The position numbers and the translations under genes were made by a program. A DNA stretch of 64,000 nt from a bacterium (GTDB taxonomy: Bacteria; Bdellovibrionota_C; UBA2361; CALJRW01): NCBI GenBank assembly GCA_031385045.1, contig JANNBC010000025.1, positions 1-64,000 on the forward strand, given 5' to 3'. Shown piece after piece: positions 1-64,000 of the stretch (the stretch's first letter is position 1; every line of letters begins with the position of its first letter). The notes beneath the pieces were generated by a model. The model worked only from the letters and a program-made list of their open reading frames with translations. It did no database searches and had not been told where the DNA came from.

Positions 1-163
1 GTAAACCCAAGAATGAATTTCCGAAAAACTTTTTCGGAAATTCATGTTGGTTTTACTATATTTGTTGTTTTTAGGCATTCAAACCTGGCTTTAGCCAGGT
101 TTGAAAAGCCCGAGTCCAAAAAATAATTTCCTTAACGGAAATTCTTTTTTGGACTCTCTATAG
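1..163. repeat. Array of three hairpins; probable MITE/palindromic element, may be truncated by window start
   Basis: Inverted repeats at 1-56, 78-105 (ttcaaacctggct-tt-agccaggtttgaa) and 112-156 (gagtccaaaaaa...ttttttggactc), followed by ctatag. The last unit resembles the right end of the element at 13021-13221. Confidence 0.7.
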
Positions 164-183
164 TTTTCAATCTAGATTGATTA

Positions 184-1278
184 CTAATTAGTAGTATCAA
201 CAAACTGGCCATTCTTAACTTCTCTCATAAAGAAATCTTTTTTACTGGCACCATTTTGACTAATGGAGAATGTGCCACTAACGCCTGGAAAATCTTTTGT
301 TAGATAGATCTCCTTCATTGTACATTTTGGTTCTGACTTACATTTGGTTAGTGCCTTGGCAAGGATAGTTGTCGCATCGTAAGAGTTTGAGCCAAAGGTA
401 CCAGGTTCCATTTTAAATTTTTCTACGTACTGCTCTCGGAATTTGATTTGTTTTTCTGTTCCAAAAACAGCAGTGGTAACTAAATATTTAAGACCTTCTG
501 CTGAGGAACCAGCAGAAGCTATTACAGAACTATCCTCACTTTCATAAACTGAGAAAAAAGGAATCTTGGTTCCTAAGCTTCGAGCTTGTTTCATAGCATA
601 CCCCAGGAATCGACCAAAGCAACCAAAGTATATCGCCTCAGGTTTTTTTGAAAGTGCTTTGGTGATTTGTATTTTAAAATCAGTATCAGTTAATGCTAAG
701 CTTTCTTCTGATGAAATTTCACCACCTAATCCTAAGAACTTAGCTTTGAAAAAATTTCGATATGCGTCACCAAAATTATTCTCAACATAAATTATCGCTG
801 ATTTTTTTATTTTATAATCTTTAAACATCCTAATTGCCATTTCTTCGGCTTCGTCTTTGATGGCAATGTTTGTTGTGACAATATAGTCACTAGCATTTAA
901 AATCAGCGGATCGGCTGCCGCGGTATGAAAGGTTGGCACCTGATTTGCATCCAAGACCGGGCTCATGCTCGCCATTGCAACATTTGAAAAATTACCGGCG
1001 ATTCCATTGACCTGATTGATGCTAATTAACTTTTTTAGCCCTGCAATAACTTGATTTCCGGAGAGTGGAATATCTTCAAAGTATAGTTCAATATTAATTC
1101 CTTCAGATTCTAAATCCAATTTCGCCAGCTCAATCCCATTTTTTATTAAATTACCATAGGTGGCTAAGTCTCCAGTAAGTGGAAGCGCGGCTCCAAGTTT
1201 GATTTTTGTTTCTTCCGCAAAAGTTAAAGTAGAAAATATAAAGCAAGCAAGCATGAAGATTACAGGATATTTAATCAT
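184..1278 (-). CDS. ABC transporter substrate-binding protein, branched-chain amino acid (LivJ-like, type I periplasmic binding fold)
   Basis: Signal peptide; IKLGAALPLTGDLATYG...GIELA; YDATTILAKAL; FPGVSGTFSI. Confidence 0.85.
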   Translation of the reverse strand: MIKYPVIFMLACFIFSTLTFAEETKIKLGAALPLTGDLATYGNLIKNGIELAKLDLESEGINIELYFEDIPLSGNQVIAGLKKLISINQVNGIAGNFSNVAMASMSPVLDANQVPTFHTAAADPLILNASDYIVTTNIAIKDEAEEMAIRMFKDYKIKKSAIIYVENNFGDAYRNFFKAKFLGLGGEISSEESLALTDTDFKIQITKALSKKPEAIYFGCFGRFLGYAMKQARSLGTKIPFFSVYESEDSSVIASAGSSAEGLKYLVTTAVFGTEKQIKFREQYVEKFKMEPGTFGSNSYDATTILAKALTKCKSEPKCTMKEIYLTKDFPGVSGTFSISQNGASKKDFFMREVKNGQFVDTTN

Positions 1279-1456
1279 AGTTCTTTGGGTAAATAGAGTT
1301 GGAAGTTAATTGTAGCTTAGGGGAGCTTATTTGCATAGAAAAAATGCGTAGTTACTAGTGACTATGAATTTCATGGGATATTACTTAGAAATGTAGTACG
1401 AATATTCTAGAGTAGCATTAGCCTTCTGCTTTCATCGCCATTATTAATCCGATATC

Positions 1457-1717
1457 TTACGAAGATGCCGGGACTGGCGGAAGCCGTCCCATTTGCTCAC
1501 TTGACGTAGCTTCTAATGCCGTTAATACAAAACGACGATGTTCTTCAATTGTTTTCATTAAAAAATAGACTACTCCAGATTTTTTTAGAGCTGCTAGCTC
1601 TTCTTCAGGTAATGGGAATGAAGCTACAAATATACCTGAGTTGTGTATGTTAACACTCTATAGATTCAAATTATGGTTTGGCTTGCGATTGTTATCTGCC
1701 TTATTTATTTTGTTCAC
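1457..1717 (-). pseudogene. Possible small ORF (87 codons) interrupted by one in-frame TAG
   Basis: GTG at 1717, TAG at 1658-1660, TAA at 1457-1459; no recognised homology. Confidence 0.25.
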
Positions 1718-1833
1718 TCCGAAAATTTTCGTAATTTTTGTTTTGTTATTTTTGGCTTTGTTCTTATTTTAGGGATATTTGGGGGTGGTTAGGGGAGGAT
1801 AATTTATTCTCGATTTGAGTAACAAAAAGTCTT

Positions 1834-1868
1834 CCCCCCCCCCCCCATAATCTGTTACAATATATAAT
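1834..1868 (+). promoter_or_regulatory. Poly-C13 tract and extended -10 candidate upstream of pilin gene
   Basis: C13 at 1834-1846; TG-t-TACAAT at 1853-1861; TATAAT at 1863-1868. Confidence 0.5.
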
Positions 1869-1916
1869 AATAACAGGTTCTTCATCAGCAAATTCAATCA
1901 AGGTAAAGGTTAATTA

Positions 1917-2492
1917 ATGAATTGTTTTAAAAAAGGATTTACTCTAGTCGAATTACTTGTAACGATAGCAGTTATAGGAATTTTGAGTGCTATGTCAGTT
2001 CAGGCATATCGTGAATATACAGGAAGATTAAATAACACAATAGCTCTTGCGGATGCTCGATCTCTATGGACAGCAGGGGAAGCCTTTTATTCATTAAACC
2101 CCCAAATTACAGTGTTTAGTAATTGTTATTTTCATCCTAATGATGAGGGAGCCGCAAGATTTACTGCTGGCGTAGCAAATTGCGATTCAAATTCACCTAA
2201 CTCATGGGTGCCGGGATACAAAAAAAATAAAAGGGTAAATTCTCTTATAAATTTCACTAGTACCACAGATGTGCAATTAGGCTTTAGCAGATTCAGTGTT
2301 TGGTCTCTCCATTGTGATGGAAAGCTGATGTCAGAGACTACATCTCATCCTATATTTGGAAACCAGACCAGAACTGGACATATCCAATATATTATAACGG
2401 AAAGCTTTAGATCTTCTAATGGAAGTTTCGGCGAGGGTGGAATAACTGAATTTATGAATGATCAAGCACAATTTGGTATTTGCACAGAATAG
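1917..2492 (+). CDS. Type IV pilin-like protein (prepilin N-terminal cleavage/methylation motif)
   Basis: KKG|FTLVELLVTIAVIGILSAMSV class III signal peptide; Cys-containing head domain. Confidence 0.9.
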   Translation: MNCFKKGFTLVELLVTIAVIGILSAMSVQAYREYTGRLNNTIALADARSLWTAGEAFYSLNPQITVFSNCYFHPNDEGAARFTAGVANCDSNSPNSWVPGYKKNKRVNSLINFTSTTDVQLGFSRFSVWSLHCDGKLMSETTSHPIFGNQTRTGHIQYIITESFRSSNGSFGEGGITEFMNDQAQFGICTE

Positions 2493-2824
2493 AATAGCGA
2501 GAGAGGAATTTTGATTAATTTGGCGGTAAGTTCCTTTGCTAAAACAGTGAACCTATATACATAGTGTTGTATGACTTTCTCTGTGATAAAGTCTTTTCTA
2601 GTACTTTTCATTTCTTTTGTATTTTTAGATTGAAATCATGAGATCGTACCTTTGCCCCTAATCCAACACTAGATATGCCTCATTCGCTGATTAAGAAGCA
2701 AGAAAGTAAAAAATAGTTTTAATCGGGATAGTCGTTACGAACTCTAACAAAATTCTAACAAAACTGATTTTTGGGACAATTACGCACGTGTGGAAAGGAG
2801 GGGTAACTAGTTGAAATAACTAAT

Positions 2825-2897
<73 letters not shown>

Positions 2898-3082
2898 AAA
2901 GGTAATTAGAATGTGAATAAATACTGATTCAAATTCCAATTACCTTGGGAATCTAAGAAGTTATGTCCTAGCCAATAAGATTATTTTCAACCTCAGACAC
3001 TAACAACTTAGGAAGGGAATTTATAGGATAAATTGAGTTATAGGTCAACCTTGGTAAATGGAACTTATTAAGATAAGTCTAA

Positions 3083-3115
3083 AACCCATTTGGTATTCGT
3101 AGGTCCAAATGGGTT
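3083..3115 (-). terminator. Hairpin downstream of 3130-3708, probable intrinsic terminator
   Basis: aacccatttgg...ccaaatgggtt followed by a short T run on the minus strand. Confidence 0.5.
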
Positions 3116-3129
3116 AGTTATTGGTTAAG

Positions 3130-3708
3130 TTAGGCCTCTTCTGACTGTGTGGCTTTTACTTCTGGTGCCATTACACTATGAGATGTTAAGCGCTGTAACG
3201 CTTCGCTTTGGCGACGTCCTACCTCTTGTGAGACCGTAGATAAAAAGTTCATGAGAATCGTAAATACAACCCAACTAAGTGCAACTGTTGTTACCAAGAC
3301 TGTTGGAATGAAAATTTTAAAATCATTGGTAATTGCTAAATTAATTACACCATTTTCTGAAAGATTCATTAACTCATTATCAATATTGAATGCCGCGTAG
3401 GCGGTGATTACAGTTAGGCAAACTACTTGTAAGTCCTTAGGTATTAACGTTGTTCCTTTTTTTAATTGTGTCTTAGTTAAGCCATATAAGAAACTTTTAA
3501 GTGTCATATAGACAAAAAGTGAAGTAAGGACAGAGGTTATAGCTGCAGTTGGGAAGATAAAAGTATAGTCTCCATATTTAAAGGTAAAAGCCCCTAGGAT
3601 TGTATTTTCAATGCCATGCTTGGTAATGAAAAAAGTCATAAAAGCAATAATTGTGGAGACACAAGCGATAATTAATTTATTGTTAAGCATTTGTTTTTTC
3701 TTAGTCAT
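3130..3708 (-). CDS. Hypothetical membrane protein with internal duplication
   Basis: About four hydrophobic segments; two similar units (EN..GDYTFIFPT and EN..NDFKIFIPT). Confidence 0.65.
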   Translation of the reverse strand: MTKKKQMLNNKLIIACVSTIIAFMTFFITKHGIENTILGAFTFKYGDYTFIFPTAAITSVLTSLFVYMTLKSFLYGLTKTQLKKGTTLIPKDLQVVCLTVITAYAAFNIDNELMNLSENGVINLAITNDFKIFIPTVLVTTVALSWVVFTILMNFLSTVSQEVGRRQSEALQRLTSHSVMAPEVKATQSEEA

Positions 3709-3901
3709 AATTCGAACTATAAAATAATTTTAGGTCTTTAGGCTATCGGTATTTTAATTAAATTAGTTTAATGTTAGATTTTACGATAGAGAGAAAACTT
3801 ATTTTTGAATTAAATCAGATAATTAGATGGTAAAATAGGTTCTTTAAAGGAAGATACTTGCCGTATTTTTAACTAAATTATTTGCTAAAACAGCCTTAAA
3901 T

Positions 3902-4813
3902 TTGATGAGAAAGTTTCTAAAAGTACTTATTAGCCTAGCAATTATTTTCTTTATCTTGAGGTTTGTTGAGACTGGAGAGGTCACAAAGACGCTAAAGCTA
4001 CTTTCTTTTCCTGAGCTAGGTCTGCTGATTGTTCTTTATCTTTTGGGTCAGGTTGTCAGTGCTTATAAATGGCATTTAATTAACCAAGAATTAAATTTTC
4101 AGTCTAGTTTTATCCAGACAGTCAAGGCATATTTTACGGGCATGTTTGTTAATTCCTATGGGCTGGGGATTGTAGGAGGAGATTTGACAAGAGCCTTGCT
4201 AGTCGCTGGAGAAGCACAAAAAATTAAGTCCTTAGCTGGGGTCTTTATCGATCGGGTACACGGCATGCTGATTTTAGGTTTGATTGGTTGTTTCTCTTAT
4301 TTGCTATGGAGCAATCATTTTAGCTCCACAATTCAGTATGCGATCCTACCATTACTAGTTTCATTTCCCTGCATTTCTTTGGTCTGGTTTTTCTTTCCAA
4401 AGCTTATTTCGCTAATCATCCCAAGTAAGATAAAGCAAAGCAATAAATTTAAGCAGATCATTAATTACTATGATGGAAGAGGGAAGCATCTTCTTCATAC
4501 GAGCTTGCTCTCTGGACTGATGCACATGGGTCAGTTTTTTTTATTATATTTGATAGCATTATTTCTTGGTGCCACGATTCCATTCCATACTTTGTTAGTG
4601 GTGATTCCGTTTGTAAATATAATTACTAGCTTACCATTTAGTTGGAATGGTCTGGGGGTTCGGGAAGCTTCTTATATCTTTTTTCTTAATGATTATATTA
4701 GTAATGAGCAAGCAGTGGGGATCGGACTTGTTTGGTTAGTCACTGTAACAATTAATAGTTTGATCGGTGGGATTGTAAGCTTATTTAATAAGTCAAAATT
4801 AGTTGATTCTTAA
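3902..4813 (+). CDS. Lysylphosphatidylglycerol synthase TM / flippase-like (UPF0104) membrane protein
   Basis: YFTGMFVNSY...GGDLTRA; LPFSWNGLGVRE. Confidence 0.85.
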   Translation: MMRKFLKVLISLAIIFFILRFVETGEVTKTLKLLSFPELGLLIVLYLLGQVVSAYKWHLINQELNFQSSFIQTVKAYFTGMFVNSYGLGIVGGDLTRALLVAGEAQKIKSLAGVFIDRVHGMLILGLIGCFSYLLWSNHFSSTIQYAILPLLVSFPCISLVWFFFPKLISLIIPSKIKQSNKFKQIINYYDGRGKHLLHTSLLSGLMHMGQFFLLYLIALFLGATIPFHTLLVVIPFVNIITSLPFSWNGLGVREASYIFFLNDYISNEQAVGIGLVWLVTVTINSLIGGIVSLFNKSKLVDS

Positions 4814-4846
4814 TAGCGCCATTAATGCGCATTAAGAGATGTGCAA

Positions 4847-5956
4847 CTAGTTATTAAATCGAAAGTGCACGATATCCCCATCTTGTACCAAGTACTCTTT
4901 GCCTTCCACCCGTAGCTTTCCATTCTCTTTAACTTTTAATTCTGAACCAGCAAAGACATAGTCTTCATAGGAGATCACTTCAGCCCGAATAAATCCTTTT
5001 TCAAAGTCCGAGTGAATTTTTCCGGCAGCCTGAGGAGCTGTAGAATTTTTTGTTGTTGTCCAAGCATGGGCTTCTTTAGGCCCAATTGTGAAGAAGGTAA
5101 TTAGACTTAAAAGGTGATAGCCAGCGATTGTTAAGCGATCTAGTCCCGAGCTATCTAGTCCTAGTGCTTCTAAGTAATCAGCACGTTCTTCTAGCGGTAA
5201 TTCTGATATTTCAGATTCAACTTTTCCAGAAATAACCACGACTTCGGCGTTACGCTCGGCGGCATATTTGGCAAGACGATCCAAGTGAGTAGATCCATTT
5301 AGATCTGGCTTTGTTGTCGCTTCGCTTTCTGGAACATTTGCCACATACATCACTGGTTTGTTGGTTAAGAGGTTGGAGACTTCTGACAAGAGATCTGGCT
5401 CATTAATATCTGGAAAAGTTTTAGCAAGTGAACCTTGATTTAAGTGTTGAATTAATTCTTTGATTTTTTCTGCTTTATTTTTAGCATCTTTATCACCACC
5501 ACGGGCATTTTTCTCAACTCGAATAACTAATTTTTCTAGGGCTTCTAAGTCAGATAGAATTAACTCTGTTTCAATTGTGCTGATATCTCGTAGTGGATCA
5601 ACTGTGCCGTCTACATGCACGATATTTGGATCGTCAAAGCAACGGACAACTTGCATAATGGCATCAACCGAGCGGATATGACCTAGGAATTGATTTCCTA
5701 AACCTTCACCTTTAGCCGCACCTTTAATTAATCCAGCAATATCGACAAAAGTCATTTGTGTTGGAATCAGCTTAGCCGAACCAGCTAACTCCGCTAGTTT
5801 TAATAAGCGGGCATCAGGCACAGGAACCTTTCCAGTATTTGGTTCAATTGTGCAAAAAGGAAAATTCTCGGAAGCTGCTTTAGCCGAAGTTAGAGCATTG
5901 AAAATAGTAGATTTACCAACGTTAGGAAGACCAACAATACCACAAGAAAAGCCCAT
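4847..5956 (-). CDS. ychF: Redox-regulated ATPase YchF
   Basis: [37 protein letters not shown]-terminal [10 protein letters not shown]. Confidence 0.98.
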
Positions 5957-6135
5957 ATCTTTAGAATTAATAGAAAAATCAGTTTGTTAATAGCTTTTTT
6001 AGGACTAAATATCAATTTTGGGAATGTAGCGACGTTGCCAGAAACTTAGAGCATCTTAATAGTTTAGATCAATCATTTATGTTGATACTCTAATCCGGAG
6101 CAGGTAGTCTGACTAAGCTTATTTTAGGGAGTTTT

Positions 6136-6906
6136 ATGAAGTTTTTTAGAGTATTTTTGCTACTTACTATCTTGTTATCTTTTGTGAGTAGTAAAGTATT
6201 TGCTGATGGTATTCCACTACGTAGTAGTTACGAATGTCGTAGCGGTCAAATTTATCTGTTTGATAAATTAATTAAATATCCAAAAAGAAAAGTAAACTTT
6301 CTAAATTCAATTGCAACAGCACAAGCAACTTTAGCAGTAGAGCAAGCACGTAACCTACGTAAGCCAGCAAGAATTAAATACGTAAAAGCCCTGATTAAAG
6401 AATTAAAATTAACATTAGCTAGTTTAACAGATTGCAATAAAGGGAATCTTTCTAAATTAGTCTTTACCCAATTAACTGGAAATTATTCCGGTGGATATAA
6501 TGCCGAGGCTTACGATCTAATTCCATTTCCATCAATTGGTGGAACAATGACTATGGCGATCGGTCAAGTCGCTACAAATTCTACTGTTGATATTGTGTTC
6601 GATGAAACTTTTGCAGAAGCTGTTGGATCAAATTCGTACAATTTCTCATTCCCAACAGGTGGGTTAAGCTTTCCAGGTGAAATTGTCTTTAGCCATCCAA
6701 ATCATGGCGAAGTACGAGTTAAGATGATTGATCCGTACAATCTACAGTTCCGCATTAATGATATCAATGGAACGCCATTTAGCTTAGAGTTTTATATTAC
6801 TTTTGATGCTAATTACAATGCAATTAATGGCAATATTTATGCTTATTTAGACTCACTAATTTTTGCTCAAGGAAATATACTTCTATCTAGAAATCCTGCC
6901 TACTAA
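6136..6906 (+). CDS. Secreted hypothetical protein
   Basis: Signal peptide ending VFA; basic helical segment bracketed by two Cys; beta-rich C-terminal half. Confidence 0.75.
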   Translation: MKFFRVFLLLTILLSFVSSKVFADGIPLRSSYECRSGQIYLFDKLIKYPKRKVNFLNSIATAQATLAVEQARNLRKPARIKYVKALIKELKLTLASLTDCNKGNLSKLVFTQLTGNYSGGYNAEAYDLIPFPSIGGTMTMAIGQVATNSTVDIVFDETFAEAVGSNSYNFSFPTGGLSFPGEIVFSHPNHGEVRVKMIDPYNLQFRINDINGTPFSLEFYITFDANYNAINGNIYAYLDSLIFAQGNILLSRNPAY

Positions 6907-6954
6907 TTGGCAATTTATTTAAGTTTGGGAAAGATTCTGCTCTTGCCAGTTTTT

Positions 6955-7497
6955 TTATTCTGATTCTCCTTTAGAGTCTTCTGTATCGGGCTTCGGTAAG
7001 TTTTCCTTACTAAGATTGATTTTTGTTAAGTCTTTGATTGTTTTTAGATATTTAATTATTGGTTGAATTAGTTTGCTGATGTGACCTTCGAAATTAAGGT
7101 TGCTAGTCGGCATTTTCTCAAACTTAAGAACCGAGCGGTGAAGAGCTTTAAATAAAGTTTCTGTCTTAGCATCTAAAATTCCACCTTCAGTTAGCTTGGC
7201 AAAGAAATCAAATCTGGCAAACTCTTTAAATAATTGACGTAGAGATTGATGGTATAATTTTTTAAGTTTTTCTTGCTCATTTGTTTGAAAGGCATTCTTA
7301 TAATTTTTACGATGATCTAATTCTAGAAAGATTGATTTTATCTGAAGAAAATAAAGAATTGCGTCGTGCAGTAAGTGATCCCGTTCTTTAAAGTTAGGAG
7401 TGGGTGGGTAATTCTGCTCCCTAAATCTATCTGGTTCGTTATCTAACATGAGGCTTATTGCAAAACTTAGAGTTTTACAGCGCTTAATCTTAATCAA
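6955..7497 (-). CDS. Hypothetical helical protein (likely start ATG near 7449)
   Basis: Long ORF filling the gap between genes; no confident motif. Confidence 0.6.
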   Translation of the reverse strand: MIKIKRCKTLSFAISLMLDNEPDRFREQNYPPTPNFKERDHLLHDAILYFLQIKSIFLELDHRKNYKNAFQTNEQEKLKKLYHQSLRQLFKEFARFDFFAKLTEGGILDAKTETLFKALHRSVLKFEKMPTSNLNFEGHISKLIQPIIKYLKTIKDLTKINLSKENLPKPDTEDSKGESE

Positions 7498-7546
7498 TTT
7501 ATAAAATTGAAGTAAGCAATTCTTAGATTATAGAAGTATTTAATCT

Positions 7547-8068
7547 TTATTCAAGACGTTTAATTGACATCAATACTTCACCAACATTTAGTCCAAACTT
7601 TGTTACTTGAGCGCGATTAAGAATAATTCCTGTTGGTTGAAGGTACATCCAGTCATCAAATGCTAGTGTCCAATCAGATTTGCCAATTTTCTGCTTTAAA
7701 CGATATTTCCACTGTAGAGCATTTCCGTATGATTTTATTTCAGCTAATCCAACAACTCCATTAGCCTCCGCTTGATATAAATTGTCGGAGTATTTTTTAA
7801 TAACGTAAGTTCTTTTAACAACTTCTCCATCATCGTAGGTTAGTACTTCCTTTAAGTTGAGGATATCACCTGTGACTGAACCTTCTATTTCAACAACAAA
7901 ACTTCTTCTTAGGTTAGAAAAACGATCAAAGAAAACGCCAGTTCCTTGAACTTTACCTTGAAAATATTTCTCTAGGGTTAGTTTAGGTGTTTTATTTTTA
8001 AAACTTTCAATTTTTTGTGCGGAGCAGGATGTGAAGACAATTAGTAATATGAAGAATAGGTATTTCAT
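7547..8068 (-). CDS. DUF3833 family lipoprotein
   Basis: Lipobox FTSC; LEKYFQG; FDDWMYLQ; LNRAQVTKFGLNVGEV. Confidence 0.85.
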   Translation of the reverse strand: MKYLFFILLIVFTSCSAQKIESFKNKTPKLTLEKYFQGKVQGTGVFFDRFSNLRRSFVVEIEGSVTGDILNLKEVLTYDDGEVVKRTYVIKKYSDNLYQAEANGVVGLAEIKSYGNALQWKYRLKQKIGKSDWTLAFDDWMYLQPTGIILNRAQVTKFGLNVGEVLMSIKRLE

Positions 8069-8143
8069 AAATGATTAGACTATTATGATTGTTTGGCATT
8101 ACAAAAAGTTTGCATAAAGGCTTTTGTTGAGCCTATTGAGATA

Positions 8144-8338
8144 TCAAGTCACAGTTCCGCCACTCTTAACTAAGGTTGAGATTTGCTCGGTTTTTAGTTT
8201 CTAACTATTAGATTTGTTTTGGGTGGGGAGCCGAACACTGCTTCGCACTGTTCGGCGGTGACTTGCCGTGTTATTGGTTCAAGTCACAGCTCCGCCACTC
8301 TTAACTAAAGTTAAGAGTGGCTCCACTGTGACTTGAAC
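8144..8338. repeat. tRNA-derived inverted/direct repeat complex
   Basis: tcaagtcacag(t/c)tccgccactcttaactaa at 8144 and 8279; the second copy pairs with the tRNA 3' end; internal hairpin gccgaaca-ctgcttcgcac-tgttcggc. Confidence 0.85.
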
Positions 8339-8391
8339 ACAGGACCAACCGGTTATGAGCCGGCTGCTCTAACCAACTGAGCTATGGAGCC
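8318..8391 (-). tRNA. tRNA with CAU anticodon, most likely tRNA-Ile2 (lysidine); CCA not encoded
   Basis: Reverse complement ggctccatagctcagttggttagagcagccggctCATaaccggttggtcctgtgttcaagtcacagtggagcca; Ile2-like anticodon arm; lacks fMet GGG/CCC stem and 1:72 mismatch. Confidence 0.92.
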
Positions 8392-8431
8392 ATATGAAAC
8401 AACTCGCTAGAGTTGTTTCATATGGCGAACA

Positions 8432-8490
8432 CCACGCCACAGCTTTCTTGTCCTCTGAATCTTCAGCGAAGTAGGATGCGACGGCGGGTG
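8432..8490 (+). repeat. Degenerate nested doublet of REP-like palindrome
   Basis: cacgccacagc-tttcttg-[tcctctgaatcttcagcgaagtagga]-tgcgacggcgggtg; same layout as 10391-10446. Confidence 0.75.
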
Positions 8491-8577
8491 GAGGCATCAA
8501 GTAGTTATATGATACTTGAATTTTATTGTAAATTATTGCTCTTTAGTAATTTTGTAAAATATTTAATAGTTTAGTTA

Positions 8578-9111
8578 ATGTTTCCATTAATTATTAACCC
8601 AATACTTGCCTTAAAAGTCCTTGATAATCGCCATACTCAGGCGCTTTATATCTTAACAAATCAAAACCGAACCTATCTTAAAAATTGGTTACCTTGGCTT
8701 GATGCCGTGACAATTGAGCAGCATACTAAAGATTTTATTCAACAGACATTAATTGGCTATGTGGATACAGGGTGTTTTGTTTGTGGGATTTGGTTTGAGG
8801 GGAAGATTTGTGGTGTAATTGGTTATAATAGTATCGATTGGCAAAATAAAATCGCTTATTTAGGTTATTGGCTAGGAGAAGATTTTCAAGGTAAAGGGAT
8901 TATGACGGAAAGTTGTCAGGCACTTATCCAGCATGCCTTTGACGAGTATCAATTAACTCAGATTAAAATTAATTGTGCTGAGATGAATCTTAAAAGCCAG
9001 GCAATACCTAGAAGGTTAGGCTTTGCGGAAGGGGAGTTGGTGCCCAATGCTGAGTGGTTATATGATCATTATGTTGACCATCGAGTTTTCACTTTAACTA
9101 CCGATATCTGA
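8578..9111 (+). CDS. GNAT N-acetyltransferase, RimJ/RimL family
   Basis: LKNWLPWL; LGYWLGEDFQGKGIMT; SQAIPRRLGF..EG. Confidence 0.92.
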   Translation: MFPLIINPILALKVLDNRHTQALYILTNQNRTYLKNWLPWLDAVTIEQHTKDFIQQTLIGYVDTGCFVCGIWFEGKICGVIGYNSIDWQNKIAYLGYWLGEDFQGKGIMTESCQALIQHAFDEYQLTQIKINCAEMNLKSQAIPRRLGFAEGELVPNAEWLYDHYVDHRVFTLTTDI

Positions 9112-9193
9112 TAATTAATCCTGAAATACATAATATTTTTTTGTAAATAGGTTCAACTCTTGCAAAATTTTTAGATTGGACTAGACTGCTGGT

Positions 9194-9919
9194 ATGTCAG
9201 AATCAACCAAAGAATTACTGCTTAACTTTCGTGCTTTAAGCAAAATTGATTTACAATTAAATCAAACTCTCGCTGAAAAAAATAAATTAAATGATGAGTT
9301 AACTAAGAAAAACTCCAAAGTTTTATCTGTTCAGCAACAATTATCTCAAGTGAACGATGAGTTAAGTAAAAAACAGCGACTAACTCATACTCAAGAAGTA
9401 TACCTAAAAGAAGAGCAGCAAAAATTAATTGCTCGTCGAAAATCAATTCAAACTTTGAATGATTATAAGTTGCAAGAGAAGGCCAATAAAGAAATTGATC
9501 AAGCAAATAAACAGTTGCATTTGCAAGAAGAGAAACTGTTAGAATCTTTAGATAGTATTGATACCTTGTCTACTAATAAAGTGACACTTGAGGCTCACTT
9601 AGTAGCACTAAATGAGTCCCTTATTATCCTAGAAGCTGAATTAAAAGATGCCTTTGTAAATCTAGATTTGAAACTTAGCGAGTTGCAAGCTGAGCATGCG
9701 GAGCTAAGTCAGGCAATTACTCCTAAGGATATGAATTTTTATAAAAGAATTTCGGCTCGTTATCCCGGTCAGGCAGTAGTTGCTTTGAGTGGTAATTCTT
9801 GTACAGGATGTTATTTCTCGCTTAGCTCGCAAATCTTTGTTCAAGTTTCCCGTGGAACTGAGTTACTAACTTGTCCAAGTTGCGGAAGAATTCTAAGTCC
9901 AGAAGAAAAAGCAGCTTAA
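9194..9919 (+). CDS. Coiled-coil protein with C4-type zinc ribbon (DUF164/CT398-like)
   Basis: Long coiled coil; CTGC...CPSCGRIL. Confidence 0.9.
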   Translation: MSESTKELLLNFRALSKIDLQLNQTLAEKNKLNDELTKKNSKVLSVQQQLSQVNDELSKKQRLTHTQEVYLKEEQQKLIARRKSIQTLNDYKLQEKANKEIDQANKQLHLQEEKLLESLDSIDTLSTNKVTLEAHLVALNESLIILEAELKDAFVNLDLKLSELQAEHAELSQAITPKDMNFYKRISARYPGQAVVALSGNSCTGCYFSLSSQIFVQVSRGTELLTCPSCGRILSPEEKAA

Positions 9920-9951
9920 ATACCAGCTCCTTAATATTTTTCTAGTTCCTT

Positions 9952-9980
9952 TTGCATATTCACTTTTAATTGCCTATAAT
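9952..9980 (+). promoter_or_regulatory. Sigma70 promoter of rnpB
   Basis: TTGCAT (9952-9957), 17-bp spacer, TATAAT (9975-9980), 6 nt before the RNA. Confidence 0.8.
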
Positions 9981-9986
9981 TGCTTT

Positions 9987-10347
9987 AGAGTTAAGCAAGT
10001 AGTCGCAGTAATTTAATTATTATTGAGGAAAGTCGGAGCTTCATAGAGCAGGCTAGCTGTTAACGGCAGCTCAAGGTGACTTGGGGAAAGTGCCACAGAA
10101 ATTAAACCACCTTTCGTTGCCTCGGCGATGTAGGGAAAGGGTGAAACGGTGAGGTAAGAGCTCACCAGCAAAGGGGTAACTCTTTGGCTTGGTAAACCCT
10201 AGCTGATGCAAGACTAAATTGAGTGTTATGTGTTGCTCGCACTGATTGGAAACAATCAAGCTCAGGTAAGTCGCATGAGGATTTTGGCAACAAAATTCCC
10301 AGATAAATGACTACATAATTACAAAACTCCGCTTATCGCTTAACTCT
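9987..10347 (+). ncRNA. rnpB: RNase P RNA, bacterial type A
   Basis: gaggaaagtc, agtgccacagaaa, gggtgaaacggtgaggtaagagctcacc, ggtaaaccc, acaaaactccgcttat; P1 helix agagttaagc/gcttaactct. Confidence 0.97.
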
Positions 10348-10390
10348 TTTTAATCTTCTTTTGATAAAATCAAAAGAAGATTAAAAAGAG

Positions 10391-10446
10391 TCCGCCGAAG
10401 CTTTCTTGTCCGCCGAAGCTTTAGCGAAGGAGGAAGCGAAGGAGGA
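10391..10446 (+). repeat. Nested doublet of REP-like palindrome
   Basis: tccgccgaagc-tttcttg-[tccgccgaagctttagcgaaggagga]-agcgaaggagga. Confidence 0.85.
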
Positions 10447-10503
10447 CAATGGTTCCTTGATAGATTCTTTGTTGAATCAAAAATAACAAAAAGTGCAGAT
10501 ATT

Positions 10504-11589
10504 ATGTTACCAAATTATTGCTACCGAAATGTTGTAGAAACTTTGATCTGTTTATTCTTTCTTCTACAACTTTCCACCTCAACCTCTTTCGCCGAAGACA
10601 CCATAAAAATCCCAGTCATGCTAGGTCAAACAGGAGCATCCTCAGTCTTTGGTGCCGAAGAATTTAAGGGCTATACTCTGGCAGTCGAGGAATGGAATAG
10701 TAAGGGTGGTATCGCTGGTAAGAAAATAGAGCTTCAGGTAGAAGATACTCAAACATCCCAAGCATCAATTGTCTCTGGATTTTATAGGATCGCTATGTCT
10801 AATCCAGCATTTATTCTTGGACCAACATGGCTAGATGGTTTTCCAGCGATCATTCCACTTGCTGAGAAAAAAGAGATTGCCTTAGTTACACCTAGTGCCT
10901 CAGTGGAAGCATTTGGTCGTTATGCGGGCTGGCCAATATCATTTTATTTTAATACTACTGTTGAGATTCAGACCCTGATTGCTGATTTAAAGCAGAGAAA
11001 GATTGCCGATCGAGTGGCCTTAATTTATCAGGCGGATCCTTACGCCGAGCTTGTACGAAAATTAATATTAACTGAGAAAGTGAATGTCGTGGAGGATATT
11101 GGAGTACAAGCTGGGGAGATGGATTTTCGCGCCAGTTTAGCTCGATTATCAAAGAAGAAACCGGATGTCGTGATTATACTTGTTTGGGATGAAAAATCTT
11201 TATTGTCATTATTTCAACAGATAAATATTGTAGTTCCTAACCTAAAGTTAGCCAGTATTCATGATGGAGACGCTTGGTGTAAGCACCCAACTTTTTCTCC
11301 GCACATTAATCAGCTAATTTTTACTAGGTTTCTTGTGGACGATCAAAGCTTTCTTTCGCGTTTTCAAAAAAGATTTAATGCCCAACCTTTGCTGACAGCT
11401 TCAACTGCATATGATGCGGCCAACAATGTTTTTATAGCTTTAAATCAGGGTGTTTCTACGGGAAAAGGATTACATGATTTTTTAACAACTAGAGAATTGG
11501 ATACTGCTACCTTTGGTAAAGTTAGGCTAACTCAGAGTCGAGGAATTGCTACATCGCGAGTGGTTGTTGAGGAGTTTCTGAAAGATTGA
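10504..11589 (+). CDS. ABC transporter substrate-binding protein, LivJ-like
   Basis: Signal peptide; LAVEEWNSKGGIAGKKIELQVEDT; AYDAA. Confidence 0.85.
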   Translation: MLPNYCYRNVVETLICLFFLLQLSTSTSFAEDTIKIPVMLGQTGASSVFGAEEFKGYTLAVEEWNSKGGIAGKKIELQVEDTQTSQASIVSGFYRIAMSNPAFILGPTWLDGFPAIIPLAEKKEIALVTPSASVEAFGRYAGWPISFYFNTTVEIQTLIADLKQRKIADRVALIYQADPYAELVRKLILTEKVNVVEDIGVQAGEMDFRASLARLSKKKPDVVIILVWDEKSLLSLFQQINIVVPNLKLASIHDGDAWCKHPTFSPHINQLIFTRFLVDDQSFLSRFQKRFNAQPLLTASTAYDAANNVFIALNQGVSTGKGLHDFLTTRELDTATFGKVRLTQSRGIATSRVVVEEFLKD

Positions 11590-11666
11590 AATATTTAGGG
11601 AGGGGGATTTCTGAACCATTTCTATTTAAAAAATGATTCAGTAGTTTTTTTTGGTAAAAATAATTT

Positions 11667-11996
11667 CTACCAAAGCTCTTCTAGATCAATTGATCCCATA
11701 ACTAATTTACGGGCAATATCTTCTCCGTAAGCAGTTAGGCACCAAAAATCAGAAGTGAAGTCACCATGAGGGTAGGGAGAGACTAATTTTTGCCCTTCCA
11801 TGATATAAAGAAATCTTAGGATTTCATCCTCATTTTTTAACTTAGAACCTTCAGCCATTATTTTAACTGTATAATTCGCTTCTGTCGGGGCTAAGCCTTG
11901 TTTTTCAGCATCCTTATACATGTATTCTAACAGCTCAAACTGTCGCTTGTAGTAATTTTCGTTAAAAAGAATTTGTTCTTCAGAAGATCTTTGCAT
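11667..11996 (-). CDS. Hypothetical protein (possible winged helix)
   Basis: Helix then LV...WCLTAYG.. pattern; ATG start. Confidence 0.6.
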   Translation of the reverse strand: MQRSSEEQILFNENYYKRQFELLEYMYKDAEKQGLAPTEANYTVKIMAEGSKLKNEDEILRFLYIMEGQKLVSPYPHGDFTSDFWCLTAYGEDIARKLVMGSIDLEELW

Positions 11997-12081
11997 TGGT
12001 ATTATTCAAGAATTAAAGAGTGGATTTAAGCACTTATAGTAGCTTATTATTGTGGTCTTAAGCAAGTTTTTAGGTGTTTTT

Positions 12082-12996
12082 TTAGATAAAAAGCTCATTT
12101 ACAGACAAATATCTTTCCCCAGTGTCATAGCAAAAGGTTAAAATTGTTTTTCCTGCTGGTATATCTAGTAGTTTTTGTTGAACTGCCGCCAAGGAAGCTC
12201 CAGAGGAGACACCAATAAAAATACCCTCTTGTTTAACGCACTGACGAGCCATCTCAAAGGCATCTTTAGGATCTACTTTAATAACTCCATCAATCAGTTC
12301 CATTTTTAAGTTTTTTGGAATAAAGCCTGCCCCGATTCCCTGAATTGGATGGGGACCCGGTGCTTCTCCCGAAATAACAGCAGAAACAGTTGGCTCTACT
12401 GCAAAAACTTTCAAATTAGGAAAATGTTTTTTGAGCAGTTGAGCACATGCTGTAATATGTCCGCCAGTTCCAACCCCTGTAATTAAATAATCGAGTCCAT
12501 CAGGAAAATCTTTTAAGATTTCTTCCGCAGTAGTTTTGAGGTGGACTTCGATATTAGCAGGATTTGAAAATTGATCTGGTGACCAGGCATTCTCGGTAGC
12601 TTCCACTAGTTCAATCGATTTTTGAATTGCGCCTTTCATCCCCAATTCTCTAGGTGTTAGAACTAATTCTGCACCAAGATTTTGCATATAGCGACGTCGC
12701 TCGAGAGACATTGACTCTGGCATTACTAAAATTAGTCGATAGCCTTTAACAGCGCAGACCATGGCAAGTCCAATTCCAGTATTCCCAGAGGTGGGTTCAA
12801 TAATGACACCATCTTTTTTTAACTTACCGCTTTTTTCAGCATCTTCAATCATTGCCAAGGCAATTCTGTCCTTAATACTAGCACCAGGATTTGCTCTTTC
12901 TAATTTCATCCAAACTTGGTGCTTAGTTCCAAATAAATTGTTGATTTTTACGTGAGGGGTGTTGCCAATTGTTTCTAGGATGTTATTTACTTTCAT
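12082..12996 (-). CDS. cysK: Cysteine synthase A
   Basis: [11 protein letters not shown] (PLP lysine), [36 protein letters not shown]. Confidence 0.97.
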
Positions 12997-13020
12997 ATTT
13001 AGTTATTTAAGCTTATTATT

Positions 13021-13221
13021 TATATAGTAATGACAAAAAATAATTTACGTTAGTAAATTAAATACTGTCATTGCGGCGAATGCAAATCTTGGATTTTTGT
13101 CCTACCAAAGCCTATGCGGCGGCGGATATCCAAGTTTACATCGCTAAAAACAATACAAATAGGGAGTCCAAACAAAATCGTTAGTTTTTTAACGTAATTT
13201 ATTTTTTGGACTCACTATATA
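13021..13221. mobile_element. 201-bp MITE-like element with imperfect terminal inverted repeats and TA ends
   Basis: Left end tatatagtaatgacaaaaaataatttacgtta; reverse complement of right end tatatagtgagtccaaaaaataaattacgtta; central hairpin carries a REP-like unit at 13100-13126. Confidence 0.7.
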
Positions 13222-13348
13222 AGTTGTTGAATTAACACTTTGCTGTAGCTTTCATATTATAGGCAGTACTTACTTTTCTGTACATTGTAAATTTAAGCAT
13301 ATTTCGCTATAAAATCCTGATTAATTTATAACTTTAGATCGCAATAAA

Positions 13349-14041
13349 ATGAAACTATCAGTCATTATTCCTTGTTATAACGAAAAAGAAACTATTCATC
13401 AGATTATTGATGCTGTAAAGGCAGCTCCAGTGAGAGATTTAGAAATTATTATTGTTGATGATTTTTCTACCGATGGAACTCGTGAGCTCCTAAGGGAGGA
13501 AGTCGTTGGGCGAGTCGATAAGATTATTTACCACCCATATAACCAAGGGAAGGGGGCGGCACTTCGAACTGGTATTAAAGAAGCAACTGGGGATTTGGTG
13601 ATTATTCAAGATGCTGACTTAGAGTACGATCCTCAAGAATATGGAATTTTAATTGAGCCAATCTTGAAAGATCGGGCTGATGTAGTTTTTGGATCTAGGT
13701 TCATGGGGGCTGCTCCACACCGAGTAGTTTATTTTTGGCATATGATGGGTAACAAGTTCTTAACCTTATTATCTAATATGTTCACAAATATTAACTTAAC
13801 CGATATGGAAACTTGTTATAAAGTTTTCCGAAGAGAAATTATTCAAAATATTAAAATTGAGGAAGAGCGTTTTGGATTTGAGCCAGAGATTACAGCGAAG
13901 ATTTCTCGTGCGAAATGCCGCATTTATGAGGTTGGTATTTCCTATTATGGACGAACTTACGAGGAAGGAAAAAAGATTGGCTGGCGTGACGGTTTTAGAG
14001 CGATCTATGCAATTATTAAATATAATACATGGGCAGTTTAG
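13349..14041 (+). CDS. Glycosyltransferase family 2 (polyprenol-phosphate sugar synthase-like)
   Basis: [42 protein letters not shown]. Confidence 0.95.
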
Positions 14042-15474
14042 AAGTAGAATCTGAAAGTTCCAAGTATATCTTTGTCGATCTAGATGGGACCTTACTTAAA
14101 AGCGACCTTTTCTTTGAAGGTTTGATCGTAATTGCTAAGCAAAGCCCATTGGTTTTTCTGCAAATTATTTTTATCCTACTCTTGCGAGGTAAGGCTCAAG
14201 CCAAAGCATTGCTAGCTGAAAAGGTATCTCCCGATCTACAACTAACACCGCTTACTGTTCATTTTTTTGACTACCTACTTAATGAAAAAAAAAGTGGTCG
14301 TAAGGTTATTCTAGCAACTGCTAGTAATCAGCTTTGGGCAGAGCAGGTAGTAAAGCATTTTACAGTATTTGAAGATTACATAGCGAGTACTGCCAATTTT
14401 AATAATATTGGTAAGAATAAACTAGCCAAGATTAAAGAATATACTGGGGGGCAACCTTATGAGTATTGTGGGAATGATTCCAGAGACTTGCCGATCTGGG
14501 CCGAGGCTCAGGAAATAGTTGTCGTGAATGCCAGTCCAGCTATTATTAAAAAAGCCTGTGCACTAAAAAAACCTAAATATTTATTTAATGAACAGTATCG
14601 TCCAGTTGGAAAATCATTAATTAAATTACTTCGTCCACATCAATGGGCTAAGAATCTATTAATCTTCTTACCAATTGGCTTGGCACATCATATTTTTGAT
14701 TTTGCAAATCTTTGTGCTGCATTATTAGCCTTTATAGTTTTTAGCTTAACTGCCTCAGCAGTATATGTTTTAAATGATTTAGCTGACTTAGAAGCAGACC
14801 GCTTACATCAAACAAAGAATAAGCGACCATTAGCTTCTGCTGATTTTCCAATTAAGTACGTTTTTCTTTTAATTCCAGTTTTAATTATTGCGGCTCTTGG
14901 GATTACAGCAACATTACCAATTAATTTTGCATATAGTCTGTTGGTTTATTTTTTAGTTACCACTGCTTACTCAATTCATTTGAAACAGGTTGTTGTTTTA
15001 GATATTATTATTTTATCTTTATTATATACTATTCGGATTTTAGCTGGTGGTTTTGCCACACAAGTGGAGGTCTCGTTTTGGTTAATGGCCTTCTCACTGT
15101 TTTTCTTTTTTAGTTTGGCTACTCTTAAGCGGTATGTGGAGTTAGTTAAATCTGCTAATCTGAGTAGTACTGTCGCTCGTCGGGGGTATTCTGCTTTAGA
15201 TCTAAATATTGTAGCAATTGTTGGAGTTGCTGGTGGATTAGTCTCTGTCTTGGTGATGGCCTTGTATATTCATAATAGTGGCCTTAAAATTCTTTATCGT
15301 GACATTGAATTTCTCTGGATGCTTTGTCCAGTTTTATTGTACTGGATTACCCGAATTTGGATTTTAGCAAATCGTGGTCAAGTGAATGAAGATCCAGTGC
15401 TGTTTGCTTTGAAAGATCGAGCTAGTTATTTCGTCGGTTTAATTACTATTGTCATTCTGTGTTTAGCAAAATAG
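14029..15474 (+). CDS. HAD-like + UbiA family polyprenyl-phosphate phosphoribosyltransferase
   Basis: VDLDGTL N-terminal domain; [34 protein letters not shown]. Confidence 0.92.
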
Positions 15475-15508
15475 CAGCTATTCAAATTAATTTAAGTTTT
15501 TAAGAAAA

Positions 15509-16801
15509 ATGGAATATTTATCATGGGGGCGGTATCCAAAGGCCAAGCATCATTCCATACCATTATATTGGCAGTCAGAATTACCAGAGTTTGATCATAG
15601 TAAAACATACTTAGCCTATGGTCTAGGTCGAAGTTACGGCGACTCCTGTTTGAATGATCAAGGCGAGCTGCTAGTTACTTCAGGCTTAAATAAGATTATT
15701 AGTTTTGATTCTCAAACTGGTATTATTGAATGTGAGGCTGGCCTTAGTTTGCAGGATTTAATTAATTTTGCCTTACCCCAAGGTTGGTTTTTACCAGTGT
15801 CTCCAGGTACCAAATTTGTAACAATTGGTGGTGCGATTGCCAATGATATCCATGGAAAAAACCATCACCAAGCAGGAACCTTCGGTAGCTTTGTAAAAAG
15901 TTTTAAGTTACTTCGTTCTAACCAGACTATTTATCACTGTTCTCCAACAAACAATCTTAATTTGTTTAATGCAACAATTGCTGGATTAGGTCTTACAGGA
16001 TTGATAGTCAGTGCTCGGATTCAACTGAAAAAAGTTAGGGGACCATTAATTCAGCAAGAAGTAATTAAGTTTCAAGGCTTAGAGGAATTTATGGAGATTT
16101 CTCAAAGCTCGGCTGGATATGAATATACGGTAGCTTGGCTTGATTGTGTAAGCTCTGGGGAAAATTTTGCTCGAGGGCATTTTATTCGTGGCAATCACAG
16201 TGAGACTTCTAGCACTAATTATGTTTATCGAAAGTTACCACTGACGGTTCCCTTTAATTTTCCAAGTTTTGCTTTAAATAAATACTCAGTTAAGGCCTTT
16301 AATCATCTCTATTATAATCGACAAATACCTAAAGAAAAAAAATCGGAAGTTCATTATGATCCATTTTTCTATCCGCTAGATGGAGTTAGTAATTGGAATC
16401 GAATCTATGGTTCGGCAGGCTTATTGCAATTTCAGTGCGTTGTACCTTTTAATGATGGCTTGGCTGGTATTAAAGAGATTATGAAGATGGTGGTAGCCTC
16501 TGGTCGAGCCTCGTTCTTAGCTGTCCTAAAAGAGTTTGGTGATATTCCATCTCCTGGAATGTTATCATTTCCTCGAGCGGGTATTACACTTTGCCTAGAT
16601 TTTCCTAACTGTGTTGCAACAAGAGAATTATTGAAACGGCTTGATTTGAAAGTACGAGAATTAGGTGGTGCTAGTTATCCAGCAAAGGATGCAATCTTTC
16701 CAAAAGAGAGTTTTATGGTTTATTATCCAAGATGGAAGGAATTTACAGAATTTAAAGATCCTAGTTTTTGTTCTGATTTTTGGAAGAGAGTTACAAGATG
16801 A
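15509..16801 (+). CDS. FAD-binding oxidoreductase, DprE1-like epimerase subunit
   Basis: GLGRSYGDS, PVSPGTKFVTIGGAIANDIHGKNHH, SFLAVLKEFG. Confidence 0.92.
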   Translation: MEYLSWGRYPKAKHHSIPLYWQSELPEFDHSKTYLAYGLGRSYGDSCLNDQGELLVTSGLNKIISFDSQTGIIECEAGLSLQDLINFALPQGWFLPVSPGTKFVTIGGAIANDIHGKNHHQAGTFGSFVKSFKLLRSNQTIYHCSPTNNLNLFNATIAGLGLTGLIVSARIQLKKVRGPLIQQEVIKFQGLEEFMEISQSSAGYEYTVAWLDCVSSGENFARGHFIRGNHSETSSTNYVYRKLPLTVPFNFPSFALNKYSVKAFNHLYYNRQIPKEKKSEVHYDPFFYPLDGVSNWNRIYGSAGLLQFQCVVPFNDGLAGIKEIMKMVVASGRASFLAVLKEFGDIPSPGMLSFPRAGITLCLDFPNCVATRELLKRLDLKVRELGGASYPAKDAIFPKESFMVYYPRWKEFTEFKDPSFCSDFWKRVTR

Positions 16802-17535
16802 GTAAAATTATATTTTTTGGTGCGACATCAGCGATTGCTTTAGCGACAGCACGTTTATATGCCGAGCAAGGTGCAGAGCTTTGTTTAATTGCTCGAAACA
16901 AAGAAAAACTAAGTGATATTGAGGCGGATCTAAAATCTCGTGGAGCAAAGAAGATCCATTTGATTGAATTTGCTTTAGCCAAATCGGAAGATCACACGGC
17001 ACTGTTTGCTGATATTAAAGAAGGGTTCGGGGATTTTGATATTGCCCTCGTCGCGTATGGCTCTCTTGGTAAACAAAAATCTTTAGAGATGGATTTTAGT
17101 CAAGCTCAACAAGAACTTGATGTGAACTTTATTAGTGTTGTTTCAATCTTAACTTCTTTGGCAAACTATTTCAGTCAGAGAAAGCAGGGGACTATTGCTG
17201 TTATTTCTTCTGTTGCCGGAGATCGTGGACGACAAAGTAATTATATTTATGGTGCAGCGAAAGGCGCGCTAACACTGCTACTACAGGGTCTCCGAAATCG
17301 CTTGCATAGTGATGGAGTGCAGGTACTAACAATTAAACCGGGCTTTATTGACACTCCCATGACGGCTGATGTTAAGAAGAATTTTTTATTCGTGAAGCCT
17401 GAAGTTATTGCCTTAGATATTAAAAGAGCAATCGAAACCAAGAAGGATGTAATTTATGTGCCATGGTTTTGGCGCTATATCATGATGATAATCAAGATTA
17501 TTCCGGAGTCAATTTTCAAAAGATTGAAATTATAA
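16798..17535 (+). CDS. SDR oxidoreductase, DprE2-like
   Basis: GATSAIA, SSVAGDRGRQSNYIYGAAK, KPGFIDTPMT; ATG at 16798 overlaps the upstream stop (ATGA). Confidence 0.92.
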   Translation: MSKIIFFGATSAIALATARLYAEQGAELCLIARNKEKLSDIEADLKSRGAKKIHLIEFALAKSEDHTALFADIKEGFGDFDIALVAYGSLGKQKSLEMDFSQAQQELDVNFISVVSILTSLANYFSQRKQGTIAVISSVAGDRGRQSNYIYGAAKGALTLLLQGLRNRLHSDGVQVLTIKPGFIDTPMTADVKKNFLFVKPEVIALDIKRAIETKKDVIYVPWFWRYIMMIIKIIPESIFKRLKL

Positions 17536-18497
17536 TGCGGCACTTTCTCCTAATTATTTGGCTCTATATTTCAGCTTGTGCTTTACCTAATGAAGCATTG
17601 CGACAGGTAGAAAGTTTTGTTCCCAAAGAAGAGCAGGTGGCTATTCAGCTAGTGCGTGAAGGTAGTGATTATTTCCTAAAGGGGCGCTACTACAATGCGG
17701 AAATGAAGTTCCGAGAAGCTGATTTTTTATTTCCAAAGCAAAAAAATATTGAAATTAATTTAATTAATACCTTAATTAAGTCCCAACAATTTGATGCAGC
17801 TAAGGATTCCATCACTCAATTATCTCGTCGCTTACCAGAAGATTTAGATGTCATGATTTTATATGCTAAGTATTATCAAGCAATTGGAAATTATCAAGCT
17901 GCGATCGAGCGCTGGAATGCAAGTTTAGTAATGGCTAGGAAATTTGAAGTTATTGACTATCAGGCAACTATTGCTGAGAATCTAAGCGCTATTTATTTTT
18001 TAATTGGCGAAGAGGATTTAGCTCTACAATATGAAGGTCATAGCTTTCACTTATTAAATAATCCAGAAGTTAAAGCAAATTATGCCCGTTTGCAGGTAGC
18101 TCTTGGTCTTGATCGTTTTTCCGAAGATTTAAAAGTAAATCCCAATCGTTTAAGTAAATTAGATCAAGATTTTCTTACATGGCAATTACTAATGACTCAA
18201 GTCGCTAATGCTGAGCATTCCACTAAATTAATCAACCAAATGCGCTTATTTAATGGAGAGAAAACTAAACTCTCCTTGGATTTACAGTTTTTAGAAATAA
18301 TTTCCAAAATCGAGATTGCGCCAGAAGACAAAGATGCGCTTCAGGAAAAAATCCTTCCAGCACTATGGCGTGAAGGTTCATTGAAACCTGATGTTCGGTT
18401 ATACTGGCCGATTAATTTAATTCAAGATTTACAAAAAACTTGTAAGTCCTTAGCAACGGATAATTCTACTTCTTTTCTTGATTGCTCAATTCTCTGA
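17535..18497 (+). CDS. TPR-repeat lipoprotein
   Basis: ATG at 17535 overlaps the upstream TAA; lipobox ISAC; TPR-like helices. Confidence 0.75.
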   Translation: MRHFLLIIWLYISACALPNEALRQVESFVPKEEQVAIQLVREGSDYFLKGRYYNAEMKFREADFLFPKQKNIEINLINTLIKSQQFDAAKDSITQLSRRLPEDLDVMILYAKYYQAIGNYQAAIERWNASLVMARKFEVIDYQATIAENLSAIYFLIGEEDLALQYEGHSFHLLNNPEVKANYARLQVALGLDRFSEDLKVNPNRLSKLDQDFLTWQLLMTQVANAEHSTKLINQMRLFNGEKTKLSLDLQFLEIISKIEIAPEDKDALQEKILPALWREGSLKPDVRLYWPINLIQDLQKTCKSLATDNSTSFLDCSIL

Positions 18498-18501
18498 TTG
18501 G

Positions 18502-19908
18502 CTAGAGCATGTCATCGCCAAAGTCTAGATCAATAATTCTTTGTTGACTTGGACCTTCCTCTTTATTTGATTGACCTTGGAAATTCTCCTCTAAATTATC
18601 AAATTTAGTAAATTCTGGAGCAAAGGCTAGGCGAACTGTTCCTGTTGGTCCAGAACGGTGCTTGGCTAAGATTAGCTCGGCAACATTTTGATCTTCTGTC
18701 TCAGGATTGTAAACCACGTCACGATAAATAAACATGATAATATCGGCATCTTGTTCAATCGCTCCAGATTCCCGGAGATCGGACATCATTGGTCGTTTAT
18801 CCACGCGTGATTCCACGGAACGATTTAACTGACCAAGCGCTAAAATTGGGACGCTTAATTCTTTAGCGAGTGCTTTCAAGGAGCGAGAAATATCGGCAAT
18901 TTCTTGTTCGCGATTATTGGTATAAAGCGGACTTTTCATTAATTGTAGGTAATCTACAATAATTAATGAGAGCGGGGCTTCGCGGTGTAGACGACGTGAT
19001 TTGGCACGCATCGCCGTTACGCTCAGCGCAGGTGTATCATCAATATAAATTGGTGCTTCCGAAATTTTACTCGCGGCATCCACAAGTCTTGGGAAATCAC
19101 GTTCTGCTAAAAATCCAGTTCGGACTTTTGAGCTATCAACTCGAGCTTCGGCACAAAGCATCCTAAGGACAAGTTGTTCCTTGGACATCTCCAGCGAGAA
19201 AACAGCAACGTTTAGACCTTCATGGATTCCTATGTGCTGAGCCATGGAAAGTGCTAAAGCCGTTTTTCCCATAGCCGGACGAGCAGCAATTACAATTAAA
19301 TCTGATTTTTGAAAGCCAGCAGTTAATTTATTTAGATCGTTAAATCCTGTGTGCACGCCTGTGATTGGATCTTTACGATCATACATCTGCTCAATCGTAC
19401 TGATTGAATCGGAAACAATATCAGAAACTCTGGTAAAGCCACTTCCAGAACGATCGTCAGATATTCGAAGTATTTTTTGCTCTACCTGATCTAAGAAGTC
19501 ATGAAGCTCTGTGTCAGTTTTGAAAGCATCGCCGATAATCATGGAGGCTTCGTGGATTAATTTCCGACGAATAGACATATCCTTCACTAATTTTGAGTAA
19601 TGACTAATGCTTGCCGAGCTTGGTACTAATGATGATAGGCGAGAAAGGTAATCAATTCCGCCACATTGTTCTAGGACAGATTTATCGCGTAGGGCTTGAC
19701 TGAGGGTAATGATATCGATTGGTTCAATCTTTTCCGTCAGCTCAGTCATTGCTTGGAAGATTTGCTTGTGCGAAGCACGATAGAAATCTTCGGAACGAAC
19801 TTTGTCGAGGGCAAAGTTGATACAATCATTATCTAGTAAGATTGCGCCCAAGACTGATTCTTCAGCTTCAACTGAATGGGGTGGTGTCCGAGAATTGTTA
19901 TTAGACAA
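18502..19908 (-). CDS. dnaB: Replicative DNA helicase
   Basis: PPHSVEAEESVLGA, AARPAMGKT, VDYLQL, DLRESGAIEQDAD; TTG start. Confidence 0.98.
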   Translation of the reverse strand: MSNNNSRTPPHSVEAEESVLGAILLDNDCINFALDKVRSEDFYRASHKQIFQAMTELTEKIEPIDIITLSQALRDKSVLEQCGGIDYLSRLSSLVPSSASISHYSKLVKDMSIRRKLIHEASMIIGDAFKTDTELHDFLDQVEQKILRISDDRSGSGFTRVSDIVSDSISTIEQMYDRKDPITGVHTGFNDLNKLTAGFQKSDLIVIAARPAMGKTALALSMAQHIGIHEGLNVAVFSLEMSKEQLVLRMLCAEARVDSSKVRTGFLAERDFPRLVDAASKISEAPIYIDDTPALSVTAMRAKSRRLHREAPLSLIIVDYLQLMKSPLYTNNREQEIADISRSLKALAKELSVPILALGQLNRSVESRVDKRPMMSDLRESGAIEQDADIIMFIYRDVVYNPETEDQNVAELILAKHRSGPTGTVRLAFAPEFTKFDNLEENFQGQSNKEEGPSQQRIIDLDFGDDML

Positions 19909-20559
19909 TTATTCTCTCCAAATTAATTCTGAGTCAGAAAGATCAATCCACTTAGCAGAACCCTTGAGGACATCTTTTCCGGCCATTTCACGAAAGTCAG
20001 CACTAATCGTATCAACTTTTAGTTCAGAGATCAAAGAAATTGGATAAGTTAATTCTCGTGCAGGACAAACAATTGTCGCTACCTTTTTAATATTTTCTGG
20101 GTAGCTAGCCATTAATTCCTGATTTTTGAGATCATCTTCTGCATTCCAGGTATCCTCGCCATAAGATTCTAGGCGACTTAATCCGGAGAAATTGTAGTGA
20201 CCAAGGGCAAAAGCTGTTAAGTCGGCAGACATCTCTGGATAAATATCAACCTGTTTTTCCATTCCTTTAGGAGGTAATCGTTTAATGACTACATCAACGC
20301 CAGCTCTTTGGATGGCATCTAAATAGGAGTGATGTCTGGAGTCATCTTCAAATGGAATAATTGTATAATAGCGACAAACTGTTGGTTTGATTCCGCCAGA
20401 AAGGCTTTTAACTAATTTGGAAATTTCAACTTTGCGGTTAATTCTTCTGGTGGCTCGGTCAAGGCTAATGCCATCAATAAAGATACCAGTAACTTTTGGA
20501 GTACTACGTTTAATAACCTTGATCGTTTTCGTAACAGAAGTTTTTTTACTGACTGGCAT
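19909..20559 (-). CDS. NYN/LabA (PIN-like) domain protein, catalytically degenerate
   Basis: IFIDGISL start motif; RYY; EKQVDI; the SGDGDF motif is replaced by CPAREL. Confidence 0.7.
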   Translation of the reverse strand: MPVSKKTSVTKTIKVIKRSTPKVTGIFIDGISLDRATRRINRKVEISKLVKSLSGGIKPTVCRYYTIIPFEDDSRHHSYLDAIQRAGVDVVIKRLPPKGMEKQVDIYPEMSADLTAFALGHYNFSGLSRLESYGEDTWNAEDDLKNQELMASYPENIKKVATIVCPARELTYPISLISELKVDTISADFREMAGKDVLKGSAKWIDLSDSELIWRE

Positions 20560-20618
20560 CTACAATAACAAAAATATAATTGGGTAATAGTTATATGATA
20601 ATTTTTACCGAGAATCAA

Positions 20619-20666
20619 ATGCCCTCACCTGTGTGAGGGCATCCTCCGAAGCCCTGCGTAGGAGGA
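20619..20666. repeat. Hairpin plus REP-like palindrome
   Basis: atgccctcac-ctgt-gtgagggcat followed by tcctccgaagccctgcgtaggagga (20642-20666). Confidence 0.75.
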
Positions 20667-20688
20667 GTTTTCGTTAATAGTTTGCTTC

Positions 20689-21255
20689 CTATTTAACCAC
20701 CACCAGCGATTCTACCGCAATATTATCATAAATAACATCAAGTATCTCTTTGCTAACATTAATACCAGAGGCTAAAGTTTGTACTTCTGGATTAGAAAAT
20801 AGCGCTTGTCCATTCTCTAGAAATAACGCTTTATCACCGTAAACACCTTTTAAATATCTTTCTGAGCTAAACGCTAGAGGAATAGGTAATTGGCGATCTA
20901 CATAGTACTGCTCATCTGCATACCAAAGTGGTTGATTGTCTTTAATTAATATTTTGTATGAACCCGCGTCTAATTGATTTGATGAAATAAAGTCCAAGGC
21001 TTTAATTTCTTTAGTTCCTTGCATTAGGCTCACAGTTGATAACTTAGAATCAATTTTTAACCAGTAGCTATCAAATTGAATTGGCATGAAGGCAAGTGTT
21101 TGTGGCGCTTGAATTGAAGTAACTTCCGGGGCTTGGCGACTAATGCTAATTAAGCCATTTGCCTGATAGGCAACTTTTTCAGTTTTAGGTTGAGAATTGG
21201 TACAGCCTAAAATTAAAAAAGCCGTTAAGATTAAGATGTTTCTAAGGATTGCCAT
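20689..21255 (-). CDS. L,D-transpeptidase (YkuD)-like lipoprotein lacking catalytic His/Cys
   Basis: Lipobox LILGC after ATG 21255; P.WYA.E.Y...ERYLKGVYGDKALFL; no HxxSHGC motif. Confidence 0.65.
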   Translation of the reverse strand: MAILRNILILTAFLILGCTNSQPKTEKVAYQANGLISISRQAPEVTSIQAPQTLAFMPIQFDSYWLKIDSKLSTVSLMQGTKEIKALDFISSNQLDAGSYKILIKDNQPLWYADEQYYVDRQLPIPLAFSSERYLKGVYGDKALFLENGQALFSNPEVQTLASGINVSKEILDVIYDNIAVESLVVVK

Positions 21256-21333
21256 ATTGGGAACTTTTTGGAATATTACGCTTCTTGTATTCACTTTAGA
21301 TCTAATTTTGATTTCTGACAAGAAACTATCCAC

Positions 21334-22074
21334 ATGCTAAGGCTATTCCTAAATCCTCGTTTTTTCAGTTTATTGCTAATTTTATTGGCATCTTGTTCTA
21401 GCATGGACGACCGTCATGGCTCCCTACGAACTCGCTATTATTCTTTTGAACACCCGGCACCACCACTTGATCGCTTACGATTTCAGTGGAGTCCAGAGTT
21501 AGAATATTCACTTAAACATTACTTAGTCATTGATCCTGGGCATTTAAAGGTTGCTAAGCAAAATCGCGACCAATACGAGCCAGAACTAAAAACTATTTTC
21601 TATACTTATGGAGTTCCACAGGAGTTAATTAATGTCGCTGCAATTGAAAGCAAATTTAATATTTATGCCAGAAGTAGCTATGGAGCTGTGGGGATTTGGC
21701 AGTTTATGAAGCCAACAGCAAGGCAATATGGACTCAAGGTTTCGCTTTTACGTGATGAAAGAAAAGATCCATTACTTTCCACGGAAGCTGCTGCTTTGTA
21801 TTTAAGAGATTTATATCAACAATTTCATGATTGGCACTGGGCACTCGCTGCTTATAATGCTGGTCCTGCCCGAGTAATGCAATTTATTCGACAATATCCT
21901 AATCTTTCATTTTGGGACGTTGCTCGAACACCTGGTTTTCCAGGGCAGACGAAAGCCTTTGTTTCCCGAGTCTTGGCAGCTTCAATTATTGAAAAGAATA
22001 ATATTCCCTGCAGTCGAATTGATGAAGCACTACTCACTCGGATGATTTCAGTATTAAAGATGGCCCATGCTTAA
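21334..22074 (+). CDS. Lytic transglycosylase (SLT domain, MltD-like) lipoprotein
   Basis: AAIESKFN, GAVGIWQFMKPTARQYGL, DERKDP, ALAAYNAG. Confidence 0.93.
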   Translation: MLRLFLNPRFFSLLLILLASCSSMDDRHGSLRTRYYSFEHPAPPLDRLRFQWSPELEYSLKHYLVIDPGHLKVAKQNRDQYEPELKTIFYTYGVPQELINVAAIESKFNIYARSSYGAVGIWQFMKPTARQYGLKVSLLRDERKDPLLSTEAAALYLRDLYQQFHDWHWALAAYNAGPARVMQFIRQYPNLSFWDVARTPGFPGQTKAFVSRVLAASIIEKNNIPCSRIDEALLTRMISVLKMAHA

Positions 22075-22840
22075 GACCTTAAAGAAAATGAGGGTTAGTG
22101 ACTTTCCTAATCCCAAGTATTCTTTAGAAGAACTCGATCTTAACACACTTCTGAATCAAAATTTAAGTTTGAAATTTACCGGTAAAATTAATTGTATAAA
22201 TTGTCAGAAATCAATTAAGAAAAGTTTTAATCAAGGTTATTGTTTTCCTTGTTTTCAAAAATTAGCAGCTTGTGATTTATGTATCCTGCGTCCCGAAAAA
22301 TGTCATTATCATTTAGGTACCTGTAGGGAACCGGAGTGGGGTGAGCAACATTGTTTAATTACACATTCTATTTATTTAGCTAATTCTGCCGGGCTAAAAG
22401 TTGGTATCACTAGAACAATTCAGAAGGAGACTCGTTGGGTTGATCAAGGGGCTATTCAGGTTCTTGAAATAGGAACAACAACTGAAAGATTAAAATCTGG
22501 TTTAATTGAAGTTGAATTGAAAAAATATTTTAATGATCGCTCGGATTGGCGCAAGCTAGTTACTGGAAAAGATCCCGAAATAAACTTACTGCAAGAGTTT
22601 GCTAATGTGCGCAGTGCACTTGAGGAAATTAAAGAGCTACAAATAAATCCTACTCCCCAAGAATTTGTGATCCATTACCCAGTTTCTTGCTACCCACAAA
22701 AAGCGGTTAGCTTTAATGAGAAAAAGGAACAAAGTATTTCTGGGATTCTAAATGGAATTCGCGGACAATATTTACTGATTGGAGAGCAGGTAATTAATAT
22801 ACGAAAATTTCAAGGATATCAGGTTGAAATTGAATTCTAA
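22067..22840 (+). CDS. DUF2797 domain protein
   Basis: KSFNQGYCFPCF, CILRPEKCHYHLGTCREPEWG, KVGITR, RWVDQGA. Confidence 0.9.
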   Translation: MLKTLKKMRVSDFPNPKYSLEELDLNTLLNQNLSLKFTGKINCINCQKSIKKSFNQGYCFPCFQKLAACDLCILRPEKCHYHLGTCREPEWGEQHCLITHSIYLANSAGLKVGITRTIQKETRWVDQGAIQVLEIGTTTERLKSGLIEVELKKYFNDRSDWRKLVTGKDPEINLLQEFANVRSALEEIKELQINPTPQEFVIHYPVSCYPQKAVSFNEKKEQSISGILNGIRGQYLLIGEQVINIRKFQGYQVEIEF

Positions 22841-22843
22841 TTC

Positions 22844-23545
22844 CTAGATACTTACTTTCTGACCAGGTTCCATTACTAAGCTTGTTACGCCTAATTCAGC
22901 ACAAGCAATTTCAAATTCTTCTGCTGTGCCAGTTAGGCCAGGAAAGGTGTTGTAATGCACAGGAATTGCTTGCTCACATTTTAGCCAACTAGCAGCTACA
23001 GCTCCATCATAAGCTCCCATGGTATATACATCGCCAATTGGAAGACAGGCAACATTTGGTCGATAAATTTCACCAATTAGTTTTAAGTCTGAGAAGAGGC
23101 AAGTGTCCCCAGCATGGAACAGACAAAAATCTTCCGTTTTAACAACTATTCCGCAAGCAACGCCAGCATATTGAGTGCCATTAGTAGATGTTTCGAAACT
23201 ACTAGAATGAAAAGCTCGAGTTAGGCAAATTTTAATTTTTTGAAAGCTAATACAACCGCCGGGATTCATTCCAATAATTTGCTCTGCTGGAATTCCTTCG
23301 GCTACTAACAAATTGCCTAGTTCAAAACCAGCGATTACAGGACATTTATACTTTTTTGCTAAGCGAACAGTGTCACCTGCATGATCGCTATGACCATGAC
23401 TCAGGATGATCAGATCAATCTTTTCTGGATTATGGAGGGATTCCGGGCAACTTGGGTTACCTTTCAGCCAAGGATCGATGGCTATGACTTGATTGTTAAG
23501 TTCTAAAAGTATCGCGGAGTGACCAGCGTAAGTTATCTTTCTCAT
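22844..23545 (-). CDS. Metallo-beta-lactamase fold hydrolase (UPF0173)
   Basis: GHSA, IDPWL, SHGHSDH, HAGDT, PIGDVYTM, PVHYNTFP. Confidence 0.93.
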   Translation of the reverse strand: MRKITYAGHSAILLELNNQVIAIDPWLKGNPSCPESLHNPEKIDLIILSHGHSDHAGDTVRLAKKYKCPVIAGFELGNLLVAEGIPAEQIIGMNPGGCISFQKIKICLTRAFHSSSFETSTNGTQYAGVACGIVVKTEDFCLFHAGDTCLFSDLKLIGEIYRPNVACLPIGDVYTMGAYDGAVAASWLKCEQAIPVHYNTFPGLTGTAEEFEIACAELGVTSLVMEPGQKVSI

Positions 23546-23691
23546 TGTTATATATCCTGAAAATAGTGTGGATTGCTTATTTAGACTATTGTCTTTAGCT
23601 TAGTAGAGATTCACAATTCAAAAGTCTTATATAGTTATGAATTGTATTTCCAATATCTATTTATAGCTAACAAACCTTAGATTATCAAGGA

Positions 23692-25062
23692 ATGATTCTG
23701 ATTAATCTTAAGTCTGATATTAAATTAACAAAGAAAAATAAATTGTCTAATCAAAAATATAACAAACAAATCTTGACAATCGCAATCCCGGCTTCTCTTG
23801 GATTCTTTTTTCACACGATGTTTAATGTGATCGACACTTATTATGCTGGGCTCTTAAATACCTCTGCCCTTGCTGGACTTTCAGCCTCGTTTCCGATTTT
23901 CTTTTTAATTATTGCTGTTAGTAGTGGGTTAGGGACTGGTGTTACCAGTTTAATGTCTAATTATCTGGGTTCCAATCAGGAGGCAGACGCTCGCAAATTA
24001 CTTTGGCAGGCAATTTTCTTAGGTTTCTTTGCTAGTATTATAATCACACTGATTGGACTTTTTGTTTCACCATTACTTTTAAGACTTCAAGGTACTACGG
24101 CTGATTATTATCCTTATGCGTTAGTATATTTGCAGGTAATTTTTATTGGTGCATTTAGTTTTATTTATTTTAATATCTTTAATTCCGCTCTTGTTGCCCT
24201 GGGTGATAGTAAGAAGTTTAGAAATGCTTTACTTGTTGGCTTAATTCTAAATTGCATACTTAATCCATTACTGATGTTTACTTGTAAGTTAGGTATTGCC
24301 GGCGTTGCCTTAGCCACAATTTTAATCGAAGCATTGCAGGCAGTTTATTTATTATTGATTTTACGAAAAAGAAAATTTTTTATTTTTAGCGAATATCCAA
24401 ATCTTTGGCCCAATCCTTTACTGATTAAAGTGCTGATTAAGCATAGCGGGTTAGCGGCACTTAATATGTTAACTATTGGAGTTGGGATTTATGTAATCTT
24501 AAGTTTTATCGCAAGAGCTGGTGGAAACGCCGTTGCCGCATATGGGCTAGGCATTCGTATTGAACAGATTGTTTTACTGCCGGCAATCGGACTAAGTATG
24601 GCGACCCAAAGTCTGGCTGGAAGGTATAACGGAGCAGGGGATTTGTTCTCTGCTAAAATAATTTATCAGCAATCCTTAAAGTTTGCAGCAATTGTAAGCA
24701 CCGTTGGATGTTTTTTAATCTTTGTTTTTAAAAAAATATTAATAGCAATTTTTACAAGTGATCTTCAGGTCACTGAAATTGCCAGTCAGTATTTATCCTA
24801 TGCGGCATTCTTATTGTTTTGCTATTCTGTGATCATCATTAGTAATTCTTTTTTCTTTGCAGTAAAGCGTCCGAAATGGCCAATGCTTCTTGGATTTATT
24901 AGGTTAATAGTAAATCCCTTAATCTTCTTTCCAATTTTATATGGGCATTTTGCAGTGAAGGGAGTTTGGATCGGCCTAACTTCTAATAATACATTGATGG
25001 CCGCAGTAATTTTTATTGCAGTTCAGGTAATTTGTTTTCCGAAATCTCAGAATGATAATTAA
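23692..25062 (+). CDS. MATE family efflux transporter (start may be TTG 23743)
   Basis: About 12 TM segments; FNVIDTYYAG; GIAGVALAT; AVAAYGLGIRIEQ. Confidence 0.92.
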   Translation: MILINLKSDIKLTKKNKLSNQKYNKQILTIAIPASLGFFFHTMFNVIDTYYAGLLNTSALAGLSASFPIFFLIIAVSSGLGTGVTSLMSNYLGSNQEADARKLLWQAIFLGFFASIIITLIGLFVSPLLLRLQGTTADYYPYALVYLQVIFIGAFSFIYFNIFNSALVALGDSKKFRNALLVGLILNCILNPLLMFTCKLGIAGVALATILIEALQAVYLLLILRKRKFFIFSEYPNLWPNPLLIKVLIKHSGLAALNMLTIGVGIYVILSFIARAGGNAVAAYGLGIRIEQIVLLPAIGLSMATQSLAGRYNGAGDLFSAKIIYQQSLKFAAIVSTVGCFLIFVFKKILIAIFTSDLQVTEIASQYLSYAAFLLFCYSVIIISNSFFFAVKRPKWPMLLGFIRLIVNPLIFFPILYGHFAVKGVWIGLTSNNTLMAAVIFIAVQVICFPKSQNDN

Positions 25063-25066
25063 GGAA

Positions 25067-26167
25067 TTAGGAAGCTTTGCCAAGATTAATTTCCAATGGC
25101 AGGATACCAGCCTTGATCCATGCCAACTTCAGCTCAGCTACTTTCTCTAGATTATCACCAAAAGCTAATCCACAATCTCCACCACCAGCACCTGAGAACT
25201 TAGAGGTAAAGCCATGTTGCTCAGCCAAAGTAATCAAGCACTGGAGTTCTTTGGTAATTAATGGAACTTTGCTTACTTTGGCGAGCTCTTTTAATAGTAA
25301 ATGATTATTTTTAAGTCCGCTAAGAATTTCTAAAAGCTGACTATTTTTCCAGTCCATGATTAATTTTTTGGTATTATTCGCAATCTTTTGGTAGAGCTGC
25401 TCAATAATTAGTGGATGATTTTTTTGAAATTCATTCATCTCTGTGATTAATTTTGTGCTACTGGCGGAGCAACCAGTAAACCCAGTTAAGATAATTAATC
25501 CCACTGGAAGTGTTAGCTTTTCAATAGAACAATTTGGCCATTCCAGTTGAACTAGCTGCTCTAATTTCGTAGAATTAATTTTATTTACTAACCACTTACT
25601 ATCAAATGTCGAGTAGGCGATTACTCCCCCATAAACTGCTGTGGCAATATCTAATCCGGAGCCTAGCTGGTTTTGTGCTTGAAAATGACTAATAATTGCC
25701 AACTTAAAGGTGAGATCTTCTAAATTAATTAAAGTTTTTTTAGGATGGAATTGTTGTAGTAGAGCAGAAGTTGTGGCAACTGTAATACCAGCAGAAGATC
25801 CCAAGCCAAATTTTATTTTACCAGACTCGCTTTCTATAATAGTTTCTGAGCTATTAGTAGTTAACTCAAATCCGGAATCTAGATTTAAGTAGCTGGCTAC
25901 CGTTTCAATACTAGCCTTAATAAATATAATTTGCTGGGAAATTGTTGGAGTGAGAACTTCTCCAAAAATAAGCTTTTGATTTTTAAGTTCGCCAGAGATT
26001 CGCAAGTTAAAGTCTGGTAAGTTTAGAATCACTTGTTGATCTTTGCGTGGTTTTAAAAAGACGTGAACAAAGCGATCAACACTAGCGACAATAACTGGGT
26101 TACCACTTTCTAGTACCGACCATTCCCCAGCAATTACTAGTTTTCCAGGAGCACTAACTTTTAGCAT
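25067..26167 (-). CDS. mvaK2: Phosphomevalonate kinase (GHMP family)
   Basis: SAPGKLVIAGEWSVLE, KFGLGSSA, GSGLDIA, KFSGAGGGDCG; coupled to mvaD. Confidence 0.88.
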   Translation of the reverse strand: MLKVSAPGKLVIAGEWSVLESGNPVIVASVDRFVHVFLKPRKDQQVILNLPDFNLRISGELKNQKLIFGEVLTPTISQQIIFIKASIETVASYLNLDSGFELTTNSSETIIESESGKIKFGLGSSAGITVATTSALLQQFHPKKTLINLEDLTFKLAIISHFQAQNQLGSGLDIATAVYGGVIAYSTFDSKWLVNKINSTKLEQLVQLEWPNCSIEKLTLPVGLIILTGFTGCSASSTKLITEMNEFQKNHPLIIEQLYQKIANNTKKLIMDWKNSQLLEILSGLKNNHLLLKELAKVSKVPLITKELQCLITLAEQHGFTSKFSGAGGGDCGLAFGDNLEKVAELKLAWIKAGILPLEINLGKAS

Positions 26168-27177
26168 TATTCTAGGTGATGATTAATAACCGTGGCAGCA
26201 GAGCCGACATTAGTATAAATAATTTCTTTTAGTCCCACTAGTTTGCCTAAATAGTTTTCCACTTTTAATTGATCTTTTTTCTGATATAAGATTTTCACTT
26301 GCGGACCAGCATCGATTGTAAAGTATGATTCCAAACGATTATTTTCACGAAGCTCCACAATTGTATTGGTAATTAGTTTTGTTGCCTCATTCCAATAATT
26401 AATTGGTGGGGTAGAGGCAATCATTGTGGCATGCATTTTGAGAGCATTTTTCTCAGCGACGGTTCCCATTAAAGTAAAATTCTTACTCAGGATAGCCTGC
26501 TCCATATCTTGTAAGTCTTTTTTAACAGTATCAAGCCAAGCTGTTTGATAAATTGGACAAGTCTTGACTGTTCTTTGCATTCCTTCTCTTGAAGAATAAA
26601 TCTTTTCTCCGGTTGCCGTAATGGCAATTGCAATGCAAAGTTCCGGCCAGTGTTGTTGATCAGCAATAAAACCAATTTCGGAATCTGAGCCATCAGGAGC
26701 AACTCCCATTTGCCAATAGTTAAATCCTCCTAAGATCGATCTAGTCGCTGAGCCAGAGCCCATTCTCGCCATCTGGCTTAGTTTTTTATAATCTAAACCA
26801 AGCCCAAGTGCTTCGTTAAGAGCAACACTTAGGGCGGCAAAGCCCGAAGCGGAAGAAGCTAAACCAGCGCTAGTAGGGAAATTATTTTTTGTAATAATCC
26901 TAAGTTTTTCAGTAAACTTAAACTTATAGCGCATAATTTTCAGGTAGCTATTAAAGTACTCCTGAAAAACTTTAGATTCTGGACTAATTTCTTGGTCATT
27001 TAATTTTAGAGAATCAATACTAAGTTTTGGATCTAAGTGGATTGTTGTGTGGCTTGCTAAGTTTGCCAGTGTCACGCTAATACTGGAATTTAGGGGTAAA
27101 ATCAGATTTAGATCGCGTTTGCCCCAGTATTTCACAAGGGCAATGTTTGGATGGGCTAAGGCAGATACAATTTTCAT
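26167..27177 (-). CDS. mvaD: Diphosphomevalonate decarboxylase
   Basis: AHPNIALVKYWGKRD, GLASSASGFAA, ARMGSGSATRS, FTIDAGPQV. Confidence 0.95.
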   Translation of the reverse strand: MKIVSALAHPNIALVKYWGKRDLNLILPLNSSISVTLANLASHTTIHLDPKLSIDSLKLNDQEISPESKVFQEYFNSYLKIMRYKFKFTEKLRIITKNNFPTSAGLASSASGFAALSVALNEALGLGLDYKKLSQMARMGSGSATRSILGGFNYWQMGVAPDGSDSEIGFIADQQHWPELCIAIAITATGEKIYSSREGMQRTVKTCPIYQTAWLDTVKKDLQDMEQAILSKNFTLMGTVAEKNALKMHATMIASTPPINYWNEATKLITNTIVELRENNRLESYFTIDAGPQVKILYQKKDQLKVENYLGKLVGLKEIIYTNVGSAATVINHHLE

Positions 27178-27361
27178 TAAATTATTATAAGATAAAATTT
27201 AATAATTGCTAAGTAGCTTTATTAGGATAATGTTAATTTAATTCCATCCCCGAGTTGCAAGTAAGACTTCAGGTAAGTCTTTGTTAGCTTACCTCAGGTA
27301 AGATTGCTATAATATTCCAATACTTAACTAATAAAATCTCTAACTTAAAGCGAAGTCTCCC

Positions 27362-27397
27362 TTGATTTTTTGGATAATTAAATCTAGAATACCCGCG
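27362..27397 (+). promoter_or_regulatory. Sigma70 promoter candidate of dksA with GC-rich discriminator
   Basis: TTGATT (27362-27367), 17 bp, TAGAAT (27385-27390), then acccgcg. Confidence 0.55.
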
Positions 27398-27425
27398 AAT
27401 TCGTATTTATAATTATCAAACATCC

Positions 27426-27866
27426 ATGGCTAGAAAATCTAAAGAAGAACAAAGACAAGCAGATTTATTAGAGTTAAAAGAAATTTTAATTGAAGAAAAG
27501 AAACGCATTATTGACCATATGAGAAGAATTGAGCGTGATTCTGATAGTGGAATGAATAGTATTGGTGGTGATGAGGTTGATATAGCCTCACTGGAGTTAG
27601 AACAGAGAACAACTGCCCGAATTGGAAAAAGAGAAACAAAATTATTAAAAAAAATCGACCATGCTTTAAAGAAGTTTGGCGAAGGTGACGATACTGGGGA
27701 TTACGGAGTTTGTGAGTTAACTGGCGAGGAGATTCCTGTAGCCCGTTTACGAGCACGCCCTGTTGCCCAATATACGATCGAAGCCAAGGAAGAGTTGGAA
27801 CGAAAAGAAGGAAGCTTCAGAGATGTTGAAGAAGAAGATAGCTTCGAAACTGAAGACGAGTCTTAA
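27426..27866 (+). CDS. dksA: DksA/TraR family RNA polymerase-binding protein, zinc-independent type
   Basis: DEVDIA coiled-coil tip; YGVCELTGEEIPVARLRARP.AQYTIEAKE. Confidence 0.88.
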   Translation: MARKSKEEQRQADLLELKEILIEEKKRIIDHMRRIERDSDSGMNSIGGDEVDIASLELEQRTTARIGKRETKLLKKIDHALKKFGEGDDTGDYGVCELTGEEIPVARLRARPVAQYTIEAKEELERKEGSFRDVEEEDSFETEDES

Positions 27867-27877
27867 GGTTAATTAAG

Positions 27878-27898
27878 CTAGAACCAGGATGGTTCTAG
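27878..27898 (+). terminator. Hairpin after dksA
   Basis: ctagaacca-gga-tggttctag. Confidence 0.45.
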
Positions 27899-27967
27899 TA
27901 CTTGGTTGATTTTCACTAGCAGTGGTTAGATCTAAATATTGGTTAGTTTTTTTGCAAGGAAGCAACC

Positions 27968-28474
27968 ATGAAGAACTACCCTGTATCCTCACGCGGATTT
28001 TCTCTAGTCGAACTGATGTTTAGCATCGCAACAGCTGGTGTTTTAGCATCAATGTCTTTAGGTCTTTTCTTTCAATATCAAGATCGATCTAGAACAGTTG
28101 AAATGGATATGGCCTATCACGATATTAGAAATTCATCTTTTCTAGTAATGCAGAGTCTCTCCAAAGATGTCGCTAATCCAGTTTGTATTTGGCAATATGA
28201 TCCCACTTCGGGAAGTCAGGGTGTGGCTTGTGATACCTCCACAGGTCAAAATATCTTAGAAGAAGCTTTGCCAATGAAAGATTCGCGAATTGTAATTCTT
28301 TCTAGTTTTAATGCGACAGCTTCAACTAACGAATGGATACATACAACTTCAATCTTCCACTGTGATATCGCAAGTGGTGTTAATCATATCGATTACCAGA
28401 ATACCTCTGACGGAAGTTTTTATAATATTAGAACGCACGAAGATCCCACTAGTTTTGCAGTTCATTGTGCTTAG
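27968..28474 (+). CDS. Type IV pilin-like protein
   Basis: SRG|FSLVELMFSIATAGVLASMSL; four Cys in the head domain. Confidence 0.88.
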   Translation: MKNYPVSSRGFSLVELMFSIATAGVLASMSLGLFFQYQDRSRTVEMDMAYHDIRNSSFLVMQSLSKDVANPVCIWQYDPTSGSQGVACDTSTGQNILEEALPMKDSRIVILSSFNATASTNEWIHTTSIFHCDIASGVNHIDYQNTSDGSFYNIRTHEDPTSFAVHCA

Positions 28475-28482
28475 CTTAGGAA

Positions 28483-31400
28483 TTAAAGTAGCTTCTTCCA
28501 AAGAGATTTTGATTTTTGGATATTAGTAATTGGTCCACTAAAAATAATTTCACCACCCAAGTCTCCAGCTCCCGGCCCCATTTCTATTAAATAATCAGAA
28601 TATTTAATAATTAAGGGGTCGTGTTCAATTAAAACTACACTATCACCACGATTAGTGATGTCTTTTAAGACTTTTAATAGCTTAAGAACATCTTGTTGGT
28701 GAAGGCCAACGCTTGGTTCATCAAAAACATACAATGTATGTCCGCGGGGAGTTACGGCTAATTCTTCAGTTAATTTTAGTCGTTGTGCTTCACCACCAGA
28801 GAGTGTTGTTGATGTTTGTCCTAATGTTAGGTAGCCAAGGCCTAGATCACAGGCACTTTTTAAGAGTCGATAAATTTTAGGATAATTAGTAAATAGGTTT
28901 TTTGCTTCTTCAAAAGTTAAATTGAAAATTTCAGAAGCATTTTTATCTAAATACTTAATGCTTAATGTTTCGTCAGTATATCTTTTGCCCTGACAGAGTG
29001 GGCACTCAATTTTAGCTTCAGCTAAAAAGCTCATCTCTAATTTCTGAGTCCCAGTACCATTGCATTCTGGACAACGGCCTCCAGTAGCTGAGTTATATGA
29101 AAAATAACTAGGCCCCCAACCACGAGTTTTTGCAAGGGGCATCTGAGCCAAAAGTTTTCGAATTTCGTCCCAGATTTTTAAATATGAGGCAGGAGTGGAT
29201 CGTGAATTTTTACCAATCGGGGATTGATCTACAACTAGTAAGCGATCGATTGCTAGTTCTGTAGTAACCGAGGCTAGACTATTTTTCCAATGAAGATTTT
29301 TTAAGTTATCAATTGAATTAAGAAAAATATTATTTAGAAAGGTGCTTTTCCCAGATCCTGAGACGCCACAAATTGTTACTAGCGATTGAAGTGGAAAGGA
29401 GGCCTCCAGGGACTTAATATTATTAATAGCCTTGGAAGAGATTTTAACTAAAGGTTTATTCTCTATTGGGTTAGGAGACCAGTCAATTTGAGGGATTTTG
29501 TGAGTCGGATATTTTTTAACACTTCCATTATAAATAATCTGACCACCATCGCGACCTCCACCAGGGCCTAGTTCGATTAAATGATCGGCATAGTTAATTG
29601 TATCTTGATCATGCTCGATTATATAAACAGAATTACCTTGATCTTTTAGTGTAGTAAATTCTTTTAATATTTTTCGATTATCATTCGGGTGTAATCCAGC
29701 ACTTGGCTCATCAAAGATATATAAAACACCATTTAGTGGGGAGCCCATGGAATTTGCTAACTTTAATCTCTGAAGTTCGCCCTTAGAAAGATCCTGACAA
29801 CTGCGACTTAATGGTAAATATTCTAAACCCAGACGTGTTAGTCGGTTAGTTCTAATTTTTATTTCAGAAATAATTGTATCGGCAATTTCTAATTGTTGCT
29901 CTGGAAACTTAATTTGTTCTAAAAAATTAGCTAGTTCAAGAGAATTTAATTTTGCTAGCTCAAAAATATTCTTTTTATTAATTTTAATATTTAGTGACGT
30001 TTGATTAATTCGGGTGCCCTGACAACTAGGACAGATTTTATCTGTAGCAGTTTTGCCGGAGCCAGAACATTTTACACAGCGACCGCGACGAGAATTAAAA
30101 GAAAAATCCTCCGGGTCAGGTTTTAGATATCCGCGATTACACTGAGGACAGCCACGTCTTGTACTTAGGATTTGATCTTGGCCCGCTACATTAGCAATGA
30201 TATTCCCACCACTCAAACTAATAATATCTCGAATAGCTTCAAGGATTAGATCTGCTGGGATTCGATTTGGGACAACTTTGGCATAAACAAATTCGATATT
30301 ATGAACTTGGTTTCGACTAAGCCCTTCTTCAAAACGGCTAACTGGTCCAAAGATACCATCAACACGAACTTCTTCAATCTCGGATTTACGCGCCTGAATA
30401 AAAACGGGTCGATGATGGCCTTTCTTAGATTTAATAACTGGCACTAAAAGTTTAACAGTTTGCTCGCCAAACTGGAGGATCTTATTTAGAATTTGTTCCA
30501 AGCTAGAACTACTTAATTCATATTCTGGATGATCAGGACAGTAAGGAGTGCCAACTTTCGCAAAGAGTAGTCTTAAAAAATTATAGATTTCACTAACAGT
30601 TCCGAGAGTAGAAAGTTTTCCAGGTTGGAATGTGTGCTGATAGACACAGATTGTTGGTCGTAAATTTTCGATGCTAGCAATCTGAGGCTTGGCTAATTCT
30701 TTAATAAATTGTCGGGCGTAGGGCGAAAGGCAATCCAAGTATTTTCTTTGTCCTTCGGCATAGACGATGTCCTTGGCAATCGTTGATTTTCCAGAGCCAG
30801 ACACCCCAGTAAAAACAACAATCTCGTTATGTGGTATCTCCAGATCGATATTTTTTAAGTTATGTTCTTTCGCTGCGAATATTTTTAACTTACTAGAATC
30901 ATGTTTGCTAGGTTTTTCCTTATCAAACTTTAACTTACTAGCTTGATATCTAGTAACATAACTTTGTAAATATTTAGCAGTTAAAGATTTCGTTTGATTT
31001 ATTTTCTTTAAAAAGTCAGTAGGTGTTCCTTCTAGAACAACCTGCCCGCCATGCTTTCCACCCTCAGGTCCTAAATCAATAATCTGATCTGCTGCTAAGA
31101 TAATATCTTGATTGTGTTCAATACAAATAATTGAATGACCAGCATCGATCAATTCGTTAAAAACTAGTAATAGGTTTTTAACATCTTCCTGGCTCAGTCC
31201 GGTGGAAGGTTCATCAAATATTAATAGCGAATCTCCCCGAGTAGCTTTTTGAATAAATGGAACTAATTTTAAGCGTTGTGCTTCGCCACCAGAAAGCTGA
31301 CTTAGCGGATGACCTAAAGTTAGATGTCCCAGTCCTAATTTATTTAAACTTTGGCAAATGGCAAAAGCATCAAGGTGATTGATTAATAAATCCTGACATT

Positions 31401-33744
31401 CCGAAACTGTAGTTTTTAACCATTCGGCTACATTTCGATCTTGGTAGGTGACATCTAGTACGGAGTCTTGAAATCGTTGACCTAAGCAAAGATCACAGGT
31501 GACATAAACATCACTTAAGAACTGCATCTCTTCTTTTAGATACCCAGCCCCCTTACAGTGTGGGCAGCGACCCCCCTCAACATTAAAAGAGAAAGTTGAT
31601 TTGCTAAAAAGTTTTTGTTTGGCCAAAGGGCTATCGGCTAGTTCTTCTCGAATCATTTCCCAGAGCTTGCTATAAGTGGCAATATTTGAGCGAGGACTTT
31701 TAACAAGTGAACTCTGATCTACTGCTAGTACTTGTTGAAATTGCTCCAGGCCTAGAACAGAAAACTTACTAGATGGATCTTGGCGTTGATTTTCCTGATA
31801 GGCTTTTAGAATAACTTCAATTGCCAAACTACTTTTGCCACTTCCTGAAACCCCAGATAGAACAACTAAGCAGGAGAGTGGTATACGAAGGTCTATTTTT
31901 TTAAGATTCCTGACTCCTTCAACCTTGACAATTAGTTGACTAGGAGAACTTTTGCTATTCTTTTTGGGAGTTACTGGGATAAATTTATGCTTCCAATTAC
32001 TTGGTGGCCCATAGTAAACAACTTCGCCACCTAATTTCCCTGCTTTCGGGCCAAGGTGTAGGATTTGATCTGCTGCTAAGATACAATCGGGATCATGCTC
32101 AACCATTAGGATACTATTTCCACGATTTTTTAATTCTTTTATTGCTTGCATTAAGCGTTCTGAATCCCGTGGGTGAAGGCCAACAGAGGGCTCATCTAAA
32201 ACAAATTGGGTGGAAACTAATTCGCTACCAATTGCCGATACTAGATTGACTCGCTGAGTTTCTCCGCCTGATAAGGTCTTTGCTGGGCGGCTTAAGCTTA
32301 GGTAATCTAGCCCCAGATTGATCATCTGTTTAATCCTAGCAGTGCTTTGTTGAAAAACTGTTTCTAGTTCGAGAGATTTTGATTTGTTAACTAGTGGTTT
32401 TAAACCAGCAATCCAATCTCCTAATTCGTTAATTGGTAGTTCACGGACTTCTGAGACATTCTGATTATTTAATCGAAACAGTAAGGCTTCAGACTTATTG
32501 CCACTTCCTTGGCAATCATCACAAATTACTGGAGAGCGGTATTTAGTAAGGTAGATTCGCACATAAGCTTTATAGGATTTACGCTCAATCTTTTTAAACC
32601 AGGGATTAAGTCCTAAATAACCTTTGCCTTCGTAATTAAAAATTAAATCTTTTTCCTCAGTAGATAACTTACTCCAAGGAAGATTGATTTTAATCTTATG
32701 ATCGGAGGCAAACTTAATTAACTTTTCTTTTAAATTCTGAACGGCTGGTCCTTTCCAACAATCGACGGCATTTTCAATTAATGATAACTCTGGATCGATA
32801 ATAATCTTTTTTGAATCCGGAATTAAATTAGCACCAAAACCTTTACAGTGTGGGCATGCTCCCAGTGGATTATTAGGGGAAAAAAGCCCAGGTTTGGGAA
32901 TTGGGATTTTAATTTCTAAATTATCTTGAGCTGGATCCGAATAGAAAGAAGTAAAACGCTTAAAATTAATCTGTTCATTTTCTGGAATTGCTAGATAAGC
33001 AATTCCTTTTCCCAATTGATATGCCTGTTCAACTGCCTCAATTAAACGATGAGTTTTGCTTTGATTTGGTTTTAAGCGATCGATTAAAATATAAATTAAA
33101 TCTTGATTGGCAAGTTGATTCAAATCTTCTGCTAATTTATACACATTAGCCGAATTGGGAATTAAAAAACGATTGTAACCCATCAGTTGTAAATTGTTTA
33201 CTTGTTCCGCCAAGTCTTTTTTGGAAACTTTTTTGGCAGAGGATTTTTTCTTTGTTGTTAACTGGCAGGGAGCACAGATATATAAATAATCTGTTGCCAA
33301 GTTTAATCCTGAGATTAGTTCTGCGACTTCATTTGGTGAATGCTTTTGTAGAAGTTGTTGGTTAATTGGGGAATAGGGTAGTGCAAAATTGGCGAATAGA
33401 ATTCCAAGATAGTCATTTAGATCCGTTAAAGTTCCTACTGAAGATCGACTAGAATGGATTTTATTTTTTTGTTCAATAGCAATTGCTGGGCGAACATTCT
33501 CACTACTTTCTAAGTCCGGTTTTTTAACTTTGTCTAAGAATTGACGAACATATGAGGAAAACGTTTCTAAATAACGTCTTTGACCCTCGGCATAGATCGT
33601 ATCAAAAGCTAAGGTTGATTTTCCCGAACCGGAGAGTCCTGTAACAGCAATTAACTGATCATGTGGAAGGGTAATACTTAAATCTTTTAAGTTATTTTCT
33701 TTGAGTCCAGTGAGTGATAAATGAAAATGTTTTTGTTCTGACAA
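28483..33744 (-). CDS. uvrA: Excinuclease ABC subunit A, double-length (tandem UvrA-UvrA fusion)
   Basis: Four Walker A motifs (GLSGSGKS, three GVSGSGKS), four signature/DEPS motifs, Zn-finger CxxC pairs; 1753 aa. Confidence 0.95.
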   Translation of the reverse strand: MSEQKHFHLSLTGLKENNLKDLSITLPHDQLIAVTGLSGSGKSTLAFDTIYAEGQRRYLETFSSYVRQFLDKVKKPDLESSENVRPAIAIEQKNKIHSSRSSVGTLTDLNDYLGILFANFALPYSPINQQLLQKHSPNEVAELISGLNLATDYLYICAPCQLTTKKKSSAKKVSKKDLAEQVNNLQLMGYNRFLIPNSANVYKLAEDLNQLANQDLIYILIDRLKPNQSKTHRLIEAVEQAYQLGKGIAYLAIPENEQINFKRFTSFYSDPAQDNLEIKIPIPKPGLFSPNNPLGACPHCKGFGANLIPDSKKIIIDPELSLIENAVDCWKGPAVQNLKEKLIKFASDHKIKINLPWSKLSTEEKDLIFNYEGKGYLGLNPWFKKIERKSYKAYVRIYLTKYRSPVICDDCQGSGNKSEALLFRLNNQNVSEVRELPINELGDWIAGLKPLVNKSKSLELETVFQQSTARIKQMINLGLDYLSLSRPAKTLSGGETQRVNLVSAIGSELVSTQFVLDEPSVGLHPRDSERLMQAIKELKNRGNSILMVEHDPDCILAADQILHLGPKAGKLGGEVVYYGPPSNWKHKFIPVTPKKNSKSSPSQLIVKVEGVRNLKKIDLRIPLSCLVVLSGVSGSGKSSLAIEVILKAYQENQRQDPSSKFSVLGLEQFQQVLAVDQSSLVKSPRSNIATYSKLWEMIREELADSPLAKQKLFSKSTFSFNVEGGRCPHCKGAGYLKEEMQFLSDVYVTCDLCLGQRFQDSVLDVTYQDRNVAEWLKTTVSECQDLLINHLDAFAICQSLNKLGLGHLTLGHPLSQLSGGEAQRLKLVPFIQKATRGDSLLIFDEPSTGLSQEDVKNLLLVFNELIDAGHSIICIEHNQDIILAADQIIDLGPEGGKHGGQVVLEGTPTDFLKKINQTKSLTAKYLQSYVTRYQASKLKFDKEKPSKHDSSKLKIFAAKEHNLKNIDLEIPHNEIVVFTGVSGSGKSTIAKDIVYAEGQRKYLDCLSPYARQFIKELAKPQIASIENLRPTICVYQHTFQPGKLSTLGTVSEIYNFLRLLFAKVGTPYCPDHPEYELSSSSLEQILNKILQFGEQTVKLLVPVIKSKKGHHRPVFIQARKSEIEEVRVDGIFGPVSRFEEGLSRNQVHNIEFVYAKVVPNRIPADLILEAIRDIISLSGGNIIANVAGQDQILSTRRGCPQCNRGYLKPDPEDFSFNSRRGRCVKCSGSGKTATDKICPSCQGTRINQTSLNIKINKKNIFELAKLNSLELANFLEQIKFPEQQLEIADTIISEIKIRTNRLTRLGLEYLPLSRSCQDLSKGELQRLKLANSMGSPLNGVLYIFDEPSAGLHPNDNRKILKEFTTLKDQGNSVYIIEHDQDTINYADHLIELGPGGGRDGGQIIYNGSVKKYPTHKIPQIDWSPNPIENKPLVKISSKAINNIKSLEASFPLQSLVTICGVSGSGKSTFLNNIFLNSIDNLKNLHWKNSLASVTTELAIDRLLVVDQSPIGKNSRSTPASYLKIWDEIRKLLAQMPLAKTRGWGPSYFSYNSATGGRCPECNGTGTQKLEMSFLAEAKIECPLCQGKRYTDETLSIKYLDKNASEIFNLTFEEAKNLFTNYPKIYRLLKSACDLGLGYLTLGQTSTTLSGGEAQRLKLTEELAVTPRGHTLYVFDEPSVGLHQQDVLKLLKVLKDITNRGDSVVLIEHDPLIIKYSDYLIEMGPGAGDLGGEIIFSGPITNIQKSKSLWKKLL

Positions 33745-33774
33745 GGTAATTCGATCTTAGAAAGTTATCTTTGC

Positions 33775-34740
33775 TTATTCTATTGTTTGATTTAAAGCAT
33801 ACGCGGAAAAGGCTGAACCGTAAAATGTAGACTGATCAAATAAAATCTTTTTGCTATTTGTCGCAGTGTCATGGATGGATGTCTTCCATCTCCAGATATA
33901 ATCTTTCTCCATGTGTTTAGCGGAAAGTTCTATCACTAATTTTTGTGAGACGTTAACGTCGATGCCATTTTCAAATGGAAAGAAGACACTGCCGTATACT
34001 TGGTTTTTAGCATCTGGCCCACAGGAATAGGAAACTGTTGAAGTTAGTTCACAGTCAAACCAAGCAAAAAACCCAAATAATGTTTCGTTTGAGCCAGTGA
34101 AGCTTACAGTTGAACGATGAGAATAGTCTTGGATCTTTGTATAATCGAGCTGACACCAGAGGCTTGGTTTTGCTGAAAGCATTTCCTGCTTGATTGGTAA
34201 GGGGTAGAAGGTATTGCAGAGATATTTTTCGTAGGCCTTGGTCGTAAATGGAAATTTTTGGTTTAAAAACGGTCTAACTTTCTGATTGAAAATATTTTTA
34301 TCGCGACAAGGAGCCAAGTAGATCTTATCAATACTTGGTAGAAGTTTACCTGTTGGTTTTAAGAATTTCTCTTGTGCTAATTTCATGATCTTTAAATTAT
34401 CTTCGTAGAAGGGAAGTTTTCCTCTTAAGTCGGCAATAATCAGATCAACTTGCGAAAAATTTAAATTCTCAATTTTTTCTTCATAGAATTCCACTCGGTC
34501 CTCAAATTTATTTTCTTTCACGAGCTCTCGAGCGATTTGAATCGCAGGGTTAGGTTCGACAGCGATTACTTTTTTAGCTCCGAGAGAACATGCCAGGAGC
34601 GTAAAGCCTCCAGTGCCTGCGCCTAAGTCTAGGACAATAGTTTCTGGTGTAATAATTTCCGCTAATGCTTTAGCATAAGCCGGAACTCTTACTGGGTCAG
34701 CTAACATTTGAGAGAAGTGGCGAGGACTATAAGTATTCAT
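33775..34740 (-). CDS. PRMT-fold SAM-dependent methyltransferase (RiPP-associated candidate)
   Basis: HFSQMLADPVRVPAY, VLDLGAGTG, AVEPNP, VDLIIAD, FLKPTGKLLP, GFFAWFDCEL beta-barrel. Confidence 0.85.
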   Translation of the reverse strand: MNTYSPRHFSQMLADPVRVPAYAKALAEIITPETIVLDLGAGTGGFTLLACSLGAKKVIAVEPNPAIQIARELVKENKFEDRVEFYEEKIENLNFSQVDLIIADLRGKLPFYEDNLKIMKLAQEKFLKPTGKLLPSIDKIYLAPCRDKNIFNQKVRPFLNQKFPFTTKAYEKYLCNTFYPLPIKQEMLSAKPSLWCQLDYTKIQDYSHRSTVSFTGSNETLFGFFAWFDCELTSTVSYSCGPDAKNQVYGSVFFPFENGIDVNVSQKLVIELSAKHMEKDYIWRWKTSIHDTATNSKKILFDQSTFYGSAFSAYALNQTIE

Positions 34741-34845
34741 TAGATAGATTATTACTGGTGATCTTTTGAAGGATCAACTGCTAGTCTAGGTTATTAATCA
34801 GATAATGAGAACTAAATTTAGAGTAAGAGAGGATTGGAACAAATA

Positions 34846-34986
34846 CTATGTTTGCATACCAAAAAAATCAGCTGACATTGAGCCACCAAATTTAGTTAAC
34901 TCTTTAAGCGAGCCATATTTAATTAGTTTAGGCTTTTGATAAGTTTTTTTTTCTTTTTTAGTATCTGGGGTTTTCTTATCTTCCAT
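34846..34986 (-). CDS. 46-aa RiPP precursor peptide with lasso-type leader (not in ORF track)
   Basis: MEDKKTPDTKKEKKTYQKPKLIKYGSLKELTKFGGSMSADFFGMQT*; YxxPxLxxxGxxxxxT motif; lies between the RRE and methyltransferase genes. Confidence 0.88.
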   Translation of the reverse strand: MEDKKTPDTKKEKKTYQKPKLIKYGSLKELTKFGGSMSADFFGMQT

Positions 34987-35026
34987 AGGTTACATTATAA
35001 TTTAAAATTTAAGTTATGTGAAGCAA

Positions 35027-35311
35027 TTAAATGAGAGTAATAACCTCGGCTTCCAGTAGGCCTTGAATCAGGTTAATTAAGTCTTGCTGTAAATCTGCTT
35101 CATTAACCTCGTAATCTTCCGCTAGTAATTTAGATGCTTCTAGGATAGAGGAGGACTCTACTAGCCTCATGTAAAAAGCATAGCCGGTGGAATCTAGGCC
35201 ATAGTAGTTGTTATTCTTCAAATTTAGCAACACGCAGGTATCATCAAGTTGTTTAACTAGGACATCGTCTTGAGCTACAACTTGACTTTGTAGATTGATA
35301 TTCACAGCCAT
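35027..35311 (-). CDS. PqqD family RiPP recognition element (lasso B1-like)
   Basis: VLVKQLDDTCVLLNLKNNNYYGLDSTG; LAEDYEV...QQDLINLIQGLLEAEVI. Confidence 0.92.
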   Translation of the reverse strand: MAVNINLQSQVVAQDDVLVKQLDDTCVLLNLKNNNYYGLDSTGYAFYMRLVESSSILEASKLLAEDYEVNEADLQQDLINLIQGLLEAEVITLI

Positions 35312-35316
35312 TTAAA

Positions 35317-36102
35317 TTACTCTAAAGTGTATTTCTCTAGAGAAATATCAATTCCACCTTCGGAGATGTACTTGGCAATGATATTAGCATTAAAGCAACC
35401 AGGGAATTCCGGACAAAGTACAACTGTGAAACTAGAATCTTCTTTAATATCTTCTTTTTTAATTGTTTTGGTAAAGATAATTTCCTCAGGATTTCCTTTT
35501 TTGAAAACCTTTAAAAGTAAGCTTTGATAATCTGTTTCTTCAGTAGAAAAACTACAAAACAATTGACCACTTTGCGGGGCAAATAAAACCTGATCTGATC
35601 CGGCTTGGTACGCTGGTATATTCTTGCCTTTAAGTTCGCAGTTACCAGAAAATAGACCTGTCACAATATTTGTTTCTTCGTAAGTTGGAGGTAGCACAAG
35701 ATCAACTGGTAATGGCTCAGTTGGTAAATTAGCCTCAGAGGCAAATGTTAATGTCGCATTTAAGCAGTCCTGAATCCCATCACGAATTAATTGCTTGGTG
35801 GCTATTTGGGATTCCATTTTCCGCTTAAGTTTATTACTAGACTCTTTTTTTAGGTCAGCTTTTAGAAGTTTGATTTCTTTTACTACCTGTTTTCGAAGTT
35901 TTAGGGCTTGGCGGTCAGTAAACTCCCGGACATTTTTTTCCAGTCCATCCTGTGTAAAAGTTTTAATCAAGACAGAATTGCTATTTTCTTTGCAAAAATA
36001 AGACTTAGTTTTACTAATTATTGCAATTCTTTGATCTTCAGCCTGGGCACTTAGACTTAACAAAAGGACTAATGGTAATATGTATTTTAGTTTTATGTTC
36101 AC
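35317..36102 (-). CDS. Secreted hypothetical protein
   Basis: Signal peptide ending AQA; basic coiled segment between Cys residues; 5 bp from the RRE gene. Confidence 0.75.
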   Translation of the reverse strand: MNIKLKYILPLVLLLSLSAQAEDQRIAIISKTKSYFCKENSNSVLIKTFTQDGLEKNVREFTDRQALKLRKQVVKEIKLLKADLKKESSNKLKRKMESQIATKQLIRDGIQDCLNATLTFASEANLPTEPLPVDLVLPPTYEETNIVTGLFSGNCELKGKNIPAYQAGSDQVLFAPQSGQLFCSFSTEETDYQSLLLKVFKKGNPEEIIFTKTIKKEDIKEDSSFTVVLCPEFPGCFNANIIAKYISEGGIDISLEKYTLE

Positions 36103-36251
36103 TTTCTTTTGATTATAGCCTACTAATTGAGTTTCTTAAATAATCTTTTTTGATTGTTAGAACCTTAATTTAAGGTGTATAATAAGATTATTAAGTTCAT
36201 TTCGGTTTATTAAAGTATTACTTTAATTCTGCCGAAAGTCATTACTATATA

Positions 36252-39200
36252 ATGTCTCATAAGTCGTTTCTCGCTCTTTTTTTATTTTTCCTAGCTAATC
36301 TGCTGGAAGCTCAGGCTCCAGGGAACGTTACAGCTAACTTTCCGCTTTGGTTAAAGGCTAATGCTGGGACGTCTACCACAACAGATGGTGTGGGTGTTCA
36401 GACATGGACGGATCAGGCAACAGCATTGGGAGGAAGTAATAATGCTACTCAAGCTACAGCAGCCAATCGACCACTCTATAAAAGTCTTACTCCAATTAAT
36501 TTTAATCCTTACATTCGTTTTGATGGAGTTAGTGATCGCTTTCAGATTGCCTCCAATACTAGCATTAATAACGTAGCCAGTCTTACTAAGTCTGTATATT
36601 ATGCCTTTCGAACTGGTAGTAGCGTGATTTCTCCTGTCAGGCAGTTAATTTATAAAGAACGAAATCATCAGTCGGGTTTTAACTTATACCTATATAACGG
36701 GAATCTTTACTGTTCAGCTTTTAAAACAAATACAGCACCAACATGGCCATGGAAGGGGAATAGTGTTGCCGCCACGCCTAACACTACTTATGTTGTAAGT
36801 TTTATTATGAATGGGACTGCAGCTAATGCTGGAACGATTGCTTGCTATGTTAATAGTTCTCAGTTTGCGAATCTTACAGGTGTTGGTCAAATTCAAGCTG
36901 TAAATGCCATTAGTAATATAGGTTCTAGAGAATTACGAACGAACTATGAAGGTGTTCAGGTTGCAAATGCTAATGCTGATTTTTCCGCCGTCGATTTTAG
37001 CGAAATTGCTTATTATAATGCTGCTCATACAACGGCAGAGCGCAATAAAATTGAGTCCTATCTGGGGGTAAAGTATGGAGTAACTCTTAATCAAACTGTT
37101 GCTAATAATTACACCAACAGTGCTGGAACTGTAATTTTTAATGCTACAGGTACGCATAATTCTTATCGCAATGATATTGCCGGTATTATGATTGATACAA
37201 ATTCTGGCCTTAGTCAATTACAGTCGAAATCTGTCAATACTGATGCAATCGTAACAATGTCCACAGCTTCTGCCATGGCGAATACTGAATCACTGCTCTG
37301 GGGGAATGACAACGACGATAATGGTGTGATTCAGGAAATCTATACGGGGATTCCTGCTGGCGTTGCCGCTAGATTAGATCGAGTTTGGAGAGCCGATCAA
37401 ACTGGTGATGTTGGGACTGTTACGATCACTTTTAACTTAAATGGCATTGCAGTGTCTGGAACCTCTGCCAGTCAATTTCGTTTGCTGGTTGATTCGGTTA
37501 ATAGTGATTTTACATCAGGTGCTACCCAAGTAAATGCTGCCACATATTCTGGTGGAATTGTAACTTTTAATAATGTTGATTTTACTGGGGATGATTATTT
37601 TACATTAGTAACTTATGTCACACCTAGTCCTCCTACCGTTACGTTAACTACTAATTCTAGTACTATTTTGGAAAATGGTGGGGTGGCAACTCTGACAGCA
37701 ACCCTAAGTAATATTTGGACATCCGCCGTAACTGTTAATTTAAGTTATAGTGGAACAGCTACAAACGTGACTGATTATTCTAGATCAGGAGCATCTATTA
37801 CAATCCCTATTAATTCCTTAAGTGGTTCAGTTACGCTTACGGCAATTGATGATGCTTTTAGTGAAGGAGCGGAAACTGTCATTACCGATATTAGTTCGGT
37901 TTCTGGAGGTGGTACGGAGAGCGGGGTGCAACAAGTTACAGTCACTATTACTGATGATGAGCCTGTTAATAATGCTTGCAGTGGTCAGGAGCGTATATTC
38001 ACTACGGAATTAGCAAGTGGTGATGTTAATACTTATAGTATTGCTGGGGTTTATCAAGCAACCTCAACCTCAGCCTATACTCAAAACTATGAAATGATAA
38101 TCGATCCAGATAATAATTATCGTTATCTAGCATCCTATGGCAACCTTCGAATTACTAGAGCTAACTTTGATGGAACAGGGGAGATAACTCTTTTTAATAC
38201 ATCTCTGTATTCAGCAAATCCTCCTTTTCAAGTTACAATTAATCCAAACCAAGGCAAAATTTATTGGACAGATTGGGCAGCAAATACAGCTAACATTTTT
38301 TGTGCCAATCTTGATGGTACGGGAACACCAGTTGCCATCGCTACGGGATTAAATTACCCGACTGGTATGCAGATCGATAAAAACACAGGGCGTTTATATG
38401 TTTACTTTGGTCTTAATGCGCCTATTACCTTAACTACAGCTCTGACTAACGGAAGTTGTGGTGCAATTACTTTAGCAACACTTTTAAATACGGGACTAGA
38501 CTTAGCTTATAATTTAACAATCGATCCTCCAGGAAATCGACTTTTCTTTGTAGATTACAACTCACAAACGATCAAAAAGGTTAATACAGATGGTACTTCT
38601 TTAGTTACTCTCCGAACTTTAACTGCTCCTGGGGACCAGATGCGGGATATCGTTTATAATAAGAATACTAATAACCTTTACTGGGTTCACACTAATGGTG
38701 TGATTCAGCGAGCCTTGGCCGATGGAACTGGTGGGATTACAACTGTTGTTGCCAGTGGTCAGCCTGATAGTCGTTCGATTGATATTTGTGTTGATGATGC
38801 TGCTCCACGTCTAAGTCGTTTTTATAGTACTTCAGCTAACAGTCGCTATTGTCCGATTGTTCCAATTAATAGCATTGATATTCGTGCGGTTTATGATGAA
38901 TCGGTTGTTGCAGGTTCGACGATCACGGTGCAATTAAACAATGGGGCGAATGTCGTTTTGAGTTCAATCACAGGGAATGAAATATCTGGAACTTATACTG
39001 TCGGTGCTACTGGTAGTGGTCAAACAATTGCTGATTTATCTGTTGCCAGTATTGTTAGTGAGTCTGTTTTAGATGTTAATAATAATACGCGAGTTAATTC
39101 TACAGTTCCAGCTAGTCCAAATAACTTAGGAGATTCTTCCAATATTGTTGTTGATACTTCTGCTCCTGTGATTACAGAAGTAACGCCCGTAGCTTCTCCA

Positions 39201-40898
39201 ACAATAAATCGTAATCCAACATATGTTATTAACTCTAGTGAGGTGGCAACAATTTCCTTTGGTGGTTCATGTAATAGTGTTACCACTAGTTTAGTAGCGG
39301 GGAATAACACAATTACTTTGGATTCTAATGGCGCGGGAGGACAGTTAGCTGATGGGGTTTACAGTAACTGTACGATAACAGTGACCGATGCTTCTGCTTG
39401 TAATACTACGAATTATAATATTTCTGCTTTTACAGTGGCAGCGACAGTTCCAACTGTCACTCTTAGTCGAAATTTTGCAACGATTAATGAAGCTGCTGGA
39501 GTAGCAACTTTTACAGCCACCTTGATTAATACCTATGCCTTAGCAACGACTGTTAATCTTAGTTTTAGTGGAACAGCAGGCGGTAGTGATTATTCTGCTT
39601 CTAATACTCAGATTGTGATTCCAGCACTTAGTACTACTGGGACGATTACAGTTACAGCAACTGAGGATCTTTTGGTTGAAAGTACTGAAACAGTCATCGT
39701 TGATATCTCAACAGTTACAAATGGAACTGAAAGTGGTGTGCAACAGGCTTCAACTTCAATCTTAGATAATGATTCTCCATCTTCTGTAACACTTTCAACA
39801 AACCTCAGTAGTATCTCAGAAGCTGGCGGAGTAGCAATTTTAACCGCGACACTAAATACTCTTAGTGCATTAAATGTAACAGCAAATTTAACCTACACGG
39901 GAACGGCAGCTAATGGCACTGATTATACAGCCGCGACTAGTATCGTAATTACGGCAGGTAGTCTTTCCGCTAGTATTAATTTAACCGGACTAGAAGATGC
40001 TACTTTTGAAGTCACAGAAACAGCTATCGTTGATATTAGTAGTGTTACTAATGGTACAGAAGCTGGTGTTCAGCAAGTAACAGTGAGTATTACAGAGGAT
40101 GCTGTTTGTAATCAGCCTGCTTGGCCGGCTCCTCATGGATTAACCAAATATATTGCCATGAGTTTTGAGCGAACTTTTGCTTCCACTAATGGATATGTGC
40201 CGCCAAGTGGTGATGCTTTTGATACTTACCTTGCTCGAAACCAAACTCAAAAAGATGCTAAGCGTGATAGTGCCTATGCCTTTTTCTTAAGCGAGTATGG
40301 ACTTGATTTTGCAAATGATGGAATTTCTTGCCCAGGGGGAATTTGTATTATGAATGGGCCTGATGCTCAAGTCATGCTTCGTTACATAAGTTTTGATAGT
40401 AATTTTCAAGCTAAGATTAATGCTGCAAGTAGTTACAAAGTTGATACTTCTGGTGGTGATTTAAGAGCTGGTATTTATCAGGTACTTACTTTTGATACTG
40501 AAAATATGTCTGGCAATGATGGTACAATTTTAAATGGTGCTTGGGGTGGAGGCCCCGGTAAACTAGTTCCTCGTGGTACAGTTTTAGAGTACGGTGAATA
40601 TCAACTCCAAATTTTATATCCTTGCACAGATGCCCCTAATCCAAACTTTACTAGAACCGATACCTTTTTAGTTGAATTTCAAAGTCAGAAACCAAGTTTA
40701 GCTGATTTTAATGAGGATAACGGAGCTTTCTTTCTTGATATTCCACAAATTTTTGAATATGAAATTACAAATGTAACTCCTAATTTTCCTACAGGATTTG
40801 TGAATGGTGAGATAATTGGTCGGACTGAGATTAGGCAAGATCCTGCTAGTCCTTATAACGTTACCGCTATTTCTAGTGTTACTTTGACAGTTCCTTAG
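36252..40898 (+). CDS. Large secreted/surface multidomain protein (LamG-like, Calx-beta-like repeats, YWTD-type beta-propeller, Ig-like, unknown C-terminal domain)
   Basis: Signal peptide; LWLKANAG..WTDQ; KIESYLGVKYG; three TVTL..I.E..GVA..TATL...GTESGVQQ repeats; IYWTDW, LFFVDY. Confidence 0.85.
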   Translation: MSHKSFLALFLFFLANLLEAQAPGNVTANFPLWLKANAGTSTTTDGVGVQTWTDQATALGGSNNATQATAANRPLYKSLTPINFNPYIRFDGVSDRFQIASNTSINNVASLTKSVYYAFRTGSSVISPVRQLIYKERNHQSGFNLYLYNGNLYCSAFKTNTAPTWPWKGNSVAATPNTTYVVSFIMNGTAANAGTIACYVNSSQFANLTGVGQIQAVNAISNIGSRELRTNYEGVQVANANADFSAVDFSEIAYYNAAHTTAERNKIESYLGVKYGVTLNQTVANNYTNSAGTVIFNATGTHNSYRNDIAGIMIDTNSGLSQLQSKSVNTDAIVTMSTASAMANTESLLWGNDNDDNGVIQEIYTGIPAGVAARLDRVWRADQTGDVGTVTITFNLNGIAVSGTSASQFRLLVDSVNSDFTSGATQVNAATYSGGIVTFNNVDFTGDDYFTLVTYVTPSPPTVTLTTNSSTILENGGVATLTATLSNIWTSAVTVNLSYSGTATNVTDYSRSGASITIPINSLSGSVTLTAIDDAFSEGAETVITDISSVSGGGTESGVQQVTVTITDDEPVNNACSGQERIFTTELASGDVNTYSIAGVYQATSTSAYTQNYEMIIDPDNNYRYLASYGNLRITRANFDGTGEITLFNTSLYSANPPFQVTINPNQGKIYWTDWAANTANIFCANLDGTGTPVAIATGLNYPTGMQIDKNTGRLYVYFGLNAPITLTTALTNGSCGAITLATLLNTGLDLAYNLTIDPPGNRLFFVDYNSQTIKKVNTDGTSLVTLRTLTAPGDQMRDIVYNKNTNNLYWVHTNGVIQRALADGTGGITTVVASGQPDSRSIDICVDDAAPRLSRFYSTSANSRYCPIVPINSIDIRAVYDESVVAGSTITVQLNNGANVVLSSITGNEISGTYTVGATGSGQTIADLSVASIVSESVLDVNNNTRVNSTVPASPNNLGDSSNIVVDTSAPVITEVTPVASPTINRNPTYVINSSEVATISFGGSCNSVTTSLVAGNNTITLDSNGAGGQLADGVYSNCTITVTDASACNTTNYNISAFTVAATVPTVTLSRNFATINEAAGVATFTATLINTYALATTVNLSFSGTAGGSDYSASNTQIVIPALSTTGTITVTATEDLLVESTETVIVDISTVTNGTESGVQQASTSILDNDSPSSVTLSTNLSSISEAGGVAILTATLNTLSALNVTANLTYTGTAANGTDYTAATSIVITAGSLSASINLTGLEDATFEVTETAIVDISSVTNGTEAGVQQVTVSITEDAVCNQPAWPAPHGLTKYIAMSFERTFASTNGYVPPSGDAFDTYLARNQTQKDAKRDSAYAFFLSEYGLDFANDGISCPGGICIMNGPDAQVMLRYISFDSNFQAKINAASSYKVDTSGGDLRAGIYQVLTFDTENMSGNDGTILNGAWGGGPGKLVPRGTVLEYGEYQLQILYPCTDAPNPNFTRTDTFLVEFQSQKPSLADFNEDNGAFFLDIPQIFEYEITNVTPNFPTGFVNGEIIGRTEIRQDPASPYNVTAISSVTLTVP

Positions 40899-40999
40899 TT
40901 AAAGTGGAATAGTTTTCAGAAATTATATAAAGTATTAGTTTTGTTTATACACTGCGTGTATTGTTTTTTTGGTATTGAGTACCGAGGCATTTTTAGTAA

Positions 41000-41056
41000 T
41001 CCGCCGTCGCTGGAAGATCTTTAGGGAATATAAGATATTTTTGAGGCTATGGCGGA
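41000..41056 (-). repeat. REP-like palindrome with expanded loop
   Basis: tccgccgtcgct...(AT-rich insert)...gctatggcgga. Confidence 0.7.
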
Positions 41057-41109
41057 TAAAGTGTTAGTTTTTTTTGTACGCTTTGCGTACTATTTTTTTG
41101 GTACACTTT

Positions 41110-41922
41110 ATGTGGAATAAGATTAAGGAATTTAGTGATATTTTATTTGAAATTTCTGCTGGTCATTTACCAGAGGGAGTTGCTAAGATCACAATCAATC
41201 GCCCTGAGCGACGCAATGCTTTTCGCCCCGAAACTGTGTCTCAATTACAAGAGGCTTTTATGGTTTGTTGGTCAAATCCTGCTGTTAAAACAATTATCCT
41301 AACAGGCGCAGGAGACCTGGCTTTTTGTGCTGGTGGCGATCAGAAGATTCGTGGTCATGCTGGATATAAAACTGAGCAGGGTGGTGAAACCTTAAATGTT
41401 TTAGAGTTACAAAGAATTATTCGAACAATTCCTAAACCAGTAATTGCCATGATTGCTGGATATGCCATTGGTGGTGGTCATGTCCTACACGTAATTTGTG
41501 ATTTAAGTATTGCGGCTGATAATGCAATTTTTGGTCAAACAGGCCCAAGGGTTGGATCTTTTGATGGTGGATTCGGGGCTAGTTATTTAGCAAGAATTGT
41601 TGGCCAGAAAAAAGCGCGTGAAATTTGGTATCTTTGCCGGCAGTATAATGCCACAGAGGCTTATCAGATGGGATTAGTGAATAAGGTCGTGCCACTTGCG
41701 GAGTTAGAGCAAGAAACACTTGATTGGTGTAAGGATATTGTTAAACATAGTCCAACTGCATTAAGATTATTAAAATCTTCCTTTAATGCCGAGCTTGATG
41801 GACAAGCAGGTATTCAGGAGCTGGCTGGTAACGCAACTATGTTATTTTATCAGACTGCTGAAGCACAAGAAGGTCGCGATGCCTTTGTTGAGAAGCGCAC
41901 ACCTGATTTCTCTAAGTTTTAA
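41110..41922 (+). CDS. menB: 1,4-dihydroxy-2-naphthoyl-CoA synthase
   Basis: [40 protein letters not shown] at 41110. Confidence 0.97.
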
Positions 41923-41934
41923 ATTACTACACAG

Positions 41935-43143
41935 TTGAACCTAATCGATTTAGAAGCATATTTAGTAAGTAATCCAGTAAAGACAATTTTACTACATCTG
42001 GAGAACTCCTTAACTTATGTTGAATTAATCCAGTTTCTTGGACAAAAAGATCTACAGCTAATCTTATTAAATCCTCGGGAATTAACTTCTAAGATTCAAG
42101 AAATAAATCAACACCAACACATTGATTTAGTCATTAGTAATCTTAGCGATTTACCAAATATTACACATTTCTCCCCAGAGAAAATTTTCATTCCACGCCA
42201 TTCACACCTAGATGATCAGCCAGAATTTTTAGCGCAAGTCTCGATCTTAAGTTCTGGAACTGAAAACTTAAAACTCTGGACCTTTAATTTAAAAGAGCTT
42301 TTTCTGCGAGCTAGGATGTTTGTGGAACATTTCAGTTTGGGGAACGCTAATTTTATATTATCAATTTCTTTTGCTTCAATCGCCGGCCTAAATCTTTTGC
42401 TTCGAGCTTGGCAGGCACAGGGGAGTATCGAATTTGAATTAGAAGAAGCTAGTAGTTTTGAAGACACAGTGGTTTCCTTATTCCCAACGCAATTAAGACT
42501 CTGGTATCAGAATAATCTAGCTTTAATTCATCAACTAGAATCAGCTCAAGTCATTTTTCTAGGAGGCGAGCCCCTAGACCCTGTTTCTGAAAAAATTATT
42601 CAAGATTTTAACCTACCAGTTGTTTTAACCTATGCCTTAACTGAGGCAGGAGGAACGGTAGCTTGTAAGAATATTTTTGAGGATTTCTATCAAGGTTTAC
42701 CGGAGTATACATTTAGGATTGAGAAGCAAGAAGATACGTCTCTTCAAAATTCTGGCCAATTGATCATTGAGCGGATGGTTGAGGATCGTAAGATTCAGAT
42801 TCCAACCAATGATTTTGTAGAGTTAATTTCAGATTCCCAAATCAAAACAATTAGTCGAAAAAAGACTTTTGTAAATCGTGGTGGTTTTAAATTTGAAGTT
42901 GGTTTTTTAGAACGTAAAATCGTCCAAGCTTTTACCTTTAAGCATCTGACGTGCCTAAAGTTTCCTGACCAAAGTTTTGGTGAAAGAGTTATTTGTTTCT
43001 ATCAAGGGGAGGCTTCAGTCGCTCAGCTGGAAGAGTGGTCCAAGGCTAATCTAGCGGTTTACTTACAGCCAGAGTTTCGGGAAGTAGCAGATTGGCCAGT
43101 TCTCAGTAATGGTAAAACTAATCTACGGGCTTTAAATCCTTAA
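41935..43143 (+). CDS. menE: o-succinylbenzoate-CoA ligase-like AMP-binding enzyme, divergent
   Basis: SSGT, GGEP, TYALTEAG, GERV, SNGK; directly downstream of menB. Confidence 0.7.
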   Translation: MNLIDLEAYLVSNPVKTILLHLENSLTYVELIQFLGQKDLQLILLNPRELTSKIQEINQHQHIDLVISNLSDLPNITHFSPEKIFIPRHSHLDDQPEFLAQVSILSSGTENLKLWTFNLKELFLRARMFVEHFSLGNANFILSISFASIAGLNLLLRAWQAQGSIEFELEEASSFEDTVVSLFPTQLRLWYQNNLALIHQLESAQVIFLGGEPLDPVSEKIIQDFNLPVVLTYALTEAGGTVACKNIFEDFYQGLPEYTFRIEKQEDTSLQNSGQLIIERMVEDRKIQIPTNDFVELISDSQIKTISRKKTFVNRGGFKFEVGFLERKIVQAFTFKHLTCLKFPDQSFGERVICFYQGEASVAQLEEWSKANLAVYLQPEFREVADWPVLSNGKTNLRALNP

Positions 43144-43229
43144 ATAAAAGCTATTGTTATCTATCTTTTTGAATCCCTTTATTTCGTCTATAATCTAAAG
43201 CTTATGTTCATTTCTACCGATATTTTATC

Positions 43230-44090
43230 ATGTATTTAAGGTTTCTCACAGTTTTTTGCATTTTTTCATTATTTGCAGGTAATTGTTTTGCTCAAGCCTG
43301 TGTTGGTGGAGTTGATACCTCTGGTAATCAGACTACACCTACTGGATTAACTAATTTTTTTGTTTTGTCATCAGAGGAATCTTTTAATGCACCATCATTT
43401 AGTACGTTCGATGTAGTAGCAAATCCTAGTATTGATGGGGACCGCTTTGATATTGATAAAATGGGCCGGAGCGTTGCGGCACAGATTGTTCAGCGACAGC
43501 TTGCCGTTGATTATTTTGTGAATCAGTTTGGTGTTAACTTTAGCACCACTGTAAACGCTGACACTAATCATACTCAAAAATCTTGGGTTAGTAATGATGG
43601 TAAGTGGAAGATGTATCATTTTACAATTGAACCAAGATATAACCAAAGAATTGTTTATTCTGGTGGAGAATATGTTCCAACTGATGGTTGGAAAGTTAAT
43701 CAGGGATTTTATCGGATGATGGCTGAATCTGGAAATAATACAGCGTCAACTACAGGCGCATGGGGAGAACTTGTTACAAGAACTGTCTTGGACTCCACCT
43801 TCGCTGATTTTGGTGAAATGAGGATTGAACAACGTTTGCCTTGTGTCACTAGTGGATTTCAAACATCTAATATCGATCTAAATTATGAAAGTATCAGACC
43901 AACCTTTCTCGACGTACTATCTAGGTTTGGAAGTTCTTATGGGTATTTAGGAAATCGAGCAAATATTGATTACAATATTTATAAAGAATCAACTGCTCTA
44001 ACAGGAAAAGCTCGTGGACGAGTAGAATTAAAATCTTTCGGAAGTAATAATTATACCGCGCAAGTTCGAATTGTTTTGAAACTTAGTTAA
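43230..44090 (+). CDS. Secreted hypothetical protein, paralogue of the C-terminal domain of 36252-40898
   Basis: Signal peptide; PTGLTNFFVLSSE, GDRFD, AVDYFVNQFGVNF match PHGLTKYIAMSFE, GDAFD, AYAFFLSEYGLDF. Confidence 0.8.
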   Translation: MYLRFLTVFCIFSLFAGNCFAQACVGGVDTSGNQTTPTGLTNFFVLSSEESFNAPSFSTFDVVANPSIDGDRFDIDKMGRSVAAQIVQRQLAVDYFVNQFGVNFSTTVNADTNHTQKSWVSNDGKWKMYHFTIEPRYNQRIVYSGGEYVPTDGWKVNQGFYRMMAESGNNTASTTGAWGELVTRTVLDSTFADFGEMRIEQRLPCVTSGFQTSNIDLNYESIRPTFLDVLSRFGSSYGYLGNRANIDYNIYKESTALTGKARGRVELKSFGSNNYTAQVRIVLKLS

Positions 44091-44490
44091 TTGCTCCAAG
44101 AAAGGTTTCTTTCATTTTTTCAGTAATTGCCTGAAACTGACTCAGGCGCTGATAAGTAAAGCCTTCTCGTTCTAATATAGCTGTTCTCTCTGGTAAATAT
44201 TGTACACTTCCAAATTCATTTGTTCCCAATTTTCCAATCACTACAAAAAGCTCTGGTCGGTTACGGTCTTGATAAATTGACCATTTTAATCCCATCAGAC
44301 TGGCGTCATTTGCCTGCTCACAGACCATTACTCGATCTTTTCCTAAGCGTTCCAGAAAATTCATGGCGTCAGTTGTTAGGGCAGTTCTAAGCCCCGATCT
44401 ATGCTTCCAATCAGCGAGATATTCATCGGGGTTTCTTGGTAGGCTAGCTTGTGGGTGTTTGGTACAATGTAGTGGGATCATGAGGAACAC
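44083..44490 (-). CDS. Hypothetical protein
   Basis: 135-aa ORF downstream of nadB; no motif. Confidence 0.5.
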   Translation of the reverse strand: MFLMIPLHCTKHPQASLPRNPDEYLADWKHRSGLRTALTTDAMNFLERLGKDRVMVCEQANDASLMGLKWSIYQDRNRPELFVVIGKLGTNEFGSVQYLPERTAILEREGFTYQRLSQFQAITEKMKETFLGAIN

Positions 44491-44577
44491 TTATATTACT
44501 TTGCTATTGTAAAACTAATCTATTCTTAGTCAAAGCAATTGCAACAAAATTACAAATTAAATTAATCTTGCGTCGAA

Positions 44578-46179
44578 TTAACTTAAAATTGTATCCTTTT
44601 GCATCGAATCACTAGTTTCTAGGTGATCAATATTATAATGTAAGCCGCGACTTTCTTTCCTGAGCATAGCAGAGCGGATTACTAAGTTTGCTACAAGACT
44701 TAGATTTCTAAGCTCTAGTAAGTCCGACGTTAATTTGAAATCCCAGTAGTACTGTTTAATTTCCTTTTCAATTAAATTACTTCGTTCCAGCGCTCGTTCC
44801 AGCCGTTTATCACTCCTAACAATTCCCACAAAGTTCCACATGAAGCGACGAATCTCTTCCCAGTTTTGGGTGATGACTACTGCTTCATTACTATCTTTGG
44901 CTGTTCCAATGTTCCAAGCAGGGATTGGAGGCAGACTTCTTTTTTGATCTAAATTTTGTAGTGAAGATTCAGCTGCGCGGTAAGCAAAAACTAGTCCTTC
45001 TAGTAAAGAATTAGATGCTAAGCGATTAGCACCATGAAGACCAGTGTGTGAGGCTTCACCAGCAACATAAAGGTTGGTAATTGTAGTTGCTGAATTTTGA
45101 TCTACCACTACACCACCACAACAATAATGGGCGGCAGGTACAACTGGAATGGCTTGTTTAGTAATATCAATTCCAAACTTTAAACAGTTATCATAAATAT
45201 TTGGAAAGTGATTTTTAATAAATTCTTCACCTCGATGACGAATATCTAACATGACATGATCTTCCCCGTGAGCTTTCATTTCATTATCAATTGCCCGAGC
45301 GACGATATCACGAGGGGCAAGTTCTGCCTGAGCAGAATACTTATCCATAAATCGTTTGCCATTTATCCTCGTTAGAATTGCTCCTTCACCGCGCATTGCT
45401 TCGGTGATCAAAAAAGATTTAGCTTGGGGATGATATAGGCATGTCGGATGAAATTGAAAAAATTCCATATTAGCAACAGCAACACCTGCACGGTAGCACA
45501 TAGCAATTCCATCTCCAGAAGCAACGTCAGGATTAGATGTATAGAGATAAACTTTACCTGCTCCACCAGTAGCCATCAAGACTCGGTCCGCAGTAAAGAT
45601 TTCCACGTGACCTTTAGGATTTAAGACATAGGCTCCGAGTACTCGATTATTAAGATTTGTTTCAAAATTTAATTTATGGGTGGTGATTAAATCGACTGCA
45701 TTATAATTAGGAAAAAATGTAATATTAGAATTTCGTTCACAGGCTTCAAGTAAAGTCTTTTGAATTTCCCAACCTGTAGCATCGGCGTTGTGTAATATAC
45801 GACGACAAGAATGTCCGCCTTCTTGATGTAGCTCATAAGAAGCACTTCCTGCTAAACGATCAAAGTTGGCTCCATAATCAATTAATTCTTGGACACGCTC
45901 AGGGCCTTCAGAGACAACTATTCTGGCGATCTCTGGATTAACTAAACCAGCACCAGCATTAATTGTATCTTGGATGTGTAATTCGAAAGAGTCATCTTCT
46001 GTTTGCACGGCAGCAATTCCACCTTGTGCCCAAGCAGTGGAAGATTCCTTGGTCGATTTCTTAAACAGCACAGCAACCGTTCCATGTTCAGCAACTTTTA
46101 GGGCATAGGAAAGGCCAGCAATGCCTCCGCCGATAACTAGGAAATTGTAACTTGTTTGGGGAGATAATGCGTTTGGCAG
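44578..46179 (-). CDS. nadB: L-aspartate oxidase (start extended to a probable CTG)
   Basis: FLVIGGGIAG FAD motif lies upstream of the track start at 46071; WAQGGIA, EGGHS, QFHPT, HGANRLASNSLLE. Confidence 0.93.
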   Translation of the reverse strand: MPNALSPQTSYNFLVIGGGIAGLSYALKVAEHGTVAVLFKKSTKESSTAWAQGGIAAVQTEDDSFELHIQDTINAGAGLVNPEIARIVVSEGPERVQELIDYGANFDRLAGSASYELHQEGGHSCRRILHNADATGWEIQKTLLEACERNSNITFFPNYNAVDLITTHKLNFETNLNNRVLGAYVLNPKGHVEIFTADRVLMATGGAGKVYLYTSNPDVASGDGIAMCYRAGVAVANMEFFQFHPTCLYHPQAKSFLITEAMRGEGAILTRINGKRFMDKYSAQAELAPRDIVARAIDNEMKAHGEDHVMLDIRHRGEEFIKNHFPNIYDNCLKFGIDITKQAIPVVPAAHYCCGGVVVDQNSATTITNLYVAGEASHTGLHGANRLASNSLLEGLVFAYRAAESSLQNLDQKRSLPPIPAWNIGTAKDSNEAVVITQNWEEIRRFMWNFVGIVRSDKRLERALERSNLIEKEIKQYYWDFKLTSDLLELRNLSLVANLVIRSAMLRKESRGLHYNIDHLETSDSMQKDTILS

Positions 46180-46296
46180 GGGGAACTTTCTAAAAATAGG
46201 AATAATTTCTATATAATATAGCTGAGTCTGTAGGCTAGGTCTATCATCCAGATTTAAGTTAAGAATTGAGTTTTAGTAGAGCATGATGGAGAGTAT

Positions 46297-46309
46297 TAAC
46301 TGCTTGATT
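46297..46309 (-). promoter_or_regulatory. IHF-consensus-like site
   Basis: Reverse complement AATCAAgcagTTA fits WATCAANNNNTTR; chance matches are likely in AT-rich DNA. Confidence 0.25.
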
Positions 46310-46405
46310 TTATTAAAACAACTATAGATTTTGATGATAATTGAAAATGTCACATAGAGAATTAAAATTTCATAACTGTCTTAGATAATTTTTCAGCCAA
46401 ATAGG

Positions 46406-47566
46406 ATGATTCAAATGAAAATGACAAGAGAGGAGTTTTTAAAGCCAGTCCGAAGTATGGAAGTTTTGGCTGTGGCAACTATTGGATTCTTAGGATTTAG
46501 AAATTGGGATCAAAAGCGAACCTATCATCGGACTAATAGTTCTAATGCACTGGTGGGGCATGTGGAAACAGATCCTGTAGTATCTAAGTTATCAGTCAGT
46601 CTAACTGGGTACGTCAATAGTTTATCACTTTTAAGAGATGAGTATGCCTCAGCTTATCGTCATGTTCGAATGGTTCCAGTTGTTGTTCCTAGTGGTAAGG
46701 GGCGCGTGACAATTCAGATGCGACCAGAAACTTACTGGTCAGAAGAAAAAAATATTCCCAAACATTCTGAGATTGATCAGTGGCTTGCAACTAGTAAAAT
46801 ATTGTTAGAGAAAGGGGAATATCTTAAAACTCCAGAATTAATTGATATCACTAGGTTACAAAGTGTTGCAATAAAGGCTGAAAAGGGAGATGCCACAAGT
46901 CAGAAAATTTTAACTACAGTAATTTATGGAACACTTGCTGGTGCAACTTTGATGTATGAGGAAGCCTTCGCTTTGTTAACTAAAGGTTATAGTAGCTATC
47001 AGGAAAGTTTGGAATCAATCTCGCTTCCACATGAAGTAAAGCGTCGTGATGTAATTAAATTAATTTCTGGACTTGCTGGAGTTTTAGTAGCAAGTGGTAT
47101 TAATTATGGAATTGATCAAAGTCTAAGTCAGGGAGAGAAAAAATTAAAAACTTTAGTTACTACAGTTGATCTGGAAACAAAACTTACCGCCTCTCAGTTG
47201 ATTAGCAATTATTTTGAAAGGGATTTGGGTTCCATGATTAGCCTTGTTGAATCGCAAATCAACACTAGTGCTGATGCTCTAGGAAAAGGGGTTAGTGAAG
47301 CAAAAGTTTCCGGAGCAATGAAACAGTTTCAGCAATCAGCTTCAGAGTTATCATCGACACTGAAGGAAATTGCTAATAACTCCGATTTTAATGAAGCTTT
47401 AGGATATTATTCTGCCTGTGGAACCGCTACTCAAAAACTCAGTAATGCTTCAGCAGGGGAAGAGCGTTTAGCTAATATGGCTGTTGTTTTTGAAGGCTTA
47501 GGAGTAACAACTGTTATGGGGTTACTGATCACTCTTGGTGAAAGATATAATTTGAGCCATCGCTAA
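46406..47566 (+). CDS. Hypothetical membrane-associated protein
   Basis: 386-aa ORF; several hydrophobic segments; TREEFLK and KRRDVIK motifs. Confidence 0.7.
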   Translation: MIQMKMTREEFLKPVRSMEVLAVATIGFLGFRNWDQKRTYHRTNSSNALVGHVETDPVVSKLSVSLTGYVNSLSLLRDEYASAYRHVRMVPVVVPSGKGRVTIQMRPETYWSEEKNIPKHSEIDQWLATSKILLEKGEYLKTPELIDITRLQSVAIKAEKGDATSQKILTTVIYGTLAGATLMYEEAFALLTKGYSSYQESLESISLPHEVKRRDVIKLISGLAGVLVASGINYGIDQSLSQGEKKLKTLVTTVDLETKLTASQLISNYFERDLGSMISLVESQINTSADALGKGVSEAKVSGAMKQFQQSASELSSTLKEIANNSDFNEALGYYSACGTATQKLSNASAGEERLANMAVVFEGLGVTTVMGLLITLGERYNLSHR

Positions 47567-47702
47567 AAGATTGCTCTTTCTAGATCTGATTGGAGTTAGA
47601 TGGCTTTTAAAGCTTTGGACAAAGATCGACAATTAAATTAATATTAATACTTCGGATGTTGTAAGCATTCAGATTGCTACTATTTGTTATTATTAATTAT
47701 CC

Positions 47703-48749
47703 ATGGGAATAAATTGCGCTACTTTAGCAGAAACTAAAGAACAAATGTTTAAGAAATTATCTCGTGTTGTTCCAGAGATAGAGATTCCCTATAAAGCAGA
47801 ATTAGTCTTTAAGATTAATCAATTAAAAAAAGAAAAAAATGTTGTAATTCTTGGCCATAATTATATGGAGCCAGCACTTTTTCATACAATCCCAGATATT
47901 GTCGGAGACTCCCTACAGCTTTCGCGCGAAGCTGCTAAAACTAATGCCGATATTATTATTTTCTGTGGTGTGAGGTTTATGGCAGAGACGGCCAAGATTC
48001 TAAATCCTGATAAAACAGTTTTATTGCCGACAAGAGGAAAGGCTGGATGTTCTTTGGCCGCCGCTATCACTGCTCAAGATGTTCGGGATTTACGAGTAGC
48101 TTATCCAGGACTTCCTGTCGTGGCTTACGTCAACACATATGCTGATGTAAAAGCTGAAATTGATTATTGCTGTACTTCTGGAAATGCAGTGAAGCTAGTT
48201 AAGTCTTTAGGCGATCAGCCAATTATTTTTCTACCGGATGAGTATCTTGCAAAAAATGTCGCTGATGAACTCGGTCGCAAAGTTGCCATCGCTAGTCCTG
48301 GAAATTACCCAGAAATTAAAGATGGAGTTTCGATTATTGGTTGGAAGGGGTGTTGCGAGGTCCATGACAAGTTTACTGTTGAGGATATTCAAATTGCTAG
48401 AAGGCAATATCCTGATGTAGCTGTAATTACTCACCCTGAATCTCGCCCGGAAGTAGTCGCAGCATCAGATTTTAGTGGAAGTACCAGTGTGATGAATGCT
48501 TATGTTAAGAATTCTCCGGCAAAGCGTTTCCTAATCCTTACTGAGTGTAGCATGGGGGATAATATTATCGCTGATAATCCTGATAAAGAGACTTTACGGA
48601 TGTGTCATGTGCGTTGCCCTCATATGAATCAAATTACCTTAGAAGATACATTATATGCCCTAGAGCATAATGAAACGGTTATTACCATTCCTGAAGATAT
48701 TAGAATTCGGGCCTTAAAGTCAGTAGAAAGGATGCTAGCTATTGGTTAA
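47703..48749 (+). CDS. nadA: Quinolinate synthase
   Basis: ILGHNY, GDSLQLS, FCGVRFMAETAKILNP, GCSLA, CEVH, CPHMNQITL. Confidence 0.97.
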   Translation: MGINCATLAETKEQMFKKLSRVVPEIEIPYKAELVFKINQLKKEKNVVILGHNYMEPALFHTIPDIVGDSLQLSREAAKTNADIIIFCGVRFMAETAKILNPDKTVLLPTRGKAGCSLAAAITAQDVRDLRVAYPGLPVVAYVNTYADVKAEIDYCCTSGNAVKLVKSLGDQPIIFLPDEYLAKNVADELGRKVAIASPGNYPEIKDGVSIIGWKGCCEVHDKFTVEDIQIARRQYPDVAVITHPESRPEVVAASDFSGSTSVMNAYVKNSPAKRFLILTECSMGDNIIADNPDKETLRMCHVRCPHMNQITLEDTLYALEHNETVITIPEDIRIRALKSVERMLAIG

Positions 48750-48799
48750 GAGAGTAAAATAGGCTATATTACGCGCTAAAGTTTTTATTATATCGTAGT

Positions 48800-49105
48800 A
48801 TGGGTCAGCCAACAGTAGAACAAGCCGTTAGAGAATTATGTATTTCAACATTACCTCGGGTCACTGAGTGCGGTGTGATTTTCAAATCATTACCACGCGA
48901 TCATGAAGGGCGTTATGTAGTTCAAGTCGAGGGACCAAGAAGCATGTCAAACATAACATTTGATTATGATGGCGCTGTTCTTCCATCAATTAGAAAATTT
49001 CTTTCTCCAGATGTTTTAGGATATCTAAAAAAATTACCAGATGCTGGCTTATATTTACCTTATGACGGACCAGATTGGATTCCAAGTTCTGCCCTTAGAT
49101 CCTAA
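48800..49105 (+). CDS. Hypothetical protein
   Basis: 101-aa ATG ORF in the gap between genes. Confidence 0.5.
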   Translation: MGQPTVEQAVRELCISTLPRVTECGVIFKSLPRDHEGRYVVQVEGPRSMSNITFDYDGAVLPSIRKFLSPDVLGYLKKLPDAGLYLPYDGPDWIPSSALRS

Positions 49106-49244
49106 TAGGTAATCAAACTCCTTTTTCAGGTTGAATAAATAGAATCATTTCTGAGGTAACATGTCTTTTTCGTTATAAATTACTAAAATAATAGAATCCT
49201 GGAAGATTTTTATAACATCTTAAGCTCAGCTTATGCTATAAAAT

Positions 49245-49844
49245 TTGACTATGGAATTTAATTTAGAAACTATTTTTTGGATCTCAGCAGTTGTTGGATC
49301 TACTTTTTTTATCTTGAAAACAGCAACAATGTTTTTGGGGTTAGGACATGATTTTGATCTAGCAATTGATCATCAATCCGATCTTCATGGACTTGATAAT
49401 GCGGGTTCTGTCATGGCTTTTAAATTCATGTCGTTAACAGGAATCACAACTTTCTTAATGATGTTTGGCTGGGGCGGTTTAGTTGTCCTTAGGCAGTACC
49501 AAATGTCAGCGCTTGTCAGTTCCATTTTAGCAGTAGTGTTGGGAGTTCTTGCTGTTCTATTGATCGCCGTAATTTTTAAGTATGCTGTGAAATTACAGAG
49601 CTCTGGAGCGGATTATACGGCCAAGGATATTATTGGTTTACACGGCCAAGTCTATTCTCAGATTCCAGCAAATGGCCAAGGAAGAATTCAGATTAATGTT
49701 GGAGGTTTAGTTCGCGAAATTGATGCAATTAGTGCGGAACAAGTTGCGATTGCCTCCCATTTAAATGTTGAAGTTGTCAGTCAGATAGATCCAAATACAG
49801 TTTCAGTAAAACTTATTAATAATTTAAATCAGGGAGATAAATAA
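49245..49844 (+). CDS. NfeD-like membrane protein (flotillin partner)
   Basis: FLMMFGWGG; C-terminal OB-fold GQVYSQIPANGQGRIQI; overlaps the SPFH gene start. Confidence 0.85.
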   Translation: MTMEFNLETIFWISAVVGSTFFILKTATMFLGLGHDFDLAIDHQSDLHGLDNAGSVMAFKFMSLTGITTFLMMFGWGGLVVLRQYQMSALVSSILAVVLGVLAVLLIAVIFKYAVKLQSSGADYTAKDIIGLHGQVYSQIPANGQGRIQINVGGLVREIDAISAEQVAIASHLNVEVVSQIDPNTVSVKLINNLNQGDK

Positions 49845-51178
49845 TGTTGTGGTTAATTGTTGGTTTCGTCGTTATCGCTTTTGTTTTTGTTGTTTTTATT
49901 GCTTCACGCTATGTCCGTTGTCCGGGTAATCAGATTTTGGTTGTGCAAGGTAAGGTTGGTGAAGGACAAGCTGTTAAGTGTTATCACGGGGGAGCAACTT
50001 TTGTTTGGCCTTTAATTCAACAGGCTTCCTTTTTGGATTTAACTCCTCTGACAATTAATATCCCCTTAAAAGGCGCATTATCGCTACAAAATATTCGAGT
50101 CAACGTCCCGAGTACTTTTACTATCGCAGTTGATACTAGTCGTGAAACAATGAATAACGCCGCCGTTCGTTTACTAGATTTAGGGCCAAGAGAAATTGAG
50201 TTAATGGCTAATGAGATTATTTTTGGTCAACTTCGTTTAACAATTGCCTCGCTTCGCATCGAGGAAATTAACCAAGATCGAGAAAGATTTTTAGAATCAA
50301 TTAAAAACAATATTGATCCCGAGCTTCGTAAAATTGGACTTTACCTAATTAACGTAAACATTACTGATATTACTGATGAGTCAGGCTATATTGAAAGTAT
50401 TGGTAAAAAAGCTGCAGCAACGGCAATTAACCAAGCGAAAATTGACGTAGCTGAGCAAGAGAAGAAAGGGGAAATTGGTAAGGCAGAAGCTGATCGAGAT
50501 CGCCGAGTACAGGTGGCAATGTTTGATTCTCAAGCTGTGGAAGGGGAGAATAATGCTAAGGCTCAAATTGCTGATTACAATGCCGAATTAGAAGAAAGAG
50601 CTGCTATCGCCCATCAAAAAGGGGAAGTTGCTAATCAAAAAGCTATTACTGAAATTCAAATTGAAAAAGCTAAAGCTGAACATCGTCGCTTAGAAGCAGA
50701 AGAGATTGTTCAGATGGAAATTGATAAACGCAAAGTGGAAATTCAAGCTGAAGCTGAAGCTCAGAAACTTCGTAAAGAAGCATCAGGGGAAGCTGATTCG
50801 ATTTTACTTGTTCAAACTGCTACTGCCGAAGGTATTCAAAAAGTTCTTGATGCCAAAGCTGAAGGTTATAAGCGATTGGTGGCCTCTTGTGCCAATGATC
50901 CAAAAGAAGCAGCAACGATGTTGCTTGTTGAAAAACTAGAAGAGATTGTGAAGTTACAAACTGAAGCAATTAAGAATATTAAAATTGATAAAATCACAGT
51001 TTGGGATAGTGGTAATGGAGAGAAAGGAAGCTCTACTGCAAATTTCATGAGTAGTATGGTTAATTCCTTACCGGCATTACATGATGTTGCTGGTATGGCA
51101 GGAATTGATTTGCCTAAGTATCTAGGTAAGGTTCAGGAAGAAAAAGCATCTCAAATTCGCCTTGATGCCAATTCGTAA
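49844..51178 (+). CDS. Flotillin/SPFH domain protein
   Basis: HGGATFVWPLIQ, ALSLQNIRVNVPS, GQLRLTIA, EA-rich coiled coil, IDKITVWD. Confidence 0.93.
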   Translation: MLWLIVGFVVIAFVFVVFIASRYVRCPGNQILVVQGKVGEGQAVKCYHGGATFVWPLIQQASFLDLTPLTINIPLKGALSLQNIRVNVPSTFTIAVDTSRETMNNAAVRLLDLGPREIELMANEIIFGQLRLTIASLRIEEINQDRERFLESIKNNIDPELRKIGLYLINVNITDITDESGYIESIGKKAAATAINQAKIDVAEQEKKGEIGKAEADRDRRVQVAMFDSQAVEGENNAKAQIADYNAELEERAAIAHQKGEVANQKAITEIQIEKAKAEHRRLEAEEIVQMEIDKRKVEIQAEAEAQKLRKEASGEADSILLVQTATAEGIQKVLDAKAEGYKRLVASCANDPKEAATMLLVEKLEEIVKLQTEAIKNIKIDKITVWDSGNGEKGSSTANFMSSMVNSLPALHDVAGMAGIDLPKYLGKVQEEKASQIRLDANS

Positions 51179-51184
51179 ATAGAT

Positions 51185-51211
51185 GCTCGTGATGCCTAGG
51201 GCATCACGAGC
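51185..51211. terminator. Hairpin between convergent genes
   Basis: gctcgtgatgcc-tag-ggcatcacgagc. Confidence 0.65.
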
Positions 51212-51222
51212 TATCATTAGAA

Positions 51223-51858
51223 TTAAAATTGTTGATAAGCAATTAAGGTGCTCCCAGAGTCACTTTTTCTGGCCATAATTCCAACAAACCCACGTTCTAT
51301 TAATTTTGATTGTTGCTCAATATCGGTAGACTCAATCCAAATATCTGATTTAATCTCAAGTTGGATATTATTTAAATCAAGATAGGTGGCATATCTAAGT
51401 GATCCAAAGTGTTCTTCGCTAACATTGACAATCTGAAAACCACTATCCAATAAAATTTTAATAGATTTACCATTCATCGGTGAGACGGTCGCAAGTGCAT
51501 GATTAAGTCCAAGCCTCCTTGCTGCCATTAAACATTCTTTTAGAAGTATTTTTATCAGTCCTGCTTCTCTTGCCTCGATTGAGACAACGTAAGCTAAACG
51601 AATAAAGCCTTGTTCTAAATTAATTTTGGGAAGTATTTTATTGAATATTAAAATATCTTCCTTTTGACTAAATCCAATACAAACAGCGATCAGGCGATCT
51701 TTTAGAAAACTACCAAAGATCATTCCGCGGACTAAGGACTCTTGGACAATTGAATCTTTAATTGGGATATAGGTCTTTATTCCAACTTCTTCAGCCACTT
51801 GTAATTGAAGTTCTTGGATCAAAGCTAAATCGGCTATATTTAATAATCTATTCGACAT
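51223..51858 (-). CDS. GNAT-like N-acetyltransferase
   Basis: VVSIEAREAGL; ATVSPMNGKSIKILLDSGF; ATG at 51858 overlaps the upstream gene. Confidence 0.75.
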   Translation of the reverse strand: MSNRLLNIADLALIQELQLQVAEEVGIKTYIPIKDSIVQESLVRGMIFGSFLKDRLIAVCIGFSQKEDILIFNKILPKINLEQGFIRLAYVVSIEAREAGLIKILLKECLMAARRLGLNHALATVSPMNGKSIKILLDSGFQIVNVSEEHFGSLRYATYLDLNNIQLEIKSDIWIESTDIEQQSKLIERGFVGIMARKSDSGSTLIAYQQF

Positions 51859-52450
51859 TTTTTTGATGCGCAATGATAAAATCAATTAATTCATCTAATT
51901 TAAGATTAATCCTTGAAAGTGCATCTGAAATATCATCTCGATTAACTTGAGCAGCAAATGCCGGAGTTTTAATTTTTTTAATCACCGATTTAGATTCTAA
52001 TCCTTCGTATTTCGTTGGGCGGATTAAGGCGCAAGCGTGAATCAAACCTGATAATTCATCAAAGGCATAGATCATTTGATCCATTTTGTTTTTAGGTTCT
52101 ACACCAAAGTATCTCGGACTATGAGAGGCAATACACTGAATAATCTCAGGATCAATTTGACGCCTTTCTAATTCTTCAATAATCATTCGACAATGTGCTG
52201 CTGGATCTTTCTCCCAGTCAGCATCATGGAGTAGTCCTGCCAGTTCCCATTTCTGTGCAGTAATTGGATCTGCCTTTTCTTTCTGGATAGCCCAAGCTTT
52301 CATGTTTGCCGCAACTTGTCTCATATGTAAACGGAGTTTAGGATTTGGAACCCATTCCGCAAGTAACTGCTCGGCTTCTTCAATCGGCATTAAATTCCCA
52401 GAGTTTTTTGGGTCTCCAAAAATGTTTCGACCTAAATGATGTGTGTGCAT
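51848..52450 (-). CDS. HD domain (HDIG) phosphohydrolase
   Basis: LRLHMRQV, GLLHDADWE, FDELSGLI.ACALIRP, FAAQVNR. Confidence 0.9.
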   Translation of the reverse strand: MHTHHLGRNIFGDPKNSGNLMPIEEAEQLLAEWVPNPKLRLHMRQVAANMKAWAIQKEKADPITAQKWELAGLLHDADWEKDPAAHCRMIIEELERRQIDPEIIQCIASHSPRYFGVEPKNKMDQMIYAFDELSGLIHACALIRPTKYEGLESKSVIKKIKTPAFAAQVNRDDISDALSRINLKLDELIDFIIAHQKNVE

Positions 52451-52463
52451 AATAATTAAAAAG

Positions 52464-53420
52464 TTAAATTAATGGATTCTCCCACGGTAAACTCCGAACT
52501 TCTTGAATGATCAGTGGTTTGCTTGTAGCTAGTTTGATAATATCTTCAGCTAGTTCTCTGTTTCTAGCAATAACTATTGGACCAGATCCATTTAATTGAT
52601 AATTATTACCATCAAGTTGCAAAACAACCCCGCCAGCATTTTCTACAATTACCTTAATGGCAGCTAAATCCCAAATTTCTTGTTTAAGCTTGGCACTATT
52701 ATTATCATGGACTACTGCTACTGGTCCATTAGCTAGAAGTGTTCGGCAGCCGATTGCTGAGTGGGGAACTTCTATGGTGACTAATGCGGCACCTTGGGGA
52801 GTTCTTAGATTGGTTCTTAGATTGGCAAACAATTCAGTTTCATAGCGTGAATCCCCGTAATGATTAAGTGCAACCCAGGAGGATTGGAGTGGGGTAGAAT
52901 GAGTAGTTTTTAATTCTACTAGGCCAGTTTCTTTGGAGTAGTAGTGCGAACCTTTTCCAGTGCTAGCAAAAAACCATTCTTCTGTTAGTGGAAGATAGAC
53001 AACCCCAAGTTCTATCTGAAGATTACTTTGTAAGGCAATAAGTACTGCCGGGTGGGCCGGATTGGTTTTAAAGATGAAAGCTGAGGTTCCATCTAGAGGA
53101 TCAATAATCCAACACCTCTGATTTAAATTCATGTAATTATTAGGGCTTTCTTCCGAAATAATTTTGATTTCGGGAGTTGCTGTGTCTAGTAATCGAAGAA
53201 TTGCATCATTAGCTTTTTGGTCAGTTGCTGTTACAAAATCGCCAATTCCCTTAGATCTAAAATCTTGATGCTGTATCGATTGATAAGATTCTTGAATAAT
53301 TTTACCAGCAATCTGACAAGCTTCGCCCGCCGTTAATCCATGTTCATGTATAGCACCCAAGAACCTAAGTGCTAAATTTTGCTTGTTAGGTGTGCTGTTT
53401 AAAGAATGATTTGTTAACAT
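52464..53420 (-). CDS. Inositol monophosphatase family protein
   Basis: DFVTATD, ISEE, WIIDPLDGT, WDLAA..VIVENAGG. Confidence 0.92.
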   Translation of the reverse strand: MLTNHSLNSTPNKQNLALRFLGAIHEHGLTAGEACQIAGKIIQESYQSIQHQDFRSKGIGDFVTATDQKANDAILRLLDTATPEIKIISEESPNNYMNLNQRCWIIDPLDGTSAFIFKTNPAHPAVLIALQSNLQIELGVVYLPLTEEWFFASTGKGSHYYSKETGLVELKTTHSTPLQSSWVALNHYGDSRYETELFANLRTNLRTPQGAALVTIEVPHSAIGCRTLLANGPVAVVHDNNSAKLKQEIWDLAAIKVIVENAGGVVLQLDGNNYQLNGSGPIVIARNRELAEDIIKLATSKPLIIQEVRSLPWENPLI

Positions 53421-53526
53421 AAAAAATTGCTTAAAAATAAAGTTATTCTTAAATAAAGGAGATTTAAGTGCTTTTCTTCAAATCTAGCTGTCTTTGATCC
53501 GAAAATATGGTAATTATTGGATCAAT

Positions 53527-54486
53527 ATGAAATTAAATGATCAAGAAAAAAGAGTTCTGGCAGCTGTTGAACTAGCAGCAGATAAGACTGTTCCTGAGAT
53601 TGCCAAAGAAACCAGAATGCAAGCTGCAAGTGTACAAAGATCTTTAAGTAATTTGATTTCTCATAGAATTATTGATGGTCGGACAACCATCATCGATTTA
53701 GCCAAACTTGGATTTATTGAACACGGACTTTTTGTTTCCTTAAATGCCAATGTCGCCCAGCTCGAAGCATTTATGAAGGAGCTTCAAAAACATCCTCAAG
53801 TAAGTTGGATTGCAGAAGGTGGAGCTAAGTATGACTTAATGTTTAATCTTGTGGTTCAAAACTCCCGAGAGGCGATGAATTTTTTAGATCGTTTAACTAT
53901 TAGGTTCCCAGAAATTATTCGAGAAAAAGAAATCTTAATTAGAATGGAAAGGTTGCGCTACTGGAGAAGGTATCTAAGTGGTAATATTCGTAAGCGTCCA
54001 CAATTTATCATCGGTGCAGATGCCAAACAGGTTGAAATTGATAGTCGGGATAGGCAAGTACTGCTAGCTCTTAGCCAGACAAAGTTAGAGTCATTTCGAG
54101 AACTGGCACTTACTTGTGAAATGCCGATTAGCTCCTTTCTTCGCCGACTTCAAAAATTAAAAGAATCTAATTTAGTTTTAGGCTTTGGATATCGTCTTAA
54201 TTTAGAAATGCTTGGTGTTCAGCAATATCGCGTTCTAATTGCGACAGCGGATCAATCTGCTGCCTATAAAAGTTTAAAATTATACTGTGAAGAAACTGGT
54301 AAGATTAAATTACTGACTAGATGCCTAGGTCGATATGACTTTGATTTAGAAATAGATATTCCAATGGCTGACGATATTAGACAGGTAATCGGAGATTTGA
54401 AAAACATTTTACATCAATTTAAGCCGGAAATTCAGATTGTTCCCATTTTTAAACATCGTAAATTTATTGCATTCCCTGTAAGTTGA
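53527..54486 (+). CDS. Lrp/AsnC family transcriptional regulator with tandem HTH-RAM units
   Basis: Two HTH + effector modules (G.YDL and GRYDFDLEI); ATG at 53527. Confidence 0.85.
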   Translation: MKLNDQEKRVLAAVELAADKTVPEIAKETRMQAASVQRSLSNLISHRIIDGRTTIIDLAKLGFIEHGLFVSLNANVAQLEAFMKELQKHPQVSWIAEGGAKYDLMFNLVVQNSREAMNFLDRLTIRFPEIIREKEILIRMERLRYWRRYLSGNIRKRPQFIIGADAKQVEIDSRDRQVLLALSQTKLESFRELALTCEMPISSFLRRLQKLKESNLVLGFGYRLNLEMLGVQQYRVLIATADQSAAYKSLKLYCEETGKIKLLTRCLGRYDFDLEIDIPMADDIRQVIGDLKNILHQFKPEIQIVPIFKHRKFIAFPVS

Positions 54487-54554
54487 TTTTTTATCTACTT
54501 ATTATCTTCTAATCTCATGGTAAATTTTTATATTCTGGAATGACATTAATTTAA

Positions 54555-56072
54555 CTATACAAGTTCATGACTGGGTGGTGCAATTCTATTTTGTAGAAAG
54601 TTTAAATAGGCACTATTTAAATCAATGACAGATTTTGCAGAATTTGCCCTGGCGCAAATTTTCTCAACAACTTGACGATCGATTGTTGGAGTATGTAGAG
54701 GATCAAAATGAGCACTAAAGATCATTTGATTTACAAGTCCTACTAATTTTCTTAATCCTTTAATATCCATGTAAGGTTCAAACTTTAGGTCTCCATGAAT
54801 TGCTGGGGTTGTTGAGTAAACAGATTGTCCAGTTAAGTAAGCAAAAAAGTCGGCACTATGACTAATTAACTTGGGATTATTACTATTAGCCATCGATAAA
54901 ATTAAACGTGATAGTCGTTGAGGAGAAGTCAAATCCGAGGCCTTAGCTAAGTAACCATCAGAATTAAATTTTACCAACCAAGTTTCCAATTGTACTGAAG
55001 TAGGAGCGAAGGCCTGGATCCGATAAATCCCAGGGAGTCCTTTACTCACGGCATATTTGCCCATTAAATGACGAGTAAATGTCATTAATTCTCGCACAGC
55101 TTGGGAGTTATTAGTTTGTTGATAATTGGAAAGTTCCAGGTAAGCTAATTTATTTAGAAATTCAGGGTTATTACGATTTTGAATAAATGAACCGACAATT
55201 CTAATATTTTCTAAATTAGTTCTTAAGACTGGGTCGCTTACCTGATTAGGATCATGATAAAAATCTAGCTGTCGACGATTAGTCATCTTTGCTCGGAAGA
55301 TCTTCACTTTTTTTAAATCTATTGGCCCATTTAAAGGAACTTGGAACTTAACGATCCAAGCAAAACGTGTTTTTCCTTCTAATAGACTAGTTTCTTTTTC
55401 CACGTCATCGCCAATCATCGGTTGATGCCCATGACTTCCATAAAGTGTATAGCCAAAGCGACTGGCATTCCTAATTAAAGGATCATCTAATGTTAAATTA
55501 AAATAGGGAGTAATATCAGCAAACCCCACATAGACTTCAAAGTGATCTCGCTTGGCTCGGACATACAGAACATCATCGTAATCCCCGTAGACAGGTTGAT
55601 CTTGTTCATCCCGAACACCATCCGAATCAATCGAGATAAAAGGTAGTTCTTGTAGATCAACAAATTTAAGTTTATGCCGATAAAAATTTACTGGTCGAAC
55701 AGAATCTACAAATAATTTTTTATATAACTGATTAGCCTCTTCGCTAGAAATTTTATAATCAAATTCCGCCGGACTTTTCATGATTCGAAAAAAAGCCATT
55801 TGATCAGGCACTAAATTAATTGTTCTGAGATCAAAGGATTTAGCAATTTGACGATTTTCTTCTAAATCGGGAAGCTCCAAGGCATAGATCTTTAATCTTT
55901 GTTTGGTTTTAGCGTCACTTACCTGATAGGTTTTAATACTAAGTCCAATTGCACCTCTTAGTTGATCACGGAGATTTAAAACTTGTTGATCTTCACGCGA
56001 CTGTCTTCGAAATCCAAAGCTTGATAAGTCGAGATGGGTATTGTGGAGGTTCGGAGACTGCATTACCACCAT
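54555..56072 (-). CDS. RNB (RNase II/R) domain protein, divergent
   Basis: FISID...DYDDVL, VYVGFADI, SLLEGKTRFA, AVRELM, GIYRIQ, HGDL. Confidence 0.75.
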   Translation of the reverse strand: MVVMQSPNLHNTHLDLSSFGFRRQSREDQQVLNLRDQLRGAIGLSIKTYQVSDAKTKQRLKIYALELPDLEENRQIAKSFDLRTINLVPDQMAFFRIMKSPAEFDYKISSEEANQLYKKLFVDSVRPVNFYRHKLKFVDLQELPFISIDSDGVRDEQDQPVYGDYDDVLYVRAKRDHFEVYVGFADITPYFNLTLDDPLIRNASRFGYTLYGSHGHQPMIGDDVEKETSLLEGKTRFAWIVKFQVPLNGPIDLKKVKIFRAKMTNRRQLDFYHDPNQVSDPVLRTNLENIRIVGSFIQNRNNPEFLNKLAYLELSNYQQTNNSQAVRELMTFTRHLMGKYAVSKGLPGIYRIQAFAPTSVQLETWLVKFNSDGYLAKASDLTSPQRLSRLILSMANSNNPKLISHSADFFAYLTGQSVYSTTPAIHGDLKFEPYMDIKGLRKLVGLVNQMIFSAHFDPLHTPTIDRQVVEKICARANSAKSVIDLNSAYLNFLQNRIAPPSHELV

Positions 56073-56150
56073 TATAAGCGATCTTTTTCCTATAGTAACT
56101 ACATATTTTTAATAAGGGAATGTAATTAGATATAAATCAGCCTCATTAGT

Positions 56151-57278
56151 CTAAATCTGAAAGTTTACTAGAGTGGCAGGGATAATAACTGCCTGTCCCA
56201 CTGGTATTGGGTATACTTGATAATCTACTGTGACACTAGCTTCTCCTGCTAGGCAGAAAATTAGTTGAAGCTGATCCTTAGTTGTAAAGATCTGATCAAG
56301 GGTTTGTGCAAATTTACCAATCTTAAAAAAATCATTATCGGGAATTTTGTAAAAGCTTAGTTCGAAGGTCGGGTTAAGCGTTAGAATCTGAGGAACTTGT
56401 TCTTGAAAGTCTAACATTGAAAGTAGAGTTTTCTGATCAATATATTTATGTGTTAATCCTCCGCGCACCACATTATCTGAAGGAGCCATACATTCTAATA
56501 ATTCACCTGATAGGTAAGCATGGGGAATATTAGAATTAATAAACAATGCTCCTCCCGGTTCTACGATTACAAAATTGAGTAAATAAAAGCAGAAGATACC
56601 AAGATCGCCATTTGGGTATCTTGCTTCTAATTTTATAATCTCTTTCTCAAGTTCTGAAGGGACATTCTTTAATTTAAGCCTGGCAAATAGTTTTTGGGAT
56701 TCTGATTTAATTAGTTCAGCATCCGTATTTACAAGTCGTTGATAGATTTTTTGATAAGTTAGGTCAGCAAGATCCTCAAGGATATTCTTAAATTCTGGAA
56801 TAAAGCTTTCATCTTCCTCATTTAGGAAGTTTAATATTTCAGACTGAGCTCTAAAACCATAAAGCAGCTTAACGGGGGAGATGGCAATTCCAACTTCTGG
56901 TTTTGGAAATCTATCGGGGTAATTTTTAGGATCATTAGCGTGAAGGATTGGCGCGCGCTGGGCATCTGGGTGTGCTTGAATAGATAGCGCTTCATTTACA
57001 GAGAGGACTTTAAAGAGAAAGGGGAGACTGGCTCCAAATTTTCCTAGCACCTCTTTCCCTAATATTGCCGGAGTAAATTTAATTTCTTCTAAAAGGTTAT
57101 TTGGGGAATCTGTAATTTTAGCTGGCGCTTTAGGGTGAGTTCCAAACCAAAGTTCCGCAAACTTTCCTGTTTTTGATTCGTAGCCAAAAGGATTAGAAAT
57201 GATCGAAGTTTCATCTTTTCCCCAATCATATTCTTGAACGATGCCTTTGATCTTGATTATTGGGGATTTTATAGTCAT
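56151..57278 (-). CDS. manA: Mannose-6-phosphate isomerase class I
   Basis: QEYDWG, AELWFGTHP, LPFLFKVL, LSIQAHP, KPE, PHAYLSG, SDNVVRGGLT. Confidence 0.95.
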   Translation of the reverse strand: MTIKSPIIKIKGIVQEYDWGKDETSIISNPFGYESKTGKFAELWFGTHPKAPAKITDSPNNLLEEIKFTPAILGKEVLGKFGASLPFLFKVLSVNEALSIQAHPDAQRAPILHANDPKNYPDRFPKPEVGIAISPVKLLYGFRAQSEILNFLNEEDESFIPEFKNILEDLADLTYQKIYQRLVNTDAELIKSESQKLFARLKLKNVPSELEKEIIKLEARYPNGDLGIFCFYLLNFVIVEPGGALFINSNIPHAYLSGELLECMAPSDNVVRGGLTHKYIDQKTLLSMLDFQEQVPQILTLNPTFELSFYKIPDNDFFKIGKFAQTLDQIFTTKDQLQLIFCLAGEASVTVDYQVYPIPVGQAVIIPATLVNFQI

Positions 57279-57465
57279 GGAATAGATTATAGTAAATTAA
57301 GTGGCAAATTGTCGATGCTCACAGCAAAAGAGTAGTTCAATTTAACAACCCAATTTCCTTCAATCAGTCCTGCTAAAAAGCCTGTAATTCCTAAAAAGAC
57401 TTTAATTTTACTTACTTAAAGAATTAATATAAAAGGAGGCCAGTATTTTTAAAATTAATCTATCT

Positions 57466-59277
57466 GTGAAACAAAACGAAGAAATCCGTAATATCGCCAT
57501 TATTGCCCACGTTGACCATGGGAAAACAACTTTAGTAGATCATTTGTTCAAGCAAAGTGGTTTATTTCGGGAAAACCAAAACGTGGAAGATCGAGCCATG
57601 GATAGTGGGGATCTAGAAAAAGAGCGTGGGATTACCATCACTGCTAAAAACTGTTCCGTTAAACGCGGCAAAACTAAGATCAATATCCTAGATACTCCAG
57701 GTCACGCCGATTTTGGTGGTGAAGTGGAACGTGCCTTGATGATGGTGGATGGTGTAATTCTATTGGTTGATGCTGCTGAAGGACCATTGCCTCAAACCCG
57801 TTTTGTTCTTAAAAAATCTTTAGAAAGAGGTCTGCCGATTATTGTTGTCCTAAACAAAATCGATCGTCAAGATGCAAGACCTGCAGAAGTTTTAAACGAA
57901 ATTTATGATTTATTTATTGACCTTGATGCCAATGAAGATCAGCTAGATTTTCCTGTGCTTTACGCTATTGCTCGTGATGGTATTGCCAAGCGTGCCTTAA
58001 CAGATGAGAATGTTAATTTAGATCCACTTTTTGATGAAATTATTAATTTCTTACCAGCTCCTAAGTACGATGAGAATGAGCCCTTTGGTATGTTAGTAGC
58101 AAACGTTAGTTACTCTGATTATCTAGGCAAGTTAGCAATTGGTCGGATCTTTAATGGTGTAATTAATCCTGGTGATAAATTGGCTAGGATTGATGAGCAG
58201 GAACAAGTTACTAGTCTTAAGTCTGTGGTAGTTCAGGTGTATGAAGGTCTTGATATCAAAAAACTTGATTCAACTGCAGCGGCAGGAGAAATTGTAGTAG
58301 TTTCCGGAATGGAAGATGTGAAAATTGGAGATACTATTTGTTCTGCTGAAAATCCAAGAGTTCTTCCAAGGATTTCAATTGATCCACCAACAGTTTCCAT
58401 GAAATTCTTTGCCAATACTTCACCGCTTTGTGGTCAAGAAGGAACTATTGTTCAAGCTCAGAAGATTGGTGATCGCTTAATGAAAGAGTCACTTTATAAC
58501 GTAGCACTGAAGATTGAAAAAAGTGAAGATGATGATTCTTTTGTAGTTAAAGGTCGTGGTGAATTACAGATGGCCATTCTAATCGAAACTATGCGCCGTG
58601 AAGGTTTTGAACTAACAGTTGGGCGACCAGAGATTATCTTTAAAGAAGTTGATGGTGCACGTCATGAGCCGATTGAGCATTTGATGATTGACTGCGGAGA
58701 AGAGCACGTTGGTGTGATTAGTGAAAAGCTATCAAAGCGTAAAGGTCGAATGACTAATCTTGTGAATCACGGTTCTGGTCGTGTTCGTTTAGAATTTTCT
58801 GTTCCTTCTAGAGCTTTAATTGGTTTTAGAAATGAATTCTTAACTGATACTAAAGGAAGCGGGATGTTGAATTCTTATGTTGAAGGATATGAAGAGTACC
58901 GTGGTGATTTCGAAAATCGTCAAAATGGTTCTTTAGTTTCAGACCGTGCCGGAGTCGCTGTTGCCTATGGTTTATTCGGCTTAGAAGATCGTGGTCGAAT
59001 GCTGGTAAATCCTGGAGATGCTGTGTACGAAGGAATGATTATTGGGGAGCATGCTCGTTACAATGATCTTAACGTAAATCCTTGCAAAGCTAAAAAATTA
59101 AGTAATATGAGAACGGCTGGTAAGGATGATAACATTCTCCTTACTCCCGTAACTAAGATGAGCTTGGAGCGAGCAATCGAAATGATTCGTGAAGACGAGT
59201 TAGTAGAAGTAACTCCAAAGAATGTTCGCTTACGGAAGAAATTCCTTTCACCAAACATGCGAAAAGATCGCTTGTAA
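57466..59277 (+). CDS. typA: Translational GTPase TypA/BipA
   Basis: IAHVDHGKTTLVD, DTPGHADFGGEVER, GRGELQMAILIETMRREG. Confidence 0.98.
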   Translation: MKQNEEIRNIAIIAHVDHGKTTLVDHLFKQSGLFRENQNVEDRAMDSGDLEKERGITITAKNCSVKRGKTKINILDTPGHADFGGEVERALMMVDGVILLVDAAEGPLPQTRFVLKKSLERGLPIIVVLNKIDRQDARPAEVLNEIYDLFIDLDANEDQLDFPVLYAIARDGIAKRALTDENVNLDPLFDEIINFLPAPKYDENEPFGMLVANVSYSDYLGKLAIGRIFNGVINPGDKLARIDEQEQVTSLKSVVVQVYEGLDIKKLDSTAAAGEIVVVSGMEDVKIGDTICSAENPRVLPRISIDPPTVSMKFFANTSPLCGQEGTIVQAQKIGDRLMKESLYNVALKIEKSEDDDSFVVKGRGELQMAILIETMRREGFELTVGRPEIIFKEVDGARHEPIEHLMIDCGEEHVGVISEKLSKRKGRMTNLVNHGSGRVRLEFSVPSRALIGFRNEFLTDTKGSGMLNSYVEGYEEYRGDFENRQNGSLVSDRAGVAVAYGLFGLEDRGRMLVNPGDAVYEGMIIGEHARYNDLNVNPCKAKKLSNMRTAGKDDNILLTPVTKMSLERAIEMIREDELVEVTPKNVRLRKKFLSPNMRKDRL

Positions 59278-59290
59278 TTTCAAACGATTG

Positions 59291-59503
59291 AGGGGGATTG
59301 CGACTTTTTACGTAGCTGTTCACGTGCTAGGTAAAAGTCTTTTGCCAAGATGCTCAAAGAAAGCAGATCTAGCTATTTCTTTGTCAAAATCTGAACGATT
59401 TTGTCCATTGGTGTGAACGGCTAGTCGTCTCTCCCCCTTCGCTAAAGCTACGGGAGGACAAGCTACCCCCAATTTACTTCGTAAATTGACCCCTTATAGG
59501 GGA
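59291..59503. repeat. Nested palindromic complex including a REP-like unit (59432-59458)
   Basis: tagctgttcac/gtgaacggcta arms; tcccccttcgctaaagctacgggagga; caatttac-ttc-gtaaattg; cccct-tat-agggg. Confidence 0.7.
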
Positions 59504-59573
59504 TTTGATCTTTCTTTATAATGACTACCTGAACGCTTACCTTTTTACTTAACTTAATCATTTTGATTTAATT

Positions 59574-60044
59574 ATGAAATCTGTGGCAATCTTCCTTAGA
59601 GCTATTGGCTTCATTCTTTCGGCAGGATTGTTTCTAATTTCTGCCTACACCCTTAGTGATTATTATTATTTTAAATTCTTTTCTGTTAAGGCGGAAGGAA
59701 TTATCACTTCTGTCCAAATTCCGGAAGTGCACTCTCGTTTAGCACAGGCTTCTAATGCCAATCACTCAATAATTAGTGAAGCAGAATATTCTCCTAATTA
59801 TCAGATTGATTATCAAGATTTAAATCACCAACCACAGAGCGGAGTCTTAGTTGGCCTGATTGGTCAGGCAATCTATAAGTCAGGTGATGTTATTCAGTTT
59901 TCCTATCTTCAGAGTAATACTCAAAAACTTAGACAGGTAGAATCCGAAAATCCTTGGCCTACAGTTAGCTTATGTTTATTTATTGCCTGTATCCTCTTAG
60001 CGTTCAGCCTGAGATCTGGTTTTAGAAAAAGAGTGAGTTATTAA
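59574..60044 (+). CDS. Membrane protein, DUF3592-like
   Basis: N- and C-terminal TM helices around a beta-rich domain (AEGIIT...Y.SGDVIQFSY). Confidence 0.6.
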   Translation: MKSVAIFLRAIGFILSAGLFLISAYTLSDYYYFKFFSVKAEGIITSVQIPEVHSRLAQASNANHSIISEAEYSPNYQIDYQDLNHQPQSGVLVGLIGQAIYKSGDVIQFSYLQSNTQKLRQVESENPWPTVSLCLFIACILLAFSLRSGFRKRVSY

Positions 60045-61183
60045 GCACCAACTATTTGTGGGTAAGATTTAGTAGAAATCATTTGCTCACTACCAACGCA
60101 AATCCGTAGCATTTTTCGAAATCTAACAAAGACACTTTCTTGGATATAGGGAATCTTGTATTTTAGACAAAGCGCTTTTACTTCTGGTTGTACTTCTCGA
60201 TATTTAAGCATTGGAAGATCGGGGAATAGGTGATGTTCAATTTGGTAGTTAAGCCAAATTTGTAAATAGTCCTGCCATTCTTTACCGCAATGATAATTAA
60301 CTGACGTTAATACCTGGGTTAGATAAAACTGTTCTTTATTATCATAGTGAAATTCATAGCGATGTAAATCGTCCCCGGCATGATTTGGTCCAATAATTAA
60401 GAAAGAATGAAAATTGGTAATCATTTCTGCTAGCACCTTATTGATTAATACAAACAGAGCTGCCTGTGGGCTAATTAGTAAAAATAGAGCGGGAATAGCA
60501 ATAAAGTGGAAAGTGAAATAGGGTAGATAGCATTGTAGCCAAAGTCTTCTAACTTGTACTTTTTGAAAAGAAAGTAGATCACGGAGAGATAAAAACTTTA
60601 CCTGATCCTTATCGATTCGTTGATACTTCTCATCTAAGCAACTAATTGTATTTAGCGCATAATAGGTGAATTTCCAGCTAATGCAGAAAAAGAACATAAA
60701 AATATACTTACACCAGATAGGCAGCGATAATTTTCTTAAGAATTCTGCATTTCTCTCGACAAGGTCTGGATCTTGATGTTCCCCAGTATGGTAATGGTGA
60801 AGAATATTATGTTCATAGTCCCAACCACTAGGGTGAATCCAATCAAACCAATCAATAAAACGACGATTCCCTTTGGCAAACCCTTTACTTGTATAGCGAG
60901 TTGGGATGTTAGGCACTCGGTCGTAGCCACGGTGCATAATGTGATGTGCCATTAGCCAACGTGTAAATTGTCCTAGGCTTAAAAGAAATGCACTAATCGG
61001 GTTAGGAAGAATCCAAGCAGTTAGATAGCCAAAAAAAGTCGCAATCCTTCCGTAGCTTTCCACTTTTTTTAAATGCTGATAATCTTTACTAGAAATTGAA
61101 GCGTAAATGCGCTGCTTGATTTCCCCAAGTTCAGCAGTAAAGTTTTTAATATCTTCTTTCGAGAATTGATTGGTAACATCCAT
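60041..61183 (-). CDS. Fatty acid desaturase family protein
   Basis: His boxes HHIMH, HNILHH, QIEHHLFP. Confidence 0.92.
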   Translation of the reverse strand: MDVTNQFSKEDIKNFTAELGEIKQRIYASISSKDYQHLKKVESYGRIATFFGYLTAWILPNPISAFLLSLGQFTRWLMAHHIMHRGYDRVPNIPTRYTSKGFAKGNRRFIDWFDWIHPSGWDYEHNILHHYHTGEHQDPDLVERNAEFLRKLSLPIWCKYIFMFFFCISWKFTYYALNTISCLDEKYQRIDKDQVKFLSLRDLLSFQKVQVRRLWLQCYLPYFTFHFIAIPALFLLISPQAALFVLINKVLAEMITNFHSFLIIGPNHAGDDLHRYEFHYDNKEQFYLTQVLTSVNYHCGKEWQDYLQIWLNYQIEHHLFPDLPMLKYREVQPEVKALCLKYKIPYIQESVFVRFRKMLRICVGSEQMISTKSYPQIVGA

Positions 61184-61241
61184 TAATGGTGTTTATAAAC
61201 TTTAAGACTTGAAGGGGCAAGCATAATAGGTGGGTATTTAT

Positions 61242-61646
61242 ATGACAAAAATAACTGGAAGATATCTTACTGGACTTAAGGTTGAGTCAACTCATTTAGA
61301 CTCAGGAAGCAAATTTACCACAGTTGCGCCAAAGGATAATAACGGGGACGGTAGCTCATTTTCCCCCTCAGATACAGTAGCCAGTGCTTTGGCTTCTTGT
61401 ATGCTAACAATTTGTGGGATTAAAGCCAAGAAGGAAAATCATTCCTTAGCAGGTGCTCATTACGAGATTGAAAAAATTATGCAATCTAATCCACGTCGCA
61501 TAGGTAAATTAGTGTTAACAATTAATTTACCCTTATCCATCCCAGAGAATGCAAGAGCAGGGTATGAAGATGCCTTAAAAAATTGTCCTGTACATCATAG
61601 TTTGCATCCCGATATCGAGCTGGATCTAACTATTAAATACTTATAG
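61242..61646 (+). CDS. OsmC family protein
   Basis: FSPSD..ASALASC; CPVHHSLHP. Confidence 0.9.
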   Translation: MTKITGRYLTGLKVESTHLDSGSKFTTVAPKDNNGDGSSFSPSDTVASALASCMLTICGIKAKKENHSLAGAHYEIEKIMQSNPRRIGKLVLTINLPLSIPENARAGYEDALKNCPVHHSLHPDIELDLTIKYL

Positions 61647-61665
61647 CTATACCACCTCGAGCAGA

Positions 61666-62310
61666 CTAATCATCTAATTCTACAGCTGCAGTATTATTAA
61701 TTAAATAGGTATGATTGATCGGTCCCCATTGATGAGTCGTTTCACAGTAGGCCTTTAAGCTGTAAGTTGGAATATCAAGATACCAGGCATGTAACTTTAC
61801 CTGATTTTTCTTAATTTTCTTGGCAATAAAATCAACCTCTTTTAATTTATTAATTTGATTCATTACGTGATGTTGCACATTATAGAGCAATGATCTTTTG
61901 GGGTTTAGATCTTTATCACCAGAGCCTACTTCTAGCCATTTATAAATCTCTTCGTATCTCTGTAAATTTTTAGGATTGAGAATAGCTTTAACCGCGCCAC
62001 AATCTGAGTGCCCACAGATTATAATATGTTTAACTTTTAAGATTTCTACAGCAAACTCAATTGAACCAAGGGAGCCACAGTGTCCTTCGTATGGAGAGGT
62101 AATAATATTACCAGCATTTCTGACTACAAAAACTTCTCCAGGCTTAGCACCCATCAAAAAATATGGTTCTACACGCGAGTCGGAGCAGGTGATAAGTAAT
62201 ATTTCAGGATTTTGATTATTAGCTAACTTAAATAGTTGCTTCTTCTCTTGGATGCTGAGGTTTCTCTGTAATTTATTATAACGAAGAATTAGCTTTTGAA
62301 TAATATCCAT
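61666..62310 (-). CDS. Beta-class carbonic anhydrase
   Basis: CSDSRV, VRNAGN, GHSDCGA. Confidence 0.95.
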   Translation of the reverse strand: MDIIQKLILRYNKLQRNLSIQEKKQLFKLANNQNPEILLITCSDSRVEPYFLMGAKPGEVFVVRNAGNIITSPYEGHCGSLGSIEFAVEILKVKHIIICGHSDCGAVKAILNPKNLQRYEEIYKWLEVGSGDKDLNPKRSLLYNVQHHVMNQINKLKEVDFIAKKIKKNQVKLHAWYLDIPTYSLKAYCETTHQWGPINHTYLINNTAAVELDD

Positions 62311-62429
62311 TACAAATAATCAGGGTGAGATAAAGTTCTAGCTAATATTTTAGAATAGTTTTTTCAAAAGGAAAATGCTTATTTAAAATTTTTGCGGAAT
62401 AAATAGTTTTTGGAGGTTTCAAGTCATGA

Positions 62430-63221
62430 TTAACTTGAGGCCGAGGAGTAATTTTTCAGTCCTTGATTCCAAACTATTTTAATTAAAAAGAGCATCAGAA
62501 TAAAGGTTATAATCATTGTCCCAAACATTTGATAATCATGAAAATTAAGTAAAAATCTTACTGGCCCAGAGGCAACCATTAGAATTGGAATTAAATAAAG
62601 TAGTAAAAAGCGAATCTTATTTTGAAAAACAAAGTCTGGCCAAAAAACAAATTGCGAAACTTGATAACGTAGATAATTTAAACCGAGACCCTGAACTGTC
62701 CAGAATGATAAAAGAGTAATTAGGATTAGCAGAGTAGAAACAAAAACTCCGGCAAAGATGATGACAAATGGTAGTAAGACCCAGCCTAAAAGACTAAGCC
62801 CGACATGCCAGGCGGCATAAATTAGAATCCCAACTGGGAACCAAAGAATTAGTAAGGAGCCTGCCGATATATATGTAAAGAAGACTGAGAGGATTTCTGA
62901 GGCAGGTTTTAATAATTTAAAATCTAATTGTCCACGTTTTAGATCGTCCTCTGAGAATCTCCAAAGATTTCCGACTACGAAAGTATAGAATAGATCCATG
63001 GCGGTTACAGAAAAGGCCCAAAAGAAAATAAATTCCTCACGAGTCCAGCCGCTAATTTCTTTGACATTATTAAATAGTACTTCAATTGTTAATAATTGAG
63101 TTCCATAGAAAACAATTTCTTCCAAGACGCCCATAAAGAAGTTTGTTCTGAAGCTAAGTGTTTTGATTAAATTAATCCTTAAGAATTGTTTCCAGAGTTT
63201 TATGTTGTGGGTAATGTTCAT
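62430..63221 (-). CDS. ABC-2 family transporter permease (DUF990 type)
   Basis: GQLDFKLLKP; WNQGLKNYSSASS. Confidence 0.88.
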   Translation of the reverse strand: MNITHNIKLWKQFLRINLIKTLSFRTNFFMGVLEEIVFYGTQLLTIEVLFNNVKEISGWTREEFIFFWAFSVTAMDLFYTFVVGNLWRFSEDDLKRGQLDFKLLKPASEILSVFFTYISAGSLLILWFPVGILIYAAWHVGLSLLGWVLLPFVIIFAGVFVSTLLILITLLSFWTVQGLGLNYLRYQVSQFVFWPDFVFQNKIRFLLLYLIPILMVASGPVRFLLNFHDYQMFGTMIITFILMLFLIKIVWNQGLKNYSSASS

Positions 63222-63240
63222 TTTATTTTTGATTTTCAAG

Positions 63241-63350
63241 AATTTATCAAAGATAAATAATTTATTTCAATATGTTTCAAGCAATCCGCCTACGCCAAGG
63301 CTTCGGCGGGATGATTTTTAATAATTTATCTTTGATAAATTATTAAAAAT
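63241..63350. repeat. REP-like palindrome (63285-63311) flanked by AT-rich palindromes
   Basis: tccgcctacgccaaggcttcggcggga; gatttttaataatttatc-ttt-gataaattattaaaaatc. Confidence 0.75.
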
Positions 63351-64000
63351 CACATTCCTGAGGCGGTGTATAGTTTTAGACCTCTTCTCCACAGAAAATT
63401 ACAGAATAATAAACTTAATAGTGACCAGCTAATTACCGCAATAAAACAGTTGATAATTTCAGTGTTAGTAGCCAGTCCCATTCCAATTTTAACTGGGAAG
63501 TAGGTCATAAATGGGAAGGGGGTGAGGTAGAGTATTTTTTGAATAGCGGAAGGGAACATATCAATTGGAAAAATTGCACCAGAGAGTAGGTTAACTAAAG
63601 TCACTAAGATAATCCTAAAAGTCCAAGTCTCTTCCAACCAAAAAGCAATTAGGCCTAGGGCAAAACGTAAGAAGAACCACAAGATTGAGACGAAAATACT
63701 GACAGATAGAAATAGGATTAGGCCAATTGGTTCGATTTGGATCATTCCAAGAAGTGCAAAGACGATAATCGAAAAAAAAGAAATGACTAATTGGAGAATG
63801 CTGAACGCTAAAAAACTAGCAAAATGAAACTTCCAAAAACTAAAAGGATAAATTAAATAAGAGCTAATTCTTCCTAATCTGATATCTTCAGCTAAGCTTC
63901 TTTCGCTATATGAGCTAGTCAGTAAAGAAAAGATTAAGATCCAGCACTGGTAACTAAGCATCATTTCCAAAGTAAAACCAGCAATGATTTGTTTGGAATT
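63350..64000 (-). CDS. ABC-2 family transporter permease, 5' end outside the window
   Basis: IRLGRISSYLIYP, SGAIFPIDMFP, LWRRGLKLYTASG; frame open to the window edge. Confidence 0.88.
   Translation of the reverse strand, partial: NSKQIIAGFTLEMMLSYQCWILIFSLLTSSYSERSLAEDIRLGRISSYLIYPFSFWKFHFASFLAFSILQLVISFFSIIVFALLGMIQIEPIGLILFLSVSIFVSILWFFLRFALGLIAFWLEETWTFRIILVTLVNLLSGAIFPIDMFPSAIQKILYLTPFPFMTYFPVKIGMGLATNTEIINCFIAVISWSLLSLLFCNFLWRRGLKLYTASGM

Follow-up and report, generated by a model that had tools for sequence, protein, structure and literature searches.

A three-gene cassette on the minus strand of the window, the 64,000-nucleotide stretch of bacterial DNA analysed here, probably supplies, on the sequence evidence, the precursor of a lasso-peptide pathway whose genes are divided between two loci. 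The cassette runs from 35311 down to 33775 and encodes a discrete, B1-like PqqD-type RRE (35027..35311, minus strand, 94 aa, Pfam PF05402), a lasso-type precursor peptide (34846..34986, minus strand, 46 aa plus stop, NF033521 lasso_leader_L3) and a short-form class I SAM methyltransferase with a PRMT fold (33775..34740, minus strand, 321 aa, assigned from Pfam and a predicted model); the sequence-only reading had placed the three co-oriented genes exactly so. That reading had left a choice between a split lasso cluster whose tailoring enzyme is unusual and a new class of methylated linear RiPP. The former is supported and the latter is not, as both a B2 peptidase and a cyclase candidate were found in the same genome on another contig, C48. 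The pathway genes thus do not form one cluster: the precursor lies on contig C60 (118,939 bases, which holds the window), the enzymes lie on C48, and a same-genus relative (L012) is split likewise. All three cassette ORFs are intact in both genomes of the genus.

The 46-aa peptide passes the lasso leader model NF033521 (25.5 bits vs a cut-off of 19), bearing out the proposal of a hidden lasso-type precursor with a YxxPxLxxxGxxxxxT leader, and reaches 31.9 bits with NF033528 lasso_cyano (cut-off 33). The motif residues are Y16-x2-P19-x-L21-x3-G25-x5-T31. Since this peptide is the sole match above the NF033521 cut-off in the 2.83-Mb genome and 14 control genomes gave none above it, the leader match is more than chance; a leader-motif regex applied to the same genome returned no second short ORF of such form. 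From the Thr(-2) rule we infer cleavage after Lys32, which would give a predicted leader M1-K32 (34986..34891) and a predicted 14-residue core F33-T46 (34890..34849), FGGSMSADFFGMQT, with Asp at core position 8 as the putative ring residue. The core contains neither Arg nor Lys and the leader is also free of Arg. With this cut core residue 1 would be Phe. Only 2 of the 45 linked cores begin so, both from this genus, and this counts against a split lasso pathway.

The precursor gene is under strong purifying selection, with a dN/dS of ~0.06. Compared with its same-genus orthologue, 42 of the 46 residues are identical and the codon differences comprise 13.5 synonymous and 5.5 non-synonymous changes; the neighbouring genes are 51-72% identical to those of the relative, their synonymous sites are saturated between the two genomes, and no other cassette gene is as well conserved as the precursor. 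Upstream of it a promoter-like site, TTCACA-17-TATAAT (34994..35022, minus strand, a consensus match only), agrees with the consensus at 11 of 12 positions and ends 7 nt before the precursor ATG, and its counterpart in L012, TGTATAAT, stands 6 nt before the orthologous ATG. This suggests that the precursor may be transcribed from a promoter of its own, into an mRNA with little or no leader, in a region where 10 promoter-like sites were observed vs 7.3 expected. An attenuator hairpin in the spacer between precursor and methyltransferase was considered and rejected, the spacer folding no better than shuffled sequences (z +1.31), and no terminator-like site was found in that spacer. On the other side of the cassette, a predicted secreted protein of 261 aa (35317..36102, minus strand) finishes 5 nt short of the RRE start; L012 encodes it at the same position, with 72% identity. 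It matched no Pfam family in a Pfam search and may be a candidate member of the pathway.

The PqqD/B1-like RRE proposed for the window was borne out by PF05402 (45.1 bits vs a cut-off of 23.4). Its best NCBIfam models are lasso PqqD chaperones, at 42.1 and 37.8 bits, below the respective cut-offs of 80 and 70. The genome contains only two PqqD matches, this one and a B1 on C48 (PF05402, 39.2 bits), whose gene ends 1 nt before the cyclase start. The cassette RRE is 35% identical to the C48 B1 and 51% identical to its own L012 orthologue. We also attempted to assign one of the two as the original B1 and abandoned the assignment, because both resemble the B1 proteins of complete clusters to a similar degree (27-34% identity for the cassette RRE, 20-34% for the C48 B1).

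Neither PF13471 nor PF00733 has a match on C60, in agreement with the earlier remark that no B2 peptidase or cyclase lies nearby. The whole-genome search for these two enzymes, which had been set as a refuting test, found a B2 and a cyclase candidate, together on C48. The B2 peptidase (C48:11863-12288) is the sole PF13471 match in the genome, passes the lasso B2 model NF033537 with 41.5 bits (cut-off 33) and retains Cys84, His117 and Asp128. The cyclase candidate (C48:9776-11338), directly after the PqqD gene, is the best PF00733 match in the genome (34 bits vs a cut-off of 21) and contains SGGLDS. Its best NCBIfam model is the lasso cyclase NF033535, at 66.9 bits vs a cut-off of 525, and no GATase domain match was found in it, unlike the cyclases of complete clusters. 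The same contig encodes an NTP_transf_5 nucleotidyltransferase (C48:469-1494, 98 bits) and an HprK-like kinase (C48:3497-4378, assigned from profile matches), which matches the kinase-like genes of complete clusters with E-values of 2e-9 and 5e-10 and TIGR04352 weakly (18 bits, E 0.0012). The low cyclase scores, the missing GATase domain match and the weak TIGR04352 match of the kinase are observations against a split lasso pathway, as is the setting of the C48 lasso genes, which are surrounded by polysaccharide genes and might act on something other than this peptide.

Neither C48 nor its counterpart in the relative yielded a leader-type ORF. Relaxed motif scans over 20 kb in both genomes, made for a second precursor near the C48 enzymes, gave four ORFs that we judged unconvincing. 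In the same-genus genome the same cassette is present and the locus with B2, B1-cyclase and kinase lies on a different contig. Full-length methyltransferase matches occur in 2 of the 41 genomes of the order, and the cyclase occurs in the same two, which are this genome and its same-genus relative; two further genomes of the order have weak methyltransferase matches (26-28%). Thus the split reading is supported by a B2 and a cyclase candidate on C48 that have their own RRE, lack a precursor and co-occur with the cassette. The assembly has a completeness of 94.9%, so that it could lack a further locus.

The methyltransferase matches Methyltransf_31 in Pfam (40 bits) and, below their cut-offs, PRMT_C (24.4) and PRMT5_C (24.8). 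Its predicted model (pLDDT 92.1) retrieved PRMT1, PRMT2, PRMT8 and CARM1 in Foldseek at TMq 0.79-0.84, and the family profile aligned to yeast Hmt1 with an E-value of 1.7e-53 covering both domains. The double-E loop of PRMTs holds the guanidinium group. In the residue alignment of 84 family sequences the first Glu of this loop is replaced by Asp (Asp104 in the window enzyme) in all 84 and followed by Arg (Arg106) in 83, the position of the second Glu is unconserved (Q 26, G 25, E 15, A 6, D 4 of 84), and the THW loop aligns to (I/V)-Tyr249-Gly, with the Tyr in 84/84 sequences. The earlier description of a PRMT-like methyltransferase therefore stands for the fold and fails for arginine methylation, the arginine-binding loops being altered and the core having no Arg. 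These two features together predict that the methyl group goes to an acceptor other than arginine. The window enzyme also departs from its family at two mostly conserved histidines, having Asn115 where 64 of the 84 have His and Phe222 where 76 of the 84 have His, which is a further observation against the proposed reading.

The window enzyme is a short form, without the ~60-aa C-terminal tail of most family members, which in the long-form model is a confident three-helix bundle with no strands. The idea that this tail is a cut-down PqqD gained no support from that strandless model or from an hhalign comparison of 12 tails with 8 RREs (probability 0.4%). The short-form methyltransferase and the extra RRE co-occur in both genomes of the genus. 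The predicted complex of the methyltransferase with the cassette RRE scored 0.25 and 0.23 vs a mark of 0.32, which speaks neither for nor against an interaction.

The methyltransferase family has at least 551 metagenome matches; neighbourhoods were counted in 80 metagenome loci and leader ORFs in 83. The neighbourhood check of homologues that the sequence-only reading had called for did reveal lasso linkage: where 3.5 kb or more of upstream sequence was available (26 loci), 23 had a cyclase in the cluster (Pfam-confirmed at 15 of the 19 loci of at least 9 kb), and a leader-type ORF lies on the methyltransferase strand at 42 of the 83 loci. A kinase-like gene on the same strand within 2.3 kb upstream of the methyltransferase was found at 62 of the 80 loci, and upstream at 41 of the 45 loci with at least 1.2 kb of upstream sequence, the methyltransferase usually coming directly after it. 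A local kinase HMM match on a UvrA-like ORF of L012 was disregarded as a P-loop match. Arg is absent from 34 of the 45 linked cores. Some loci depart from the pattern, and these count against the lasso assignment: in L093 and L140 no lasso gene was found over 16 kb around the methyltransferase, and L014, which has the methyltransferase, a kinase, a PqqD and a nucleotidyltransferase, showed neither a cyclase within 8 kb nor a clear B2 elsewhere in the genome. We found no description of a PRMT-type methyltransferase in a lasso cluster in the literature searched, which lay mostly outside subscription journals, and the chemistry of the enzyme appears to be undescribed.

In the pathway that we propose, the RRE would bind the YxxPxL leader and the methyltransferase, which lacks the helical tail of most relatives, would likely act on the linear, leader-bearing peptide passed on by the adjacent RRE. 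The acceptor would not be arginine and would probably lie in the core tail, where Gln13, Thr14, the C-terminal carboxylate and a kinase-added phosphate are candidates. B2 and an RRE would then cut after Lys32, with Thr at -2, and the cyclase would join Phe1 to Asp8 to give a 14-residue lasso with an 8-residue ring. For the central step, an RRE-assisted, non-arginine methylation of the linear precursor, we infer a probability of about one half. There is published precedent in the accessible part of the respective papers: the RRE BsfB1 accelerates phosphorylation of the linear precursor by the kinase and assists B2 as well (PMC10368454), linear precursors are the substrates of StspM, the kinases, CanE and MslH (PMC8498205), and StspM modifies its precursor while this is still linear, ahead of maturation (PMC9266682). 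The wider proposal, put forward tentatively and with somewhat less than even confidence, is that a eukaryote-type PRMT fold has been repurposed in bacteria as a lasso tailoring enzyme placing a non-arginine mark that has yet to be described for lasso peptides, and that this genus has shed a docking tail and uses a dedicated trans-acting RRE at a separate precursor locus.

The timing of the methylation and the role of the second RRE could be otherwise. The pathway might be a split lasso pathway in which the methyltransferase acts on the threaded peptide and the cassette RRE is a plain B1 for B2 with no part in methylation, a version that we consider rather unlikely, at about one chance in four. 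The aspartimide-forming lasso methyltransferases, as described in the accessible part of PMC13352647, accept the threaded peptide only, a single B1 serves the whole cluster in most family loci, and the cassette RRE resembles the B1 proteins found in complete clusters no less than the C48 B1 does. However, C48 already has a B1 immediately before its cyclase, so that a second RRE needs its own explanation, and the short-form methyltransferase and the extra RRE go together in both genomes of the genus; moreover, most characterised lasso tailoring enzymes work on linear precursors, as stated in the accessible part of PMC8498205.

The two remaining explanations separate the cassette from lasso biosynthesis altogether. 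It could be a stand-alone minimal RiPP system, in which the RRE and the methyltransferase alone suffice to make a linear methylated peptide, a general protease sets it free and the C48 genes have no part in it. The three genes are indeed adjacent, co-oriented and conserved as a unit, the 119-kb contig has no lasso enzyme, and the C48 genes sit among polysaccharide genes; but C48 holds a full set of candidate enzymes without a precursor in both genomes, the two genomes of the 41 that have the cassette are also the two that have the cyclase, the peptide keeps the Thr(-2) and the Asp at core position 8 that are needed for lasso processing only, and the methyltransferase family resides in cyclase-bearing clusters at nearly all loci with enough flank (23/26), which together make this improbable. 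It is more improbable still, to the point of being scarcely credible, that the enzyme is a general protein methyltransferase lying beside the precursor by chance, or that the cassette is decaying and makes no product: the family members L093 and L140 would fit such an idea, and a search for sequencing runs listed sediment metagenome DNA and no RNA, whereas the lasso linkage recurs across dozens of unrelated metagenome contigs, the three ORFs are intact in two genomes despite the saturated synonymous sites of neighbouring genes, and the peptide is better conserved than either of its cassette partners.

Returning to the split lasso pathway, cluster-based mining wants cyclase, B2 and precursor side by side and would probably miss it: one locus would be reported as an enzyme set with no precursor, and the other would not be reported at all. 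Of greater interest is the methyltransferase, as most family matches lie inside lasso clusters, directly after the peptide kinase, and a PRMT fold with a rebuilt substrate pocket means that the product should be a new lasso modification. The window cassette is a compact test case, with three genes, a short 14-residue core and a separate RRE.

The closest known systems are the phosphorylated lasso clusters (paeninodin, pseudomycoidin and bsf of Bradymonas sediminis), which have a split B1/B2, an HPr-kinase homologue and a nucleotidyltransferase. They have in common with the pathway proposed here the YxxPxL leader, the Thr at -2, the discrete PqqD B1, the transglutaminase-type B2, the HprK-like kinase and NTP_transf_5, and their Asn-synthetase-type cyclase has a candidate counterpart on C48. 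The differences are the two loci on different contigs, the second RRE at the precursor locus and the PRMT-fold methyltransferase, which is without mention in the accessible parts of reviews. With the type I PRMTs (PRMT1/Hmt1, PRMT2, PRMT8 and CARM1) the window enzyme shares the Rossmann fold and beta-barrel, and it differs from them in the double-E loop, where the first Glu has become Asp and is then followed by Arg, and in the THW loop, which has become (I/V)-Tyr-Gly. Among lasso methyltransferases, StspM/LasF form a C-terminal carboxyl methyl ester of the lassomycin type and the PIMT homologues an aspartimide, as in cellulonodin-2 and lihuanodin; the template for modelling StspM was mitomycin 7-O-methyltransferase, and the PIMT-type enzymes are homologous to isoaspartyl methyltransferases, as given in the accessible part of PMC9266682. 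The StspM-type and isoaspartyl families are absent from the 16 Pfam matches of the window enzyme at E ≤1. Like StspM/LasF and the PIMT homologues, the window enzyme would carry out a SAM-dependent tailoring of a lasso peptide; unlike them, its Pfam matches are of the PRMT/PrmA type.

The window carries, on its minus strand, the three co-oriented genes that a sequence-only reading had proposed as a minimal RiPP cassette, encoding a B1-like RRE (35311..35027, 94 aa), a 46-aa peptide (34986..34846) and a class I SAM methyltransferase (34740..33775, 321 aa), with intergenic gaps of 40 nt and 105 nt, respectively. The RRE contains a PqqD domain (45.1 bits in Pfam, cut-off 23.4) and its top NCBIfam matches are lasso PqqD chaperones, with scores under the model cut-offs, while the methyltransferase gave Pfam matches to PRMT_C and PRMT5_C that were both sub-threshold. 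A gene for a 261-aa secreted protein lies upstream and ends 5 nt from the RRE ORF; divergent from it is a 1548-aa secreted repeat protein (36252-40898, plus strand), whose counterpart at the equivalent position in a same-genus Bdellovibrionota MAG has 1222 aa. At the other end, a UvrA-like gene of 1753 aa (28483-33744, minus strand) begins 30 nt 3′ of the methyltransferase. This ORF is a tandem UvrA-UvrA fusion, present also at the equivalent position in the same-genus MAG (locus L012, 9000-14261); all three TIGR00630 matches of the genome fall within its single frame, and the same search found no separate ordinary UvrA.

The 46-aa peptide, MEDKKTPDTKKEKKTYQKPKLIKYGSLKELTKFGGSMSADFFGMQT, scored above the cut-off of the lasso leader model NF033521, lasso_leader_L3 (25.5 bits against 19), and just under that of NF033528 (31.9 against 33). 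It is the only above-cut-off NF033521 match in the whole genome and none was obtained in 14 control genomes, which upholds the lasso-type precursor that had been picked out from the sequence as a hidden ORF. Its core, FGGSMSADFFGMQT, has Asp8 and contains neither Arg nor Lys. Between the two same-genus genomes 42 of the 46 precursor residues are identical, with 13.5 synonymous and 5.5 non-synonymous differences (dN/dS approximately 0.06); amino-acid identity is 51% for the RRE, 65% for the methyltransferase and 72% for the 261-aa protein, in whose genes synonymous sites are saturated. Judged by these comparisons, the precursor gene is real and the most constrained of the cassette. In both genomes a TATAAT box stands 6–7 nt 5′ of the precursor ATG (window 34994-35022, minus strand; L012 7500-7520) and no Shine-Dalgarno-like purine run is evident between this near-consensus -10 box and the ATG; the match to the consensus suggests that the precursor has its own promoter and a leaderless mRNA.

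The genome assembly (2.83 Mb, 61 contigs, 94.9% complete), of which the window is C60:1-64000, was searched as a whole for PF13471 and PF00733, the lasso peptidase and cyclase families missing from the window, and the B2 peptidase and the best cyclase candidate were found together on another contig, C48. The B2 peptidase (C48:11863-12288), the single PF13471 match in the genome, exceeds the threshold of NCBIfam's model for lasso B2 with 41.5 bits (cut-off 33) and carries Cys84, His117 and Asp128. The cyclase candidate (C48:9776-11338, 520 aa), the best PF00733 match, has an SGGLDS motif; among NCBIfam models it scores best against that for lasso cyclases, with 66.9 bits far under the cut-off of 525. 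A PqqD gene, 35% identical in product to the window RRE and the only other PqqD of the genome, terminates 1 nt ahead of the cyclase ORF. The contig also encodes an NTP_transf_5 nucleotidyltransferase (C48:469-1494, 98 bits) and a 293-aa kinase-like (HprK-like) P-loop protein (C48:3497-4378) that matches TIGR04352 weakly (18 bits) and the kinase-like genes of complete clusters with E values of 2e-9 and 5e-10. Searches of C48 for leader-type ORFs gave none. The lasso-type genes are interspersed with polysaccharide genes; those flanking B2, B1 and the cyclase encode a Wzy_C O-antigen-ligase-like protein, two transferases (a group-1 glycosyltransferase and a sugar transferase) and an ABC exporter of HepA/MsbA-like type (C48:12376-17268), and the exporter might double as peptide exporter. 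A 68-aa ORF with a hydrophobic N-terminus (4418-4624, minus strand), resembling Flp pilins there by eye, is also part of the enzyme locus, with the HprK-like gene on one side and the gene of a 616-aa secreted, beta-helix-like protein on the other.

The same division was observed in the same-genus MAG, where the secreted protein, RRE, precursor, methyltransferase and UvrA-like gene follow the order of the window, and B2, the B1-cyclase pair and the kinase-like gene sit on a separate contig, arranged as on C48. Among 41 genomes of the order, full-length methyltransferase matches were confined to these two, the source genome included, and the cyclase occurred in the same two, a co-occurrence that counts as one evolutionary event and bears no statistic; two further genomes gave weak methyltransferase matches (26–28%).

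Database searches retrieved 47 homologous proteins of the methyltransferase, the closest 66% and 53% identical and the others 23–38%, and a metagenome scan gave at least 551 relatives. We retained 80 of these loci and counted their neighbours with local HMMs built from Pfam-confirmed genes. Of the 80 loci, 62 have a same-strand kinase-like gene no more than 2.3 kb upstream of the methyltransferase, and in 52 the distance is within 200 nt; where 1.2 kb or more of upstream sequence is available, the gene is present in 41 of 45. The cyclase was present in 23/26 loci whose upstream sequence spans 3.5 kb or more and in 16/18 with 5 kb or more, and Pfam confirmed Asn_synthase in 15 of the 19 loci of at least 9 kb (106 ORFs). 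The typical order is B1, B2, cyclase, precursor, kinase-like gene, in some loci an oxygenase, methyltransferase, and NTP_transf_5 or ABC exporter. None of the five gene kinds was found in 11 loci, nine of them shorter than 3 kb; the other two, L093 and L140, are 16-kb loci in which a full-length family member, in L140 adjoining a two-component system, has no lasso gene nearby. Roles outside lasso biosynthesis are conceivable for the family, as are further split layouts. A Candidatus Multivoradales genome holds a complete lasso set at one locus (L013). There, a second PqqD domain is fused C-terminally to a 442-aa protein (5649-6977, plus strand), in which Pfam finds PqqD alone and the N-terminal part looks phosphoribosyltransferase-like by eye; the window is thus not alone in having an additional RRE where precursor and tailoring genes lie. 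An Acidobacteriota locus has methyltransferase, kinase, PqqD and nucleotidyltransferase, with no cyclase found within 8 kb, and the B2 search of its genome gave just one weak match (15.8 bits). In some complete clusters, among them L080 (9159-10925) and L111 (9292-11022), both on the plus strand, NTP_transf_5 is fused to an unrelated class I methyltransferase domain, giving such clusters two methyltransferases.

The PRMT-like assignment held for the fold and not for the arginine-binding loops. The methyltransferase model (pLDDT 92.1) superposed on PRMT1, PRMT2, PRMT8 and CARM1 with TMq of 0.79–0.84 at 20–23% identity, and the family profile matched yeast Hmt1 over both domains (E 1.7e-53). In PRMTs the double-E and THW loops bind the substrate arginine. 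Pocket positions read from the Hmt1 alignment and 84 family sequences showed that the first Glu of the double-E loop is replaced by Asp104 in all 84, followed by Arg106 in 83, that the second Glu position is variable (Q 26, G 25, E 15, A 6, D 4), and that the THW loop reads (I/V)-Tyr249-Gly. Two positions occupied by His in most family members are Asn115 and Phe222 in the window enzyme. In 68 of the 84 sequences the protein has 380–389 aa, the extra 60 or so residues forming a confidently modelled C-terminal three-helix bundle with no sequence similarity detectable to PqqD; the window enzyme and its two closest relatives are without this tail, and no space is left for it ahead of the next gene.

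Of 83 loci, 42 contain a leader-type ORF on the same strand. Together with the window peptide these make 47 unique sequences, and in 45 of them an Asp or Glu falls within core positions 7–10, numbered from Thr(-2). Among these 45 cores, residue 1 is S in 14, T and N in 7 each, A and G in 6 each, I and F in 2 each and L in 1; Arg is absent from 34, both Arg and Lys from 5, and Ser or Thr occurs within the last three residues of 35. The changed loops together with the arginine-free cores argue against arginine as the methyl acceptor. The conserved Arg in the pocket and the tight kinase-methyltransferase pairing make an anionic group, either a carboxylate or a kinase-installed phosphate, a reasonable guess.

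The sequence-only reading had left a choice between a new class of linear RiPP and a split lasso cluster. With B2 and a cyclase candidate on C48, we regard a split lasso pathway as probable and a new linear class as very unlikely. The analysis shows the gene content with its division and conservation, the fold of the methyltransferase and its altered pocket; the maturation steps are inferred from these. In such a split pathway the RRE would bind the leader, and the tail-less methyltransferase would reach the linear precursor via the adjacent RRE; B2 and an RRE would then cleave after Lys32, the cyclase would link Phe1 to Asp8, and further modification of a Ser or Thr may come from the kinase and the nucleotidyltransferase. 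The specific mechanism, in which the RRE assists methylation of a site other than arginine in the linear precursor, has roughly even chances. As precedents, BsfB1 makes the kinase work faster on the linear precursor besides aiding B2 (PMC10368454), and StspM, kinases, CanE and MslH take linear precursors as substrates (PMC8498205). The methyltransferase could instead act late, as do PIMT-type enzymes, whose sole substrate form is the threaded peptide (PMC13352647), a precedent that leaves late methylation a viable rival to early methylation within the split pathway.

The lasso methyltransferases described in the reviews consulted are C-terminal carboxyl methyltransferases of the StspM/LasF type and PIMT homologues, and the literature searched, whose coverage was incomplete, yielded no lasso cluster with an enzyme of the PRMT type. 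Compared with these systems, the probable lasso pathway is of a known kind, with an unusual split layout and an apparently uncharacterised tailoring family.
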